A stretch of DNA of 61,567 nucleotides. It comes from a virus (Duplodnaviria > Caudoviricetes). The translations under genes were made by a program, and so were the position numbers. Each line of letters begins with the position of its first letter. Within the stretch, counting starts at the first letter, position 1. This document shows, one piece after another, positions 1-61,567 of this stretch. The notes beneath the pieces are model-generated. The model saw only the letters and a program-made list of their open reading frames with translations, was not told the DNA's origin and ran no database searches. The DNA is taken from the IMG/VR virus record IMGVR_UViG_3300030108_005279, positions 1 through 61,567 of that record, one strand, 5' to 3'.

Positions 1-469
1 TAAAGATACTGGTTGATATATGCTCAACAGCAGGGAAAAAGTTTTTCTGAACTGAGTTGTGTGCTTCATCAAAGTAGATAGTATCAACAACAATATTACT
101 CTCAGCAATTCTGTGTAGTGAATGATATGTTGTGAAAATCAACTGGTTGTGACCATCATTGGCATTGTGAAAGTTGAACTCTCTGATCGCATCAACCTTA
201 GTTGTACTAAAGTGATGAGTCTCTCCACTGTGAACGTGCATCACTTTAACATTAGTGATGAACTCTAAGAACTCTGCTGACAACTGGTTTGCCAATAGAA
301 TACGAGGAGCAACAACCACAATAGTGCTACATGCTTCACTCTCAAACTCTCTCTTGGCATCCTGTATCATACAGATAGTCTTACCACCACCTGTAGGTAC
401 AATGACTTGACCTTTATCATTGTCAATCATTGCCTGTATTGCTTGCTCTTGGTGGGGTCTTAGTTGCAT
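1..469 (-). CDS. SF2 DEAH-box helicase (type III restriction ResIII-like), 3'-truncated by window edge
   Basis: Not in the ORF track; manual translation from ATG at 469 gives MQLRPHQEQAIQAM...IVPTGGGKT (motif I)...VVVAPRILLANQL (Ia)...TIYFDEAHN (motif II); frame open to position 1. Confidence 0.85.
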   Translation of the reverse strand, partial: MQLRPHQEQAIQAMIDNDKGQVIVPTGGGKTICMIQDAKREFESEACSTIVVVAPRILLANQLSAEFLEFITNVKVMHVHSGETHHFSTTKVDAIREFNFHNANDGHNQLIFTTYHSLHRIAESNIVVDTIYFDEAHNSVQKNFFPAVEHISTSIF

Positions 470-490
470 AGATTTCCTGTTAATATACTC

Positions 491-545
491 ATTATAGCAG
501 TTGGGTCAAGTTTGTCTTGATTGATTGTGACACTTTTCAAACTGG
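491..545 (-). promoter_or_regulatory. Early-type promoter: TATAAT -10 plus upstream CCAGTT-N4-AAGTGTCAC motif
   Basis: Minus strand CCAGTTtgaaAAGTGTCAC (545-527), weak -35, TATAAT (496-491); same layout as the element at 1842-1896. Confidence 0.6.
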
Positions 546-1295
546 TGTGATAAATTTTTCCAATGGATTATAACTTAGTATTCGATCTCTTGCTGTCTGA
601 CAATAACTTTCGCTAATATCAATTCCAATATATTTTCTACCTAATTGATGTGCAACCAATGTAGTTGTACCGACTCCGTTAAATGGGTCAAGGACTACAT
701 CATTCTGATATGAAAATAACTTAAGACACCTTTTGACTAACTCTTCTGGAAACATAGCGGGATGATTAAATTCTTTCATTCTTATCTCAGGTGCGATTGT
801 CCAATGTCCATTGACATACTTGATGAACTCATCCTTTGTAATATCAATATTCTCTCTATCCCCCTGATGTTTGATAGATGTCTTACTAAACACTTCGATA
901 AATTCAAATGGATAATTCAGATATGGGCAAGATGGAGATTTAAAACTACCCCATGCTGTCAGTTTTTTGAGATTATTCTTCAACCATAGAATCTCTCCTC
1001 TCCATATCAATCCACTCTTAACTAATTCTGTAGTCAAATAATGATGTGACGGAAAGTAATCTTTATAGTTTGGTTGGATATTAATTATTAAACGACCACC
1101 ATCTTTGAGAGTGCGTTTACATTCGCTGAATATATTTACAAGTGTATCAATATACTTAAGAGCATCACTTTTATCATCATGCTCATCATATTGCATATCA
1201 AAGTTATAAGGTGGGGATGTTAATACAATATCAACACTCTTGTCATCAATGTCTTTTAATGCTGTAAGTGCATCACTACAAATTATTTGATTCAT
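537..1295 (-). CDS. Beta-class N4-cytosine/N6-adenine DNA methyltransferase, cognate of the adjacent endonuclease
   Basis: Catalytic TSPPY near the N-terminus, HPAMFPEELV, and SAM-binding VLDPFNGVGTT / YIGIDIS at the C-terminus. Confidence 0.92.
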   Translation of the reverse strand: MNQIICSDALTALKDIDDKSVDIVLTSPPYNFDMQYDEHDDKSDALKYIDTLVNIFSECKRTLKDGGRLIINIQPNYKDYFPSHHYLTTELVKSGLIWRGEILWLKNNLKKLTAWGSFKSPSCPYLNYPFEFIEVFSKTSIKHQGDRENIDITKDEFIKYVNGHWTIAPEIRMKEFNHPAMFPEELVKRCLKLFSYQNDVVLDPFNGVGTTTLVAHQLGRKYIGIDISESYCQTARDRILSYNPLEKFITPV

Positions 1296-1822
1296 TGAGT
1301 AACAACTAATCCCTTCTTTGTATTCTTATAGTATATTATATCATACTCTATACTTTCTTGCCCTGCTTCCCTTTTACTTTTGTAACTATTTGGTTTGATT
1401 GAAACAAATCTTCCATCAACAACTCCATCGATTCCTTTTGATTCTTCTTCTGGTGTTGATAATCTATATTCTCCTGTCTCTGACACCATTTCCAGTATGT
1501 CCAACTGCACCTGTAAACCTGAGAATGTCTTGTCAATAATCAAATCTTTCTCCCACTCATAAACATCGTCACGAGTCAATGAATTAAGATTCTCTTTGAT
1601 TCTTTGCACATAATCCCAAGTCTTGTCAGTTGCAATATCAATCTTATCAAGTCCGATTCTGTCATTGTAGAAAGATTCCCATCCGTCTCTTGTTGGTTTA
1701 TCTGTTGACTCTCGATACTCTTGAATTAAATCACTCATCTGACCCACGTTCTTCGGTCTGGTTGCTTGTGAGAATGAGTTACCAAGATTGATAACTGAAC
1801 CAACATAGGGAAGTAATGTCAT
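1292..1822 (-). CDS. MjaI-family Type II restriction endonuclease
   Basis: YVGSVINLGNSFSQATRPKNVGQMSDLIQE and KTFSGLQVQ...PEEESKGIDG...VSIKP (PD-(D/E)xK-like) match my recollection of the RE_MjaI family; start moved from 1909 to ATG 1822 because the longer ORF runs across its own promoter; 4-nt ATGA overlap with the MTase. Confidence 0.78.
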   Translation of the reverse strand: MTLLPYVGSVINLGNSFSQATRPKNVGQMSDLIQEYRESTDKPTRDGWESFYNDRIGLDKIDIATDKTWDYVQRIKENLNSLTRDDVYEWEKDLIIDKTFSGLQVQLDILEMVSETGEYRLSTPEEESKGIDGVVDGRFVSIKPNSYKSKREAGQESIEYDIIYYKNTKKGLVVTQ

Positions 1823-1841
1823 AATATAATTAATTTCTTTC

Positions 1842-1896
1842 ATTATAGCAAAGAAATCCTCTATGGTAAAGAGTGTGTGACACCTTGTGATCTGAC
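1842..1896 (-). promoter_or_regulatory. Early-type sigma70 promoter with upstream GTCAGAT-N4-AGGTGTCAC motif
   Basis: TTTACC (1870-1865)-N17-TATAAT (1847-1842); GTGTCAC motif at nearly the same distance from the -10 as in 491-545. Confidence 0.65.
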
Positions 1897-2083
1897 CACA
1901 TGTGAACACGAGTCAAATTGTCTCATTGTGAGAGAAGTAAGAATCGAACAATTCTACACCAGTTTATGACCTCTGCACCATCCCTTCAAAAAATTTATAG
2001 TATCTCCCGAACAACCCATACAAAGGTATGTAGCGTTTTTGATATTTTGACTATATAATATAAATGAAGTCACTTTGAATTAA

Positions 2084-2269
2084 ATGCGTGAACTGAGTCG
2101 TAATGAGTTAATTTTACTTAGAGGAATATTATATACAAAAAGAATGTATCGTGGAATGAAACATATTCCAAACGATATTGTAATTTGGGAAGATTGGATG
2201 GAAGATTCCTTAACTTGGGTTAATCAAGAGATCGAGAAAAAATATCCTGACACACCAAAGTGGAAATAA
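2084..2269 (+). CDS. Hypothetical protein, 61 aa
   Basis: ATG ORF in otherwise non-coding space, preceded by an AT-rich TATAAAT-like element, abutting the convergent gene. Confidence 0.6.
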   Translation: MRELSRNELILLRGILYTKRMYRGMKHIPNDIVIWEDWMEDSLTWVNQEIEKKYPDTPKWK

Positions 2270-2770
2270 TTAGTAGGGTAACTCTTCGAAAAATCCTACG
2301 AAACTATCTCCGATTTCTATCTCGTACTCTCGATCAGTATCTAAATCAACACAAGACATTTCTGGTATTTCAATACCATTAATTTTAAAAGAATTTTTAA
2401 ACGCAATCAAACAGGAATAAGATCTCGTACTCTTAATTTGAGTTTCACTTTTATCAATCAATCGACCACTCCAATCAATTTCTTTTCGCCACGGATTAAA
2501 AGATATAAACTTATAATCTGATGTTGATCGAATCACAACACTTGAGTTTTTATGTTCACGCAAGTCTAATAATTCCTCCTTACCACTCCCCTTGACTACT
2601 GATATATTATCATTATCATCAAAGGCATAATAAGTTCCACTGCCATGATGCACAAAACTAAACTGTGTGTGTCGATTACTTTCATGCTCAAATCCGATTG
2701 TATTTTTTTCGCCAGAATGAACACAAAGAAAAAATTTCTTTGATCTATAATGTCGATTATAAGTTGTCAT
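2270..2770 (-). CDS. Hypothetical protein, possibly cupin-like beta fold
   Basis: 166 aa ORF coupled to the upstream gene; HTQFSFVHHGSG segment. Confidence 0.6.
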   Translation of the reverse strand: MTTYNRHYRSKKFFLCVHSGEKNTIGFEHESNRHTQFSFVHHGSGTYYAFDDNDNISVVKGSGKEELLDLREHKNSSVVIRSTSDYKFISFNPWRKEIDWSGRLIDKSETQIKSTRSYSCLIAFKNSFKINGIEIPEMSCVDLDTDREYEIEIGDSFVGFFEELPY

Positions 2771-3120
2771 ACTTTAATTTTATTCAGTCTAACTGATTTA
2801 ACATGAGTTAAATCTCTCTCTGGTGTTCCATAGACTTGTCCAATCATTTTAGTAATATTGATTTCATCTTCTTCACTTATATCATTTATGATGTTTGATG
2901 TCAATATATCATCGTTCTTATCTTGTGATCTTATTTCTGGTAATCCCATCTCGCAAATCGAATCAACTAAAGAAACATTATCAGTCAAATCTAAAGAATC
3001 AAGACTCATTGCAATCTCGTACCGTTTATCAATCGATTTAGCAGAGTTTTGCCTTGAAAATTTGACTATGATTTGATTTGTCTCTGGTAAATATTCAATT
3101 ATTTTAAAAATAATATTCAT
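2767..3120 (-). CDS. Hypothetical protein
   Basis: 117 aa ORF overlapping both neighbours. Confidence 0.65.
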   Translation of the reverse strand: MNIIFKIIEYLPETNQIIVKFSRQNSAKSIDKRYEIAMSLDSLDLTDNVSLVDSICEMGLPEIRSQDKNDDILTSNIINDISEEDEINITKMIGQVYGTPERDLTHVKSVRLNKIKV

Positions 3121-4244
3121 TAATTATTTGTATAATTTACCGCACTCGTGGAACCTATGATTGTGCCTATGTTAACTAATGTAAAAGATGCACCACTTTT
3201 TTTTCTAATTGCTGCACCAACAACACCTGCTGAACCTCCGACTCCAGAACTTAATACTCCTTGCAAACTTGAGGGATTATCGCCATTCTCAGGAGAAATA
3301 CCATTTTGTCCACCGTTTCCTCCATCACCTGATCTGGAAGTACCTTCAACTCCAGTTCTACCAGTTCCACCAAGTCCTCTGGTTTGATTTGCACTATTAC
3401 TTCCAGCAGCACCATTTGCAGCATGAACTGATCCAGTACCAGGACCACCACCTAATCCATTTGGAAATCCAGCTCCTCCACCGCCGCCACCACCAGAAAT
3501 GACTGGATCTCGATTATTTTTGTTGGGATCGGAGTAAACACCACCACCACCTCCACCACCACCAAAACCACATTGTATGAGACCTTCATTTATAATTGTG
3601 ACACTGCCATTACCGGCTCTGACACCAATCGCAGTTGTTCCATTTGTCCCAGTTCCACCATTACCACTGCCAGAGGAACCTCTACCTCCTCGACCACCTG
3701 CACCAAATATCTTTCCTGATGATGAAACTTCAACTCGAATCGAAGTTCCGATTCCAAAGGCACCCGTGTCTAATGCGACAAATTGTTCAGATGGATTGTT
3801 ATAGGTAGTTCTTTTTGACCCCAATGTACCTTCAATTTGTGCTATAACAATTAATGGTTTGGATGCATCGTTAAAATCAGATGGAAGAGATTCAAATTCT
3901 CCAACTTGTAATGGTTGTGAAATAGACAATCCTTGATATGCATTTTGAGCAGCATTGTAAACACTTCTTAAATTCAAAGCTGATGCGTCATTCCCAAGGT
4001 CTTGTCTACTTATTGTGCCTGTATACTTAAATACAACTGTTCTTGTTTTACCTCTTAAATCAGAAAATGAAATCTGACCTGATTGTGGAACACCAACATC
4101 TAAAGGTTTGTTTAGTGTTGAAGAATCATTTACACGATACTTACCTAAACTAAATGCAGTTCCAGTGGTGTCTCCATCTGGAGCCGCTCTACCAAACTCT
4201 GAAATAATATCAGAAACTGAAATTTGTCCTGTTGGTGTTGTCAT
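3120..4244 (-). CDS. Glycine-rich tail adhesin-like protein (gp38-like polyglycine motifs)
   Basis: N-terminal GQISVSDIISEFG...SGQISFSDLRGK; GAGGRGGRG, GFGGGGGGGG and SGGGGGGGAG motifs; located in the fibre cluster. Confidence 0.6.
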   Translation of the reverse strand: MTTPTGQISVSDIISEFGRAAPDGDTTGTAFSLGKYRVNDSSTLNKPLDVGVPQSGQISFSDLRGKTRTVVFKYTGTISRQDLGNDASALNLRSVYNAAQNAYQGLSISQPLQVGEFESLPSDFNDASKPLIVIAQIEGTLGSKRTTYNNPSEQFVALDTGAFGIGTSIRVEVSSSGKIFGAGGRGGRGSSGSGNGGTGTNGTTAIGVRAGNGSVTIINEGLIQCGFGGGGGGGGVYSDPNKNNRDPVISGGGGGGGAGFPNGLGGGPGTGSVHAANGAAGSNSANQTRGLGGTGRTGVEGTSRSGDGGNGGQNGISPENGDNPSSLQGVLSSGVGGSAGVVGAAIRKKSGASFTLVNIGTIIGSTSAVNYTNN

Positions 4245-4245
4245 G

Positions 4246-6372
4246 TTATGAATCTACTTTTGTGGTTGTTCCAATGCCTACCCACCCATCAATATAAATT
4301 TGTAATTGATCTCCACTTGTGTTATATACCATCGCACCATTTGTCACTCCGACTAAATTATTCCTCTCAGTCGTAGTAATCTTTGGTGGATACATGTACT
4401 GACGATTATTAAATGGTGCTGGTGCATCACGACCTGCATCATGAAAGTCCACAGCTGCGGTCAAAGCAGTTGTTCCGATTCCGATTCCACCAATCGTTGC
4501 TTCGCCATCAACATTCAAATCAACAAAGTCATGAATCACATCAGTTCTAATTCCAACTCTTCCTGAGTTGTCTACAAAAAATCTCGCAGAGACAGCAGAG
4601 TTCACAGCAAATCCAGTGTTTGTCTGAACACCGACACCGACACCAGATGCAAGAATACTCGTGCTTGATGTTGATACAGTTCTAAATGTTGATACACCTG
4701 TTGCTGTGCTTACATTACCAATTAAGAATCCGATTGTATTTCCCGTTAGGTTTCCTGTAACATTTCCTGCTAATCCAGAGGATGCAGTAATTTGACTACT
4801 AAATGTTGTAATACCACTTACTTGTAACGATCCTTGTATTTCTAAGGTTGTGGTGGGTATAGTTAATCCGACACCTAAGTTACCAGTATTGGTTAAGGTC
4901 ATTATTGGAGTTCCACCAGTTCCTTTATGCCAATGAAAATGTCCTGTTGGTCCACCACCAGAAGCACCAGCATCAAGATAATAATTAAAGTTACCATTAT
5001 GCTCGTTGATTAAATCAAATGAATTACCAAATTTAGCATAAGGGAAAGCACCATCTGTGCTTCCAAATCTTACAATTCCAACATATGTTCCGATTCCTGT
5101 TTTTGCAATGTTCAATTCATCAAAGACACTTACTCCAGTTCCAACAGTTTCTAATTTCTTGACACCACTTGAATATAATGAAACATTAGATGTAGTAAAA
5201 CCTGCGTAAGTTCCAGTGATTGTTAATCCTGTTCCAATATTCCCAATGTTTATCTGTCCACCTTGAATTTCAATGTCACCTTTTGGATTTTGTAATGAGG
5301 TATCAACTTCGTCACCATCAGTTCTACTAAAGATACGAAGACTATCGCCAAAATATAATTGATTTGTATTTGAGAAAAATGCAGAGGATCCAAAACTCAC
5401 ATTTCCTGTGAGAGTTGAAACACCAGAAACATTTGCCTGATCAATATTTGCTCCACCTACAACATCAAGACGATTATTAACATCAACAAGTGAACTAAAT
5501 GTAGATACGCCAGCAACTACAACTTCATCTAAGTCTGATTGACCATCAACATCTAATCCAGCATTAATATCTACAGTATTATTAAATGTCGATACACCAG
5601 CAACAACAACTTCATCCAAGTCTGATTGACCATCAACATCTAATCCAGCGTTTGCGTCAATTGCTCCTGTAAATGTCGATACTCCAGTCACACTAAATGA
5701 TGTAACGGGATTTAGATTATTAATTGTAGCACTTGATATCGTAGCAATACCACTCACATTTAATTGAACTGTATCAAGTAACTCACCATTTACATCTACA
5801 TTACCAGAAAATGTAGATACGCCTAATACGTCTAAATTTTTTGATACAACAGTTCCACCCAATATCGTGGTGATTCCAGTAGAACTACGATATGAAGATA
5901 TACCCTCAATATCAAGTGTTTTTGCAAATAATTTACTACCTACAGTTGTGATACCTGTAAATGTTGATGGACCAACAACTCGGAAGTCACCTAAAACATC
6001 CAACGTAAAATCTGGTTGTGTGCTACCAATACCAACAGATGATGTTGTTGATAGTGTTCCAGATAATTCAGTGAATCCAGCAGTAGATATCGCAACAATA
6101 TTTGTTAGTCCTGATGCATCACCTACAAACTTTGTTGCAGTGATAATACCCGTTGGTGCATCAATACTTATCACTCCAGCAGTAATCGCTGCCGAAACAT
6201 TTACTGAAGTTAAACTTGATACGCCACTTATCTTAGCACTTCCTAATACATCAAGAATCTCTGTCGGTACAGTCGTACCGATACCAACCAAACCTGATGG
6301 ATTAACTATAAAATTATCATTGTCAACTTGAACACCATTTCTGAAATTGAATGACTTGGAAAAATTTGCCAT
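4246..6372 (-). CDS. Virion structural/fibre protein
   Basis: MANFSKSFNFRNGVQVD start typical of cyanomyophage virion proteins; VGIGT and GVSTF beta repeats; GATAAATA late-promoter-like element at 6387-6394. Confidence 0.75.
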   Translation of the reverse strand: MANFSKSFNFRNGVQVDNDNFIVNPSGLVGIGTTVPTEILDVLGSAKISGVSSLTSVNVSAAITAGVISIDAPTGIITATKFVGDASGLTNIVAISTAGFTELSGTLSTTSSVGIGSTQPDFTLDVLGDFRVVGPSTFTGITTVGSKLFAKTLDIEGISSYRSSTGITTILGGTVVSKNLDVLGVSTFSGNVDVNGELLDTVQLNVSGIATISSATINNLNPVTSFSVTGVSTFTGAIDANAGLDVDGQSDLDEVVVAGVSTFNNTVDINAGLDVDGQSDLDEVVVAGVSTFSSLVDVNNRLDVVGGANIDQANVSGVSTLTGNVSFGSSAFFSNTNQLYFGDSLRIFSRTDGDEVDTSLQNPKGDIEIQGGQINIGNIGTGLTITGTYAGFTTSNVSLYSSGVKKLETVGTGVSVFDELNIAKTGIGTYVGIVRFGSTDGAFPYAKFGNSFDLINEHNGNFNYYLDAGASGGGPTGHFHWHKGTGGTPIMTLTNTGNLGVGLTIPTTTLEIQGSLQVSGITTFSSQITASSGLAGNVTGNLTGNTIGFLIGNVSTATGVSTFRTVSTSSTSILASGVGVGVQTNTGFAVNSAVSARFFVDNSGRVGIRTDVIHDFVDLNVDGEATIGGIGIGTTALTAAVDFHDAGRDAPAPFNNRQYMYPPKITTTERNNLVGVTNGAMVYNTSGDQLQIYIDGWVGIGTTTKVDS
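5495..5675 (-). repeat. Coding tandem duplication of an 87-bp/29-aa unit (NAGLDVDGQSDLDEVVVAGVSTF)
   Basis: Two near-identical copies of aagtctgattgaccatcaacatctaatccagc at about 5531 and 5618. Confidence 0.85.
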
Positions 6373-6385
6373 TATCTTTTATTAG

Positions 6386-9300
6386 TTATTTATCTGATAG
6401 TTTTTGTTCTAATTTTTCGACCTTTTCGTTAAGTTCCTTGATCGCTTCAATTAGAAGTGGAACTAACTTTTCATACTTAACAGTTAAGTAATCTTCATCA
6501 TTAACTAAATTGATCGGAGCTGGTACAACTGCTTCAGGAAGAACTTTTTGAATTTGTTGAGCAGATACACCTACATGTCTGACTGATGTGTCATAAACCT
6601 CAGAACCAATTTCATTAAAATTAAAAGTAAATCCTTCTATCTTCATTACCTTATCTAATGGATTATCGATAGGTAATTTATTTGTCTTTAATCGATCATC
6701 AGATGCAAATGCAACCACATCACCAACAACACTCAAATTATTATTTGATGCATTAAATGCTATGCCAGCATCTTCTTTGCACTCAAAATATTCTTCACCT
6801 GCAAAACCTTGCTTCATGAGAATCGGGAATGTTTCATCAAGGTCACCAGCACCACTTATCTTTAACTTATCTGCTTGTGTTGCAGTTCCTGATGTGTCCT
6901 GATTACCACTGACATTAACACCTGGTAGATTAATGTTTGCACTACCATCAAATGATACACCACCAATTGTTCTTGATGTTGTCAATCCATCTGCCTTACC
7001 AGCAGTGTCAGCGTTACCAGTTACATTACCTACAATGTTACCAACGATGTTACCTAATACGTTTCCACTGAATGATGTTGCTGTGACAACGCCAGTTACA
7101 TTTGCTCCACTTGTGATGTCTAACTGTCCGTAAACTGTTGCTCCAATTCCAGATGTAGCAAATCTTCTTATATTATCATCATATAATTCAACACCATTTG
7201 TTGATCCTGCTCCTGATAGTTGACCAAATCTAGCTATATTTATTGTATTGTTGGGATTATTAATAGTTAATAATGAACTCATCAATATTAAATTTCCAGT
7301 TCCACGATCTTTAATAATACTATGATCTCCGTCATGAGAAATTTCAAGATCTCCATCATTACCAAATTTTAATTTAGCATCATCAGCAAACTGTGAATTG
7401 GCATTTATACCAACACCACCACTGAATATGACTGCAGCATCGGTAGAACTTGTTGCTTCGGATGTGTTACTGAATTTAGTTTTACCTGATACATCAAGTG
7501 TATTCTTTATTCTAACTTCATTATTAAGTGTGACAGGACCATCAAATTGTGATAACACCTGACTATTATCTCCACCCTCTACAATGAGTCTTTCTTTGAC
7601 TGTAACTTCATCAAATACAACACTTAATCTTCCAGCATCTTCACCTGTGACTGTAGGAACTGGTGTATCAAATGTTGTTTCTTCACCAGTAAGTGATGAT
7701 TTCTTTTGGTTTCCAATATAGAAGTCACCTTTATCATTCATACCTGTGTATACAACAGCACCCGCTGATTTTTCTTGTGCTTGTGACAAGAACTCTTCCT
7801 TTTCTGTGAGAGATACAGTTTGTAATTGAGGTAATGCAGTTGAATAGTTACCGGGACCGTAACCAAGATATTCAAATGTATGTCCAGATGCCCTTAGAAC
7901 AGAAGGTCTACGGAACTCAATAGGTATTGGTTTGATTTTTCTTGCCAGTGATCCATTGTCATGAGATTCAACTCTTGTACCAAGAGCTCCACGTATCACA
8001 GTAATCTCATTATCAGCAGTGACAGTTGCCTTGCTGATTCTCATGATTTCATCATCAACCTGAATGTAAGATCCATAAGGGAATCTTGTAGGTATTGATG
8101 CTAAAGATCCTGGTAGACTTACTTTTAACAGACTTTGAGATGTGAATGAGTCAATATATAATACTTCATCACCGAAAATATGTGCACCACGAACACTTAA
8201 ATTTTCATCTGAAGCGTCTGATGATGCATCGTTTGCTGACAGATTATGCTTCAGAACTCTCGCATTTGGTGTTCCAGCACTAATTAAAGTTCCTGTAATT
8301 GGATCTTTAACCTGACCTGTAACTGAGAATGTTCCAACTCCTGATACAGATTTTACAATATAATCACCATAATTTAAATATGGAGTTGCACCTGAGGAAC
8401 TAACTATCTGTACTCGGTTACCAGCAACTAAACCATGAGCTCGTGATGAAGTTAAAGTTGTAACACCAGTCGCCGATCCAAGTATCGCAGTACCGATTGC
8501 AACACTATGTCCTGCAGGGAAGGCATATTGGAATGGAACTATCTCTGGATCAGTGCTTGTTTGAGCGATTGCGATTGAAGTTTTAGATGGAACTGAAGTG
8601 ATTGGGAAGTAACCACCAGCAGTTGTTCCAATACCTGCAACCTGAACATAGTTCTCTGTTGCTGCTGTAAGATTATTTGCGGATACAGTGAGTTTTGCAT
8701 CTGATGATCCAGATAACACGGAAGCATCAAAGAATAACTCGGTACCAGCAGAATATCCAGATCCTTGTGACACAACATCTGCGTGAGTGACAGCATTAGA
8801 TGCGACAATTACGTTTACAGTTGCTCCTTGCCAAGTTCCTGTGTTGCTTGTATTGAGTAATTTAACGTTATTATAAGTCCCGTTTGTATATCCTCCGCCA
8901 CCTGTGAGTGTTCCTGTCGTAATACCAGCGATTCCATGTTCTCTACTAAATGTGATAGTTGAGATACCTGCCGATAAAGGTGTCACACTTGATATACTGA
9001 CACCGATACCAACATCTGTAAAGAGTTTATCAATTGTTTCTTTTGTAATACTCTTCTTCAAATCGTTAGTGGTTACTTTACCAAGAGGAGTTCGATTAGC
9101 AAATGTTTTTGTTGAATTTGGAGAATCATTTACATTGTCACGATCTAACTGAGGATATAGGTCCGTCACATTTTGACTGTAATTTGATGTTGTAAACTGC
9201 TCAGTGATATGATTACCTGCGTTTAATGGATAGATGTGGAATATACCATCTTGTACAGATTCTTTATAATCAGATATTCTCTCTCCACGATATGCATAAA

Positions 9301-12142
9301 TGTTTGACTGATTATTATTCCTTTCAAATCTTGGTAGAAGAGAATCCTTTGTGTTAAAGTCATTAGTCGCAGTTGCGCCTGGATTTCTACCTGGTTCATA
9401 TGTAAAGACCATATCATTAGAAACTGTCTTTACTGAGAATGTGCCATTATATCCACTGGTTGCAGCACCAACGATTGTAATATTGGGGTTTGTTGAGTCA
9501 GTAATATTTCGAATAATTACAGAATCACCAACTTTTAAATTGTGAGGTATTTCTGTTCGAATTGTAGCGTCAGGCTCTGAGTATGTGGCGGCACTAATGA
9601 ATCTTGGATTTCTTTCAAAATCAAAATCATTTAAAGTCAATGGGTCATCTTGATTTTTCTTGGAGAAATCAAGATCAGTTCTTATACCAGTGGAACTTGA
9701 TTCTTGTATGATAAATCCATTTTCAGGATTTTTAGAGGAAGTAAGTTGCTTTGGTATAACAACACGTAATTTATAAATCTTATCATCAATCTTTCTAACA
9801 TCAGATTTTCTTTTGATAAATGAGGGTTCTGTTCTTGCTCCGATACCTGCAACACCTGAAGAATTAATCGCTGTGTAGATATTATTTGAAGCATTTACAT
9901 GTACAAACCAATTACTATTTGTTGTGTCAAACTGAACTGGGTGACCTAAATCACCAACAGATTTATCTGAGACACGACTTAGCACTCTAATTTGAGATCC
10001 ACCATATATTTTTAATGGTTTTGCAATCGCTGCGTCTGCTGCGGAAGTTGCAATCTGTATCTGTGATGATGTTAATGTTGCTGGAGTTTCATCTGGATCT
10101 CGAAGACTATTTGTTGCATCTGTTATGGCAAAATATATTTGATTGTTTTCAATATTTTCTGGTAAATCACCAACCTCACTCTGAATAATAATTTTCTCAC
10201 CGTTCTCTAAAGAATGACCACCTAATGTCAATACACTATTACTAATAGTACTTGCAACATAATTTTTAATTGCTGAAGACTCATCATCAGACATTAATAT
10301 ATTCGCTTCCTTCTCAACATTACCGATTGAAACAAATAATTTCTCATTATTTTTTGCACCAACACGGAAACCTTGAGTTAATGCAGTTGGTTTAACATCT
10401 TTTGAATCAAATCCAAACAAATATAAATGAGTGCTGTCACCCACAGATGTTGTGACACCAACATCAAGAGACACCCAATCAATCACATCCTCAGTTTCTG
10501 TTATTGCTCGTGGTGTGATAATATTTGTCAAATACGCTTTATCATCTTTTGCAAATGCCTCTTTTTTAAATCCATCAGAGACAAGTGCAAGTTGTCCAAA
10601 GTTTGAGTTGGAGTTTGTAATTGATGCGTCACCACCATTTATTGCAGCGAAATGTTTATTGTAACCAATTGCAAACACTGATACAATCTGCATGATTGCA
10701 TCATTTGTAATCGTAATGTGACAATTTTCAAAATCTTTACGATAAATTGCTTTTGGATCTAAGTGATATATTTTCTCTGGGTTTGTTGATGATGATTCAG
10801 TTGCAAGATCTCCACCAATCTGTTCTGTCAGTGTAATTGCATCGTAACTACGTGAACTTTCATTATACTTAACGAAAGCACGATCATCTTTTTGTAATGA
10901 TACACCAGTGAACTGAGCAACAACCATTGAACGGAAACCAGTTGCCTTGTTTCCATCTGCTTTCATTCCATTCAATCCATAAACAGATCTCATTGAAATA
11001 TTGAAAACATATGGTGATGCACCAGAAACAGTGTCAGTTTCAATTACAACTTCACCGCCTGTAGCGTTACCTGGTGAAGTTAAGTTTTGTGGAAATGTTG
11101 GAAGAAGATATGTAAAAGTCTTACTATCAACAACAGTCGCAACTAATGTTGAGATATTATACTCGTTTGGATCAATGCCACTAATCTTGATGGGTGTTTC
11201 AGTGGATAACTCATGATCCACCTTTGTTCGTACAGTAACAATGTTTGATAGAACTCCACCACTACCAGCTTCAATAGTATCAATCTGAATTGGATCTGAT
11301 GCAAACGCACCAACAATTTCAAATTCAGGTCTCTTTGGTTCGAATCCTTCTGGATTTGCAGGAAACTTATCAATGCTATCAATAACTCTTGTAGATGACT
11401 CATTATATGCGTTTGATAATTTTGCATAGTACATCTCCAAGTCAGTAAGACCTGTAGATGTGATATTCACACCGTCAGCGTATTCAAATATAGTAAGTTT
11501 ATGATGAGAAAATGTAGCGTTTGCAAGGTTTGAACCAGATATATCTGTAGGATCTGTGTAAACATTACCCTTACCATCAAATACTGAGAACTGCCATAGG
11601 TAACAAGCACCTGTAATTCTGAAAATTGCAGAGGGAGAGATTGTTGATATGGTAGGATTTGGTACGTATTTTGGTCTTATCTTTGTTTTTCTTAAGTCAA
11701 GTCCAACGATTGAAGTACCTCTTGGTATGATAACTCCACCTTCTGTACTATTAAATTTACGAAGAACGTTATTTGGATCTGATAAATCAAAATTTGTATT
11801 TAAATCTAAAAATATACTCTCATTTCCTACAACTGCACCATTTACGTCTACTAATTGATATGTTCCTCCTGAAGATTGAATTGATAGACCTGGTCGGTTA
11901 TCAATCTCATGTTCACCAGGCATTAATAATATTGTTGTTCTCTCTGTGAAATCGTTTGAATCACCCGTTTGATACGAAAATCTTGCAGACTCTACTAATG
12001 CTCTCTGTAAAGTCTTGAATGGTCTGGCTAAAGAATTACCAGAGTTTGTAATACTATCTGTAGCATCTAAATCACTCGGACTCACATAAAGGATTCTTCC
12101 CTCAGTGTTCTTTATGAAATTATCTAACTTATTCAGTGGCAT
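6386..12142 (-). CDS. Large virion structural/tail fibre protein with C-terminal peptidase S74 intramolecular chaperone
   Basis: Cyanomyophage-type N-terminus MPLNKLDNFIKNTEGRILYVSP...RPFKTLQRAL; C-terminal ASDDRLKTN...GVSAQQIQKVLPEAV...YEKLVPLLIEAIKEL. Confidence 0.85.
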   Translation of the reverse strand: MPLNKLDNFIKNTEGRILYVSPSDLDATDSITNSGNSLARPFKTLQRALVESARFSYQTGDSNDFTERTTILLMPGEHEIDNRPGLSIQSSGGTYQLVDVNGAVVGNESIFLDLNTNFDLSDPNNVLRKFNSTEGGVIIPRGTSIVGLDLRKTKIRPKYVPNPTISTISPSAIFRITGACYLWQFSVFDGKGNVYTDPTDISGSNLANATFSHHKLTIFEYADGVNITSTGLTDLEMYYAKLSNAYNESSTRVIDSIDKFPANPEGFEPKRPEFEIVGAFASDPIQIDTIEAGSGGVLSNIVTVRTKVDHELSTETPIKISGIDPNEYNISTLVATVVDSKTFTYLLPTFPQNLTSPGNATGGEVVIETDTVSGASPYVFNISMRSVYGLNGMKADGNKATGFRSMVVAQFTGVSLQKDDRAFVKYNESSRSYDAITLTEQIGGDLATESSSTNPEKIYHLDPKAIYRKDFENCHITITNDAIMQIVSVFAIGYNKHFAAINGGDASITNSNSNFGQLALVSDGFKKEAFAKDDKAYLTNIITPRAITETEDVIDWVSLDVGVTTSVGDSTHLYLFGFDSKDVKPTALTQGFRVGAKNNEKLFVSIGNVEKEANILMSDDESSAIKNYVASTISNSVLTLGGHSLENGEKIIIQSEVGDLPENIENNQIYFAITDATNSLRDPDETPATLTSSQIQIATSAADAAIAKPLKIYGGSQIRVLSRVSDKSVGDLGHPVQFDTTNSNWFVHVNASNNIYTAINSSGVAGIGARTEPSFIKRKSDVRKIDDKIYKLRVVIPKQLTSSKNPENGFIIQESSSTGIRTDLDFSKKNQDDPLTLNDFDFERNPRFISAATYSEPDATIRTEIPHNLKVGDSVIIRNITDSTNPNITIVGAATSGYNGTFSVKTVSNDMVFTYEPGRNPGATATNDFNTKDSLLPRFERNNNQSNIYAYRGERISDYKESVQDGIFHIYPLNAGNHITEQFTTSNYSQNVTDLYPQLDRDNVNDSPNSTKTFANRTPLGKVTTNDLKKSITKETIDKLFTDVGIGVSISSVTPLSAGISTITFSREHGIAGITTGTLTGGGGYTNGTYNNVKLLNTSNTGTWQGATVNVIVASNAVTHADVVSQGSGYSAGTELFFDASVLSGSSDAKLTVSANNLTAATENYVQVAGIGTTAGGYFPITSVPSKTSIAIAQTSTDPEIVPFQYAFPAGHSVAIGTAILGSATGVTTLTSSRAHGLVAGNRVQIVSSSGATPYLNYGDYIVKSVSGVGTFSVTGQVKDPITGTLISAGTPNARVLKHNLSANDASSDASDENLSVRGAHIFGDEVLYIDSFTSQSLLKVSLPGSLASIPTRFPYGSYIQVDDEIMRISKATVTADNEITVIRGALGTRVESHDNGSLARKIKPIPIEFRRPSVLRASGHTFEYLGYGPGNYSTALPQLQTVSLTEKEEFLSQAQEKSAGAVVYTGMNDKGDFYIGNQKKSSLTGEETTFDTPVPTVTGEDAGRLSVVFDEVTVKERLIVEGGDNSQVLSQFDGPVTLNNEVRIKNTLDVSGKTKFSNTSEATSSTDAAVIFSGGVGINANSQFADDAKLKFGNDGDLEISHDGDHSIIKDRGTGNLILMSSLLTINNPNNTINIARFGQLSGAGSTNGVELYDDNIRRFATSGIGATVYGQLDITSGANVTGVVTATSFSGNVLGNIVGNIVGNVTGNADTAGKADGLTTSRTIGGVSFDGSANINLPGVNVSGNQDTSGTATQADKLKISGAGDLDETFPILMKQGFAGEEYFECKEDAGIAFNASNNNLSVVGDVVAFASDDRLKTNKLPIDNPLDKVMKIEGFTFNFNEIGSEVYDTSVRHVGVSAQQIQKVLPEAVVPAPINLVNDEDYLTVKYEKLVPLLIEAIKELNEKVEKLEQKLSDK

Positions 12143-12175
12143 GGTATGCTAATCTTCTTAAATTTCTCTATGTTC

Positions 12176-12182
12176 TATTTAG
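12176..12182 (-). promoter_or_regulatory. T4-type late promoter (CTAAATA)
   Basis: Matches the gp55 late-promoter variant about 35 nt upstream of the ATG at 12142. Confidence 0.6.
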
Positions 12183-12205
12183 TTAGGTAAAAAAACCAAA
12201 TAATT

Positions 12206-13267
12206 CTATGTGGCATGGATGACAACAGATACCATAGTTTTATCTACCCTATCTCCAGAATTGTTAGGATTAAAATTGATTATTTGCAGAGATCCAGTAG
12301 CAACATTATAAGAACCATCTGAAGCACCAGTATAGATAACACCATGAGTTGAACCATTATTGGGGGCATTACTATGTCCAAATGTCATAATGTAATTTGT
12401 ATTAGCGAAAGCTGTGCTGAAATTTATCGTATAATCACCAGTTCCATTATCTGCTACTGATGAAACATTATAACTATCTCTTATGGTGCAATTACCGCCA
12501 GTGTTGGTAGTGCCATCAAAATTAACAAATGCTTTTGGAGTATTAGATGCAGTTACAAAGCCTTGAACATCTAATTTTGACGTTGGAGCATCAGAACCAA
12601 TCCCTACGTTGCCAGAAGATGTAATTCGAAGTCTTTCATCATTACCACCACCATTAGTTCTTGTATGTAAAGTGAGATAACCAGCTTCAGAACTCGTAGC
12701 TTCTGTATTACCTCTTATCGCTGCTCTCACGATTGGATTTCCAGCAACACCAATTGCAGAGAATCCAAGACCACCACCCTTTCCTATTGCTTCAGATGCA
12801 GGATCATGAAGATTCATGGTTAAATCTACACTACCATAAGATGATGTTGGAAGAGAAAAATAAGCGTAGGGTAAAGTGCCAGCAGGTATATCACCAGAAT
12901 GCTGTATTAATTTTCCATCTGAGTCGATGCGAAGTCTTTCAGTACCAGCAGTTTCTGCTGTAATTGTATCAGCAGTAGGGAATCTAATTATAGTATCTGT
13001 GTCATCTTTATGCCTTATAGAATCAGTAATATCTACATTACCACCTACTGTAAGATCACCATTAACATCAAGTTTTGTTGCAAGAGTTGTGCTTTCAGAT
13101 ACAATCCGAAGTTTTTCATCACCTTGTATTTTAAAAGAAAGATCATCAGAAAAATCAAATGATGTGTCTTTTGTTTTGTTTTTTATATTACCATAAATCT
13201 CAAGGTCTTTGAGTAAAGTAACCTTTTCGTTAAACTGAGCATCATTACCTACGATTTCCATCGTCAT
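12206..13267 (-). CDS. Tail fibre-like protein
   Basis: ERLRIxSxG repeats, GNVGIG; C-terminal KAFVNFDG...SYNVSSVADNGTGDYTINF domain related to the 36198-37832 proteins. Confidence 0.7.
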   Translation of the reverse strand: MTMEIVGNDAQFNEKVTLLKDLEIYGNIKNKTKDTSFDFSDDLSFKIQGDEKLRIVSESTTLATKLDVNGDLTVGGNVDITDSIRHKDDTDTIIRFPTADTITAETAGTERLRIDSDGKLIQHSGDIPAGTLPYAYFSLPTSSYGSVDLTMNLHDPASEAIGKGGGLGFSAIGVAGNPIVRAAIRGNTEATSSEAGYLTLHTRTNGGGNDERLRITSSGNVGIGSDAPTSKLDVQGFVTASNTPKAFVNFDGTTNTGGNCTIRDSYNVSSVADNGTGDYTINFSTAFANTNYIMTFGHSNAPNNGSTHGVIYTGASDGSYNVATGSLQIINFNPNNSGDRVDKTMVSVVIHAT

Positions 13268-13800
13268 AACTTATCCCTCCCAACTCTTGATTTGGAGAAC
13301 ACTCGACCAACAAAAGATCCACCTGCTCCTCCCAATACATGGAAAATTGCTGCCATAATATTTCCACTTTTACCATTTGCTTGAACTTTATTTGCACTTA
13401 AATTAATTGTTTGAGGTGCGTTCAAACTTATATTTCTCCCTGCTTTAAGAGAAATATCTTCTCTTGCCTGAATTACAACACTGGATCCCTTGATTAAAAT
13501 ATCTCCATCACCTGTGCATGTGATTGCAATGTTTGCCTTTTGAGAAGCAATATTAATTCCAACTTCACCATTTACTTTCTTACCAGCGATTATTTCAACA
13601 TCACCCTCATTATGCAACATGTATTTTCCAGACTCATCCAGTGCAGAAAATTGTCTAACCTCATTATCAGTAGCAGCTCTTTGTAAGAAAACATTTGGTC
13701 CATTTTCTCCCATTTGAGGATTATTGACATCGAGACTATATTTCGGACCAAAAGAATCTATCAGTCTACGTTCCCAATTTTGATCTTTTCTTTCTGCCAT
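13264..13800 (-). CDS. Probable gp5 C-terminal beta-helix/spike-like protein
   Basis: Follows gp5; repeated short beta strands (DISLKAGRNISLNAPQTINLSA). Confidence 0.5.
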   Translation of the reverse strand: MAERKDQNWERRLIDSFGPKYSLDVNNPQMGENGPNVFLQRAATDNEVRQFSALDESGKYMLHNEGDVEIIAGKKVNGEVGINIASQKANIAITCTGDGDILIKGSSVVIQAREDISLKAGRNISLNAPQTINLSANKVQANGKSGNIMAAIFHVLGGAGGSFVGRVFSKSRVGRDKL

Positions 13801-16064
13801 TAGTATCCTCCTCCACCTGATGGTGGGCTACTGGTTGGTGGGTCACTTGGTGGTGTATAAGTTGATGTTGATGTATCAGTCATAATTTCACCAATCACCT
13901 CACCCTGTGTTGTAGTTGTGGTAGTTGTTGTTGGAGTTGTCATCATGGTTGTGATTCCTACAGATCTTGCTGATCTAAAACTTTCCTGAGGTGTATCATA
14001 TATTATTACATCGTTCCCAGTGTGTGATGCACCTGTCATTTTAACACCATTTGACATTATGTGATAAGGCCCTGTGTATGGTTTACCATTTATATAACCA
14101 ACAATATTGTTTATATTTGGACTGATACAGTCAATAACTTGAACGACTTCACCCTGTGGTGTAAGTGGTAGTCTACCGATCACAGGTTTGATAAAGGCAC
14201 CTGACCCTGTTTTTGATGTGACTGTGATTACTGGAAGATCTTGAATTTGTATATTATTTAGAGGTTTTGCAGATATAATTCTACCATTTTGTATGACTAA
14301 ATCATATCCTTCTGCAACCGCATCCACATATCCCTGACCAGTGTTTACTACAATCGTATCAATTACACCCACAGGAACTTGATCCGCATTTATCGCATCT
14401 AAATCATCTGCTGGTGATACTGGATAGTTTTCTCCAATCGATATCACATTTATTGCGGTGATTTGTCCGTAAGTTGGTGAACTTGGATTGAAATCTACTA
14501 CTGCCTCTGCTACAGAACCATATCCTTGATTACATGGATCTTCGAAGGTAATTAAAGGAGGCGAAGTAAAGTATCCTAAACCAGGATCTGTAATTTCAAC
14601 ACCTATAATACTACCTGTTCTTGAGAGGTCTGCAGTTACATCAGATAAACCATCAGTATTGCTTACAATACCACCCATAATTGCTTTTGCTACACCACCA
14701 ATTCCATCTCCACCAAAAATATTGACAACTGGAGGACCACAGAAATCGACATTCGCACAGTCTGGTTTGATAAATGGAGTGCCACCTGAATTTGAATTTA
14801 AATTACTTAATACATTATCTAATGAAGCGTTAATATCAAATGGTTTTTTCGACTTTCCTCCAGTCTTAATCGTTTTTATCTTTCCAACACATCTACTATT
14901 TTTTTGATTACAATCTACAAAGGCACCTGCACTCTTAAATAAATCTGATGAACTTCTCAAAACATCAGATACCTTAAACCCTGCTGACAAGATTGAGGAT
15001 AATCCATCTAATGCGTCATCTAAAGTATCTGATATCTCATCAATTATGCCATCTAATAATGACGCTGTGAACTGTTCAGCAATACATATACCTGTATTTG
15101 ACACTGATAATAATGCGTCGTTTAATAAATCTTGTATTGTTGTGTTTAAACCATTTACAATTTTACCTGGTGCACACTCCAACAAACTATCTAAACCCTT
15201 GACTTTTGGAATCAATGCTTCTTGAGCAGCGATAGCAGCAGATGGACCTGATATAGGAGCAATTTTGTCGTATAAACTCTCCAATCCACCCTGCATCTCA
15301 GGAACTAATTTTTCATATAAGTTGTTCATTGTATTCGACACAAGATTATTTGACATCTTCTGAATCTTACTTGTTGCTTGTGCAATATCTCCAAAGAAAT
15401 CTGTTCCTGAATCAACCGCTGCAACTAAGTCATCAAGAGTTGATGAAACCTCTGTGAGGAAATTATCGTCACAATCATTTGCAACATCGACACTTGCTCC
15501 AGTGGTGCTTGATATTGACTTTTCTTTAAATTCATCTTCCTTTTTCTCTTTATTTAAATTATCAACCTTTTTCTTATCTAATATTCTATTATTTTTTTGA
15601 TCTTCCTTATTTTGTCCACCAGCTTCTGAAGTAATTGTTGCATCATTTGGTTTAACTCTTTCAGTATAACCTGTAAAAGGTTCAAAACCAATTGTTGGAG
15701 CGTCTTGAGAAACATCACCTGTGCGCCCATATAAACCAAAAATGACTGGAATTTGTGCGTTGTCACCATCAAGAAAGAATCCGATAACAATATCACCTGG
15801 TCTGATGCGATCAGATCTAAAATAATTAGCACCTCCACTACCACCAGTTGGTGGAAGAAGAACAGATGCCCATGGTAAATCTTCATCAGATAAATCTTCT
15901 TTACTAAATGGATGATATCCAAGTATTCGAACCTTATGTCTACTTGCCCATCCCTCACCTTCTACTTGTGACTTATGAGCTTCTATTGGTGCGATTTGTC
16001 CGATCCACCAACGAAAACTATCTCTTCCTATAAAATTACTTTTTATGAGTGATTCGTCTATCAT
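13800..16064 (-). CDS. gp5: Baseplate hub subunit gp5-like (N-terminal OB domain, no recognisable lysozyme domain)
   Basis: FRWWIGQI...RHKVRILGYH...LPWA...GDIVIGFFLDGDNAQIPVIFG is the gp5 OB-fold signature; Thr/Pro/Ser-rich tail. Confidence 0.85.
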   Translation of the reverse strand: MIDESLIKSNFIGRDSFRWWIGQIAPIEAHKSQVEGEGWASRHKVRILGYHPFSKEDLSDEDLPWASVLLPPTGGSGGANYFRSDRIRPGDIVIGFFLDGDNAQIPVIFGLYGRTGDVSQDAPTIGFEPFTGYTERVKPNDATITSEAGGQNKEDQKNNRILDKKKVDNLNKEKKEDEFKEKSISSTTGASVDVANDCDDNFLTEVSSTLDDLVAAVDSGTDFFGDIAQATSKIQKMSNNLVSNTMNNLYEKLVPEMQGGLESLYDKIAPISGPSAAIAAQEALIPKVKGLDSLLECAPGKIVNGLNTTIQDLLNDALLSVSNTGICIAEQFTASLLDGIIDEISDTLDDALDGLSSILSAGFKVSDVLRSSSDLFKSAGAFVDCNQKNSRCVGKIKTIKTGGKSKKPFDINASLDNVLSNLNSNSGGTPFIKPDCANVDFCGPPVVNIFGGDGIGGVAKAIMGGIVSNTDGLSDVTADLSRTGSIIGVEITDPGLGYFTSPPLITFEDPCNQGYGSVAEAVVDFNPSSPTYGQITAINVISIGENYPVSPADDLDAINADQVPVGVIDTIVVNTGQGYVDAVAEGYDLVIQNGRIISAKPLNNIQIQDLPVITVTSKTGSGAFIKPVIGRLPLTPQGEVVQVIDCISPNINNIVGYINGKPYTGPYHIMSNGVKMTGASHTGNDVIIYDTPQESFRSARSVGITTMMTTPTTTTTTTTQGEVIGEIMTDTSTSTYTPPSDPPTSSPPSGGGGY

Positions 16065-17365
16065 ATTTCTCCGAATGAATCTCTAACTAATTTCATTGAT
16101 GTAAATGAACGATCAGGATCAAAGTGATGGCATAATTCCTTAATAATATATTTACCACTTGTTTCACTATCAAATCTTTCCGAATCCTCTCTGGATATTT
16201 TTGGAAACTTACAAGTGATAATATCTCCTGCACGTAAATCAGTATTACAAGGCACAATAATACTTAGTAATTGTGTAACCATTACATTATATCTCATCGC
16301 TGACTGTGCTTGATATTTCGTTGGATCTGCATTTTCAGTCGTTGATACATCAGGTTCAAATGTACCACGATCAATCACTTGAGAAAATACCCTTGATGGA
16401 ATATCACTTAAAGTTTTTTCAGAATCCTCTGATATTTGAGGAAGTTCAACTTTATTCCCTAATTTATCAATACCAGATTCATCAAATTTAAATTGTGCTT
16501 GTTTACATTTAAAAGTGAACGGATCAAAAGTAACTCTCACGGAAGAGTAAGTTCCTAATCTTAATTTTTCAAGCAAATTTTGATTCTTATCAACACCATA
16601 ATTTAAAATTCTAAAATCATTATTTGTTTCAGTTGAACTTTCATTAACCTCTGTGTATGTATAAGTTGCTTTTGATTTTTGTTTTGTAAGATTATCAATT
16701 GATTTAAATCTAAATCCATCTTGCGTTTGATAGAATAAAAATCCTGCAGTCGTATCACCAGATTTATCAAGCACTGATTTTGATGCTAACCATACTAATA
16801 TTGTGAATGGTTTTCTTAAGTTACCTATAAATTGATAGTCATTGCTTGTATCATCAACTTCATAACGATCTGTCTCAGTTGCAAGAACATCTTTTAATAT
16901 TGTTTCAACTGAGGTGCTTATCTTTGCAGAATATTTTTTAAACACTCTCGTGGTTTCATTTGAGATTGCTTCTCGTGACACAAGATTCAGCATGAAACTC
17001 TCTCTTTGTGATTCGGAGATTACTTCAGTAATACTTGAGACGATTAAGTTTCGATCTGGATCTGTAAAATCAAGTCCTGTCTTATCTTCACCTGAACCAG
17101 TCTTTCCGTGATCCAAAATTTTCATAGATAATCTCTCCCCACCACGAAGAGGAAGACCATTATAAATGGATTGCCTTTCTTTCTCTCCCTCTACTGCAAT
17201 TGTATCACCAGTGTTCACAACTCTCATCTTCGCGGTAATTGTAGGAGAGAATAAATCCTCATAATAATCAATCGAAATTGTACCGAGTTTTAAATCGACT
17301 GTTCTTGACCTATCATTTGATTCGATCGTGAGTTCTTCGTAGAGTGATGCTTCTGATGCTGACAT
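16061..17365 (-). CDS. Probable baseplate hub protein (gp27/late control D-like)
   Basis: IDYYEDLFSPTITA; FLFYQTQDGFRFKSID; LRAGDII...SGKYIIKELCHHF; immediately upstream of gp5. Confidence 0.55.
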   Translation of the reverse strand: MSASEASLYEELTIESNDRSRTVDLKLGTISIDYYEDLFSPTITAKMRVVNTGDTIAVEGEKERQSIYNGLPLRGGERLSMKILDHGKTGSGEDKTGLDFTDPDRNLIVSSITEVISESQRESFMLNLVSREAISNETTRVFKKYSAKISTSVETILKDVLATETDRYEVDDTSNDYQFIGNLRKPFTILVWLASKSVLDKSGDTTAGFLFYQTQDGFRFKSIDNLTKQKSKATYTYTEVNESSTETNNDFRILNYGVDKNQNLLEKLRLGTYSSVRVTFDPFTFKCKQAQFKFDESGIDKLGNKVELPQISEDSEKTLSDIPSRVFSQVIDRGTFEPDVSTTENADPTKYQAQSAMRYNVMVTQLLSIIVPCNTDLRAGDIITCKFPKISREDSERFDSETSGKYIIKELCHHFDPDRSFTSMKLVRDSFGEI

Positions 17366-18621
17366 TATGTGTATGCTGCGTCGGTTAAAATACTTTCCTT
17401 AATATTACTATTTAAGGACTTTCCTAATACGATGATATTAGTTTCACCACCACCTGCTTGTTGCACCACTGGTGGTATTGGTGGTAATATGTTATCAATA
17501 ATAATATCTTTACCTTTCTTTTGTGGAGTAATTGAACTTCCCAAATCCATTGGAGTAGGTAGTTTTGATATAATATTATCTTTTTTTACAGAAGTATCAA
17601 ATTTTTGAGTTTGACCATAATTTTGTATCTGTTCTTTTTTTGACATATTAGCAAACTTATTATATTCATCAGCTGAAACTTCTTTGTTGTTAATGTAAGT
17701 TTTTCCAGTCTCAAGATCAAACCTACCAGTAACTTCTCGCTCCATAGAAATTTTTTTAGTGATAACTTTTGCATCGATTTTATCTAATTCATTTTTACCC
17801 TTTTCGATAGCATCATTTAAATTATTACTAAGTTGATCAGTATCCTTATTTAAAATATTTGTTTCAGTTTTCAAAGTATCCAAAGCACCTTTATTCTCAT
17901 CTATTTTCCCTTTAGTTTCATTAACATTTGATGTAGCGTCACCTCCTAATCCTGTCTTTCCTAATTTTTTTGGATCCTCACTTTTCTTTGAATTAACTAA
18001 ACTAACACCCTTACCAATGTCTGTGATTAGATTTGTAAAAGCATCTTTCAATCCTCTTATTTTTTCTTTAATTGAATCTCCTATTTTACTAAAGTCAAGA
18101 TTTTTAAGTTTATCAATTGTGCCACCAATCACATCTTTGATACCACTAAAAAATTCACCAAATGATCCAAAGAATCCAATTATTTTATCATAAATGTCTT
18201 TTATTTTTTTGATTACTCCCTTAACTGAATCAATTATCTTTGGTAAATTTACAACAACCCAACCAATTAATACTGTTGAAATAAAATCTATTATTTTTTG
18301 TAAGACACCGCCACCTTTTTTCATAATTTTTGAAGGATTTGGTTTTTTTTCTTTATTATTTCTTTTTTCAAGCAATTCCTCTTCTTGTTTTCTCTTATCT
18401 CTTTCATTTTTTTTCTTCTGTGCCCTATCTTTTGACATAAATGTCTCTTTATTAATTTTTCTTTTTTTAATTACCGCCTTTTTAACATTACCTGCAACTT
18501 TCTTTGATTTTTTTAATACAGTGCCACCTTTCTTCATCGCCATCTTTCCACCTTTTGCGATTGCTCCTCCCGTCTTTGCGAGCATAGAACCTACTTTTAA
18601 TGCTGCTGCTGTGATTGCCAT
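17365..18621 (-). CDS. Helical Lys-rich tail/baseplate protein (tape-measure-like)
   Basis: Coiled-coil plus amphipathic/hydrophobic segment; synteny between gp51 and the hub. Confidence 0.45.
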   Translation of the reverse strand: MAITAAALKVGSMLAKTGGAIAKGGKMAMKKGGTVLKKSKKVAGNVKKAVIKKRKINKETFMSKDRAQKKKNERDKRKQEEELLEKRNNKEKKPNPSKIMKKGGGVLQKIIDFISTVLIGWVVVNLPKIIDSVKGVIKKIKDIYDKIIGFFGSFGEFFSGIKDVIGGTIDKLKNLDFSKIGDSIKEKIRGLKDAFTNLITDIGKGVSLVNSKKSEDPKKLGKTGLGGDATSNVNETKGKIDENKGALDTLKTETNILNKDTDQLSNNLNDAIEKGKNELDKIDAKVITKKISMEREVTGRFDLETGKTYINNKEVSADEYNKFANMSKKEQIQNYGQTQKFDTSVKKDNIISKLPTPMDLGSSITPQKKGKDIIIDNILPPIPPVVQQAGGGETNIIVLGKSLNSNIKESILTDAAYT

Positions 18622-20022
18622 TTACACCACCACCCCGTATTGTGTCTGTGAAAATGTTGAGTAAAAATTATTTGGATTTGATGTTGCAATCAATGGAACA
18701 TCAGATTGTCTACCAGATTTCAATGGTTGATCACCACTTTTTTTACTTTCTAAATTATTTACAATAACATTTGGTGCATTATCATCAACTGCAGATAAAT
18801 TTGGATTTTTTTGAACTTTCGAAATATTGTTTGAATTTGATGGAGTTATAGTTTGTGAGTTACCATTAATCATAGCTTCATATTTCGCACGAACTTCCGC
18901 TTCTAATTGTTTTTTCTTTTCTAAATCTTCTTTTGTAAAATATGCTTGACCTTTATCTCTACCCGCAGTTTTAACACCACTCTTTTCAACTGTTGCCTTC
19001 TGTGCATCCATTTCTTTTCTCATACTATCTCTTATACCTATCACTTTATCTCTTTGTGTAATATAGTTTGCAACTATTTCTTTTTGTTCTGGTGTTCCTG
19101 CTTTTTCTACAGTTTCTTGTCCTCTTCCTCTAGAATTTGCCTTTCCAACATAAAACTTTTCATTTTTACCTGATCCTTTAATCGTAATACCAGCTTCTGT
19201 TAGAGGACCTTTGAGATCATCAAATTTTTGTTTAAACTTTTGACCACCAGCAGCTTTCGTTGATGCTGCGTCAACTGCCTTTTTCATTCCAAAGAGAACA
19301 CCAACTCCTGCTGCTAATCCCAGTGCAATCAAACCTGCAGGAGACAATAAAAATCCAAGAATTGCACTTCCAACTGTCCCTATCACAGCGATTACTTTTG
19401 CGATTATTGCTGGTAGTGCCAATATTCCAACATTCATAGCAAGAAATACACCTCCAACAACCGCAAGTGCACCAACAACATTCATTCCAATTTTTTTCAA
19501 CTTCTCCTTATCACCATCCATAAACGCTTGAATTGCTTTTAACCCTTTATCAGTCAACCAACCAACGAATATTAATTCAAACGCTGCCATTAATTTAGAC
19601 AATATACCTTTTGCTTTTTTGCCAACCGCCTTGACCGGTGCGAGTAAAGCATTCTTCAATCTCTCAGGGACTTTCTCTAATAATCCTTCCTTCTTTTTTC
19701 GGTTTTCCTTTTCTCCTGCCAATAATAATTGACGATTTTCTTTTGCTGTATCCTTTTTCTTTTCCTCTGCGTCAGTGATTATAAAGTTAGATATTTTTTG
19801 TAGAGTTTCTTGAATATTTGCAATCGACTTCATCACAGATTCCATATTTGCCTGAGGTTTATCAACCTTGACTATTGCAGACTTATCAAATACTTTGCTT
19901 GGATCAAGTTTTCTTTTTCTAAGTTTAAAAACCTGCTTTCTTTCATCAGGAGACAAGTACTCTCCTGTCTTCGGATTGACTCCTGTAAACTCTGGATTTA
20001 ATTTTGGTAGAAGACTAGCCAC
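18622..20022 (-). CDS. Tape-measure-like / gp29-position protein with hydrophobic segments
   Basis: GTG start; long Ala/Gly/Leu hydrophobic stretch flanked by coiled coil; synteny. Confidence 0.45.
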   Translation of the reverse strand: MASLLPKLNPEFTGVNPKTGEYLSPDERKQVFKLRKRKLDPSKVFDKSAIVKVDKPQANMESVMKSIANIQETLQKISNFIITDAEEKKKDTAKENRQLLLAGEKENRKKKEGLLEKVPERLKNALLAPVKAVGKKAKGILSKLMAAFELIFVGWLTDKGLKAIQAFMDGDKEKLKKIGMNVVGALAVVGGVFLAMNVGILALPAIIAKVIAVIGTVGSAILGFLLSPAGLIALGLAAGVGVLFGMKKAVDAASTKAAGGQKFKQKFDDLKGPLTEAGITIKGSGKNEKFYVGKANSRGRGQETVEKAGTPEQKEIVANYITQRDKVIGIRDSMRKEMDAQKATVEKSGVKTAGRDKGQAYFTKEDLEKKKQLEAEVRAKYEAMINGNSQTITPSNSNNISKVQKNPNLSAVDDNAPNVIVNNLESKKSGDQPLKSGRQSDVPLIATSNPNNFYSTFSQTQYGVVV

Positions 20023-20191
20023 TTTGCTGTTGTTGTTTTAGATTTTCTTCTTCAATATACTGTTCTAAGAGAGCAACATATACATCTTTTTCCCAAGGGA
20101 TCATATTTTCAATCTCTGTCAAAGAGTATTTATGGTGTTGCATCAAGGCAAAGTTTATCTTAAAGTATGACGCAAGATCAGTATGCGCCAT
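20015..20191 (-). CDS. gp51: Baseplate hub assembly catalyst gp51-like, 58 aa
   Basis: Not in the track; manual translation MAHTDLASYFKINFALMQHHKYSLTEIENMIPWEKDVYVALLEQYIEEENLKQQQQSG; directly downstream of gp26. Confidence 0.85.
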   Translation of the reverse strand: MAHTDLASYFKINFALMQHHKYSLTEIENMIPWEKDVYVALLEQYIEEENLKQQQQSG

Positions 20192-20193
20192 AC

Positions 20194-20910
20194 CTACTCG
20201 AAAAAAGATGCTAACCCTTCTAAAACTATTTCATTCTCAACCTTTGTATTTGGATTTACAACTTTCACTTTATGAGAAAGTTTTGGCATGGTTTCAAAAA
20301 ACTTTTCAACTTCTTTGAATTGTTTTGAACTTAACTGTTCAATAAACTCTGTCAATTCTTTCTTCGTGCAATCAGATGATGTCCAAGATTCTTCTTCATT
20401 AAATACTTGATCGACACATGCAGTAATCATGTCAAATGATTCACTCACTCCGATATTCTCAACATCAAAATTATTCTTTACAAATTCACCGAGTGATGGA
20501 TATTTCATTCTCATTGTAAGAGTGTCATCAAGTTTGATATCAAGTTTATGTTCAGGGTCTTTTTGAACTTTGATTGCATCTAAGTCAATAACTACAGGAA
20601 CTTGTGTTTCACCATCATCAGGGCAAGTTACAAGAACCTCCACACTCTCACCCACTGACTTACCACGAATATTTAAAAATAGATATTCAATATCAAATGT
20701 TGACAACTTATCAACTTTCGTTCCACGAGTTAAAATACAATTTCCAATGACAGTTTTGATCGCATTTGTAATCTGTTTCTGATCTTCAGATTCCATAGCA
20801 ATAATTAAAAGTTTCTCTTCTTTGACCAAAAAAGGACGATATTTTATTTTTCGATTCGAAGAAGGTAAAACCAATTCATACGTCGGGGTTGCAATTCTTG
20901 GTAAAGGCAT
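20194..20910 (-). CDS. gp26: Baseplate hub subunit gp26
   Basis: MPLPRIATPTYEL...YRPFLVKEEK...FDIEYLFLNIRGKSVGE...FFETMPKL. Confidence 0.9.
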   Translation of the reverse strand: MPLPRIATPTYELVLPSSNRKIKYRPFLVKEEKLLIIAMESEDQKQITNAIKTVIGNCILTRGTKVDKLSTFDIEYLFLNIRGKSVGESVEVLVTCPDDGETQVPVVIDLDAIKVQKDPEHKLDIKLDDTLTMRMKYPSLGEFVKNNFDVENIGVSESFDMITACVDQVFNEEESWTSSDCTKKELTEFIEQLSSKQFKEVEKFFETMPKLSHKVKVVNPNTKVENEIVLEGLASFFE

Positions 20911-20943
20911 AATATTATTTTTAGTATATTATATAGACAGGTT

Positions 20944-21603
20944 TTAGGAATTATTTTCAGATGATCCTCTGACGATGCTTAGATTAGTTGACTCACCTGC
21001 AACGTATCTTTCATAGTTAAAGGTGACATTACATCTTAATACGTCAGAACTTCCATACTGAACGGGAGTTGATGCAAAATTAATCGGAAACATACCAATA
21101 AAAGTATACTCGATTTCTTTCTGATAGTCAATATTAAACTTAACAATCTTCGTCTTGTCACACTTGTAACCTGAGTCACCTCTTGGATATCTCATACGAT
21201 AAAAATATCCTGGTGATGCTTTTGAAAATGAAGTAATTCTTCTTTTTTCTGATCCACTTGATATGTAATCCATCCAATGTTCAAAGAACTTGATCATCTT
21301 GTAATCCTTATCAACATAAAACTCCAAAGACATTTCTGAAAAAATTCTTGTGTGTGCAAATTTTTCTTGAACACCAGTAAAGTTTCCAAATATATCACTT
21401 GTTGCCAGTGCACTGCCAGGTATTGAAGCAGAACTACATAATAATCCTGAATTATCTGTTATAAATCTTCTATCTACATTTTTGCTTCCTAAAAATGAGA
21501 ATAAACTTGGTGACAAACCATCAAAAAACACTTGATAATGCGACGTTTGTGCCACATTCGTCAGTATTGGTTTAAATTCAGATATTTTTTTAGGTGAAAC
21601 CAT
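20944..21603 (-). CDS. Tail tube-fold protein (gp54/gp19-like)
   Basis: LLCSSASIPG...FYVD...FFEHWMDYI...FPIN...NVTFNY pattern; divergent from gp4. Confidence 0.55.
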   Translation of the reverse strand: MVSPKKISEFKPILTNVAQTSHYQVFFDGLSPSLFSFLGSKNVDRRFITDNSGLLCSSASIPGSALATSDIFGNFTGVQEKFAHTRIFSEMSLEFYVDKDYKMIKFFEHWMDYISSGSEKRRITSFSKASPGYFYRMRYPRGDSGYKCDKTKIVKFNIDYQKEIEYTFIGMFPINFASTPVQYGSSDVLRCNVTFNYERYVAGESTNLSIVRGSSENNS

Positions 21604-21643
21604 CTAAATACTCTATATCTCTATATTATAAACTATTTAGATG
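21601..21643. promoter_or_regulatory. Face-to-face late promoters in a 10-bp inverted repeat
   Basis: CATCTAAATA (21601-21610) and TATTTAGATG (21634-21643); each arm holds CTAAATA plus the start codon of the opposite-strand gene. Confidence 0.65.
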
Positions 21644-22078
21644 TCTTATAAAGGTAAATATAAACCATCGAATACAAGAAAGTACAAAGGTGATCCAACA
21701 CAAATTATTTACAGATCACTTTGGGAAAGAAGATTCATGGTTTACTGTGACACGAATGAAAATATATTAGAGTGGGGAAGTGAAGAGATATGTTTACCCT
21801 ATCGTTCACCGATTGACAATCGAGTGCATCGATACTTTCCAGATTTTTATATTAAAGTGAAAGAATCAAATACAATTAAAAAGTATTTGATTGAAGTCAA
21901 ACCCAAAAAACAAACAACTCCTCCAAAGAAACCAAGAAGACAAACAAAAGGTTATATTCGTGAAGCATATGAGTATGCAAAGAATCAAGCGAAGTGGAAA
22001 GCAGCAAAAGAATTTTGTGCTGACCGCATGTGGGAGTTTAAAGTTATCACGGAAATCGAATTAGGAATCAAGAAATGA
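21641..22078 (+). CDS. gp4: Head completion nuclease gp4
   Basis: YKGKYKP.N..KYKGDP...YRSLWER...WGSEE...HRYFPDF...IEVKP...NQAKWKAA. Confidence 0.92.
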   Translation: MSYKGKYKPSNTRKYKGDPTQIIYRSLWERRFMVYCDTNENILEWGSEEICLPYRSPIDNRVHRYFPDFYIKVKESNTIKKYLIEVKPKKQTTPPKKPRRQTKGYIREAYEYAKNQAKWKAAKEFCADRMWEFKVITEIELGIKK

Positions 22079-22446
22079 ATCGTCCAACCGATGACAATGA
22101 TAATCGAATCAGATCAGTTGTTGATAGTGTAATCGGCACTGAAGATCCTGATGATTTAATGGTTGATTTAATGAATGCACTCACCGAAGGAAGTAAAGTG
22201 CCAAAGGTTGGTGGATATTATACATTTGTATATACTCCTAAGACTCCGAATATACCTTATGATTCAAATCCACTGGTTGCAGTGACTGATGTCTTTGAAT
22301 GGGGATTTCGTGGTATCAACTTTCACTGGGGAACGATGAGAAAATATACATGGAATGAGATTCCTGGTGGACTTTATGAAATTAATTCTGATGAACTCGC
22401 TGATGCCAGAGAGATTCCTTTTGGTCATATCCGTCTAAATAGTTAA
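22075..22446 (+). CDS. DNA end protector gp2-like protein
   Basis: YYTFVYTPK...YDSNPLV...GFRGINFHW; follows gp4. Confidence 0.6.
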   Translation: MNRPTDDNDNRIRSVVDSVIGTEDPDDLMVDLMNALTEGSKVPKVGGYYTFVYTPKTPNIPYDSNPLVAVTDVFEWGFRGINFHWGTMRKYTWNEIPGGLYEINSDELADAREIPFGHIRLNS

Positions 22447-22455
22447 AAAACAATA

Positions 22456-23370
22456 ATGTCAAAGAAATTTTCGCCGCTAAGATATCCAAATGCTCGTATT
22501 GATACTGATAGTGACTACTTAGAAATCAGAGTGGTTGAGTATGAACCACCTGGTTTTGAAGTAGGTGCGCAGGAGGGTCAGGGATTAAGTTTGGGAACAT
22601 CAACTGATGCGTTACAAGAGAATATCGAAAATCCATTAGGTTTTATTTTTCTACCAATTCCTGAGAATATACAAGATTCAAACGCTGTCAACTGGGGTGA
22701 TGATAGTATTAATGGACTTGCAGCTGCTGGTGTCGGTGCAATAAAAGGTGCTATTACATCTGAAAATTTTATTAAGGGAGCAACTGAAGCGGCTCAAAAA
22801 TTTGGCAGTGGTCTTGGTGATGTAGCAACTGATAAAAGCACAAGAGATTTAGCATCTTCATACTTTGCATCAAAGGCATTAAATATATTTGGTGGCAATA
22901 CATCATTAGATGGAGTTTTAGCAAGATCCTCAGGTCAAATCATTAATCCAAATATGGAGTTACTCTTCAATGGTGTGACTTTAAGATCTTTTAGTTTTTC
23001 ATTTGATCTTGCACCAAGAGATGAAAGAGAAAGTGATACAATCAAAAGAATGTTGAGAATCTTCAAACAAAACATGCAAGCGAAAAGATCATCAGACGGA
23101 ACTTCAAATTCATCTGGTTTATTTCTTCGTTCACCAAATGTATTTCAACTTAATTATAAAACAGGTCGTAGAAATCATAATTTCTTACATAAGTTTAAAC
23201 CAATGGCACTTTTGAATATGGCAGTCAACTACACTGGTGGTGGAACATACGCAACTTATGATGATACAACACCAGTTCACATGAAACTTGACTTATCATT
23301 CCAAGAATTAAATCCTGTTTACTCTGAAGATTATGAGTCAGAAGAAGGTAAAGAAGGAGTTGGATTCTAA
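22456..23370 (+). CDS. gp48: Baseplate tail tube cap gp48
   Basis: LRYP...IFLPIP.NIQD...NPNMELLFNGVTLRSFSF...LSFQEL; CTAAATA at 22435-22441. Confidence 0.85.
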   Translation: MSKKFSPLRYPNARIDTDSDYLEIRVVEYEPPGFEVGAQEGQGLSLGTSTDALQENIENPLGFIFLPIPENIQDSNAVNWGDDSINGLAAAGVGAIKGAITSENFIKGATEAAQKFGSGLGDVATDKSTRDLASSYFASKALNIFGGNTSLDGVLARSSGQIINPNMELLFNGVTLRSFSFSFDLAPRDERESDTIKRMLRIFKQNMQAKRSSDGTSNSSGLFLRSPNVFQLNYKTGRRNHNFLHKFKPMALLNMAVNYTGGGTYATYDDTTPVHMKLDLSFQELNPVYSEDYESEEGKEGVGF

Positions 23371-24020
23371 TGAGTTATTTTAGAGAGTTACCAAATTTTC
23401 AATATCAATCACCGTTCATTGATAGTTTATCATCATCTGAATATGTAACTGTCAAGAATATATTTCGTCGTGTCAAATTGCGTGATGATTTACAAAATGT
23501 CTTTACAGTTTTTGATAAATTTGTAATTAAGGAAGGTGCAAGACCCGACACAGTTGCAGAGGAAGTGTATGGTAAATCTGATTTAGATTGGGTAGTGCTC
23601 ATATCTGCAGGTATTGTTAATGTAAGAAATGAGTGGCCACTATCCAGTAGAGATCTCTATAATTATGTTGTAGAAAAATATGGTCTTGATGAAAAGGATT
23701 TTGTACATCATTACGAAACAAAAGAAGTTAAGGATTCTCAAGGTCGTTTGATCATGTCAAAAGGAAATCGTGTTGATGCTGATTTTTCATTGACTTATTA
23801 TGACAATGGATCTTATGTGACTAAATCTGAGGTTTCTGGAATCACTAACTATGAGCATGAAGTTCAAGAAAATATAAAAAAGTCAACGATATTCATATTA
23901 AGAAGATTTTATCTACAACAAGTATTAAATGACATTAAAAAAGAGATGAACTACAAGAGATCATCTCAGTTTGTAAATAATAAATTAATCAAAACTCCGA
24001 ATACCAGAGTTACAAATTAA
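23370..24020 (+). CDS. gp53: Baseplate wedge protein gp53
   Basis: MSYFRELP...KNIFRR...RPDTVAEEVYG...DWVVL...EWP...HHYET. Confidence 0.9.
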   Translation: MSYFRELPNFQYQSPFIDSLSSSEYVTVKNIFRRVKLRDDLQNVFTVFDKFVIKEGARPDTVAEEVYGKSDLDWVVLISAGIVNVRNEWPLSSRDLYNYVVEKYGLDEKDFVHHYETKEVKDSQGRLIMSKGNRVDADFSLTYYDNGSYVTKSEVSGITNYEHEVQENIKKSTIFILRRFYLQQVLNDIKKEMNYKRSSQFVNNKLIKTPNTRVTN

Positions 24021-24923
24021 TTATTCCTCTGCTAATTTAGCAAAGTATGATAGAGCATCATCTTCATCCTCATCAGTTGTAACTGATCTTGATGTTGAGT
24101 CAGCAGCAGCAGTAACTTCTTGTTCTGCTCTTTCTCTTTCGATAATTTCAACTTCGTCTTCAACTTCTGCGTCTTGACGAGGTGCTGTATTACCAAGAAC
24201 ATAGTCGAGTCTTCTCTTAAGATCTTCGTATGTCTTGAATTGATCTGTAGCAACTATTTCAGCAAGAGATATCTCTTTCTTCCATATTGCTTCTAAAGCA
24301 TCGTCATCATCAAGTAATGGACTTACAGCAGCGAACTCAGAACTATCGTAGTTTCTGTATCCTGCTACATTTTTTGCTTTCAATTTGAAGTTGGCACCTT
24401 GCCAGAAATCAAATGGATCAATCGCTTCTTCATCTTCAAACTCTGGTTGCATTGCGGCAGTAAGTTTATCAAATATTTTTTTACCATACTTGAATAGAAA
24501 TACTTTACCTTCATTCTCTGGATTCGCTGGATCTTTTACAACATAGATGTTGCTGGTGTAGGTTAACTTTCTCTTTTGTTTACGAGCAGTTTCCTTTCCA
24601 TGATCAGTTCCGTTATTCCAGAGTTGTGTGTTATACTCTGAGACAGGATCTTTTTGACCTAATGTAGTCAAAGAGTTTTCAATGTACCATCCACCTGGTC
24701 CTTGAAATGCATGAGAATATAATTTAACAAATGGTAGGTCTTCACCATCAGGTGCAGGTAAAAAACGAATAACAGCATAACCGTTACCACTTTTATCTAC
24801 ATCTAACTTCCAAAGGCGATCATCACCTGATGCGCCATTGTTATTCATTTTCTCAACTTCTTTAACTAACTTTGCAGTCAAAGAACCTAACTTAGATTGT
24901 TTTTTTAATTTTGCAAACGACAT
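24021..24923 (-). CDS. gp32: Single-stranded DNA-binding protein gp32
   Basis: DDRLWK...GNGYAVIRFLP...HAFQGPGGWYIENSLTT...GKKIFDK...GANFKLK; acidic tail. Confidence 0.96.
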   Translation of the reverse strand: MSFAKLKKQSKLGSLTAKLVKEVEKMNNNGASGDDRLWKLDVDKSGNGYAVIRFLPAPDGEDLPFVKLYSHAFQGPGGWYIENSLTTLGQKDPVSEYNTQLWNNGTDHGKETARKQKRKLTYTSNIYVVKDPANPENEGKVFLFKYGKKIFDKLTAAMQPEFEDEEAIDPFDFWQGANFKLKAKNVAGYRNYDSSEFAAVSPLLDDDDALEAIWKKEISLAEIVATDQFKTYEDLKRRLDYVLGNTAPRQDAEVEDEVEIIERERAEQEVTAAADSTSRSVTTDEDEDDALSYFAKLAEE

Positions 24924-24964
24924 TTGGATACCTCGGATTAAATTGGATTACGTTGGATAATTGG

Positions 24965-24993
24965 ATTATAACAAAGAAAGAATTAAAAGTCAA
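24965..24993 (-). promoter_or_regulatory. Sigma70-type promoter for gp32
   Basis: TTGACT-N17-TATAAT. Confidence 0.8.
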
Positions 24994-25129
24994 GTGACTT
25001 CTGTTTTTCACATTTAAAATAGATTTTGATTTGATGAAATTTAGTTGGTTGATAATTAGATTCAAGAGGTTTTGAATACTCTTTTAGTGGATTTCGATGG
25101 ATTGAAATTAGATCGTGTTTATGATACAT
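24983..25129 (-). CDS. Small hypothetical protein, 48 aa
   Basis: Manual translation MYHKHDLISIHRNPLKEYSKPLESNYQPTKFHQIKIYFKCEKQKSLDF; CATAAATA late-promoter-like element at 25151-25158. Confidence 0.5.
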   Translation of the reverse strand: MYHKHDLISIHRNPLKEYSKPLESNYQPTKFHQIKIYFKCEKQKSLDF

Positions 25130-25166
25130 AAATGATTAGTTGTAACTAACTATTTATGCGAGTTTT

Positions 25167-25499
25167 TCACATCTTGTTAAGATTTTTTAACTGTTCTATT
25201 GTCTTCTCCATTCCTTCAAATAACTTTTCAACACTTGTGCCTGACGGGAATCCCATCAGTGAAACAGACTGTCTCATTGTCTCTTTCATTTCGATTGCCT
25301 GAGGATCATCTGAAAGACTTAATCTTCCATACATGATTTTTTGTTTTTCTAATAATAAAGATAATTTGTCAATGTGTTCCTGTTGTCCCTCAGGTGACAA
25401 ATTTGGAAAAGAAATTAGACTTCCATAAACTTCTCGTTGAAGTTCATTGATTTCTTCAAGTTCTTCTCTTACAAGGGGTGAATCAAAAAAATTACTCAT
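25167..25499 (-). CDS. DUF1825-like conserved cyanophage protein
   Basis: FFDSPLVREEL...LLEKQKIMYGRLSLSDDP motif; position between gp59 and gp32. Confidence 0.75.
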   Translation of the reverse strand: MSNFFDSPLVREELEEINELQREVYGSLISFPNLSPEGQQEHIDKLSLLLEKQKIMYGRLSLSDDPQAIEMKETMRQSVSLMGFPSGTSVEKLFEGMEKTIEQLKNLNKM

Positions 25500-26088
25500 C
25501 GATAAGTCCTTTTAAAATTTGTTTATACTGGAACACATTAATATTTAGGAAAGGTAGATACTTCTTTATTTTCAAACTGACGGTTTCCCATACCGGATCA
25601 ACTAACTTTTTATCAAAGTTTTTACGAAAGGAAAATATCTTTTCGTAAATTGTTAATGTCTCTAAGTTTAGATCTCCACCAAGATATTTTTTGAGTATTG
25701 GTGGGTGTCCTTTCGAGCAATTGAATATTTGATCGAATTCGTTTTCGCAAAGCAATTCCTTTGATTGTTCTTTGAACAAGTAAGTCAAACTCTGTTGTCT
25801 TTTCATCCAGTCTGAATAATTTCTTTCTCCAGAATTTATGATTTCTCCAATCCATAAATTTTGTGGTGCGTCTGTGTGTACAAAGTTAGATAATAAGAAA
25901 TCTGTAATCTCTTGATCTGAATATTTTCTTGATGTCTTTTCAAACCAATACTTATCTTTTCTTTTATTAAAAGAAGATACTGTTGCTCTTGACTTACCGC
26001 CATACTTAAAAAAGTCATACTTACGATTTGTAAAATGACTCTTCATTGAAAGATATGTCTGGTAGGTTTCATATGGTGTCACTTTCAT
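25492..26088 (-). CDS. gp59: Helicase loader gp59
   Basis: YQTYLSMKSHFT...YDFFKYGGK...FNKRKDKYWFEK; ATG at 26088 preferred. Confidence 0.88.
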   Translation of the reverse strand: MKVTPYETYQTYLSMKSHFTNRKYDFFKYGGKSRATVSSFNKRKDKYWFEKTSRKYSDQEITDFLLSNFVHTDAPQNLWIGEIINSGERNYSDWMKRQQSLTYLFKEQSKELLCENEFDQIFNCSKGHPPILKKYLGGDLNLETLTIYEKIFSFRKNFDKKLVDPVWETVSLKIKKYLPFLNINVFQYKQILKGLIDE

Positions 26089-26269
26089 CAACGTCCTCAC
26101 TTTCTAATTCTGTAATTGAATCGACAGGCACTTCTGCCTCTCCGATACGATACCAATGTTGACTAATTCCAATACTATCAGGTTTAGTTCCTAAGTATTC
26201 CAAATCACTAAATCTATGCTCACGTAGCATTGCTTGTAGTCGCCAATGAATCAATTCTGATTTTTTCAT
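26069..26269 (-). CDS. Hypothetical protein, 66 aa
   Basis: ATG ORF coupled to the gp33 stop (TAATG). Confidence 0.65.
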   Translation of the reverse strand: MKKSELIHWRLQAMLREHRFSDLEYLGTKPDSIGISQHWYRIGEAEVPVDSITELESEDVDESDTI

Positions 26270-26529
26270 TATAATGGTAATTTAGATCTTGATGTCTTTT
26301 TCATAAAGTTTAAATTTATTGCATCATACTTCAATCTTTCCTTTAATGGTTTTGACATCAACTTTGATACTGATTCTACCTCAATATCATTCATTTCGCA
26401 ATAGTGGCATATTGCATCAATATAATTAAGATCTTCCTCTGCCACAATTTTCTCAATCTCAATCGCAAACTTGGATGGAGTTAAAAATTTCTTCTCAATA
26501 ACTTTTTCTAATTCTTTATTCGGTTCCAT
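26269..26529 (-). CDS. gp33: Late transcription coactivator gp33
   Basis: KFAIEIEKIV...NYIDAICHYCE..IEVESVSKL.SKPLKERL; start moved to ATG 26529. Confidence 0.88.
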   Translation of the reverse strand: MEPNKELEKVIEKKFLTPSKFAIEIEKIVAEEDLNYIDAICHYCEMNDIEVESVSKLMSKPLKERLKYDAINLNFMKKTSRSKLPL

Positions 26530-27196
26530 AGATTTGCAATTTGTCTCTAACAAACTTCTTAATATATTGGTTGAGAAGTTTGATGTATTTTTGTTTGTTG
26601 TATTCTTCATAAACGACGCATTCTCCATTTTCACAAGCCATTATAATGACTAATTTTTTAACTGATATTCCAGTAATTTCATACAACATACAACCATATG
26701 CCATACATTGAACAAAATAGTGTTCGATCCACTCTCGTGGTTTTGGTTTTTTAGATGTTTTAAAATCTATTATTGCCAGTTCGTTGTTATACTCTGCAAT
26801 ACAGTCTACGGTTCCAGCAATACCAAGGTATTTGCTGTATAATGAACCCTCTAATGCGTGTATATTATTTATATTCCGTAACTCACGCTTCGAAATATTA
26901 AACAAGAACTCAGAGATTGGTGGTGCACTTGGAAGATCATCATTTTTTAAATAATGTTCTGTAAGTGTGTGCATATCTGTGCCACGTTTTGTAGCAGCTT
27001 TTGTAATTTGATCTGCCTTTTCATTACCTACCTTTTTTCTCCAGTTAATGAATATCTCACGATTGAAATGACTCGTGATTGAGGTAATTGAAACTAACTT
27101 GATGAGTTCATCTTCATCAGGCACAGAATAGTAACGAACACCATCTATAGTTTCTCTCTCCAACTTAGGGAGATCAATATCAATATGATCAAACAT
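26516..27196 (-). CDS. PD-(D/E)xK exonuclease (Cas4-like family of T4-like cyanophages)
   Basis: RGTDMH...AGTVDCIAEY...IIDFKTS...YFVQCMAY. Confidence 0.85.
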   Translation of the reverse strand: MFDHIDIDLPKLERETIDGVRYYSVPDEDELIKLVSITSITSHFNREIFINWRKKVGNEKADQITKAATKRGTDMHTLTEHYLKNDDLPSAPPISEFLFNISKRELRNINNIHALEGSLYSKYLGIAGTVDCIAEYNNELAIIDFKTSKKPKPREWIEHYFVQCMAYGCMLYEITGISVKKLVIIMACENGECVVYEEYNKQKYIKLLNQYIKKFVRDKLQIYGTE

Positions 27197-27948
27197 TACA
27201 TTCCTAATTCAATTTTTGCTGTAAGATATTCTTTAACAAGACCAGAACGGACAATATCATCTATTCCAAACTCTATTATATCAAATGAACTCATTTTACG
27301 CAAGATGTTGAGAAAATCAACGATGCCATTGCGATCATTTGTTTTTGTCAAGTCAGATTGACGAGCATCACCACAAAATAGGATTCGACTATTCTCTCCG
27401 ACTCTTGTAATTATACTATCTAATTCATGAAAATTCAAGTTCTGAAATTCATCAACGATAACAATTGCATTATCCAATGTAGTTCCTCTTAAAAAGGATG
27501 TGCTCCAAAAACGAATTGTCTCCTGTGCTTTTAAGTTACCATATAACATTTCAAAGTCTGCATCAGATGGCATTTGAAACATATACTTCACCATATTCTT
27601 ATATGGTATCTGATAGATATCTGCCTTATCTTCGTGGTCACCTGGTAGAAATCCAATCTCTCTGGTTGCAACCAAAGATCGAACAAGATATATCCTGTCG
27701 AATGGTGTTTTATCACTCAGTACATCTTGAATAGCATTATATAAACTGATGAATGTTTTACCTGTACCTGCACATCCAAATGCAACAATGTGTTGTCCTT
27801 TATCGTATGCATCGAACAAGAGTTTTTGATTATCGGTCAAAGGTTCAATTTTAACAAGGTAATCAGAATTAACAGGTTTCTTCCTTTTCATCTGTTTCGA
27901 CGTGTATCCAATCCCTATTGGTTCAGATCCTTTTTTTCTTCTTGCCAT
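27196..27948 (-). CDS. phoH: PhoH family ATPase
   Basis: GCAGTGKT, IGFLPG, FLRGTT, VDEFQN, GDARQSDL, IVRSGLV. Confidence 0.95.
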   Translation of the reverse strand: MARRKKGSEPIGIGYTSKQMKRKKPVNSDYLVKIEPLTDNQKLLFDAYDKGQHIVAFGCAGTGKTFISLYNAIQDVLSDKTPFDRIYLVRSLVATREIGFLPGDHEDKADIYQIPYKNMVKYMFQMPSDADFEMLYGNLKAQETIRFWSTSFLRGTTLDNAIVIVDEFQNLNFHELDSIITRVGENSRILFCGDARQSDLTKTNDRNGIVDFLNILRKMSSFDIIEFGIDDIVRSGLVKEYLTAKIELGM

Positions 27949-28196
27949 TACTGTTTTCTGACGTTTGCACCAGGTGTTTTTCCAACCTTGTTTAATACTT
28001 CATTCCAACCAGGATGTTTCATACGAAGTTTATCTTTCCATTCTCCGACTTCACCGACACCTGGCATTGTTGAAGGATCTGAATAATCACGAGTCCAATC
28101 AGGATTATCTTCTCTCCACTGATCCCACTCAGTAACACTCATGATTACTTCTTTTTGTTCACCAGTTTTTGAATTGACTACAGGATAAGTTGCCAT
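27948..28196 (-). CDS. Conserved cyanophage hypothetical protein
   Basis: MATYPV.N..TGEQKE...GWNEVL.KV; sits between thyX and phoH. Confidence 0.75.
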   Translation of the reverse strand: MATYPVVNSKTGEQKEVIMSVTEWDQWREDNPDWTRDYSDPSTMPGVGEVGEWKDKLRMKHPGWNEVLNKVGKTPGANVRKQ

Positions 28197-28217
28197 TTAA
28201 TTATAAAGTTATGTGTA

Positions 28218-28856
28218 CTATTTAGACCACTCTAAGGACTTTGATACAGTTGGAAACTGTTCAGTAAAGATAGACTTGCAAGCATTTGCAATATCCATAT
28301 GTTCCTTTTGTGTTCCATGTCCAGAGCGAAGATCGATATAATGTATCCAAGAACGAACACTCCCAGACATATAAAGACGAGTTGGTGTTGCAAGTGGAAG
28401 AACAAATCTTGCACATTCTTTTGCAATACCTTCTCTCAATAATTCATTATATAAATCCATTCCTTCGTTAAAATATTGTTTAATTCTTTCTTGTAAAAAC
28501 TTAGTTTGTTTTTCTGGAACATCATCAATACTATTTTGACGGTTCTTTGTATCTTGTCTTCTTAAATCTGGTATTGGTATATTTGCATCTAATAAATTTG
28601 TATCTGCATATCTTTGACTAAACTCTTGAAATGTGAAAGAACGATGTCTCAATATCTGTGCAGCAAGTCCTCTTGTTGTATTGATTTCAAGAGTCATAAA
28701 TGCTTGTTCAAAAATTGACCAGTGTTGATGTTTAATACAATATCTCAACAGACCTGCATAATTTTCATTATCCTGATTATTCGGATTGCTCACACGAGCA
28801 CAGTATGCCATGTGCTTTTCGGCATCAGGAGAGACACTTATTAATGATACGTTCAT
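28218..28856 (-). CDS. thyX: FAD-dependent thymidylate synthase ThyX
   Basis: HWSIFEQ, RHRSFTFQEFSQRY ThyX motif, ECARFVLP. Confidence 0.96.
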   Translation of the reverse strand: MNVSLISVSPDAEKHMAYCARVSNPNNQDNENYAGLLRYCIKHQHWSIFEQAFMTLEINTTRGLAAQILRHRSFTFQEFSQRYADTNLLDANIPIPDLRRQDTKNRQNSIDDVPEKQTKFLQERIKQYFNEGMDLYNELLREGIAKECARFVLPLATPTRLYMSGSVRSWIHYIDLRSGHGTQKEHMDIANACKSIFTEQFPTVSKSLEWSK

Positions 28857-29008
28857 TTAAATCCTTTTGATGTTTTTTCTTCAATCATTGCTAACTCATT
28901 CTTAGCAACTTTCAATTGTTCTCTGAGTAATTTGAGTTGATCCTCATCATAGAGATAATCTTTTTTCAATAATCTCTCCAATAACTTAATTAATCTTTTA
29001 AGTCTCAT
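28853..29008 (-). CDS. Small hypothetical protein, 51 aa
   Basis: Manual translation MRLKRLIKLLERLLKKDYLYDEDQLKLLREQL...SKGFK; ATGA overlaps on both sides. Confidence 0.7.
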   Translation of the reverse strand: MRLKRLIKLLERLLKKDYLYDEDQLKLLREQLKVAKNELAMIEEKTSKGFK

Positions 29009-29157
29009 GGTCCTTCGTATTCCTTATCATAATCAAGTTCAATTGGATCAATATCATCATAAGAATATGATGTAACATCTGAATAAACTTCTGTCTTCAA
29101 TTGATCGACTAACATTTCAAGATTACGAATAATCAGTTTTAATTTATCTTTATCCAT
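29005..29157 (-). CDS. Small acidic hypothetical protein, 50 aa
   Basis: Manual translation MDKDKLKLIIRNLEMLVDQLKTEVYSD...; first gene after the promoter at 29178-29206. Confidence 0.7.
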   Translation of the reverse strand: MDKDKLKLIIRNLEMLVDQLKTEVYSDVTSYSYDDIDPIELDYDKEYEGP

Positions 29158-29177
29158 GAAATAAATGATTATTCCTT

Positions 29178-29206
29178 ATTATATACAAAAAAAGAGGAAA
29201 GGTCAA
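29178..29206 (-). promoter_or_regulatory. Sigma70-type promoter for the thyX-phoH-exo-gp33-gp59 run
   Basis: TTGACC-N17-TATAAT; the -35 falls in the terminator hairpin. Confidence 0.75.
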
Positions 29207-29218
29207 CCCTTTCCTCTT
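29187..29218 (-). terminator. Rho-independent terminator
   Basis: Hairpin AAGAGGAAAGG-N5-CCTTTCCTCTT followed by a T-run on the minus strand. Confidence 0.8.
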
Positions 29219-29379
29219 GGATTTTTAAGTTTCCAATCTGAATGATGGAAAATGTCAAGATACACCCATTTAGCATAATGAATCCCACGATAACACATAA
29301 AAGCGAAAACTTTTTCTGGATTGTGGATTTCTGGATCGAAATCTGGGACTTCGGGTGTCCTCCACCCAATATGTAACAT
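29203..29379 (-). CDS. Small hypothetical protein, 58 aa, with YRGIHY (DUF4278-like) motif
   Basis: Manual translation MLHIGWRTPEVPDFDPEIHNPEKVFAFMCYRGIHYAKWVYLDIFHHSDWKLKNPRGKG; GGAGGT RBS; TATAAATA at 29402-29409. Confidence 0.7.
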   Translation of the reverse strand: MLHIGWRTPEVPDFDPEIHNPEKVFAFMCYRGIHYAKWVYLDIFHHSDWKLKNPRGKG

Positions 29380-29400
29380 TGACTTTACCTCCTGTTACAA

Positions 29401-29490
29401 TTATTTATAATTGTATAGGAGTTGTGCTTCAGCGTAGATGATCGTCAAGAAAATCACGCTTGCAGCGAGTATTTCTATGACAGTTAACAT
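29401..29490 (-). CDS. 29-aa hydrophobic single-TM peptide
   Basis: MLTVIEILAASVIFLTIIYAEAQLLYNYK; starts 1 nt after the DUF4278 stop; GGAGG RBS. Confidence 0.6.
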   Translation of the reverse strand: MLTVIEILAASVIFLTIIYAEAQLLYNYK

Positions 29491-29491
29491 G

Positions 29492-29635
29492 CTACTTGCC
29501 TCCTGCTACTGTTCTTACAACCTTGAGACCACGATACATTAGATCATGATTTCGAGCTTGCTCAGCTTCGGCAAGCACTTTTGCGTTGTATTCCTTAGAG
29601 TCGTACTGAACTCCTCTGTATGTGACTTGTGCCAT
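29492..29635 (-). CDS. DUF4278-family small protein, 47 aa
   Basis: MAQVTYRGVQYD...LMYRGLKV (two YRG motifs); AGGAG RBS; downstream of a glutamine riboswitch as known for DUF4278 genes. Confidence 0.85.
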   Translation of the reverse strand: MAQVTYRGVQYDSKEYNAKVLAEAEQARNHDLMYRGLKVVRTVAGGK

Positions 29636-29694
29636 TTGGTTTCTCCTAAAGTAATTGGACTTTGCACCTTTAACTCTTTCGAGTGATCCGTGTT

Positions 29695-29740
29695 CCCGTT
29701 CCTTCAGTCGGCTTTTGCGTCTCCCGTAGGAGATGAACGA
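29695..29740 (-). ncRNA. glnA-type (glutamine-I) riboswitch aptamer 2
   Basis: CGTTC-A-TCTCC(TACG)GGAGA-CGCAAAAGCCGACTGAAG-GAACG: P1 CGUUC/GAACG, P2 hairpin and junction as in cyanophage glnA RNAs. Confidence 0.85.
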
Positions 29741-29743
29741 ATC

Positions 29744-29969
29744 CGTTCCGAGTCGGCTTACTTGCGTCTTATGGTTCAAAATTACATGATTCTTCTACTT
29801 TAGTTTTAAAGTAGTTTATCAAATCTGACTTTGATTGTTCATCAAGATATTCATCTTGTCGAACCTCTGAGGTCAAATCTTTCCACCCCTCACACTTAAT
29901 AGTCCAATGAACTGGTTCGTGGTTTGCAAGTAGAAATGCTGATAGTAAGACTTCCATAAGATGAACGAT
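29744..29969 (-). ncRNA. glnA-type glutamine riboswitch aptamer 1 with a 179-nt, ORF-containing P2 loop
   Basis: ATCGTTC-A-TCTTATGG (29961-29954)...CCATAAGA (29774-29767)-CGCAAGTAAGCCGACTCG-GAACG; perfect 8-bp P2 and 5-bp P1. Confidence 0.75.
29769..29957 (-). CDS. 62-aa hypothetical protein nested in the riboswitch P2 loop
   Basis: MEVLLSAFLLANHEPVHWTIKCEGWKD...EESCNFEP; hydrophobic N-terminus, two Cys; no obvious SD. Confidence 0.65.
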   Translation of the reverse strand: MEVLLSAFLLANHEPVHWTIKCEGWKDLTSEVRQDEYLDEQSKSDLINYFKTKVEESCNFEP

Positions 29970-29975
29970 GTGTCT

Positions 29976-30004
29976 ATATTAACACATTCATAGTATATAG
30001 GCAA
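29976..30004 (-). promoter_or_regulatory. Sigma70-type promoter for the riboswitch transcript
   Basis: TTGCCT (30004-29999)-N17-TAATAT (29981-29976) with extended TG; predicted start near 29969, the first nt of aptamer 1. Confidence 0.6.
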
Positions 30005-30010
30005 GAACTT

Positions 30011-30028
30011 TTGTAATTTGTGTTACAA
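30011..30028. promoter_or_regulatory. NtcA binding site
   Basis: TTGTA-ATTTGTGT-TACAA = GTA-N8-TAC with palindromic flanks. Confidence 0.7.
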
Positions 30029-30113
30029 TTTAATAATTTATTTAGATTTAAACAAAAATTAAACTGTTTTTAATCTAAATAATGGGTTTGACTGTCGTAA
30101 AAACCCTACAGAC

Positions 30114-30145
30114 AAAAAAATTGCCGCGATTTTTTTGCGGCGATA
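30114..30145 (-). terminator. Probable rho-independent terminator
   Basis: Minus strand ATCGCCGC-AAAAAAATC-GCGGCAAT-TTTTTT after the 30172 gene. Confidence 0.55.
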
Positions 30146-30171
30146 TATGGAATTAAAAGTTGATTTTGGTT

Positions 30172-30525
30172 TTACTTCTTTTTTTTACCCTTTGGATTCT
30201 TTGATTGATATCCCCACAACTTCGCACTGATTTTACCATTACCAAATTCAATTGACTTTAAATCACCTTTAAACTTATCATAGTACATATCAAATAACGA
30301 AGTGCGACTTCCTCTTGTCAGGTCATATCTTAATTCACCATCTGCCATGTATGATACGACTTGTGCATCATTCGGTGCATTGTTAGTCATTGCTTCTTTA
30401 AATGTGACGTTTGTCATCAGAATTTCACATCCATACTGAGTCTTTGTATTTTCTTTTTCAGTTGGTGTCCAAAATTCCATCTTTGTTTTTGCTTTTGGTT
30501 TTGCTTTGAGTTCTTGTTTTGCCAT
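30172..30525 (-). CDS. Conserved cyanophage hypothetical protein
   Basis: YGCEIL...PNDA...YDLTR...LFDMYYDKF...KLWGY; ATG 30525 coupled to the upstream stop. Confidence 0.75.
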   Translation of the reverse strand: MAKQELKAKPKAKTKMEFWTPTEKENTKTQYGCEILMTNVTFKEAMTNNAPNDAQVVSYMADGELRYDLTRGSRTSLFDMYYDKFKGDLKSIEFGNGKISAKLWGYQSKNPKGKKKK

Positions 30526-31124
30526 TACGAACGACCTCCCCATTGTATATCTGGATATGCCTCTGCTACTACTTCTTTTGTAATCTTATAGACTTCACCA
30601 AGTTTTTTATCCTTGCACAATGTTATAATTTCTGCTTCCAATGGATGTAATCCTTGAAGTATATTGATAAACATTGTCTCTCTTCTCATCTGATTCATCG
30701 AATCTTCACCACCCTTGATGAATCTATAAAAATGTTTTGCCTCTCTACGAATTGTGGTATGTCCTTGTTGATCAGCAGCTCCAAGTGAAAATGAACCTGT
30801 TTCATGCATGTTACGAACTTCTAAGTCCATCTTTTTGGTAAGAGTTCCGCTATAAGAATTTGTTTCATCAAATCCTGCGTAAGGCACTTCACCATCAGGC
30901 AACATACTTACAACACTTTCATCAAAGTTCCATATCAATACAATCTTTAATGATAAATCCTCATGTTTCTTGAGTGCTTCAATTTTCTTTGCTTTTGATC
31001 TCTGTCGAGATACTAAGTCAAAAACTTCAAAAGCAAATGGATTACGTGGTAACTCTAAACTTGGTTTAGTTTTAACTGTAAAAGATTTTGCCTTTTTAGT
31101 TGATGTCTTCTTCGTCGTAGTCAT
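30525..31124 (-). CDS. Conserved T4-like phage hypothetical protein
   Basis: WNFDESV.S.LP.G.VPY...RRETMFINILQGLHP.EAE...AYPDIQWGGRS. Confidence 0.8.
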   Translation of the reverse strand: MTTTKKTSTKKAKSFTVKTKPSLELPRNPFAFEVFDLVSRQRSKAKKIEALKKHEDLSLKIVLIWNFDESVVSMLPDGEVPYAGFDETNSYSGTLTKKMDLEVRNMHETGSFSLGAADQQGHTTIRREAKHFYRFIKGGEDSMNQMRRETMFINILQGLHPLEAEIITLCKDKKLGEVYKITKEVVAEAYPDIQWGGRS

Positions 31125-31317
31125 AATTTTCAAATCTAAATGCGATGATTTCGTCAGGGACTAAATTACCATTTTCATCTAACATTTCTGGATGAGGTCT
31201 TGGAATTTCACGATAGTTTAACATGTAATCCCTTGCTATCCAACCACCCAACAATCCTACTGAAAATAATAAGAGTGATATTGGTAACACCAATACTAAT
31301 ACGGTTTCTAAAGTCAT
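31096..31317 (-). CDS. Small membrane protein
   Basis: N-terminal TM helix, HPEMLDENGNLVPDEIIAFRFEN; GGAGGT RBS. Confidence 0.75.
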   Translation of the reverse strand: MTLETVLVLVLPISLLLFSVGLLGGWIARDYMLNYREIPRPHPEMLDENGNLVPDEIIAFRFENYDYDEEDIN

Positions 31318-31334
31318 AATACCTCCGAAGTTGA

Positions 31335-31550
31335 TTAGTCTTTTTTGATGTCAAGTGAAAACTCAAAATTAATTGTAATCTTTCGATTAAGTAAAACTAA
31401 AATCTTATGAAGATTAACTTCAAATGTTTTCTTTAGTTTTCTTTTTCCCCCACTAAGAATGAGTTCAACACCACGATCAGAATAATCGTTTGTCTTATTT
31501 ATGTTAAGAAGCGATGACTCTTTTTTCTTTGAGGAATTGAATTGTTTCAA
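31335..31550 (-). CDS. Hypothetical protein, start uncertain
   Basis: Fills the gap between glutaredoxin and the next gene; the 5' part overlaps glutaredoxin. Confidence 0.4.
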   Translation of the reverse strand: MKQFNSSKKKESSLLNINKTNDYSDRGVELILSGGKRKLKKTFEVNLHKILVLLNRKITINFEFSLDIKKD

Positions 31551-31746
31551 TAGATCCTCCTAACTTTTTTCCTTCACAACATACTTGTGGAAATGTAGAT
31601 CCTTCACCGAATTCTGCAATAAATTCTTCCTTCGTAAAGTCCTCTCCTAAATTATAGACCACAAATGTGCTACTTGTCAACTCTAATACTTTTTTTACCT
31701 TTTCACAATATGTGCATCCATCTTTTGAGTAGATTACAAAATTCAT
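31504..31746 (-). CDS. nrdC: Glutaredoxin
   Basis: YSKDGCTYC, TFPQV, LGG. Confidence 0.92.
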   Translation of the reverse strand: MNFVIYSKDGCTYCEKVKKVLELTSSTFVVYNLGEDFTKEEFIAEFGEGSTFPQVCCEGKKLGGSIETIQFLKEKRVIAS

Positions 31747-31765
31747 GTGCTTGTTAAAATTTTAT

Positions 31766-33451
31766 TTATTTGTTTTTAGTAATTAAGAAATTATTAATTA
31801 CGAGGAAATCCAAATCAATATTATTAAAAGTACTAACTGCATCTTTTGGTGTTTCAATGATTGGTTGTCCATTGTCATTGAAAGAAGTATTCAATAAAAT
31901 TGGAATACCTGTAAGTTCATTATATTTTTGAAGCAATGTCGTTACTTCTGGATGTAAATCATCATTAACTGTTTGAATACGACAACTAAAATCCTTATGT
32001 GTAATCGCACCAAGTTTTCTTCTTTGATGAGGTCTGACTACTAATGAATACAACATATACTCATTTGGATAAGTTTCTGTAAAATATTCTTCCTGATATT
32101 CTTCAAGCATGATACCTGCAAATGGTCTCCACTCCTCACGATGTTTGATACGAGTGTTGATCATTTCTTTATTTTTTGCAGGAGTTGGATTCATCAGTAT
32201 TGATCTTGAACCAAGTGCTCTCGGACCAAACTCGGATCGATTCTGGAACCAACCTATAATTTTATTATCTGCAAGATGTTTTGCAACAACTTCACATAGT
32301 TCATCAAAATCATCATATTTTTCATATTTTGTATCTACAAGTGCTTCTTCAACTTCAGCATTATCGTATGTTTTACCAAGAAGAGATATATTGTGTGGTA
32401 ACTTAACCACCTCTTTACTCTTAAATAATCCAAGAGCAGCAGCACCAAATGATAAACCAGTATCGTCTGGGAAAGGTGGTATATGTATGTTCTCTGTAAT
32501 ATTATTCTTTCTCAAAACAGAATTTGCAAGTATGTTTAAAAAGACACCACCCGCAAGACAAAGATTATCATTAATATAATCCTTCTCCTTAAGTTCTTTC
32601 ATGTACTCAAGCATTGCATTTTCAAAATTATATTGAAGTTGCTTTGCCTTATTCTCCGGTGAAAGATTACCATAGTTAAAGTCACGACCAGGCAAGGATT
32701 CAAGTGCGACTTGTGGTATGCCTTCAAAATGAGTCCTATAGTCTTTCTTAAATTCTTTGATGTTACCATAGGCAGAGAGACCCATGACCTTACCACAAAA
32801 TGTCTCACGATACTTTGGATCGGTGAGTTGTATATCTTTACCAATCTTATTCACGTAAATATGATATGCCCATAACCAATAATAATTTCCAAAATTATTT
32901 GTCATCGGAATACCTGGATAGTATTTGAATAATCCCTTCTTCTTGTTAAAATATCCAAAGGAATGATTTTCACAAGCAAATATCTGACCTGTTGTATCAA
33001 ACAAAACTGATCCTGCGTTATCAAGTGTCACGAATGATCCTTCATTATAATCACATGAGAACACTGAAGAGTATGCATGACACAAGTGATGTGATGCAAT
33101 TTCAACTCTTGCTTCTGGAAAATATCTTCGAACTTTCTTTTCAACTGTCTTATTAATATAATTTTTATAGAACTGTTGATTTGCCATTGATGGAACTATG
33201 ACTACATCAATATCATTCTTATCCAAGTTTGCAGTGGTCAAACAGTATTCAATCGACTTTCGTGGAAAGTTACCATCATATTTAATACCACTCAATCTCT
33301 CTTCACTAATGCTAACACAATGTTCTCCATCTTTAATCAGAGTCACACTTGCACCATGTGTCCAAGAATCCTCTGATTGTTTCAGTAACTTTGGATTGTC
33401 AGAGATTAAGACATTCCAACCAATCGCACCATAAAGTCCAATTACATTCAT
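31766..33451 (-). CDS. NodU/CmcH-family O-carbamoyltransferase
   Basis: SEERLSGIKY, HHLCHA, GKVMGLSAYG, AGGVFLN, EFGPRALGSRS, KHREEWRPFA, LLNTSFN. Confidence 0.93.
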   Translation of the reverse strand: MNVIGLYGAIGWNVLISDNPKLLKQSEDSWTHGASVTLIKDGEHCVSISEERLSGIKYDGNFPRKSIEYCLTTANLDKNDIDVVIVPSMANQQFYKNYINKTVEKKVRRYFPEARVEIASHHLCHAYSSVFSCDYNEGSFVTLDNAGSVLFDTTGQIFACENHSFGYFNKKKGLFKYYPGIPMTNNFGNYYWLWAYHIYVNKIGKDIQLTDPKYRETFCGKVMGLSAYGNIKEFKKDYRTHFEGIPQVALESLPGRDFNYGNLSPENKAKQLQYNFENAMLEYMKELKEKDYINDNLCLAGGVFLNILANSVLRKNNITENIHIPPFPDDTGLSFGAAALGLFKSKEVVKLPHNISLLGKTYDNAEVEEALVDTKYEKYDDFDELCEVVAKHLADNKIIGWFQNRSEFGPRALGSRSILMNPTPAKNKEMINTRIKHREEWRPFAGIMLEEYQEEYFTETYPNEYMLYSLVVRPHQRRKLGAITHKDFSCRIQTVNDDLHPEVTTLLQKYNELTGIPILLNTSFNDNGQPIIETPKDAVSTFNNIDLDFLVINNFLITKNK

Positions 33452-34350
33452 GATTTGTCAACTGCTTCTATAATTTTATCAAAGTCAAATATCTCATCAT
33501 CCTCATCTACATATGGATACTCTGCTTCCTGACCAGTAAAGTCAAAGTCAAACAATACACTATTCGGTAACTTAAACTTCGCAGGTTTCTTTGCCTGTAT
33601 ATTTGTATGCATATCCCACCCAAATACTTTTGGACTTGTGCCATTCCATAATACAACTGATGGTAATTTAAGTGCTGCAGCAGCATGTTGCATGCAACTA
33701 TCAATTAATATTCTTTTCTCACTATGAAGTAAAAGACTTACCAATTCCATATTAGTCATTGGATCTTTGATTGCTTCAACACCATCTAAGATTTCACTTG
33801 CAGGTTTAGTGACTTGAAATATATGATAATCTTTTTCGTAATGATCGACAAGTTTTTGTGCGAGAACCACAGGCATGTCTCTTGCCCACAGATATGGTCT
33901 TTGTTCCTGATACATACCACCATTAGTCTGAATAACCATGATGGGTTTACCGTTTGCTCGACTTGGCCAGAAATCTTTAGCACCCTTTCTTTGTAAAGGA
34001 TTGAATTTAATTTGTGGCATCTCCCCATTGTAATCAAGATTGTACATCTTACACCAAGATTCAACAAGAGGAAGTTTTTTATTTACGTGGTCAGTTGTGA
34101 AATATGGTTCATTTGCAAAAACCAGTGAGTCCATATTATCAACATACGTTTGATAATAGTAACTTGTGTTACCCATTTGATAGACACGATCCACAAATGG
34201 GAGATTTTGGAATATCTCAATCCAGACACCAGTTACTATCAACTCACGACTCGGAAAGTTGTTCTTAATACACTTTGCAACTGCAGTAGCTGCAATGTGT
34301 TTTCCAAACCCACCTTGTAAATGGAACAAAGAATATTTTTTTTGTGACAT
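33448..34350 (-). CDS. GT-B glycosyltransferase, GT9 (heptosyltransferase)-like
   Basis: GGFGKHIAATAV...NLPFVDRV...ILIDSCMQHAAAALKLPSVVLW resembles the GT9 DSG.MH.AAA motif. Confidence 0.72.
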   Translation of the reverse strand: MSQKKYSLFHLQGGFGKHIAATAVAKCIKNNFPSRELIVTGVWIEIFQNLPFVDRVYQMGNTSYYYQTYVDNMDSLVFANEPYFTTDHVNKKLPLVESWCKMYNLDYNGEMPQIKFNPLQRKGAKDFWPSRANGKPIMVIQTNGGMYQEQRPYLWARDMPVVLAQKLVDHYEKDYHIFQVTKPASEILDGVEAIKDPMTNMELVSLLLHSEKRILIDSCMQHAAAALKLPSVVLWNGTSPKVFGWDMHTNIQAKKPAKFKLPNSVLFDFDFTGQEAEYPYVDEDDEIFDFDKIIEAVDKS

Positions 34351-34372
34351 AATAAAGTATTAGATTATGTAA

Positions 34373-34714
34373 TTACCAAGGAAGTGCTTTATCTACTTCT
34401 GTTGGTGCAGGTGGATTTTTGACTGATTCAATCCACGATTCATGGTTGACTTTTGTGTTTGATGCAGCAAGACCATCTTTCACTGGTGTCCAGTTAAGAA
34501 CTGTGTCTTGTGATAAACTTGCATATGCAACAAATCCTGATGCTCCTGTTCCACCACTTGTATCTAATTGAAATGATTCTTCATTTTCAATAGTAAGTGT
34601 AGATGGATCTGAGTCATCAACTGATACTGTTTTTACAGTGACTTCTGAAACAATATTATCAGAAGTATTTAAGATTGTCAATGCTGATACTGTTTGTGTA
34701 TGTGTAATTGCCAT
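34373..34714 (-). CDS. Hypothetical tail-associated protein
   Basis: FVAYASLSQDTVLNW...LPW ending, as seen next to phage fibre genes. Confidence 0.6.
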   Translation of the reverse strand: MAITHTQTVSALTILNTSDNIVSEVTVKTVSVDDSDPSTLTIENEESFQLDTSGGTGASGFVAYASLSQDTVLNWTPVKDGLAASNTKVNHESWIESVKNPPAPTEVDKALPW

Positions 34715-34735
34715 TTTAAAATTTAACTTTATGTT

Positions 34736-35647
34736 TTATTTATTTGAGAATAGATTATAACTTATTGTTTTTGTTTCTGGTTTTCCACTAATCATCGGTT
34801 GTGATTTGATTTTTGGTTCTTTCCAGAACTCCAGATTTGATCTATTTTGTTCAACAAGATCTATAATTGACTCTGGTAAAATCGTACTTGGAGGTGGAGA
34901 TGTTTTTTTCAAAACTGAATGAACCTCATGCATGTCTGCTAATCCATACACTTCAAGATCTTTTTCCCTATTTTGATTTGATAATCCTTCAAAAGTATGT
35001 TCATAGGATTCTTCACCTAAGAAATTATATATTTTATCCATTTCACCTTGTGGATCATCCATCAAATCATTATAATCAACATAATGAAAACAATCTCTAT
35101 ATCCTTCTTCCACACCTAATTTAAGAGTATGAAGTGAATCATATAGAATACCTCCAGAGTTTAATAAATGCATGCATCGGTTTTCATCATTCATTGGGGT
35201 ATCAGATTTAATTAATACTTCATCAATATAATTAATTTTTGCCTGACCCTCCTTAAAAGGATTTCGATGAACCATTGTCAAAAATGATGTAAGTATCTCA
35301 TCAACTCTCCTGACTGGTACTATAACTTTAAGTTCTTCTGGTTTGATGTAACCTTCAATAAAAGCCATTCTACCAGTCCATGCACGATTTTTATCTATGA
35401 TGATTGGTTTTTCTATATCAGAATAGTAATTTTCAATCACCGATCCTATAACTTCATTTGCTTGATCCGGTTTTGGATATCCCAAATAAAGTTCATTTGT
35501 TAAAAAGTCTTCATGAGCACCAACCATTACACCAAGCACAGGACTTGATGGTCCAGAATAGATTTCTGGATTTTGATTGAGTAAAGTTGACAGTAAAGTA
35601 CTTCCAGAACGTGGAAGACCTGACATAAAATAATATTTCTTTGTCAT
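34736..35647 (-). CDS. PAPS-dependent sulfotransferase
   Basis: GLPRSGSTLLSTLLNQNP (5'-PSB loop), IIDKNRAW, VRRVDEILTSF, VDYNDL...P...KIYNFLG. Confidence 0.9.
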   Translation of the reverse strand: MTKKYYFMSGLPRSGSTLLSTLLNQNPEIYSGPSSPVLGVMVGAHEDFLTNELYLGYPKPDQANEVIGSVIENYYSDIEKPIIIDKNRAWTGRMAFIEGYIKPEELKVIVPVRRVDEILTSFLTMVHRNPFKEGQAKINYIDEVLIKSDTPMNDENRCMHLLNSGGILYDSLHTLKLGVEEGYRDCFHYVDYNDLMDDPQGEMDKIYNFLGEESYEHTFEGLSNQNREKDLEVYGLADMHEVHSVLKKTSPPPSTILPESIIDLVEQNRSNLEFWKEPKIKSQPMISGKPETKTISYNLFSNK

Positions 35648-35668
35648 TCAAATCATTCTCATATGTTT

Positions 35669-35697
35669 ATTATATATTAAGTTTGACAAAATGTCAA
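35669..35697 (-). promoter_or_regulatory. Perfect consensus sigma70 promoter with palindromic -35 region
   Basis: TTGACA-N17-TATAAT; TTGACA-AAA-TGTCAA palindrome at 35683-35697. Confidence 0.85.
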
Positions 35698-35698
35698 T

Positions 35699-35959
35699 CT
35701 ATGAATATGGACTTGTTCCTAAGATGCTTGTATCCCACTGTGCTTTGAGTTCATCTGTTGTAGTTGCAGTTGAAATTCCTGATGCTGCGGGAGCATCTCT
35801 TAATGCATTTTTCTTAGCAACAATATCCGTTGTGCTTGCACCTGTCTCAAGTGCTTTTTGAAATTCAACGTCAAGTTCTGCAAGTTTTGGTGATCTTGCA
35901 TTTCTAATATTTGTTTTATGAATTTCTTTGGCTTTCGCCATATCTACTCCAAATCCCAT
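35699..35959 (-). CDS. Tail fibre assembly/chaperone-like small protein
   Basis: VDMAKAKEIHK..IR.AR...LDVEF...K.ALRDAPA...ELKA.W. Confidence 0.6.
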   Translation of the reverse strand: MGFGVDMAKAKEIHKTNIRNARSPKLAELDVEFQKALETGASTTDIVAKKNALRDAPAASGISTATTTDELKAQWDTSILGTSPYS

Positions 35960-35963
35960 AATT

Positions 35964-36167
35964 TTACTCCGTATAAGTCCAAGCGTTTCTAAAACTTCGA
36001 TCAGTAGGAACTACTGATTTATTTACTATGTATGATGTAGATATACCTGTCGGTACATCCTTTGCCTGTATTTGTTCAACTGTCAAATCACAATTATCTG
36101 CTGGTGTGATGATTGCAATTGAACCGTCATCTTTAGTATAGATAATTCTTTTATCTGAATTAGCCAT
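35964..36167 (-). CDS. Tail-associated small protein
   Basis: KRIIY...IITPA...AKDVP...PTDRSFRNAW; TATAAATA at 36189-36196. Confidence 0.65.
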   Translation of the reverse strand: MANSDKRIIYTKDDGSIAIITPADNCDLTVEQIQAKDVPTGISTSYIVNKSVVPTDRSFRNAWTYTE

Positions 36168-36197
36168 GATTTTTTTATTGTTTTTTTTTATTTATAT

Positions 36198-36605
36198 CTA
36201 AACTTCTGAGGCATCATATACAAGACCATAATTGAAATCACAATCATGTAATGCACCAGAGCCGGTGGAGGGGTTTACAACAGTATTGTTGGCAGTTTCT
36301 ACCTGTGCTGTGGTGCTTGTTATATACATGTTACAGGTATCCGAGTATGAAGCATCAAAAGCATCAGTATTGTAAGAAGCATCAGAAGCACCACAAGGTT
36401 TATGTAAAGTCACACTAAAATTAACAGTGTATTGACCAGTTGCATTATCAGTTATAGATGTGACATTATAACTTTTTGAGATTGCTGGACCTGTCCTTTG
36501 AGCATAGTTCCACCAAACTTTAACTCTCCCATAAACTAATTGCTTCGGAGTTGATGGGTGTGTATTGTCTGTATTTTGAATTGTATTGACTTTAAGTGTT
36601 GACAT
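36198..36605 (-). CDS. Small fibre-tip-like protein, paralog 3
   Basis: MSTLKVNTIQ...GRVKVWWNYAQR...SYNVTSITD...LHDCDFNYG. Confidence 0.75.
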   Translation of the reverse strand: MSTLKVNTIQNTDNTHPSTPKQLVYGRVKVWWNYAQRTGPAISKSYNVTSITDNATGQYTVNFSVTLHKPCGASDASYNTDAFDASYSDTCNMYITSTTAQVETANNTVVNPSTGSGALHDCDFNYGLVYDASEV

Positions 36606-36606
36606 A

Positions 36607-37023
36607 TCAGTTTGAATCTAAAATAAATCCATAATTGAAATCACAATCATGTAAAGCACCTGAACCAGTAGGAGCAGAAGCAGCACTCATATTCATAGTT
36701 TCGACTTCAGCATATGTATTTGTTGCATATAAGTTAGTCACATCTGAATATTGACTATCAAAAGCATCATCATTATAAGAAGCCGAAGTGGCACCACAAG
36801 GATTTATACAAGTAATAGCGAAATTTACAGTGTACTGTCCAGTTGCCTCATCAGTTATGGATGATACATTAAAACTGTTTTCAATTCCTAAGTTTGACAT
36901 TGATGGACCAGATCGTTGAGCATAATTCCACCAAACTTTTGCTCTTCCCTTCGATAATTCTTCAGGAGTTGAGGTTGAAATACCACTTGTACTTTTAAGT
37001 GTGCTGACTTTAAGTATTGACAT
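36607..37023 (-). CDS. Small fibre-tip-like protein, paralog 2
   Basis: GRAKVWWNYAQR...SFNVSSITD...LHDCDFNYG. Confidence 0.75.
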   Translation of the reverse strand: MSILKVSTLKSTSGISTSTPEELSKGRAKVWWNYAQRSGPSMSNLGIENSFNVSSITDEATGQYTVNFAITCINPCGATSASYNDDAFDSQYSDVTNLYATNTYAEVETMNMSAASAPTGSGALHDCDFNYGFILDSN

Positions 37024-37025
37024 TT

Positions 37026-37415
37026 TTAATCTACAATTACACCATAGTTAAAATCACAATCATGCAGATTTCCAAAAGCAGCACCACCCTGTCCAATATT
37101 AGGTGTCATTACTTGTGCTGTAGTATTGGTTGCATATAAATTAGCATTGTCTGAATATGAATTATTAAATGCATCAGCATCATAAGAAGTTGAAACTGCA
37201 CCAGATGGTTTATCCAAAGTTACACTAAAATTTACTATGTATTGACCAGTCGCATTATCAGTTACAGATGTAACGTTGTAACTGTTCGTGATTGCCGGTC
37301 CTGTTCGTTGAGCATAATTCCACCAAACTTTTACACGTCCTGAGAATAACTGCGCGGTCGTTGAACTAAAAGAAGTAGTTTTGTCTTGTATTTCGTTAAC
37401 TTGAACTGTTGACAT
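37026..37415 (-). CDS. Small fibre-tip-like protein, paralog 1
   Basis: GRVKVWWNYAQR...SYNVTSVTD...LHDCDFNYG. Confidence 0.75.
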   Translation of the reverse strand: MSTVQVNEIQDKTTSFSSTTAQLFSGRVKVWWNYAQRTGPAITNSYNVTSVTDNATGQYIVNFSVTLDKPSGAVSTSYDADAFNNSYSDNANLYATNTTAQVMTPNIGQGGAAFGNLHDCDFNYGVIVD

Positions 37416-37421
37416 AATTAA

Positions 37422-37832
37422 TTAAGCAAAAATTGAACAACAACAGATGGCTGAATCGGCTCTTACGTTAGAATTATCAATATTAAAAAATATTAGTGGT
37501 AATTGACTTGAAGTTGGTGTGCCATGAATAAACATCATTAAGTGATGAGTAGAAACAGCAGTTCCGTCCTGTCCGCATACAGCAGCATAATTACCTGTTT
37601 CAGTTCCAGATTCGTTTCTTATAACATTTGTAAAATTAAGTGTTGTATTTCCAGAACCCTCATCAGTTATAGAAGATATATTATAAGATTGATTGATTGT
37701 TTGTGTACCTTGTTGATTAAATCTTATAGATGCTCTACATAATTGACCTCTAGTAGTACCTCCAGAATCTTGAAAAAGTGGAGGAACGTTTGCTGTTACG
37801 CTCTTAATTGTGCCTACGTTTAATGTGCTCAT
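37422..37832 (-). CDS. Small fibre-tip-like protein, diverged member
   Basis: MSTLNVGTIKS...CRASIRFN...SYNISSITDEGSG. Confidence 0.7.
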   Translation of the reverse strand: MSTLNVGTIKSVTANVPPLFQDSGGTTRGQLCRASIRFNQQGTQTINQSYNISSITDEGSGNTTLNFTNVIRNESGTETGNYAAVCGQDGTAVSTHHLMMFIHGTPTSSQLPLIFFNIDNSNVRADSAICCCSIFA

Positions 37833-38149
37833 GGTTTTGGATTTGCGTCTTTAACGGCTTTTATGTGAGTTGCCCACGTTCCAGTTGTATCTAATTTACC
37901 CGCGAGCATATCTTTGTACAACATATCAAGTTGATCTCCAAAAGAAGCGTAAACAGTAGAACCATCAGTTGTTCTATCTGTCTTGTACTTGACCGCAAGT
38001 GCTTCAGCGTCAAGTGTTGCTCTTGCACTATCTATATCAGATTGAATAAGAGTTACTTGCGTACCATTTTCTTTAAATGCACCTGTATCGTCATTTATAT
38101 ACACTACTTCTGGATATGCTTTTAATATTGCTTCGTGATCTAAATTCAT
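37829..38149 (-). CDS. Tail fibre assembly-like protein
   Basis: YKTDR...YASFGDQLDMLY...W..HIKAVKDANPKP. Confidence 0.65.
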   Translation of the reverse strand: MNLDHEAILKAYPEVVYINDDTGAFKENGTQVTLIQSDIDSARATLDAEALAVKYKTDRTTDGSTVYASFGDQLDMLYKDMLAGKLDTTGTWATHIKAVKDANPKP

Positions 38150-38655
38150 GCTGACACCTCCATCGCTGTTAAATTCATAGTTTGTGGCATATCAGAAGTT
38201 CTGCCACCTACTATAACATTTCCAAAACTTGAACTATAATGTCTAACTTGATATTTATAATTTATTTGACTTGTTGTATTTGGACTATCTAAAAAATGTG
38301 CAGAATGGCTAAAAAGACCAGAGACTTCAGCACCGTTATGTAATTGGTTTGTCATACTAACACTCGGGTGGTCGGATGGGCGAGTTGTTGTACCACCTAC
38401 TATTCTTGCTAATGAGAATAATCCAGCATCAGATGTACTAGTATGTTGAAGTGTTAGATTAACAAGAATCAAAATTTTACTAGAAGAACTTAGTGGTGTT
38501 ATGTTTAAGCTTAAACCTGATATGTCTTGATAAGTTGTAGAATTTGTTGTTGTTTTATTAGAAGTGTGAGCAGATACAACTTGAATAACCCCACCACCAG
38601 CACCTGTCGCTACACCCGCTACTGGAATTATACTGTTAACTTTAAGTTGACTCAT
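38146..38655 (-). CDS. Small fibre-associated protein
   Basis: MSQLKVNSI...GGVIQVV...ITP.SSSSKILI...LDSPNTTS.I.YK.Q...LTAMEVSA; CTAAATA at 38691-38697. Confidence 0.7.
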   Translation of the reverse strand: MSQLKVNSIIPVAGVATGAGGGVIQVVSAHTSNKTTTNSTTYQDISGLSLNITPLSSSSKILILVNLTLQHTSTSDAGLFSLARIVGGTTTRPSDHPSVSMTNQLHNGAEVSGLFSHSAHFLDSPNTTSQINYKYQVRHYSSSFGNVIVGGRTSDMPQTMNLTAMEVSA

Positions 38656-38700
38656 AGTTTTAAATATTCGTCCTTAGTTCAATGTAATTATATTTAGACA

Positions 38701-41700
38701 TCATATTATAGTAAAGGTTGATCCAGAACCAATAGTGAAAGTAACACCAGTGTTGATAGTATACGGTCCAAACACACCACCATTGACTGCAGCACCTCCA
38801 TCAGCAGGGAATGATGTGGTGGTATCAAGTGATGTTGGGTTCTGGAAGAAGCGATTTGCATGAACTGAACCTGCAACTTCAAGTTCTGCTCTTGGTGCAG
38901 TAATATTGGATGAAATACCGACTTTAAAGTTAGAATCACCAGTAACCCAACGACCTGTATTACAACCAATTGCTAACTGTTTGCTACCTGTTGCTGATGC
39001 AACATCTACACCAGATCCGATAGAGACATTAAAGCAACCAGTGGTATTATTTTTACTTGTATAAAATCCTAAAAATGTATTACATGCACCACTTGTAGTG
39101 CACTTACCTGCAGCAGTGCCGAGGAACACGTTACCAGTTGCACTACAATTACAGAAACCTGCATTAGTTCCAATGAAGACATTGCAGGTTCCAGATGTTA
39201 AACATTGACCAGCATAAGTTCCAAGTACAGCATTACAAGAACCACTTGTAAGTTTACAACCAGCTTTATGTCCAATCGTAATATTCAAAGAACCAGTTAT
39301 GGCAGATGTACCACGCATTGCACACTTTCCTATAGCAATGTTATTCGAACCAGAGCAGATACAATATCCAGCATAAAATCCCAATATAACATTACTATGG
39401 GCACCATATGCATTAATAACAGCTTGTTTTCCTATAACAACATTATTGTCTCCTGTTCCTGCAGATGCATTGTCACCCCTAAATGCACATAGACCGATTG
39501 CAATGTTGCCTTCTCCTGTTGTCATACATCTTGCAGCGTTCGAACCAACTATGGTATTACCACCAGAAGCAGCAAACCTTCCCGCGAAAGATCCAATTAA
39601 AGTATTTTGAGTCTGAGTTGATAACTGCATACCAGCTTCATGTCCAAAAATTGCATTTAACTCACCTTGAGTAATATCACAACCTGATGATGAACCAACC
39701 ACTACATTATCACGAGCTGATGTTAAACTTAATAAGGCACAATTACCGATGGCAATGTTAAGGAAACAAGTAGCAACACCAGTTCCAATTGCCTTGTGTC
39801 CAATCGCAATACTTCTGGTTGCTTCAGTGGCATTTTGTCCTGCATAACGTCCCAAAAATATATTACAAGCACCACTTGTCATTGCCTTACCAGCACATGA
39901 ACCGAAGAAAATATTACTGCAACCATTAGATCCGTCAAGATTACATCCGGAGCAGGTGTTAGATGCAAATAAGTTTAGATCAGCGTCTGCTGATAATCCA
40001 CCTAAAGAACTACCGTCTGCCTTGGCAAAGTTTGCTGCTGTAATAACTCCAGTTACACATGCACCACCCGCAACAGTTAATTTTGAAAGTAAAGTTGTAG
40101 TTCCGATACCAACATTAAAGGAATTATCACCAGTAACCCACATTGTAGTTCCGGCACCAACTGCCAATTGTGTATCACCAGTTGCTGATGGAAGACAAAC
40201 AGCACAACCAATCGCAATATTCCTTGAACCTGTTGTGTTATTTCTACCTGCAGCGTTACCAAAAAAGATGTTGAAACAACCAGTTGTTATGCATTGCCCT
40301 GCCACTGAACCCATTATGTTATTGTATGATGCTGATGTTGCCTTTTGACCTGCATACATACCAATTGCTACGTTTTGATCACCAGTGAACGTTGCAAGTG
40401 CTAATGCACAGTGTCCCAAACCAACATTCTTATCACCAGTAGTGATACATTGCATGGTGTACTTACCGATGGCAATATTTCTCTCTCCACTGCTCAAACA
40501 TTTCATTGTTATATTACCAATCGCAATGTTGTCATCACCAGCACTACAGTTCATTGCATTACAACCGATGGCAATATTCCTATCACCTGATACACATCTT
40601 CCTGCCTTCTCACCAATAGCAATATTACAACTACTTGATGTTGTGCACTTTTCAAGTGCATAAGAACCAAGTGCAATATTTTTGTTTCCAGATGTTAAAC
40701 ATTTTAGAGAATACGCACCTAATGTGATGTTATTACTTCCTGTCACTGCAGCACATCGCAATGAATTACTACCGATTGCAATATTTTCACTTCCAGTTGT
40801 TACTTGACATCCAGCATAGAAACCGATCGCTATATTGCTATCACCACAAGATTTAAATCCTGCACCCTGACCTAAAAATATCCTCCTATTTCCTGCAGCT
40901 CCACACTGACCAGCAGAGAGACCAAATATCACATTGTAGCAACCAGATGTATTACATTTAGCAGCTGCGTATCCTCCAAAGATATTAGTTTTTCCTGATG
41001 TGGTAAATTCACCAGCCTTATCACCCAAGATTATATTGCGATCACCAGCATTTATCGATTTACCAGCATTACAACCAAGTAGTATGTTGAAGCAAGAGTC
41101 AGAGTCAAGTGCAGCACCTGCACCATCACCAGCGACCAAGTTTGCCTCAGAGTCTTGTGAGAATCCACCAAGTGAACTACCGTCTGCCTTTGCGAAGTTT
41201 GTTGCTGTGATAACACCACTCACACAAGCATCACCGGCAACACTTAATCTTGAACTTGGATTTGTGGTTCCGATACCAACCATAAATTCAGAGTTACCAT
41301 CAATCCAATGATTGTTGTATTTACCAATTGCAAGTTGACAATTACCATTTGTGATCGCAGGATTAACATTACATCCAATTATCACATTATTAGAACCACT
41401 ATTTACAGCCGCACCCGATGCTCTTCCTAATATGACATTAAAAGATCCTGAAGTTATACTTTGTCCAGCAGATGAACCCAAGACGACATTACTACCACCA
41501 GTAATTGTGTTATTAACTCCCGCATATTTACCTATGAAAATATTTTCTTCTCCTGAGGTCGTTCCCTTCCCTGCCTTTAAACCAATCGTAATATTATCGG
41601 ATCCAGTTACGGTGCCATTTCCTAAAGAGCATGAACCAAAAGCAATATTTCTTGATCCAGAAGTATTATTTTTACCAGCACATTGACCAATAAAAATACT

Positions 41701-44700
41701 ATCAGTAGAAGAAGCAAGTTTATAACCACCACAAGTACCAAGTACTATATTATGAGTTCCTCCTGATATTTCTTTTCCTGCACGACATCCTATGAGAACA
41801 TTACATCCACCACCTGCTATTTCTTGACCAGCATGATTACCAAGAATAACATTATCTTTACCTGTGAAAGTAGATTGACAAGCAGCACAATCACCTATGA
41901 CTATGTTACAGCATGCAGAGGTCATATTCTTTCCAGCATGCAGACCCATGATTACGTTTTTATGTCCTGTAACAGTTGCATTAGCAGCCGCATACGATCC
42001 CAAGAAGACATTATCATCACCACCATTAATAGAACATCCTGCTTCTGTACCCATAATAACGTTGCGGTCACCAATGTCAGTGTTTTGAGATGCAGGTCTT
42101 AGTCCACCTATTACAATATTTCTATTACCTGTTTGGTTGGAGCATCCTGCATTGCATCCACCTAAAATAATATTTTGATAACCAGATGTAACTGCCTTAC
42201 CAGAACAGGCACCTAAGAAAAGGTTGAAGCAACCAGAGGAACCATCAAGATTAGCACCAGCCTGAGTTCCGGCAACTAAGTTCTCATCTGCGTCTGCAGA
42301 AAATCCACCAAGTGAACTACCATCTGCTTTCGCAAAGTTTGTTGCTGTGATGACACCAACAACTAACGCATCACCAACAAGATGTACTTTAGATGAGGGA
42401 TTCGTAGTTCCAATACCAACTAATTCACCAGCACCAAATGGAGCAACTTGAATCGTTCCGTCTGCATTTACATCAAAACTTGGTATTCCACTGATGTCGT
42501 TGACTGCGAAGATTGAACCTGATGAAAGATTATTTGTAACTGAGAATAATTGACCTTCACTTCCCTCTACATTGAAGGCAACTGTATCAGTTGTTGCTGT
42601 TCCTGTGCTGACATGTAATTTTGCTGCTGGATTTGTTGTTCCAATACCAACACATGATAGTGTATGAATACCAACATCTGTTGATACGAAAGGACTACTA
42701 CCACCAGCACTAATACCAGTTAGACATGAACCATCACCACAGAATTTAGTTGCGATGAAGATTCCACCAGAATTCATCGCCTTAATCGTAGATCCTGCTA
42801 GACATACATTATAAGAACTATCACCACAGATCCAACGATTTGATCCACATCCTATTGCTAATTGAGTGCTTGATGTTGCTGAAGATGCACAAACTGCTCT
42901 ACCAATCAAGGTATTATTATCACCTGTGGTAGTGGTTGATCCAGTATATGATCCAATGAAGATATTTTGAGTACCAGTCGTGACCGTATGTCCAGATTGA
43001 TAACCTATGGAAATGTTTAAGGTTCCAGTGTTGCTTGAAAATGTACCACCCTGTAATGCACACTGACCTAATGCAATATTAAATCCACCAGTGCATCTAA
43101 GTTTTCCAGCATATCTTCCCATGAAGATGTTACCATTACCAGAGATTAAGCAATGACCAGCACTAGTGCCCATGAAGATATTACATTCACCACTTACACT
43201 ACATTTTCCTGCAGCACAACCAATTGCTACGTTACTACTTCCAGTTACTGCTGCAGAACTCATCGCAGCATTACCAATGGCAACATTAAAACCGCCAGAT
43301 GTAAAAGCCTCAAGAGCTTTTCTACCAATAGCAATATTACATACCCCAGTATTGTTGGAGGCAGTGGATGACCCCTTTCCTGCATATTTTCCAATAAAGA
43401 CGTTTGCATGTCCAATAGCAAAACCACCCGTATAATCACCTAAGTATACGTTGCTACTTCCAGTTAGCATATGGTCACCAGCAAGATATCCTAAAACAAG
43501 GTTTTTCGAACCTGTGGTTAGGCATCCAGCAGCTCTACAACCCATGACAATATTATGTTGTCTACTGGATGAGTTACCTGCACATGCACCCATTGCAAAT
43601 CCACCAATAGCAATATTCTTTACACCGCAGGTGTCCTGCTGTCCTGCCATCTCACCAATATAGACATTACCATCACCAGATTCATGACATTCACCAGCAT
43701 AATATCCCATGAAGGCGTTACTATTAGCACCTTGTAGTTTCCGACCTGCATTGAGACCAAATACAGTATTATAATCACCTGTGGTAATACAACAACCTGC
43801 ACGTCTACCCATTGCAATATTGTTATGACCAGATGTCATTGCATTACCAGCATTACAACCTAATAAGATATTATTATCACCTGTCATAACAGCACATGCT
43901 GCTGCTTTATGTCCTATTGCTATGGTTCCGCTTCCAGTAAACCCAGATTTCGATGCAGAACCACAACCTATGATTACGTTATTATCTCCGGTGCTATACT
44001 TACCAGTTTCCCTACCAATATTGACGTTAGCACTTGAATCTGTGGTATGCTGACCAGCTTCAAGTCCAATACGAATATTATCAGAACCAGAAGTTGTACA
44101 TCTTCCTGCGTGTTTTCCTATTGCAACGTTACGAGCACCAGTTACTGTACCATCTGACATTGCATACACACCTATCGCAACATTGCAACTACCAGATGTC
44201 ATTGCATTACCAGCACTATGACCAAGTAAAACATTATGATCACCTGAATTTAACGCTGCACCAGAGTTGCAACCAAGCATAATGTTGAAGCAAGTATCCG
44301 AATCAGCTGCTGCACCAGCACCTGTTCCTGCGATTAAGTTTCCTTCTGAATCTTGTGAGAATCCACCTAAAGAACTGCCATCTGCTTTCGCAAAGTTTGT
44401 TGCTGTGATGACTCCACTAACACAAGCGTCACCAGCAACACTTAATCTTGAACTTGGATTTGTGGTTCCGATACCAACATTAAAATCACAGTTACCAGAA
44501 ATCCAATTGGTATTACCAGCACCAACTGCCAATTGATCATTACCAGTCGCTGATGGTAGTTCAACGTTACAACCAATAGCAATGTTATTAAATCCCGTGG
44601 TTGTAGTATTACCTGCACACGTACCAAGGAAGATATTATCTTTACCTGAGGTAATGTTCAGAGCTGCTCTACATCCTATACCGATGTTTTTATCACCAGT

Positions 44701-47700
44701 AGTAGTGCCAGTTCCAAAGGAATATCGACCTATTGCAACATTATAACTACCACTTGTTAGATTTTGAAAAGATACAGCACCTAATCCGATATTATGATCT
44801 CCTGTCACAGTTCCAAGAGAAGCAGTAAATGTTCCCATGAAAATATTGCAACAAGCAGTGGTTAAATTCTGAGCGATATTCTTTCCTATAGCTATATTGC
44901 TCTTTCCTGATGTTACTTTTCTCAGAGAAAAATATCCAATTGCCGTGTTACAACCACCAGTTGTAACGCCACATTGCATTGCTTTATGACCAATTGCAAC
45001 ATTGCAACCACCAGTGGACAATTTATTGGCTGCCATGCAACCTAAGGCAATATTGGAAGAACCAGAAGAAATAGTGAACATTGCATCCATTCCTATTGCA
45101 ATGTTAGTTTGCCCAGTATTATCTGAAACAGTACTACTACCAAGTAATGAACATAATCCCAACGCAATATTATAATTACCTTTTATACATTTACCAGCAC
45201 AGGTTCCTATGAAGATTGATTTAGTTATACTGGTTGAACAATATGCTGCATTTTTTCCGATTATAATATTTTCAGAACCATTACCACTATACATGGTTCT
45301 TGTACCAAGAATAACATTACAACTTCCAGATGTAACACCTGATCCACTACATTCACCTAATATAATATTTGCAGCACCAGCACATATGTAAGCACCTGCT
45401 TCATGTCCTAATAAAAGGTTATCTGCTCCTGTAACTTTATTACCAGCACGACCTCCAATTGTTATGTTTCTGCTACCCGTTGAGTTACTACATCCAGTTC
45501 TATCACCGATCGCAATATTGTAACCTCCGGAGGTTATACTGTCACCTGCTTGACAACCTATTAAAATATTTTGGTCACCGGCATTTAATGCTGCACCAGC
45601 ATTGCAACCAAGCATAATATTGAAGCAAGTATCCGAATCAGCTGCTGCACCAGCACCTGTTCCAGCGATTAAGTTACCTTGTGAGTCTTGTGAGAATCCA
45701 CCTAAAGAACTACCGTCTGCCTTCGCAAAGTTTGCTGCGGTGATGACACCACTGACACAAGCGTCACCAGCAATACTTAATCTTGAACTTGGGTTCGTGG
45801 TTCCAATACCAACCATAAAGTCAGAGGTACCAGTAATCCAACTAGTTGCTGCGACACCAATCGCTAATTGATGATCTCCAGTTGCAGATGGAACTGTTGC
45901 ACCGTGACCTATCAGAATATTACTACTACCAGAGGTTAAAGATTTACCTGCACAAGTTCCTATTGTTATATTAGAATCACCAGTGACATCAGCAGATCCT
46001 AATGACAAACAACCAATCGAGATGTTGTTAGTACCACTTGATAGTAAATGAGATGAACATCTACCTATTGCGATATTATCATCACCAGTTATAGATCCGC
46101 ACCAACCGGCACAAAAACCCATAATAATATTAGCATCACCAGAACAAATATTTCCAGCACGAGGACCAAACATAGAGTTGTAACAACCAGTCGTACCTCC
46201 TGTGCCACCTGCTAAATATCCAAATCCCTGATTTTGATTACCAGTGATTGCATTGAAAGCACCAGCTTGATCACCAACGAAACTATTCTTCGTACCAGTG
46301 GTAACATCTCTACCTGCGTCTCTACCAACAAATGTATTACACCCTCCACTTATAGCACATTTTCCAGCGTATCTTCCTATTGCAATAATATCCTGAAAAT
46401 AAACACCATCAGCACCACCCATTCCTGCGTGTTCACCAATCGCTATTGCCCTGAGACCACGGTTTTTCATTCCAGCACTATTTCCTATAAAGATTTGGCA
46501 ACAACCAGTTTGACTACATTTACCGGCATTCATACCGATCATGACATTCATGCATCCGACACTGCTTTGATGTCCGGCGTCAATACCAATAAATACGTTC
46601 TTATTTCCTGTGGTTAAGTGATATCCGGCACAGACACCAATGACAAGATTGGCACAACCTGTATTTGAAGCAGTATTAGCACTACCTACAAGTTTACCTA
46701 TGTAAATACTATCACAAGCACCATCAACAGATTTACCAGCTTGAGTACCTATTATAAGATTACGGTCTCCATAAGTTAGGTCACAACCTGAACAGTTACC
46801 TAATAAGACATTTTCGCATCCACTACTACCTAAATTATTACCAGCACAAGTTCCAGCAAATAAGTTTTCTTTTGAGTCTGGTTCGAATCCACCAAGTGAA
46901 CTACCATCTGCTTTTGCAAAGTTTGTTGCGGTGATGACTCCACTAACACATGCATCACCGGCAACACTAAGTCTTGAACTTGGGTTCGTGGTTCCAATAC
47001 CAACCATAAAGTCAGAGGTACCAGTGATCCAACGATTTGTCTCATAACCGATTGCTAATTGGCAATGACCAGTTATTGATGGGAGTTTTACACAACGACC
47101 TATGGCTATGTTACCACAACCAGTTGTTGTGGTACATCCTGCATATGATCCTAAAAATACATTATTATAACCGGTAGTTATGTCTTGTCCGGTATAATAT
47201 CCCATCATGACGTTAAATCGTCCAGTTGTGATATTTCTTCCTGATGCTTGTCCTACAAAAGCGTTTGCTCCAGCACTATGATTCTCACAACCACAACCAG
47301 ATCTTCTACCTATGAAAACATTACTAAATGCTGTCGCACCACGTTTACCAGCATACTCACCAATCGCGATGTTCGCAGCACCAGATGTCCCACAACGTAA
47401 AGCTTCACTACCCAAAGCAACATTGTGAGCACCAGAGTTAGAACTTACTGTAGAACTACCTTGAAGTGCGTGACATCCAATTGCAATCTCTGAATAAGCA
47501 CATCTACATCTTCCAGCATATACACCAATATAAACAGAATTGTGAACAGCTGTATTTTGACCGGCATACTGACCTAACGCAACGACATCAATACCAGTTC
47601 CAGAGGAAAATGCCCCCTTACCAATCGCAATACTCTTTCCTGTAGTTGTAGCTGTAGAACCAGCAAGACATCCAATAAATACGTTGTCTTCACCTGAAGA

Positions 47701-49803
47701 TATATTAATACCAGAACATTTTCCGAATGCGATATTATTATCACCAGTGGTAACCCCGTCTCGCATTGCAAATGCACCTAATGCAATGTTAAAATCTCCT
47801 GTAGAATTCTTACGATTTGCACCACATCCTATAGAAACATTACATGATCCTGAAGTGTTCCATTCAGAGGCACCACGACCTATAAAAACATTTTGATTAC
47901 CTGTATGTGTAGTTTGAGATGCGATATATCTACCTATGAATATATTACATGATCCTGTTGTGTTCTTTTCTCCAGCAAATTTACCAATATTAATATTACT
48001 TACACCAGTAGTGAGACGCTTACCAGCTGCATCACCAATTGCAATATTTTCATTTCCACTTTGAAGACAATATGCAGCACAGCATCCTAAAATAACATTA
48101 TTATCACCAGCACAATTCGTATATCCTGCCTTATATCCCAAGGCAATGTTAAAGCAAGTATCAGCATCAGACGCATTACCTGCAGTTGTTCCTGCATATA
48201 AGTTCTCTTGTGAGTCTGGTTCGAATCCACCTAAAGAACTACCATCTGCTTTCGCAAAGTTTGCTGCGGTGATGACTCCAGTTACACATGCACCACCTGC
48301 GACAGTTAATCTTGAATGTATCGTTGTAGTTCCAATACCCACATTAAAGTCAGAATTACCACTAATCCAAAATTTAGTATGGACACCAATTCCAAGTTGA
48401 CAATTATCAGTCGCACTTGGAAGATTAAAACTATATGTACCTATTGCAATATTCTTACCACCAGTTGAAACATTACCTCCTGCACTCCTTCCTAAGAAAA
48501 TGTTACAACCACCTGAAGTGATCTCTACACCAGCATAAGCACCCATAACAACGTTATCGGATCCTGTAATCGTTTCATTAATTCCTGCTCCTCTACCAAT
48601 GAATACATTATTTTCTGCAGATGTAATTCCTTTTGATGCTTTAAAACCAATCGCAATGTTATGCTGTCCGGTATTAACACCAAGTCCTAAGGCACATTCA
48701 CCCATTGCAATATTATTAAATCCAGATGTTGAATTTTGAAGAGATAATTTACCTAACGCGATATTATTGGCACCTGTTACTGTACCATCATTCATTGCAA
48801 GGTAACCAATTCCTATGTTACAACTTCCTGTGGTTAAATCACTACCAGCATTTGTTCCAAGAAAAACATTACCGATTGCAGTTGTGAAATTTTTACTTGC
48901 ATAACGTCCAATCGCAACGTTAAATGTACCTGAAATAGTTCCTGATGATGCACCAGAACCTGCACACATTCCAATTCCTATATTACAATTACCAGTTACA
49001 TATTGCGCCGCTCTTCTACCAATCGCAACACGATCACTACCAGTGGTGGCAGTTTGCATAGTTCCCTCACCTAATGCAACATTAAAACCACCATCTACAT
49101 TACATCTAAGAGCATATGCACCGATTGATACATTCTTATTTCCAGAGGTTAAACATCTGGAAGCGTACGTACCTAACATGACATTATGATCACCTGAGTT
49201 TAAGTTCGGTGCAGCTTTAAATCCTAAACCAATGTTGAAACAAGTATCAGCATCAGAAGAATTACCAGTATTACATCCTGCATATAAGTTCTCTTGTGAG
49301 TCTGCTGAGAATCCAGGAAGATTACTTAGTGCCGAACCATCACCAGTAAGTGTAGTAGCAGATAGAACACCTACCACCTTCACACCAGTGTTCATCGTCT
49401 CTAATTTTTTACTTGCGTCATAATATAATTCGACTGCTCCGTCTTGATTCGCGATGATCATGTTTTCATGATCAATACGACCACCCTTAATACTTACAAC
49501 AGTTCCATGAATAGCTAAAGGTCCGCCTGAAAAATCAGCATCGTTACCTATCTGTGAGGCAGTGATGACACCTGTAATATTAATGTTAGGAAAAGTTGAG
49601 ATACCATTAGTGACATTTATCCCACCGTTTGTGACTCTTAATCCATTTCCTGCTGTTATTATTCCTACTGAATCTATATTTGTTACGTCTTCATAAGTTA
49701 ATGTACCACCAATCGTGACGTTTCCCGTAAATGTCGCCGCCGCACCGCTTACTATATTTCTACTATCATCAATAATAGTAGAGCCTGATATCTTAATTGC
49801 CAT
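38701..49803 (-). CDS. Giant (3700 aa) modular Cys-rich tail fibre/adhesin with YadA-head-like NxAIG repeats
   Basis: MAIKISGSTIIDDSRN start; many N(I/V)(A/F)(I/L)GxxAG units; seven NFAKADGSSLGG junctions; GPYTINTGVTFTIGSGSTFTII end; TATAAATA at 49842-49849. Confidence 0.8.
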   Translation of the reverse strand: MAIKISGSTIIDDSRNIVSGAAATFTGNVTIGGTLTYEDVTNIDSVGIITAGNGLRVTNGGINVTNGISTFPNINITGVITASQIGNDADFSGGPLAIHGTVVSIKGGRIDHENMIIANQDGAVELYYDASKKLETMNTGVKVVGVLSATTLTGDGSALSNLPGFSADSQENLYAGCNTGNSSDADTCFNIGLGFKAAPNLNSGDHNVMLGTYASRCLTSGNKNVSIGAYALRCNVDGGFNVALGEGTMQTATTGSDRVAIGRRAAQYVTGNCNIGIGMCAGSGASSGTISGTFNVAIGRYASKNFTTAIGNVFLGTNAGSDLTTGSCNIGIGYLAMNDGTVTGANNIALGKLSLQNSTSGFNNIAMGECALGLGVNTGQHNIAIGFKASKGITSAENNVFIGRGAGINETITGSDNVVMGAYAGVEITSGGCNIFLGRSAGGNVSTGGKNIAIGTYSFNLPSATDNCQLGIGVHTKFWISGNSDFNVGIGTTTIHSRLTVAGGACVTGVITAANFAKADGSSLGGFEPDSQENLYAGTTAGNASDADTCFNIALGYKAGYTNCAGDNNVILGCCAAYCLQSGNENIAIGDAAGKRLTTGVSNINIGKFAGEKNTTGSCNIFIGRYIASQTTHTGNQNVFIGRGASEWNTSGSCNVSIGCGANRKNSTGDFNIALGAFAMRDGVTTGDNNIAFGKCSGINISSGEDNVFIGCLAGSTATTTGKSIAIGKGAFSSGTGIDVVALGQYAGQNTAVHNSVYIGVYAGRCRCAYSEIAIGCHALQGSSTVSSNSGAHNVALGSEALRCGTSGAANIAIGEYAGKRGATAFSNVFIGRRSGCGCENHSAGANAFVGQASGRNITTGRFNVMMGYYTGQDITTGYNNVFLGSYAGCTTTTGCGNIAIGRCVKLPSITGHCQLAIGYETNRWITGTSDFMVGIGTTNPSSRLSVAGDACVSGVITATNFAKADGSSLGGFEPDSKENLFAGTCAGNNLGSSGCENVLLGNCSGCDLTYGDRNLIIGTQAGKSVDGACDSIYIGKLVGSANTASNTGCANLVIGVCAGYHLTTGNKNVFIGIDAGHQSSVGCMNVMIGMNAGKCSQTGCCQIFIGNSAGMKNRGLRAIAIGEHAGMGGADGVYFQDIIAIGRYAGKCAISGGCNTFVGRDAGRDVTTGTKNSFVGDQAGAFNAITGNQNQGFGYLAGGTGGTTGCYNSMFGPRAGNICSGDANIIMGFCAGWCGSITGDDNIAIGRCSSHLLSSGTNNISIGCLSLGSADVTGDSNITIGTCAGKSLTSGSSNILIGHGATVPSATGDHQLAIGVAATSWITGTSDFMVGIGTTNPSSRLSIAGDACVSGVITAANFAKADGSSLGGFSQDSQGNLIAGTGAGAAADSDTCFNIMLGCNAGAALNAGDQNILIGCQAGDSITSGGYNIAIGDRTGCSNSTGSRNITIGGRAGNKVTGADNLLLGHEAGAYICAGAANIILGECSGSGVTSGSCNVILGTRTMYSGNGSENIIIGKNAAYCSTSITKSIFIGTCAGKCIKGNYNIALGLCSLLGSSTVSDNTGQTNIAIGMDAMFTISSGSSNIALGCMAANKLSTGGCNVAIGHKAMQCGVTTGGCNTAIGYFSLRKVTSGKSNIAIGKNIAQNLTTACCNIFMGTFTASLGTVTGDHNIGLGAVSFQNLTSGSYNVAIGRYSFGTGTTTGDKNIGIGCRAALNITSGKDNIFLGTCAGNTTTTGFNNIAIGCNVELPSATGNDQLAVGAGNTNWISGNCDFNVGIGTTNPSSRLSVAGDACVSGVITATNFAKADGSSLGGFSQDSEGNLIAGTGAGAAADSDTCFNIMLGCNSGAALNSGDHNVLLGHSAGNAMTSGSCNVAIGVYAMSDGTVTGARNVAIGKHAGRCTTSGSDNIRIGLEAGQHTTDSSANVNIGRETGKYSTGDNNVIIGCGSASKSGFTGSGTIAIGHKAAACAVMTGDNNILLGCNAGNAMTSGHNNIAMGRRAGCCITTGDYNTVFGLNAGRKLQGANSNAFMGYYAGECHESGDGNVYIGEMAGQQDTCGVKNIAIGGFAMGACAGNSSSRQHNIVMGCRAAGCLTTGSKNLVLGYLAGDHMLTGSSNVYLGDYTGGFAIGHANVFIGKYAGKGSSTASNNTGVCNIAIGRKALEAFTSGGFNVAIGNAAMSSAAVTGSSNVAIGCAAGKCSVSGECNIFMGTSAGHCLISGNGNIFMGRYAGKLRCTGGFNIALGQCALQGGTFSSNTGTLNISIGYQSGHTVTTGTQNIFIGSYTGSTTTTGDNNTLIGRAVCASSATSSTQLAIGCGSNRWICGDSSYNVCLAGSTIKAMNSGGIFIATKFCGDGSCLTGISAGGSSPFVSTDVGIHTLSCVGIGTTNPAAKLHVSTGTATTDTVAFNVEGSEGQLFSVTNNLSSGSIFAVNDISGIPSFDVNADGTIQVAPFGAGELVGIGTTNPSSKVHLVGDALVVGVITATNFAKADGSSLGGFSADADENLVAGTQAGANLDGSSGCFNLFLGACSGKAVTSGYQNIILGGCNAGCSNQTGNRNIVIGGLRPASQNTDIGDRNVIMGTEAGCSINGGDDNVFLGSYAAANATVTGHKNVIMGLHAGKNMTSACCNIVIGDCAACQSTFTGKDNVILGNHAGQEIAGGGCNVLIGCRAGKEISGGTHNIVLGTCGGYKLASSTDSIFIGQCAGKNNTSGSRNIAFGSCSLGNGTVTGSDNITIGLKAGKGTTSGEENIFIGKYAGVNNTITGGSNVVLGSSAGQSITSGSFNVILGRASGAAVNSGSNNVIIGCNVNPAITNGNCQLAIGKYNNHWIDGNSEFMVGIGTTNPSSRLSVAGDACVSGVITATNFAKADGSSLGGFSQDSEANLVAGDGAGAALDSDSCFNILLGCNAGKSINAGDRNIILGDKAGEFTTSGKTNIFGGYAAAKCNTSGCYNVIFGLSAGQCGAAGNRRIFLGQGAGFKSCGDSNIAIGFYAGCQVTTGSENIAIGSNSLRCAAVTGSNNITLGAYSLKCLTSGNKNIALGSYALEKCTTSSSCNIAIGEKAGRCVSGDRNIAIGCNAMNCSAGDDNIAIGNITMKCLSSGERNIAIGKYTMQCITTGDKNVGLGHCALALATFTGDQNVAIGMYAGQKATSASYNNIMGSVAGQCITTGCFNIFFGNAAGRNNTTGSRNIAIGCAVCLPSATGDTQLAVGAGTTMWVTGDNSFNVGIGTTTLLSKLTVAGGACVTGVITAANFAKADGSSLGGLSADADLNLFASNTCSGCNLDGSNGCSNIFFGSCAGKAMTSGACNIFLGRYAGQNATEATRSIAIGHKAIGTGVATCFLNIAIGNCALLSLTSARDNVVVGSSSGCDITQGELNAIFGHEAGMQLSTQTQNTLIGSFAGRFAASGGNTIVGSNAARCMTTGEGNIAIGLCAFRGDNASAGTGDNNVVIGKQAVINAYGAHSNVILGFYAGYCICSGSNNIAIGKCAMRGTSAITGSLNITIGHKAGCKLTSGSCNAVLGTYAGQCLTSGTCNVFIGTNAGFCNCSATGNVFLGTAAGKCTTSGACNTFLGFYTSKNNTTGCFNVSIGSGVDVASATGSKQLAIGCNTGRWVTGDSNFKVGISSNITAPRAELEVAGSVHANRFFQNPTSLDTTTSFPADGGAAVNGGVFGPYTINTGVTFTIGSGSTFTII

Positions 49804-49844
49804 TTAATTACCGTCTTCGTGTAGCACTAGGTAGTTTTTTATAT

Positions 49845-50573
49845 TTATAATTCAAATCTCCCCTTGAGTGCTAAAAAATTTCTTTTTGCCTCAACAGCAG
49901 ATAAAGCCTTTCTGTAAGTGCGACATAATGCAAAATCACAATTCATTGCTTTCATCGTATTTGTACCTCTACCACCTATTCTCCAGTCATATGTGGAACC
50001 TGTTTTTAAAGACGCATCAGTAAACCCTGCTTGACTAATAGTCTGCACTAAAACACCATCTACATAAATTTTTCCTGATGTACTAGTCGCGTTTACCCAA
50101 TCAGCACTAAAGACGAAATGTTTCCATTCATTTCTTTTACAATCAAATGAAACATGTCTATGAGTACTACCATTATATAAATTCATTCCCATTTGTCCTG
50201 AGGTCGTGCCATCTCTATTTCTTATAGTGTAAGGATAACCTCCGGATCCATATAAATCAATCAACCATTTTTCACTATCACTCGCTGAGTTTTTATTTTT
50301 AAACCAAAATTCAATGCTATAATTTTGTGTTTTTTCAAAATTAGTGACATCATCAATCATGTCAGTATATCCTATGGTATCATTTGAACCATCCAAAGTC
50401 AAAAAACCATTATATTGAGGACTAAAAGTTGGACCATTATATAATGTCATATCATTCGATTCAATCTGATCAAATAATGTTGTTCCTGATTCAGGATAAC
50501 TTTTTGTATTACCAACATCAACACTTAATGCGAGACCATCTTTAACTAAATTCGGACCTGCTGAACATGCCAT
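49845..50573 (-). CDS. LamG/concanavalin A-like domain protein
   Basis: DGLALSVDVGNTKSY...LDGSND...SIEFWFK...WKHFV...IYVDG...YRKALSA.E. Confidence 0.8.
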   Translation of the reverse strand: MACSAGPNLVKDGLALSVDVGNTKSYPESGTTLFDQIESNDMTLYNGPTFSPQYNGFLTLDGSNDTIGYTDMIDDVTNFEKTQNYSIEFWFKNKNSASDSEKWLIDLYGSGGYPYTIRNRDGTTSGQMGMNLYNGSTHRHVSFDCKRNEWKHFVFSADWVNATSTSGKIYVDGVLVQTISQAGFTDASLKTGSTYDWRIGGRGTNTMKAMNCDFALCRTYRKALSAVEAKRNFLALKGRFEL

Positions 50574-50575
50574 GT

Positions 50576-50824
50576 TTATGCTCCACTTGTATCGTCAGAA
50601 CTCCAATCATCTCCATTCAAAATTGTCAAAATTTGAGAGTGATCATAAGTTCCTTCAGTATTAGAAAGACTTGAGATAAAAGATGGATCATCACCATCCC
50701 ACTTTATAAATGTTTTTGTTTCATCCACAGATTTTCTGAGAGTTGCTTCTGATGTTTCACAAACCTGTGAAAAATCAACCTTTGAAACTTCTGATACTGG
50801 AATAATAAGATATTTTCTTGACAT
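50576..50824 (-). CDS. Hypothetical protein, 82 aa
   Basis: VDFSQV.ETS..TLRKSVD.TKTFIKW; TATAAATA at 50834-50841. Confidence 0.7.
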   Translation of the reverse strand: MSRKYLIIPVSEVSKVDFSQVCETSEATLRKSVDETKTFIKWDGDDPSFISSLSNTEGTYDHSQILTILNGDDWSSDDTSGA

Positions 50825-50845
50825 TTTTTTAATTATTTATAAGCA

Positions 50846-51607
50846 TCACACATATCTTCCTTTATGTGCATTATAGTTTTGTAAAACTTCTGCTGCCGTC
50901 AACGCTCTTCTATACACGGAGAACTGTGATAACTGTCCATCTAACCAAGTTTGAGAATCACCAGAATCTACAAATGAAATAGAAAAATTATCACTCGATG
51001 TTTTTATTCCCCCTATACTAGCATTATATAATGCTTCCTGCTGACCATTTAAGTAAGTATAATACTTATTATTCGTCGTATCCAAAACCACACATATATT
51101 ATGCCAAGTATTTGTAGTATTGTTACCAAAAACATTATCGGCAGTAGTCCATCTATGTTCCGTATTTGAATTATTAGTTACCAATACTGTTAATACATTA
51201 GTAGTTCCTCCACCAACATCACTGGCACCAGTATTTGATCTGGAAACCGTAGATTTATCATACCACAAAATTAATGGTTGAAAACCCGTTTTTCTTGGAT
51301 GTGTAATAATATTATTATCCCTACTATCATCATGTAATTGCAACCAAATATTAAAACTACAATCTTTTTGTTGTATTTCCGAATTTATACGCTGGTTAAA
51401 TTGTAGATAATCATCAGTACCATCGAAAACAATACTACCTTGATTTTCTGTGTTAAAAGTGGGTCCGTTAACTAGTGTTGCATAAGTGCCTTTCAAACCA
51501 ATATCAGTCCACGTAGTTCCACTACCAGAGTATGATTTTGTATTTGCTGCATCAAGACAAACAGCAAGTCCATCAGTAACTATATTTGGAGATTGAAATA
51601 ATGCCAT
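50846..51607 (-). CDS. LamG/concanavalin A-like domain protein
   Basis: DGLAVCLDAANTKSYSGSGTTW...FDGTDDY...WHNICV...YRRALTAAEVLQNYNA. Confidence 0.82.
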   Translation of the reverse strand: MALFQSPNIVTDGLAVCLDAANTKSYSGSGTTWTDIGLKGTYATLVNGPTFNTENQGSIVFDGTDDYLQFNQRINSEIQQKDCSFNIWLQLHDDSRDNNIITHPRKTGFQPLILWYDKSTVSRSNTGASDVGGGTTNVLTVLVTNNSNTEHRWTTADNVFGNNTTNTWHNICVVLDTTNNKYYTYLNGQQEALYNASIGGIKTSSDNFSISFVDSGDSQTWLDGQLSQFSVYRRALTAAEVLQNYNAHKGRYV

Positions 51608-52263
51608 TACACATACCTGCCTTTGAGTGCATTATAATTTTGTAAAACTTCTGCTGATGTCAGTGCTTTATCATAAATCGCCACTATAGATATTCTACTA
51701 TGAGATAATTCTGCAGAACCAGCTACTGGTCTTGGATCACCTCCTATAAAGAAATCTTTTGATGGTTTAGTAATGCTTGATGTTTGAGTAGCAACTGAAA
51801 TACCATTTTTATAATAAGTAAATGATGTCCCATTTTTAGTTATGCAAATATTTTGCCAAATATTAGCTGTCATTGATGGACCAAAATTATCACTGTAATA
51901 TTCAAACGTATTAGTGGTCAGTTTTGTAAAATTTAAATCATTGCCACGATTCCCCAATATTAATTCATCATTTTCTCCCACAGCAAAAGGATATACCCAA
52001 ACATACCAAGTAAATGAAGTTGAGGTTGAGTATGCGGGTTGAGAATATGATGAAAATGATGTGTAGTCATTAGTACCATCAAATAATAAATATCCCAAAT
52101 TATCACCACTAAATGTAGGTCCGTTCGTTAATGTCCCATCAATGCTTGTTCCAATCAAATTTTTCCAGTTAGTTCCACTACCAGAATAAGACTTTGGATT
52201 AGCAGCATCTAAACATAATACAAGTCCATCAGAAACTATATTTGGATTGTAAATAGTTGCCAT
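51607..52263 (-). CDS. LamG/concanavalin A-like domain protein
   Basis: DGLVLCLDAANPKSYSGSGTNW...FDGTNDY...WQNICIT...YDKALTSAEVLQNYNA. Confidence 0.82.
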   Translation of the reverse strand: MATIYNPNIVSDGLVLCLDAANPKSYSGSGTNWKNLIGTSIDGTLTNGPTFSGDNLGYLLFDGTNDYTSFSSYSQPAYSTSTSFTWYVWVYPFAVGENDELILGNRGNDLNFTKLTTNTFEYYSDNFGPSMTANIWQNICITKNGTSFTYYKNGISVATQTSSITKPSKDFFIGGDPRPVAGSAELSHSRISIVAIYDKALTSAEVLQNYNALKGRYV

Positions 52264-52264
52264 A

Positions 52265-55200
52265 TCATTCTAATTTTGAAATACGCTCGCTAAGAGTATC
52301 TATCTGTTTTTGTTGATCCTTCACAACCTCAATCAACAGACCGACTAAACCATTATAGTTTACAGTCTTCGGATCATCTCCGTGAACAAGTTGTGGAAGT
52401 ATCTTCTCAACCTGATCGGCAATGACTCCAAGTGCAGGTTTATCATCTTTCTTCCAGTTGAATGATACACCTTCAATTTGTATAACCTTAGAGATAGGAT
52501 CATCAATTGGTTTGATATTAGTCTTGTATCTAATATCAGAAGTTGAATTAAAGTTTGGTGCGGAAACATCACCAGCAGCAGTCAGAGAAGTTCCATTAAG
52601 TAACTGTAAACTATCACTACGGAATTCTGCGGTTACAGTTTCAGATCCAGCTTTAATATTTTTAATTTGAAGAGTACCATCTTCAGTGCCATCTGTTACA
52701 TCTGCTGTTATACCTGCTAACTGTACATAATTAAGTTGGTTACCAGCACTATCACTTCCATTAAACTTAAGAATTCCAAGGAAGTCATCATCAGCTGGTG
52801 AACCATCATCTCTTATGAGATTTATTGTAGGACCAACAGCAGCACTTGATTCAGTCGAACAAACTGTTAAAGTCGCGCTATTTGCTCCATGAGGTTTGAT
52901 TACAACAAGACCTCTGCTGATTGTTGTAGATCCATCACTACCTCCTAAAAATGCAGGATTAGCAGCAAATGTAGTAACACCCGTGACACATGCATCACCT
53001 GTTACAGTTAATCTGGAGGTTGGATTAGTTGTAGATCCAATACCAACATTGAAGTCGGAATTACCCACAATCCAGCGATTTGTATCTTTACCAATTGCAA
53101 GTTGACAACCACCAGTAGCGGATAGAGGATTAACAGATGCACCAATAATAATATTAGAACATCCAGATGTAACCGTGCATCCAGCATATTTTCCTAAGAA
53201 GACATTATCATCACCAGATGATAAATTAAGACCTGATCGTCTACCAATTATAACGTTATCATCACCAGAGAGTGGTCCAGTATTAACTGTGCAATTACCC
53301 AAGATAATGTTGAATCGACCAGTGGTCATTCTATAACCAGCACAGTGTCCAACAGCTATATTTCTATTTGCACTGCTTGAAACATATCCACCAGCAGCGT
53401 CTCCAATAAAGACGTTTAAGTAAGCGTCAGTGGACTGAGCACCAGCAAAATTTCCAAGGAAGATATTAGTATTACCACTTGTTATAGTGTTTCCTGCCAA
53501 ACAACCGATAGATATGTTGCCACTAGCAGTAAGAGTACCTGAACCTAATGACTGTTTTCCAATCGCAATATTACAAGCACCCTCTGTCATATTAGCAGCA
53601 GCGTTGCAACCCATGGCAATATTATTACCACCACTTGTGATTGCATTACCTGCCTTGTGACCCATTAAAACGTTGTAACAAGCAAAATTTCCATTAAGAT
53701 TTGCACCAGCACTATATCCAATACCAATGTTGAAACAAGTATTAGTGCTACTATCTTCACCAGAACTTGTTCCTGCATATAAGTTTTCATTTGAGTCTGG
53801 TTCGAATCCACCAAGTGAACTACCGTCTGCCTTGGCAAAGTTTGATGCTGTAATGACACCACTAACACAAGCATCACCTGTTACGGTTAATCTGGAGGTT
53901 GGATTAGTTGTAGATCCAATACCAACATTGAAGTCAGAGTTACCTACAATCCAACGACTTGTGCAAGTACCAATCGCTAATTGATCACTACCAGTTGCTG
54001 AAGGAGGTGATACATACGCACCAATGGAAACGTTACGATGTCCAGTTGTAACACATCTACCTGCTGCAGATCCCAAAGATACATTTCTACCACCTGATGA
54101 AATTGAACAACCAGCAGAAGGTCCGAACAATGCGTTATTACTACCTGAAGAGATTTTATTACCACTGTATTGACCAATTGTTACATTACGATTACCTGAG
54201 GTATCACTTCCACTTGAATTGGCTCCAAGAGATGCTTTTCCCATAGCAACATTATAAGAACCATCTGCAGAACCACTACCAGAAATATGCCTACCTGCTA
54301 AGGCACCCAACATTATATTGGCATGTCCGTTTACAAGTCCTTTACCCGCGTAATTTCCAATCGCGATGTTGCAGTTACCTATACCACCACTGCTACCTCC
54401 CAAAAGTGCATGGAATCCAATAGCAATATTGCAATTATTCTGTAATTTTCTTCCTGCAAGTTGTCCAATTGCAATATTATGTAAACCTGTTGACAAACAA
54501 CATTGTAGAGTGTATGCACCAAGTGCAATGTTACCTGAACCAGATGTAATGCATTTTGAAGAATATGCTCCCAGTGCAACGTTATTATTTCCTGTCACTG
54601 CTGCACAATCCATTGTAAATTTACCTAATACAATGTTTCGTGATCCACTTGTTAACAACTTAGCAGAATTAGTGCCTAATAAAATATTATTTTCACCAGT
54701 ATTATCTGTTGTTGTGCCACTACCACATCCTGCCATACATCCTATGGCAATATTATTATTACAAATTAAACCAACACCTGAGTAATTTCCTATAAAGACG
54801 TTACAACTTCCATCAGCAATACACGTTCCTGCACACATTCCAATGAGAGTATTTCTATTTCCACCAGTTGCACATTTTCCTGAGTGAGTTCCCAATATGA
54901 CGTTATGATCACCAGAGTCTAATCTCTTACCTGCAGCACAACCCATTATAATGTTGAATTGTGTATCAGAGTCAGCACATGCTCCAGCCTGTAAACCAGC
55001 AATTAAATTACATTGTGCGTCTTGAGAGAATCCACCACTGATTGCGATGGTTGCAATTCCTGCTGCACCACTTGTTGCAGTAACAGTGACACCAGTAGAA
55101 CCATTAAAATCAAGAGTGGAAATGCTTCCTCCAGTTCCTACTACAGATCCACTCTGATTTTTAACAGTCAGACCACCAATCGCACCGATTCCTGTTGCTG

Positions 55201-58200
55201 TAATTCCTGTTAAGCTTGAACCATCACCACGGAACTCAGTGGCAGTCACGATACCAGTAAAGTTACCACCAATAGAATTAATATTAACTGCAGTTAGAAT
55301 ACCTGTAGCACCAGCATTTCTTCCATCCCCTTGAGTTAAATTAATACCTGTCGCAGTAAGAATACCAGCAACTCCAACTCCTCCTGTTCCAGGAACAGTC
55401 AATTCAGTTTTTCCACTAGTTCTTATATGAACATTACCAGAAGTTCCACCTGAACTATTCGCTGACAGAACCACATTTCTATTCGAACTGGTTTTAATTC
55501 TGAGTTCTCCAATAGAACCTGCACCGTTTTCTGGTGAAAGAGAACCATATGTAGTTCCATCATATTGAACAGCAATCGCAGTATTTGTAGTGGTTACATT
55601 CGCTGTAATTGCGTTTATAGTGGACGTTGCAGTGATTTTATCATGAAATGTAGATACACCAGCAACGACTAAACCCTTTGTTGCTACATTTTCTGTACCA
55701 CCAATACCAGTCAACGCAGAACCGTCACCAACAAAAGAAGTTGCAGTCATAACACCACTGACGCAAGCATCACCTGCAACACTAAGTCTTGAACTTGGGT
55801 TCGTGGTTCCGATACCAACCATAAATTCAGATGTTCCAGAGATCCAAGTTGAAGTTCCCGCACCAATTGTCAATTGATAATCACCAGTAGCTGATGGAAG
55901 TTCGACATCACGTCCAATCGCAATATTATAACTTCCGGTAGTGTTTGTATTACCTGCTTTGTCACCAAGGAAGACATTACCAATACCTGATGAAATAAGA
56001 CATCCTGCCTCATGACCTAAGAAAGCGTTATAACAACCAGTAGAAAAACATCTACCTGCCTTTGTTCCAACAAAGGTATTATGTTTTCCAGTGGTTCCTC
56101 CTCCCTTTCCTTGTCCAGTATAAGCACCGATAAAGACATTGCAAACACCAGTGCAAGCACATATACCAGCATTATTTCCAACGAACGTAGCAAACTGAGA
56201 TCTATCACATTTTCCAGCACCACATCCAATGAAAGTATTCTCACCTGATTGATTACATTTACCAGCATGGTGTCCAAGTGCAACACTTCCTGATCCAAAA
56301 TTATCAGCAACTATTGCATATTGACCAATTGCAATATTGTTACCATTATTAAATGAGTAACCTGCTTTTCGACCAATTGCTATATTACCGCCAGTACTAG
56401 CTCCACCAGAAGCACCTGCCTGACGACCTATAGAAATGTTACCACCAGCACCTGTCTTGCCACATCCTGCATCTGTTCCTATCAAGATGTTTTGATCACC
56501 ACTTGTAGTTGCCTTACCTGCACAAGAACCAAAGAATATGTTATAACAACCAGACCCATCAAGATCACATCCAGAACAAGTATTAGATGCGAATAAGTTT
56601 ACATCGGCATCTGCTGAAAATCCACCTAAAGAACTACCATCTGCCTTGGCGAAGTTTGCTGCGGTGATAACACCGCTAACACATGCATCACCGGCAACAG
56701 TTAATCTGGAGGTTGGATTTGTTAATCCAATACCAACCATGAAGTCACAAGTTCCAAAGATCCAGTTTGTGTGAGCAACACCTATTGCTAATTGTGTGTC
56801 TCCAGTTATAGATGGTACGGATGCACTATAACCTACCACCACGTTACATGAACCAGTTGTGAGTCCTAAACCTGCATTAGGACCTAAAAGTGTATTAAAA
56901 ACACCCGTGGATACACAACATCCTGCTTTACTACCAAGTGCAACATTAAATCCACCAGTGGCACTACCACTGATTCCCTTTAATGCACATGCACCAATAG
57001 CAACGTTATTATTACCATCAGTACGTTGACATCCTGCTACACATCCTACATAAACGTTACTTGATCCATCTGATTTAGCACCAGCACCATTTCCAACAAA
57101 AACATTTCCTGATCCTGATGATTCATTCCCCGAATACTTGGTTTGGTTACCAACCATAACGTTACCTGATCCAGTTGTGACCTTACATCCAGATTTTCTT
57201 CCAATATACACATTATTACCACCAGTGCATTGACAACCACCAGCTTGAAAACCTATTGCTACGCTGTAAGATCCACTACAAAGAGTTCGAAGAGCACATC
57301 CACCTATTGCCACAACTCTATTAGCAGTAACACAATTACTTTTAACAGCATTCATACCTATGATAACACTATCACAACCAGTTGTTAGGCACATCCCTGC
57401 TCCATAACCTATTCCAATATTACAGCAACCTGTTATACCAGCATCTTTTCTGATACCACCAGCCAACATTCCAACAAATACACTTCTATTTGCAGAAGTT
57501 AAACCAGTACCTGCACACATACCAATTGCGACATTATCTGATCCTGTTACACTGCATGAAGAATCTCCTCTCCCTGCATTTCTTCCCATGAAGATGTTAT
57601 CATCACCAGTCGTGCTTTTACATCCTGCAGCACAACCAACAAAGATATTATATGAACCAGATGTTGTATTACATCCAACTTCCTTTCCAAGAAAAACATT
57701 ATATGCACCAGATGTTGTATTCCTACCAGCACAAGTGCCGAGCATAAGATTAAAGCATCCATCAGTTCCATCAAGATTACAACCAGAACAAGTTCCAGCA
57801 ACTAAGTTTTCGTCTGCGTCTGATTTAAATCCAGCATCTCCAGAAGTAGCGATACCACTTAAGAAAGAACCATCACCACAGAACTTAGTTGCACTTACGA
57901 TACCACTTGAAGATAACATTGTGATTGCAGATCCAACAAACACATTGTTATGGAATGTTGAGACACCAGCAACCACTAAATTATCAAATGCACCAAGATT
58001 GGTTTGAGTTCCAACACCACTTAAGTTTGCACCATTACCAAAGAATGTTGATGCAGTTACCGAATTGATACCAGATATATTTGTAGAGTCATCTCCAATT
58101 ATATTTCCGTTCGCAGTAATATTACCAGCAGCAGTGATTTCATTAATACCTGTGATATTTGTTGATCCATCACCAGCAATGTTTCCATTTGCAGTGATAT

Positions 58201-61200
58201 CACCAGCAACTGAAAGAGCAGTGCCATTTAATAGTTGTAAACTATCACTACGGAAACGACCAGTGATTGTTTGTGAACCTGCTTTGATATGGGCAAACTC
58301 AATGATGCCATCTTCTGTTCCATTACTTGCGTCTAATATCTTACCTGTAATCTTGGCATAGTTTCTCTGAACACCTGTGTCACTTTCACCTTGGAATTTA
58401 ATTTGTCCAAGATAATCCGCATCAGCAGGAGATGCACTATTTCTGAAGAGATTAATTATTGGTGCTGCTGAACTACCAGTATCAGTAGAGGTAAGAGTTA
58501 GATCACCAGTGCCAGTAATATTGCCACTAAAGGTAGAAACACCAGTTACATCCAATCCACCAGCAGTAATTCTTACACCATTTCTTGCAGTAACGAGTCC
58601 AACCGAATCAATATTAGTTACATCTTCGTATGTTAATGTTCCACCGACTGATACGTTTCCAGTTACATTTAATGAACTTAATGTTCCAACTGAAGTGATA
58701 TTAGGTTGAGCAGCAGTTTGAAGTGTACCTGTTAAGGTTGATGCAGTAACACCAGCAATACCAGTGATATTTGTTGAACTATCGCCAACAATATTTCCAT
58801 TTGCATTGATATTTCCTGAAACTGTTAATGAACTTAATGTTCCCAGTGAAGTTACATTTGGTTGAGCAGCAGTTATAAGAGTTCCAGAGAATGAAGTTGC
58901 GGTTACAACACCAATAGCGTTTACACCTTTGGCAGTTAATATACCAACAATTCCAACACCACCATTTTGAGTCTGAAGTGCAAGTCTACCACTATAATAT
59001 AATTCAGTTTCTCCCTGCCCTTCACAAAGGATGTTCAAACTACTTTGATGTCCATGAATCTCAATTCTGTTGTCAGAACTTGTTCCACCCTCAATAAACA
59101 ATGTTTTTGATCCATCATACTTAATTTTACCATCTCTGGTACCAGAGGTTGGGTCTATGAGTATATGATAATCAGTAACACCACCCTCAGTAAATACAGC
59201 CTTCGATGCAGTTGCAATTCCAACACCAAAGATATTCTTACTATTACCATTTAAATCACCACCTAAAGTTGGTGTAGCGTCTCCAAGAATCGAGGTTGTG
59301 ATACCAGTAAGTGAAGAAAACGGATAGTTAGTAGCATCAGATAGATTAAATGCTGGAGTCGCATCAGTTCCACCAAGAGCAAGAGATATACCACCAAAAG
59401 AAACTGTAGAATTTGCTAATTTGTCATTTGCTATTGAACCTGCGAGTTGTGCATTGGTTATAGTTCCGGATAAAGATGATGTTGGATAGTTAGTTGCATC
59501 TGAAAGATCAAACGCTGGAGTTGCATCAGTTTCACCAAGAGCAAGAGATATACCACCAAAAGAAACTGTAGAATTTGATAATTTGTCATTCGCTATTGAA
59601 CCTGCTAACTGAGCATTAGTGATAGTTCCAGATAAAGATGATGTGGGATAGTTAGTAGCATCACTTAAATCAAATGCTGGAGTCGCATCTGAAGAACCTA
59701 ATGCTAAACTTACTCCACCAAAAGAAACTGTAGAATTTGATAATTTATCATTCGCTATTGAACCTGCTAACTGAGCATTAGTAATAGTTCCAGTTAAATC
59801 AGTGGTTGCTAAATTTCCAGAGAATGATGTTGCAGTAACTACACCAGTGACATTTAATCCACCAGCAGTAATTCTTACGTCATCATTGAAGGTTGATATA
59901 CCACCAACTGTGAGACCCTCAATTATTTGAAGATCAGTAAAACTTGATGTTCCTTCAGTATTAATACCACCACCAACAAATTTGTTTGCAGTTACAATAC
60001 CAGTAAAGTTGCCACCTACACCACTTACGTCTGTGACAGTTACAGAGTTAATACCAGATATATTTGTAGAATTATCTCCAACTATGTTACCATTCGCATT
60101 TATATTACCTGAAACTGTTGCTGAACTTAAAGTTCCAAGTGATGTGATATTTGGTTGAGCAGCAGTTTGTAATGTTCCTGTTAAATTGCCAGAGAATCCA
60201 CTTGATGCTGTGACTACTCCAGTAAAGTTCCCACCTACACCACTTACGTCCGTGATCGTGATATTAGGTGATCCACTTAAACCAGCAGCAGTTCCTGATG
60301 TGTTTTGATTACCTGTTTGGTTTACGCCAGGTAAGTTAATGCTTGCTGTGCCATCGAAAGAAACTCCACCAATATCCCTTGCGGTTTCGAGTGCTGTTGC
60401 TGTGGCAGCATTTCCAGATGTGTCTTGATTACCAGAAGTATTAACACCTGGTAAATTAATATTTGCAGATCCATCGAAAGAAACTCCACCGATTGTTCTT
60501 GCTGTAGTAAGACCATCTGCCTTACCAGCAGTATCAGCGTTACCAGTTAGATTACCAACAACATTTCCTGTAAGATTACCAAAAACATTTGTTGCGGTAA
60601 CAGAGCTAATACCAGATATGTTTGTAGAATTATCTCCAATAATATTTCCGTTTGCGTTAATGTTTCCTGAAACTGTTGCTGAACTTAAAGTTCCAAGTGA
60701 TGTGATATTGGGTTGTGCAGCAGTCTGAAGAGTTCCTGTTAAATTACCAGAGAATCCACTTGATGCTGTGACCACTCCTGTAAAGTTACCACCAACGCCA
60801 CTTACGTCAGTAATTGTAATATTAGGTGACCCACTTAAACCTGCGGCAGTCCCTGAAGTATTTTGATTACCTGGTTGGTTTACACCAGGTAAATTTATAC
60901 TTGCTGTGCCATCGAAAGAAACTCCACCAATATTTCTTGCAGTCTCAAGTGCTGTTGCAGTATCAGCATTTCCAGAAGTGTCTTGATTACCTGCTTGGTT
61001 TACACCAGGTAAATTAATATTTGAAGATCCATCAAATGAAACTCCACCGATTGTTCTTGCAGTAGTGAGTCCATCTGCTTTACCAGCAGTGTCAGCATTT
61101 CCAGTTAAATTACCAATTACATTTCCTGTAAGATTACCTGAAAAACCATCATTTGATGTTACAATTCCAGATCCAACACTTACTCCATTTCCAACTACAA

Positions 61201-61567
61201 CAATACCTGATCTTGCAGTGAGTAATCCAACTGAGTCTATGTTTGTTACGTCTTCGTATGTTAAGGTTCCACCAATTGATACATCACCAGTTACATTTAA
61301 TGAACTTAGTGTTCCCAGTGAAGTTACATTTGGTTGTGCAGCAGTTTGGAGTGTTCCTGCTAATGTTGATGCAGTAACTCCAGCAATACCAGTAATGTTT
61401 GTTGCACTATCACCTACGATATTTCCATTCGCATTTATATTACCTGAAACTGTTACAGCACTTAGAGTTCCAAGTGATGTGATATTAGGTTGTGCAGCAG
61501 TTTGTAATGTTCCAGTAATATTTGTAAAAGTAGCACCTACGCCAGAAATGTTTCCAGAAAAATCTGT
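52265..61567 (-). CDS. Giant (>3100 aa, 5'-truncated) modular tail fibre with Cys-rich repeat blocks and C-terminal peptidase S74 chaperone
   Basis: The frame continues past the track start (60775) to the window end (TDFSGNISGVGATFTNITGTLQTAAQPN...); C-terminal SDIRYKTNI...GVIADQVEKILPQLV...VNYNGLVGLLIE. Confidence 0.85.
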   Translation of the reverse strand, partial: TDFSGNISGVGATFTNITGTLQTAAQPNITSLGTLSAVTVSGNINANGNIVGDSATNITGIAGVTASTLAGTLQTAAQPNVTSLGTLSSLNVTGDVSIGGTLTYEDVTNIDSVGLLTARSGIVVVGNGVSVGSGIVTSNDGFSGNLTGNVIGNLTGNADTAGKADGLTTARTIGGVSFDGSSNINLPGVNQAGNQDTSGNADTATALETARNIGGVSFDGTASINLPGVNQPGNQNTSGTAAGLSGSPNITITDVSGVGGNFTGVVTASSGFSGNLTGTLQTAAQPNITSLGTLSSATVSGNINANGNIIGDNSTNISGISSVTATNVFGNLTGNVVGNLTGNADTAGKADGLTTARTIGGVSFDGSANINLPGVNTSGNQDTSGNAATATALETARDIGGVSFDGTASINLPGVNQTGNQNTSGTAAGLSGSPNITITDVSGVGGNFTGVVTASSGFSGNLTGTLQTAAQPNITSLGTLSSATVSGNINANGNIVGDNSTNISGINSVTVTDVSGVGGNFTGIVTANKFVGGGINTEGTSSFTDLQIIEGLTVGGISTFNDDVRITAGGLNVTGVVTATSFSGNLATTDLTGTITNAQLAGSIANDKLSNSTVSFGGVSLALGSSDATPAFDLSDATNYPTSSLSGTITNAQLAGSIANDKLSNSTVSFGGISLALGETDATPAFDLSDATNYPTSSLSGTITNAQLAGSIANDKLANSTVSFGGISLALGGTDATPAFNLSDATNYPFSSLTGITTSILGDATPTLGGDLNGNSKNIFGVGIATASKAVFTEGGVTDYHILIDPTSGTRDGKIKYDGSKTLFIEGGTSSDNRIEIHGHQSSLNILCEGQGETELYYSGRLALQTQNGGVGIVGILTAKGVNAIGVVTATSFSGTLITAAQPNVTSLGTLSSLTVSGNINANGNIVGDSSTNITGIAGVTASTLTGTLQTAAQPNITSVGTLSSLNVTGNVSVGGTLTYEDVTNIDSVGLVTARNGVRITAGGLDVTGVSTFSGNITGTGDLTLTSTDTGSSAAPIINLFRNSASPADADYLGQIKFQGESDTGVQRNYAKITGKILDASNGTEDGIIEFAHIKAGSQTITGRFRSDSLQLLNGTALSVAGDITANGNIAGDGSTNITGINEITAAGNITANGNIIGDDSTNISGINSVTASTFFGNGANLSGVGTQTNLGAFDNLVVAGVSTFHNNVFVGSAITMLSSSGIVSATKFCGDGSFLSGIATSGDAGFKSDADENLVAGTCSGCNLDGTDGCFNLMLGTCAGRNTTSGAYNVFLGKEVGCNTTSGSYNIFVGCAAGCKSTTGDDNIFMGRNAGRGDSSCSVTGSDNVAIGMCAGTGLTSANRSVFVGMLAGGIRKDAGITGCCNIGIGYGAGMCLTTGCDSVIIGMNAVKSNCVTANRVVAIGGCALRTLCSGSYSVAIGFQAGGCQCTGGNNVYIGRKSGCKVTTGSGNVMVGNQTKYSGNESSGSGNVFVGNGAGAKSDGSSNVYVGCVAGCQRTDGNNNVAIGACALKGISGSATGGFNVALGSKAGCCVSTGVFNTLLGPNAGLGLTTGSCNVVVGYSASVPSITGDTQLAIGVAHTNWIFGTCDFMVGIGLTNPTSRLTVAGDACVSGVITAANFAKADGSSLGGFSADADVNLFASNTCSGCDLDGSGCYNIFFGSCAGKATTSGDQNILIGTDAGCGKTGAGGNISIGRQAGASGGASTGGNIAIGRKAGYSFNNGNNIAIGQYAIVADNFGSGSVALGHHAGKCNQSGENTFIGCGAGKCDRSQFATFVGNNAGICACTGVCNVFIGAYTGQGKGGGTTGKHNTFVGTKAGRCFSTGCYNAFLGHEAGCLISSGIGNVFLGDKAGNTNTTGSYNIAIGRDVELPSATGDYQLTIGAGTSTWISGTSEFMVGIGTTNPSSRLSVAGDACVSGVMTATSFVGDGSALTGIGGTENVATKGLVVAGVSTFHDKITATSTINAITANVTTTNTAIAVQYDGTTYGSLSPENGAGSIGELRIKTSSNRNVVLSANSSGGTSGNVHIRTSGKTELTVPGTGGVGVAGILTATGINLTQGDGRNAGATGILTAVNINSIGGNFTGIVTATEFRGDGSSLTGITATGIGAIGGLTVKNQSGSVVGTGGSISTLDFNGSTGVTVTATSGAAGIATIAISGGFSQDAQCNLIAGLQAGACADSDTQFNIIMGCAAGKRLDSGDHNVILGTHSGKCATGGNRNTLIGMCAGTCIADGSCNVFIGNYSGVGLICNNNIAIGCMAGCGSGTTTDNTGENNILLGTNSAKLLTSGSRNIVLGKFTMDCAAVTGNNNVALGAYSSKCITSGSGNIALGAYTLQCCLSTGLHNIAIGQLAGRKLQNNCNIAIGFHALLGGSSGGIGNCNIAIGNYAGKGLVNGHANIMLGALAGRHISGSGSADGSYNVAMGKASLGANSSGSDTSGNRNVTIGQYSGNKISSGSNNALFGPSAGCSISSGGRNVSLGSAAGRCVTTGHRNVSIGAYVSPPSATGSDQLAIGTCTSRWIVGNSDFNVGIGSTTNPTSRLTVTGDACVSGVITASNFAKADGSSLGGFEPDSNENLYAGTSSGEDSSTNTCFNIGIGYSAGANLNGNFACYNVLMGHKAGNAITSGGNNIAMGCNAAANMTEGACNIAIGKQSLGSGTLTASGNISIGCLAGNTITSGNTNIFLGNFAGAQSTDAYLNVFIGDAAGGYVSSSANRNIAVGHCAGYRMTTGRFNIILGNCTVNTGPLSGDDNVIIGRRSGLNLSSGDDNVFLGKYAGCTVTSGCSNIIIGASVNPLSATGGCQLAIGKDTNRWIVGNSDFNVGIGSTTNPTSRLTVTGDACVTGVTTFAANPAFLGGSDGSTTISRGLVVIKPHGANSATLTVCSTESSAAVGPTINLIRDDGSPADDDFLGILKFNGSDSAGNQLNYVQLAGITADVTDGTEDGTLQIKNIKAGSETVTAEFRSDSLQLLNGTSLTAAGDVSAPNFNSTSDIRYKTNIKPIDDPISKVIQIEGVSFNWKKDDKPALGVIADQVEKILPQLVHGDDPKTVNYNGLVGLLIEVVKDQQKQIDTLSERISKLE
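59318..59793 (-). repeat. Three tandem 162-bp/54-aa coding repeats (TITNAQLAGSIANDKL...DATNYP)
   Basis: gctattgaacctgc recurs at 59430, 59592 and 59754. Confidence 0.9.
60040..61140 (-). repeat. About 558-bp coding duplication (TAAQPNITSLGTL / ARTIGGVSFDG.ANINLPGVN modules)
   Basis: agttccaagtgatgtgatatt at 60131 and 60689; gaaactccacc at 60360/60918 and 60480/61038. Confidence 0.85.

Follow-up and report, generated by a model that had tools for sequence, protein, structure and literature searches.

A small-protein gene between the P2 strands of a glutamine-riboswitch-type module in cyanophage leaders

Riboswitch aptamers are treated as compact noncoding units upstream of their targets, and standard scans assume as much. 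The locus described here raises the question of whether the helix of a metabolite sensor can enclose a protein-coding gene whose start and stop codons lie in the two strands of that helix, and what this would mean for sensor and gene alike. It lies on the minus strand of a 61,567-nucleotide stretch of a marine cyanophage (Caudoviricetes; IMG/VR record IMGVR_UViG_3300030108_005279, positions 1 to 61,567), the whole of which is referred to below as the window.

Anatomy of the leader and its likeness to glutamine riboswitches

The leader was composed, in minus-strand order, of a promoter-like site, the 5′ half of module 1, the nested open reading frame (ORF), the 3′ half of module 1, module 2, and a DUF4278 gene. 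The upstream gene ends at a terminator-like hairpin read from the sequence (30114..30141, minus strand; GCCGC/GCGGC around a 9-nt loop, followed by AA and seven T's), which was not flagged by the promoter/terminator scan because its loop exceeds the scan's 8-nt limit. Likewise unflagged, since only 8 of 12 letters agree with the consensus, was the promoter-like site at 29976..30004 (TTGCCT at 30004-29999, a 17-nt spacer, TAATAT at 29981-29976, and TG at 29984-29983). Conservation adds to the sequence here: a TAnnnT hexamer occurs closely upstream of P1 in 152 of 158 unique relatives, most commonly ending 7 to 12 nt before it, TTGACT/TTGCAT-type −35 boxes were present in all 14 examples inspected, and Syn9 carries TTGACT-17-TATAAT 7 nt before P1. 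From this site the RNA is predicted to start near 29971-29968, so the 5′ leader would extend ∼12 to 14 nt before the nested ATG; the nested AUG, ∼13 nt from the predicted 5′ end, has no Shine-Dalgarno sequence.

Module 1 opens with the P1 5′ strand CGTTC (CGUUC in the RNA; 29963..29967), which is invariant in all 57 aligned relatives and is joined by an A at 29962 to the P2 5′ strand TCTTATGG (RNA, UCUUAUGG; 29954..29961; assigned from sequence, covariation, and folding). This strand holds the ATG (29957-29955) of the nested gene (29769..29957; 62 codons plus TAA), which was identified from the ORF list, a profile match, and dN/dS and encodes a two-cysteine protein of phrog_6471. After 179 nt comes the P2 3′ strand CCATAAGA (RNA, CCAUAAGA; 29767..29774; sequence and covariation), which holds the TAA (29771-29769). 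The initial annotation had placed the start and stop codons of a 62-codon ORF in opposite strands of a perfect 8-bp P2 (29961-29954 with 29774-29767) around a 179-nt loop, and both the ORF and the helix were confirmed to the base. The junction CGCAAGTAAGCCGACTCG (29749..29766; sequence and module typing) follows, consisting of CGCAAGUA (the loop E 5′ half), a mini-P3 (AG-CCGA-CU), and CG, with the loop E 3′ half GAAG absent, and then the P1 3′ strand GAACG (29744..29748), parted by a 4-nt linker, GAUU (29743-29740), from the next CGUUC (29739-29735).

Module 2 (29693..29741) is a compact glutamine aptamer with a short P2 (UCUCC-UACG-GGAGA) and GAAG present; its score of 37.3 bits against Rfam RF01739 (gathering score, 35) bears out its earlier reading as a compact aptamer of the glnA type. 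Its CUGAAG (29702..29707) is a candidate anti-Shine-Dalgarno strand, complementary at six of six positions to CUUUAG (29651-29646), which overlaps the Shine-Dalgarno sequence GGAG (29646-29643; combined element, 29643..29651) of the downstream gene. This gene (29492..29635) encodes a 47-aa DUF4278 (IF17-like) protein that narrowly passed the curated cutoff of Pfam PF14105 (25.6 versus 25.3 bits) and matched phrog_5049 with an E value of 1.7e-21.

Within 29600-30050, module 1 was not reported by Rfam at an E value of ≤10 and did not reach the gathering score of 35, because the 179-nt insert defeats the model; the other matches there (freshwater-2, snoRNAs, and SAM-II) had 12.5 to 17.5 bits, far below their gathering scores. 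A natural compact counterpart in P-SSM2, with the same flanks as module 1, scored 35.1 bits against RF01739, and the compact module 1 of P-TIM68 matched RF01704 only (28.8 bits; gathering score, 33), with no RF01739 match at an E value of ≤1. Both P1 strands are present in module 1, with an ambiguous partner for GAACG; in RF01739-type aptamers, the terminal P1 pairs contact glutamine (C1:G59 and the G2:C58 triple; available part of PMC6698751). P2 follows directly after CGUUC-A with eight Watson-Crick pairs, and the P2-P3 junction contains the loop E 5′ half (GAAGUAA) as CGCAAGUAAG at 29766-29757. The loop E 3′ half (UGAAG) was not found before the P1 3′ strand of module 1, where CUCG-GAACG stands, and P3 amounts only to AG/CU around CCGA (loops of relatives: CCGA, UUGA, UUCG, CCCG, G...C kept). 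On this strand, the window contains nine CGTTCA sites and two riboswitch 3′ cores, among which 29967/29766 is the sole long-range combination with a real stem (eight Watson-Crick pairs); among 200,000 random pairs of sites 195 nt apart in the window, eight pairs arose at a frequency of 5.5e-5.

Module 1 shares CGUUCA, a P2 after the A, CG(C/G)AAGUA, and GGAACG with the glutamine-I riboswitch (RF01739) of Synechocystis gifB/IF17, which, in the available part of PMC6212724, likewise occupies the 5′ leader of a DUF4278 gene whose Shine-Dalgarno region can pair with the 3′ part of the aptamer. Unlike glutamine-I, it is a predicted sensor in a phage, is devoid of the loop E 3′ half, and has, instead of a short capped hairpin (consensus, 5 bp and a 4-nt loop), a P2 that closes a 179-nt gene loop with start and stop codons in the helix. 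There is also a likeness to glutamine-II (the Downstream-peptide motif, RF01704), in that CGCA instead of CGGA follows the hairpin; module 1-type sequences scored 26 to 29 bits and module 2 of the window scored 29.9 bits against RF01704 (gathering score, 33). According to the available part of PMC6698751, the P1-equivalent helix is the ligand-stabilized one and can join distant or even separate strands, a two-piece glutamine-II riboswitch assembling upon glutamine addition. In contrast to glutamine-II, the leader lacks a 3′ hairpin with GGAACG in the loop, and a pseudoknot topology is therefore not evident.

Selection on the helix and on the nested reading frame

Pairing in P2 was evaluated in an alignment of 57 sequences and in a second set of 142 unique nested aptamers, the latter at six basal positions (852 cells). 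In the 57-sequence alignment, pair 14-219 was CG in 33 sequences, UA in 22, and UG in 2, and pair 15-218 was UA in 24, CG in 12, AU in 6, GC in 1, and another combination in 14. Paired cells accounted for 95.8% versus 91.3% in shuffles, and the covariation score was 0.152 versus 0.076, values that were reached by none of 500 shuffles; two of the five measures, pairs changed on both sides and further pair types, showed no excess (467 and 457 of 500 shuffles reached them). Among the 142 relatives, 92.8% of the basal cells were paired versus 73.8% after partner shuffling (0/1,000), and sliding the strands lowered pairing to 57% and 45%. These shuffle controls overstate the significance because the sequences are related. 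Folding gave a basal P2 pair probability of >0.5 in 115 of the 142 relatives and in none when the 3′ strand was reversed, and the UCUUAUGG strand had a pair probability of 0.82 to 0.95 in the full leader. One relative (L008) combines U→C in the P2 5′ strand with TAA→TAG in the 3′ strand, a compensatory change that altered the stop codon itself. In gapless register, the contiguous helix holds all three AUG bases in 51 of the 142 relatives and none in 26. The idea that P2 is a mobile element's inverted repeat at the DNA level was ruled out by strand-specific G-U pairs (46 of the 852 cells), with which the helix fits the RNA sense strand. The core letters beside the ORF are invariant in 57/57 sequences while dS is ∼1.1. 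Taken together, the comparisons indicate selection at the RNA level on P2 and on both halves of the core.

The nested ORF carries the marks of a gene. In 57 unique coding sequences, its median dN/dS was 0.23, compared with 0.92 and 1.48 when the frame was shifted; the three codon positions had diversities of 18.3/11.6/23.3, and every length was a multiple of three. Its product matched phrog_6471 with an E value of 2.2e-17 (residues 2 to 59 on profile positions 3 to 62 of 66). Seven residues (H13, H17, W18, C22, W25, L46, and K53) show no variation across 36 sequences, and the two-cysteine pattern is common to all 74 nested proteins (73 sampled plus that of the window). The AlphaFold2 model has three helices and a mean pLDDT of 84; no Pfam family was found for the protein, none of 55 Foldseek matches against the PDB had an E value of ≤0.001, and the best ESM Atlas score, 0.79, was below the useful range, the clusters being viral "hypothetical protein." Relatives are encoded in 45 phage records, P-HM1/2 and P-SSM4 among the phages, and most records annotate a CDS (e.g., Syn9 gp196), while the P-SSM2 RefSeq record leaves its nested ORF unannotated. 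Metatranscriptome contigs from four runs of four studies, which carry no strand, start, or level and may reflect DNA carry-over, partly cover 29380-30051, with pieces interior to the ORF such as 29790-29921 (12 differences) among them; cover was absent upstream of ∼30052, and neither presence nor absence of such contigs bears on expression. The dN/dS and codon-position patterns indicate that the nested ORF is coding and under purifying selection. The covariation in P2 and the dN/dS below 1 that had been proposed as checks on homologues were thus both found, and the central proposal, a gene nested inside P2 of a glutamine-riboswitch-type module, held up, with the helix kept by compensatory change.

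Distribution among cyanophages and architecture of the sensor

Among 80 cyanophage leaders sampled by the conserved riboswitch core, 57 contained at least one nested ORF, giving 73 ORFs in total. All 73 long P2 loops are open frames. Each begins with an ATG, placed 9 to 12 nt past the start of CGTTCA throughout four sequence clusters, and its stop codon falls at the 3′ half or close to it; conserved core letters serve as the stop codon in 62 of them. The module layouts were compact/ORF in 34 leaders, compact/compact in 20, ORF/ORF in 15, and ORF/compact in 8; for instance, P-TIM68 has no nested ORF, P-SSM2 has one in module 2 only, and AG-345-L05 has one in both modules. Syn9 (gp196/gp197) and P-SSM2 are cultured phages with the layout. 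Of 42 close relatives, 41 have the ORF between both core halves and one is cut by its contig end; among the best 80 of 332 family matches, 77 have both halves and 3 are cut by contig ends. Hundreds of cyanomyoviruses share the arrangement, and homologous small genes occur in either module. Genome contigs of cellular organisms yielded six loci, two of them weak (E values of 1e-4 and 2e-4); four lay in marine single-cell or metagenome-assembled genome records, at least one of which, 189,106 bases long, also stands in IMG/VR as a phage contig, and these six loci gave no evidence of a cellular home for the family. The initial annotation knew of no characterized example, and our literature search, whose reach did not extend to Ames & Breaker 2011 and Ren 2015, likewise found no published description of the layout (the available text of PMC12379486 mentions glutamine riboswitches only within deletions, and nothing relevant came to light on Syn9 gp196/gp197 or on Syn9 transcription starts); yet the layout is frequent in cyanophages.

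The two modules do lie in series, as the reading of tandem aptamers had it, but the loop E halves are split between them. In all 94 complete two-module arrays, module 1 carries the 5′ half AGUA without GAAG and module 2 the reverse (a further 17 arrays, typed as single-module, may be cut loci or pattern misses); the one three-module array has AGUA only in its nonterminal modules and RAAG only in the terminal one, and both halves occur in the one single-module leader that was typed as complete. The modules may therefore form one composite sensor, in which the first CGUUC and the last GAACG would pair, the inner GAACG-GAUU-CGUUC would form a hairpin, module 1 would supply AGUA and module 2 GAAG to loop E, and the ORF hairpin would be one arm; aptamer 1 alone would then be unable to bind glutamine, a change of architecture that leaves the nesting intact. 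We give this reading slightly less than an even chance. The complementary halves in the 94 two-module arrays and the three-module array are in line with it, as are a GAACG-CGUUC linker of 3 to 6 nt in 78/78 arrays, a middle hairpin with a probability of 0.96 to 0.99 in nearest-neighbor folding, a lower energy of the nested than of the tandem topology in constrained folding (−77.5 versus −74.1 kcal/mol), and the place of loop E (GAAGUAA with UGAAG) in the solved glutamine-I fold, as given in the available parts of PMC5393176 and PMC6698751. Against it, compact modules each reach the Rfam gathering score singly (35.1 to 37.3 bits), and the energy gap between the topologies is small and comes from a model that ignores ligand and tertiary contacts. 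Covariation cannot separate the topologies, the four P1 strands being identical: across 120 junctions, GAACG and CGTTC never change, so that P1 has no covariation support for tandem or nested pairing. Nearest-neighbor folding gave both module-wise P1 helices a probability of 0.0. An apparent P1 variant, AAGTTCA in one leader (L240), proved to be a local duplication, the normal ACGTTCA lying upstream of it. P1 may pair either within each module or as an outer helix together with a middle hairpin.

Proposed regulation, alternatives, and significance

The account that we prefer, with moderate confidence, is that of an early-mRNA glutamine leader built around a conserved gene, in which ribosomes and sensor compete and a switch acts downstream. 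An early phage mRNA would begin a few bases before P1, and while the ORF is being transcribed, its AUG would be free and ribosomes could load. Ribosomes on the ORF, including one terminating on the P2 3′ strand, would hold the sensor unfolded. On ribosome-free RNA, P2 would snap shut, and glutamine-dependent closure of P1 would lock it, hiding the start site. The bound sensor would also withdraw CUGAAG from the Shine-Dalgarno region and turn on the IF17-like gene, as in the Synechocystis gifB leader, so that the downstream gene would be favored at high glutamine, and the nested one when glutamine is low or translation is active.

Since the start and stop codons lie in P2, sensor folding and initiation or termination on the nested ORF should exclude each other, a mutual exclusion that the initial annotation had also drawn and that holds by geometry. 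In folding, the AUG was unpaired with a probability of 0.38 to 0.67 in nascent RNA of 60 to 190 nt and of 0.02 to 0.04 once the 3′ strand exists. According to this nearest-neighbor model, P2 alone pairs the AUG at that stage in ligand-free RNA; thus, glutamine may add little, and glutamine control of the nested gene is what we infer. On the downstream side, pairing of the CUGAAG/CUUUAG type was present in 95 of 120 unique leaders, versus a mean of 2.6 for shuffled leaders. The available part of PMC6212724 describes a glnA aptamer through which glutamine increases gifB expression; its authors postulate a helix over the ribosome-binding site that is melted by glutamine. A bolder form of the account, which we hold only tentatively, is a two-way toggle, in which glutamine-locked folding would silence the nested genes and open the IF17-like gene while ribosomes oppose folding. 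The sensor, possibly one interlocked double core, would then surround one or two small two-cysteine protein genes, with conserved loop E letters doubling as their stop codons, and through the competition between ribosome and sensor one short early mRNA would pick a protein program by host nitrogen state.

It is unlikely, in our view, that the leader is simply a safe harbor for cassettes, with a P2 loop that tolerates insertions, near-identical core halves that act as recombination anchors shuffling small genes, P2 pairing kept only for riboswitch service to the downstream gene, and a nested gene driven by the early promoter and not meaningfully controlled by glutamine. The patchy distribution of ORFs among related phages (the 80 leaders; P-TIM68, P-SSM2, and AG-345-L05) would fit such an origin, as would the varied positions of the ORF family, which occurs in module 1, in module 2, in the central module of a three-module array, and, in L218/L220, in a lone complete aptamer that has AGUA, a 5-bp P3, and GAAGG. 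The C terminus of the nested protein is rewritten by whichever core comes next, one leader (L042) joins the 5′ end of one subtype to the 3′ end of another, and in the folding model P2 suffices to hide the AUG. However, the ATG stands 9 to 12 nt after the start of CGTTCA in 73/73 ORFs of four clusters, 62/73 stop codons are conserved core letters, and no ORF has its own Shine-Dalgarno sequence or lies deeper within the loop, whereas a free-riding cassette could do either. All nested proteins may have a common origin (hhalign probability, 89%), in which case the fixed position of the ATG could be inherited; even then, it has been kept through deep divergence.

Far less probable is a gate of the leader-peptide type (mgtL-like), in which only the act of translating the ORF matters and the protein is irrelevant. 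A ribosome on the ORF must melt P2, and the stop codon lies within P2 or the core. When the ORF is in module 2, its UGA stop falls within the candidate anti-Shine-Dalgarno CUGAAG, so that termination could open the downstream start site. An mgtL-type attenuator has an unimportant product, however, and here the 62-aa length, the dN/dS of 0.23, the invariant residues in 36 sequences (His, Trp, and Cys among them), the confident fold (pLDDT, 84), and the two cysteines in 74/74 proteins argue that the product is under selection. That the 179-nt insert is no gene at all, but a domain of structured RNA or a frame left open by chance, is hardly credible: the missing Pfam family, the lack of a solved-structure match at an E value of ≤0.001, and the unannotated P-SSM2 ORF are outweighed by the frame-specific dN/dS, which contradicts it, the codon-position pattern, the in-frame length changes, the 73/73 open frames, and the 45 phage records encoding a relative, most as a CDS.

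Several known systems resemble the leader in part. Tandem riboswitches, such as those of glnA RNAs (noted in the available part of PMC2864571) and glycine aptamers, also place two or three modules in series before one gene; in contrast, the modules of the window hold complementary motif halves and may interlock, and one of them encloses a gene. A functional-RNA helix closing over a whole ORF, in loops that tolerate insertions and host genes, links the leader to the homing-endonuclease ORFs of group I introns and to the dual-function RNAs SgrS/SgrT and RNAIII/hld, from which it differs in being a metabolite sensor with start and stop codons within the closing helix or core. In the Salmonella mgtA leader, translation of the ORF mgtL decides which RNA helices form. 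The mgtCBR leader has two ORFs (available part of PMC3641672), and translation of a leader ORF likewise decides which helices are possible there; unlike these short regulatory peptides, the present product is a selected 62-aa protein inside the aptamer's own helix.

Rfam recovers only one of the two modules of the window, which argues for riboswitch searches that permit gene-sized inserts in variable helices. In this leader, a predicted sensor helix encloses a selected protein gene and lends it, together with core letters, its start and stop codons, offering a natural system for competition between translation and ligand-dependent folding on one RNA. It would also tie abundant small cyanophage proteins that are unannotated or "hypothetical" (phrog_6471 and phrog_504) to the nitrogen status of the host.

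Layout of the leader and its nested gene

Analysis of the minus strand confirmed that a 62-codon open reading frame (ORF; ATG at 29957, TAA at 29771 to 29769) is nested in the first of two glutamine-riboswitch-type modules (module 1, 29967 to 29744). The 5′ strand of helix P2, TCTTATGG (29961 to 29954), finds its perfect complement in the 3′ strand, CCATAAGA (29774 to 29767), around the intact frame, as described in the initial annotation, all coordinates of which proved correct. For random pairs of sites 195 nt apart in this window, the chance of an 8-bp Watson-Crick stem was 5.5e-5. Upstream lie a terminator-like hairpin at the end of the preceding gene (30141 to 30114) and a promoter-like site, TTGCCT-17 nt-TAATAT (30004 to 29976), with a TG two bases 5′ of the -10 box; the riboswitch letters start 7 to 9 bases 3′ of TAATAT, with the P1 5′ strand CGTTC (29967 to 29963) and then A. 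Beyond P2, the 3′ core of module 1, CGCAAGTAAGCCGACTCG plus GAACG (29766 to 29744), is followed by a 4-nt linker, the compact aptamer of module 2 (29741 to 29693), and a 47-aa DUF4278 gene (29635 to 29492; Pfam, 25.6 bits, cutoff 25.3). The leader shares its elements with the glutamine-I/II riboswitch superfamily: by score, module 2 belongs to glutamine-I (RF01739, 37.3 bits; gathering score, 35), and module 1 keeps all ligand-contact letters but has neither a short P2 nor the 3′ half of loop E, and no Rfam match in the window even at an E value of ≤10.

An extra stretch of ∼28 nt with a GAAA-capped hairpin separates module 2 from the Shine-Dalgarno region in the window (29652 to 29696) and in locus L007; it is present in 8 of 99 leaders (the window and a few relatives), whose leaders are given as 61 to 62 nt long versus 29 to 38 nt for the other 91. 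On the same strand, a 29-aa hydrophobic ORF (29401 to 29490) begins directly at the DUF4278 stop codon, with a 58-aa phrog_6192 gene (29203 to 29379; E = 4.7e-27) 3′ of it, and both may belong to the DUF4278 transcript. Further minus-strand neighbors encode ThyX (Pfam Thy1, 159 bits; 28218 to 28856), DUF6433 (130 bits; 30525 to 31133), and DUF2973 (23.1 bits; 31096 to 31317), the source record being a 61.6-kb fragment of a T4-like cyanophage with an estimated completeness of 29%. In Marine virus AG-341-P01 (L004), a full-length manA RNA (Rfam RF01745, 164.2 bits; 1280 to 1479) lies directly 3′ of the DUF4278 gene; no manA match was found in the window at the gathering score.

Constraint on the P2 helix and on the nested frame

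Relatives with compact modules provide a natural stand-in for a loop-deletion experiment. Both modules are compact in P-TIM68, while in P-SSM2 a compact module 1 with the same flanks as in the window scores 35.1 bits against RF01739 and module 2 encloses a different ORF of 49 aa; two single-cell virus records carry an ORF in each module. The ORF lies between CGTTCA and the CGCA...GGAACG core in 41 of 42 close IMG/VR relatives (a contig end cuts the 42nd), and both flanking halves occur in 77 of the best 80 of 332 family-profile loci, the other 3 being cut by contig ends.

Across an alignment of 57 sequences, the riboswitch letters flanking the ORF did not vary in any of the 57, with synonymous sites near saturation (median dS, 1.13). 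Of the variable P2 pairs, the second was CG in 33, UA in 22, and UG in 2, and the third was UA in 24, CG in 12, AU in 6, GC in 1, and other in 14. Paired cells amounted to 95.8% versus 91.3% in shuffles (reached by 0 of 500) and 35 to 54% in slid registers, and the covariation score was 0.152 versus 0.076 (0 of 500), but neither the count of double-change pairs nor that of additional pair types exceeded the shuffles (reached by 467 and 457 of 500, respectively). When all 142 unique nested aptamers, irrespective of ORF family, were counted from their conserved flanks, the six basal P2 positions paired in 92.8% of cells versus 73.8% with shuffled partners (0 of 1,000) and 57% and 45% in slid registers, with 50 distinct helix variants; locus L008 shows a compensatory pair of changes, U to C in the 5′ strand and A to G in the 3′ strand, the latter turning the stop TAA into TAG. 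Homologues thus bear out the flanking complementarity and compensatory change expected of P2. A DNA inverted repeat was ruled out, since the G-U pairs (46 of 852 basal cells) would be mismatched on the opposite strand, and the helix therefore belongs to the RNA. In ViennaRNA, the basal pair probability exceeded 0.5 in 115 of the 142 aptamers and in none with the 3′ strand reversed, and P2 of the window appeared in both minimum-free-energy and centroid structures (pair probability, 0.82 to 0.95). Taken together, P2 is well supported as an RNA structure. In locus L240 (∼340 to 400), the 5′ half is locally duplicated (GTTCATCTTATG twice, 10 nt apart) ahead of an ORF of family A, the family of the window's nested protein.

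The coding status of the nested ORF is likewise well supported. Its product matches phrog_6471 (E = 2.2e-17 in a profile search) and no Pfam family, and relatives were detected in 332 IMG/VR stretches and, by tblastn, in 45 named-phage records (at least 80% of the protein covered in 43), most of them annotated as "hypothetical protein," with gp196 as the Syn9 relative. For 57 unique coding sequences, a set chosen by an intact motif-bearing frame and so biased toward intact genes, the median pairwise dN/dS in the ORF interior was 0.23, below 1 as anticipated, versus 0.92 and 1.48 in the two other frames of the same alignment; diversity per codon position was 18.3/11.6/23.3, and lengths (61 to 69 aa) differed by whole codons only. 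In a core-seeded sample chosen independently of that set, an open frame fills all 73 long P2 loops.

AlphaFold2 predicted three helices (36-sequence alignment; mean pLDDT, 84), and Foldseek returned no PDB match at an E value of ≤0.001. Exactly two cysteines, 31 to 40 residues apart and beyond a hydrophobic N terminus, occur in all 74 nested proteins (the 73 of the sample, L047 to L126, and the window's, 29769 to 29957). Because family A adds invariant H13 and H17 (together with W18, C22, W25, L46, and K53 in the 36-sequence alignment), a metal site or a disulfide may be present. The N termini resemble signal or lipoprotein leaders without a positive n-region. In L171, L179, L186 to L189, L206, L221, and L229, an in-frame ATG within the -10 box would add ∼9 residues by reading through P1 (MLTYLYVHLMG...), and this ATG is probably upstream of the RNA start.

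Variants of nesting and the topology of the sensor

An IMG/VR scan with the module 1 3′ core (24 letters) yielded at least 120 loci, of which 80 were analyzed; the counts thus describe leaders with exactly this core. Module 1 was compact and module 2 contained an ORF in 34 leaders, both were compact in 20, both contained ORFs in 15, and the window's arrangement (ORF, then compact) was found in 8, with 3 cut by contig ends. In all 73 nested ORFs, the distance from the C of CGTTCA to the ATG is 9 to 12 nt. The stop falls on conserved core letters in 62 of 73, either as the UAA of AAGUAAG (15) or as the UGA or UAA of CUGAAGG/CUAAAGG (47), the two halves of loop E that match window sites 29757 to 29766 and 29702 to 29707; a further 10, like the window's ORF, stop in or just 5′ of the P2 3′ strand, and the remaining ORF extends further. 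An ORF in the first module is the less common type in this sample, and a stop within P2 is rarer still.

The 74 nested proteins formed four BLAST clusters (48, 19, 6, and 1). Considering the profile match between the window's family and the large module 2 family (probability, 89%; E = 2.4e-6; Cys-to-Cys stretch), the families probably constitute one superfamily spanning phrog_6471, phrog_504, and phrog_13397. Among 185,579 species genomes, 6 loci matched, four in marine single-cell or metagenome-assembled genome records (one, of 189,106 bases, coinciding with the record of a phage contig) and two weakly. In Synechococcus phage Syn9 (L248, 159492 to 160577), module 1 encloses the ORF gp196 and module 2 the ORF gp197, and the post-leader gene gp198 (MNTLTLIKK...) by appearance is unlike DUF4278. 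In loci L218/L220 (390 to 626), a single aptamer of the glutamine-I type, complete with AGUA, a 5-bp P3, and GAAGG, carries a family A ORF in P2; the ORF ends at a TAG within the P2 3′ strand, and the downstream gene begins MSNLKYRGAAY.

The available text of Weinberg 2010 (PMC2864571) mentions only tandem glnA RNAs. As described in the accessible parts of PMC6698751 and PMC5393176, the solved glutamine-I aptamer folds into a three-way junction that contains a loop E (GAAGUAA opposite UGAAG); the terminal P1 pairs hold glutamine, and P1 corresponds to the ligand-stabilized pseudoknot helix of glutamine-II. Module 1 of the window contains AGUA, with CUCG in place of GAAG; module 2 contains GAAG, with CGCAAA in place of AGUA. 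This split recurs in all 94 complete two-module arrays and the sole three-module array (17 further arrays, typed as single module, stand outside this count), while the single-module leader of L218/L220 unites both halves with its 5-bp P3 around the same nested ORF. The two modules may thus form one interlocked sensor with an outer P1 and a middle hairpin, a reading that we hold tentatively, at somewhat less than an even chance. The GAACG-to-CGUUC linker is 3 to 6 nt in 78 of 78 arrays, these strands fold as a hairpin with a probability of 0.96 to 0.99, and the constrained fold reached -77.5 kcal/mol versus -74.1 for the tandem form. However, each compact module alone reaches Rfam's threshold, and covariation cannot separate the topologies because the P1 letters are constant (120 junctions). 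The initial reading of two tandem aptamers agrees with the compact modules' scores, but the division of loop E calls for its revision; the nesting of the ORF is unaffected by this choice.

Parallels and proposed regulation

The functionally nearest known parallels are short regulatory ORFs in sensing leaders, such as mgtL, and protein genes in the loops of group I introns. Neither kind is known to place a protein gene under selection within an aptamer helix, as in the window. The mgtCBR leader (PMC3641672) is another example of the first kind. Consistent with the initial statement that no characterized example was known, a full-text literature search covering main article texts turned up no account of an ORF placed within a glutamine aptamer.

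A TAnnnT hexamer lies close 5′ of P1 in 152 of 158 unique upstream regions, ending mostly 7 to 12 nt before it, and the consensus promoter of Syn9 (TTGACT-17-TATAAT) ends 7 nt before P1. As these elements abut P1, the AUG would lie ∼13 nt from the predicted RNA 5′ end, without a Shine-Dalgarno sequence, and the 30S landing site would comprise the P1 and P2 5′ strands, while a ribosome terminating on the nested ORF would cover the P2 3′ strand and the junction. From this geometry, it follows that sensor folding and nested-ORF translation would be mutually exclusive. RNA-library contigs cover parts of the leader, their records showing neither strand nor start. In the folding model, the unpaired probability of the window's AUG was 0.38 to 0.67 in nascent RNA of 60 to 190 nt and 0.02 to 0.04 once the 3′ strand was made, in line with the proposal that folding buries the ATG; across the 142 relatives, all three AUG bases lie in the contiguous helix in 51 and none does in 26 (gapless register). 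Ribosomes may load cotranscriptionally and hold the sensor open, whereas ribosome-free RNA would close P2, which glutamine-dependent closure of P1 would lock; P2 by itself may also suffice to conceal the AUG, with or without ligand.

The CUGAAG of the last module is complementary (6/6) to a CUUUAG overlapping the Shine-Dalgarno sequence of the downstream gene, and such a partner occurs in 95 of 120 unique leaders (300 shuffles: mean, 2.6; maximum, 7). This pairing fits the gifB switch postulated by Klahn et al., in which, according to the available text, glutamine frees the ribosome-binding site (PMC6212724). In the module 2 versions, the nested stop lies within the candidate anti-Shine-Dalgarno strand, and termination could open the downstream start site. 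As judged from sequence and folding models, glutamine regulation of both genes is plausible: the IF17-like DUF4278 gene would be favored at high glutamine, and the nested gene at low glutamine or under active translation.
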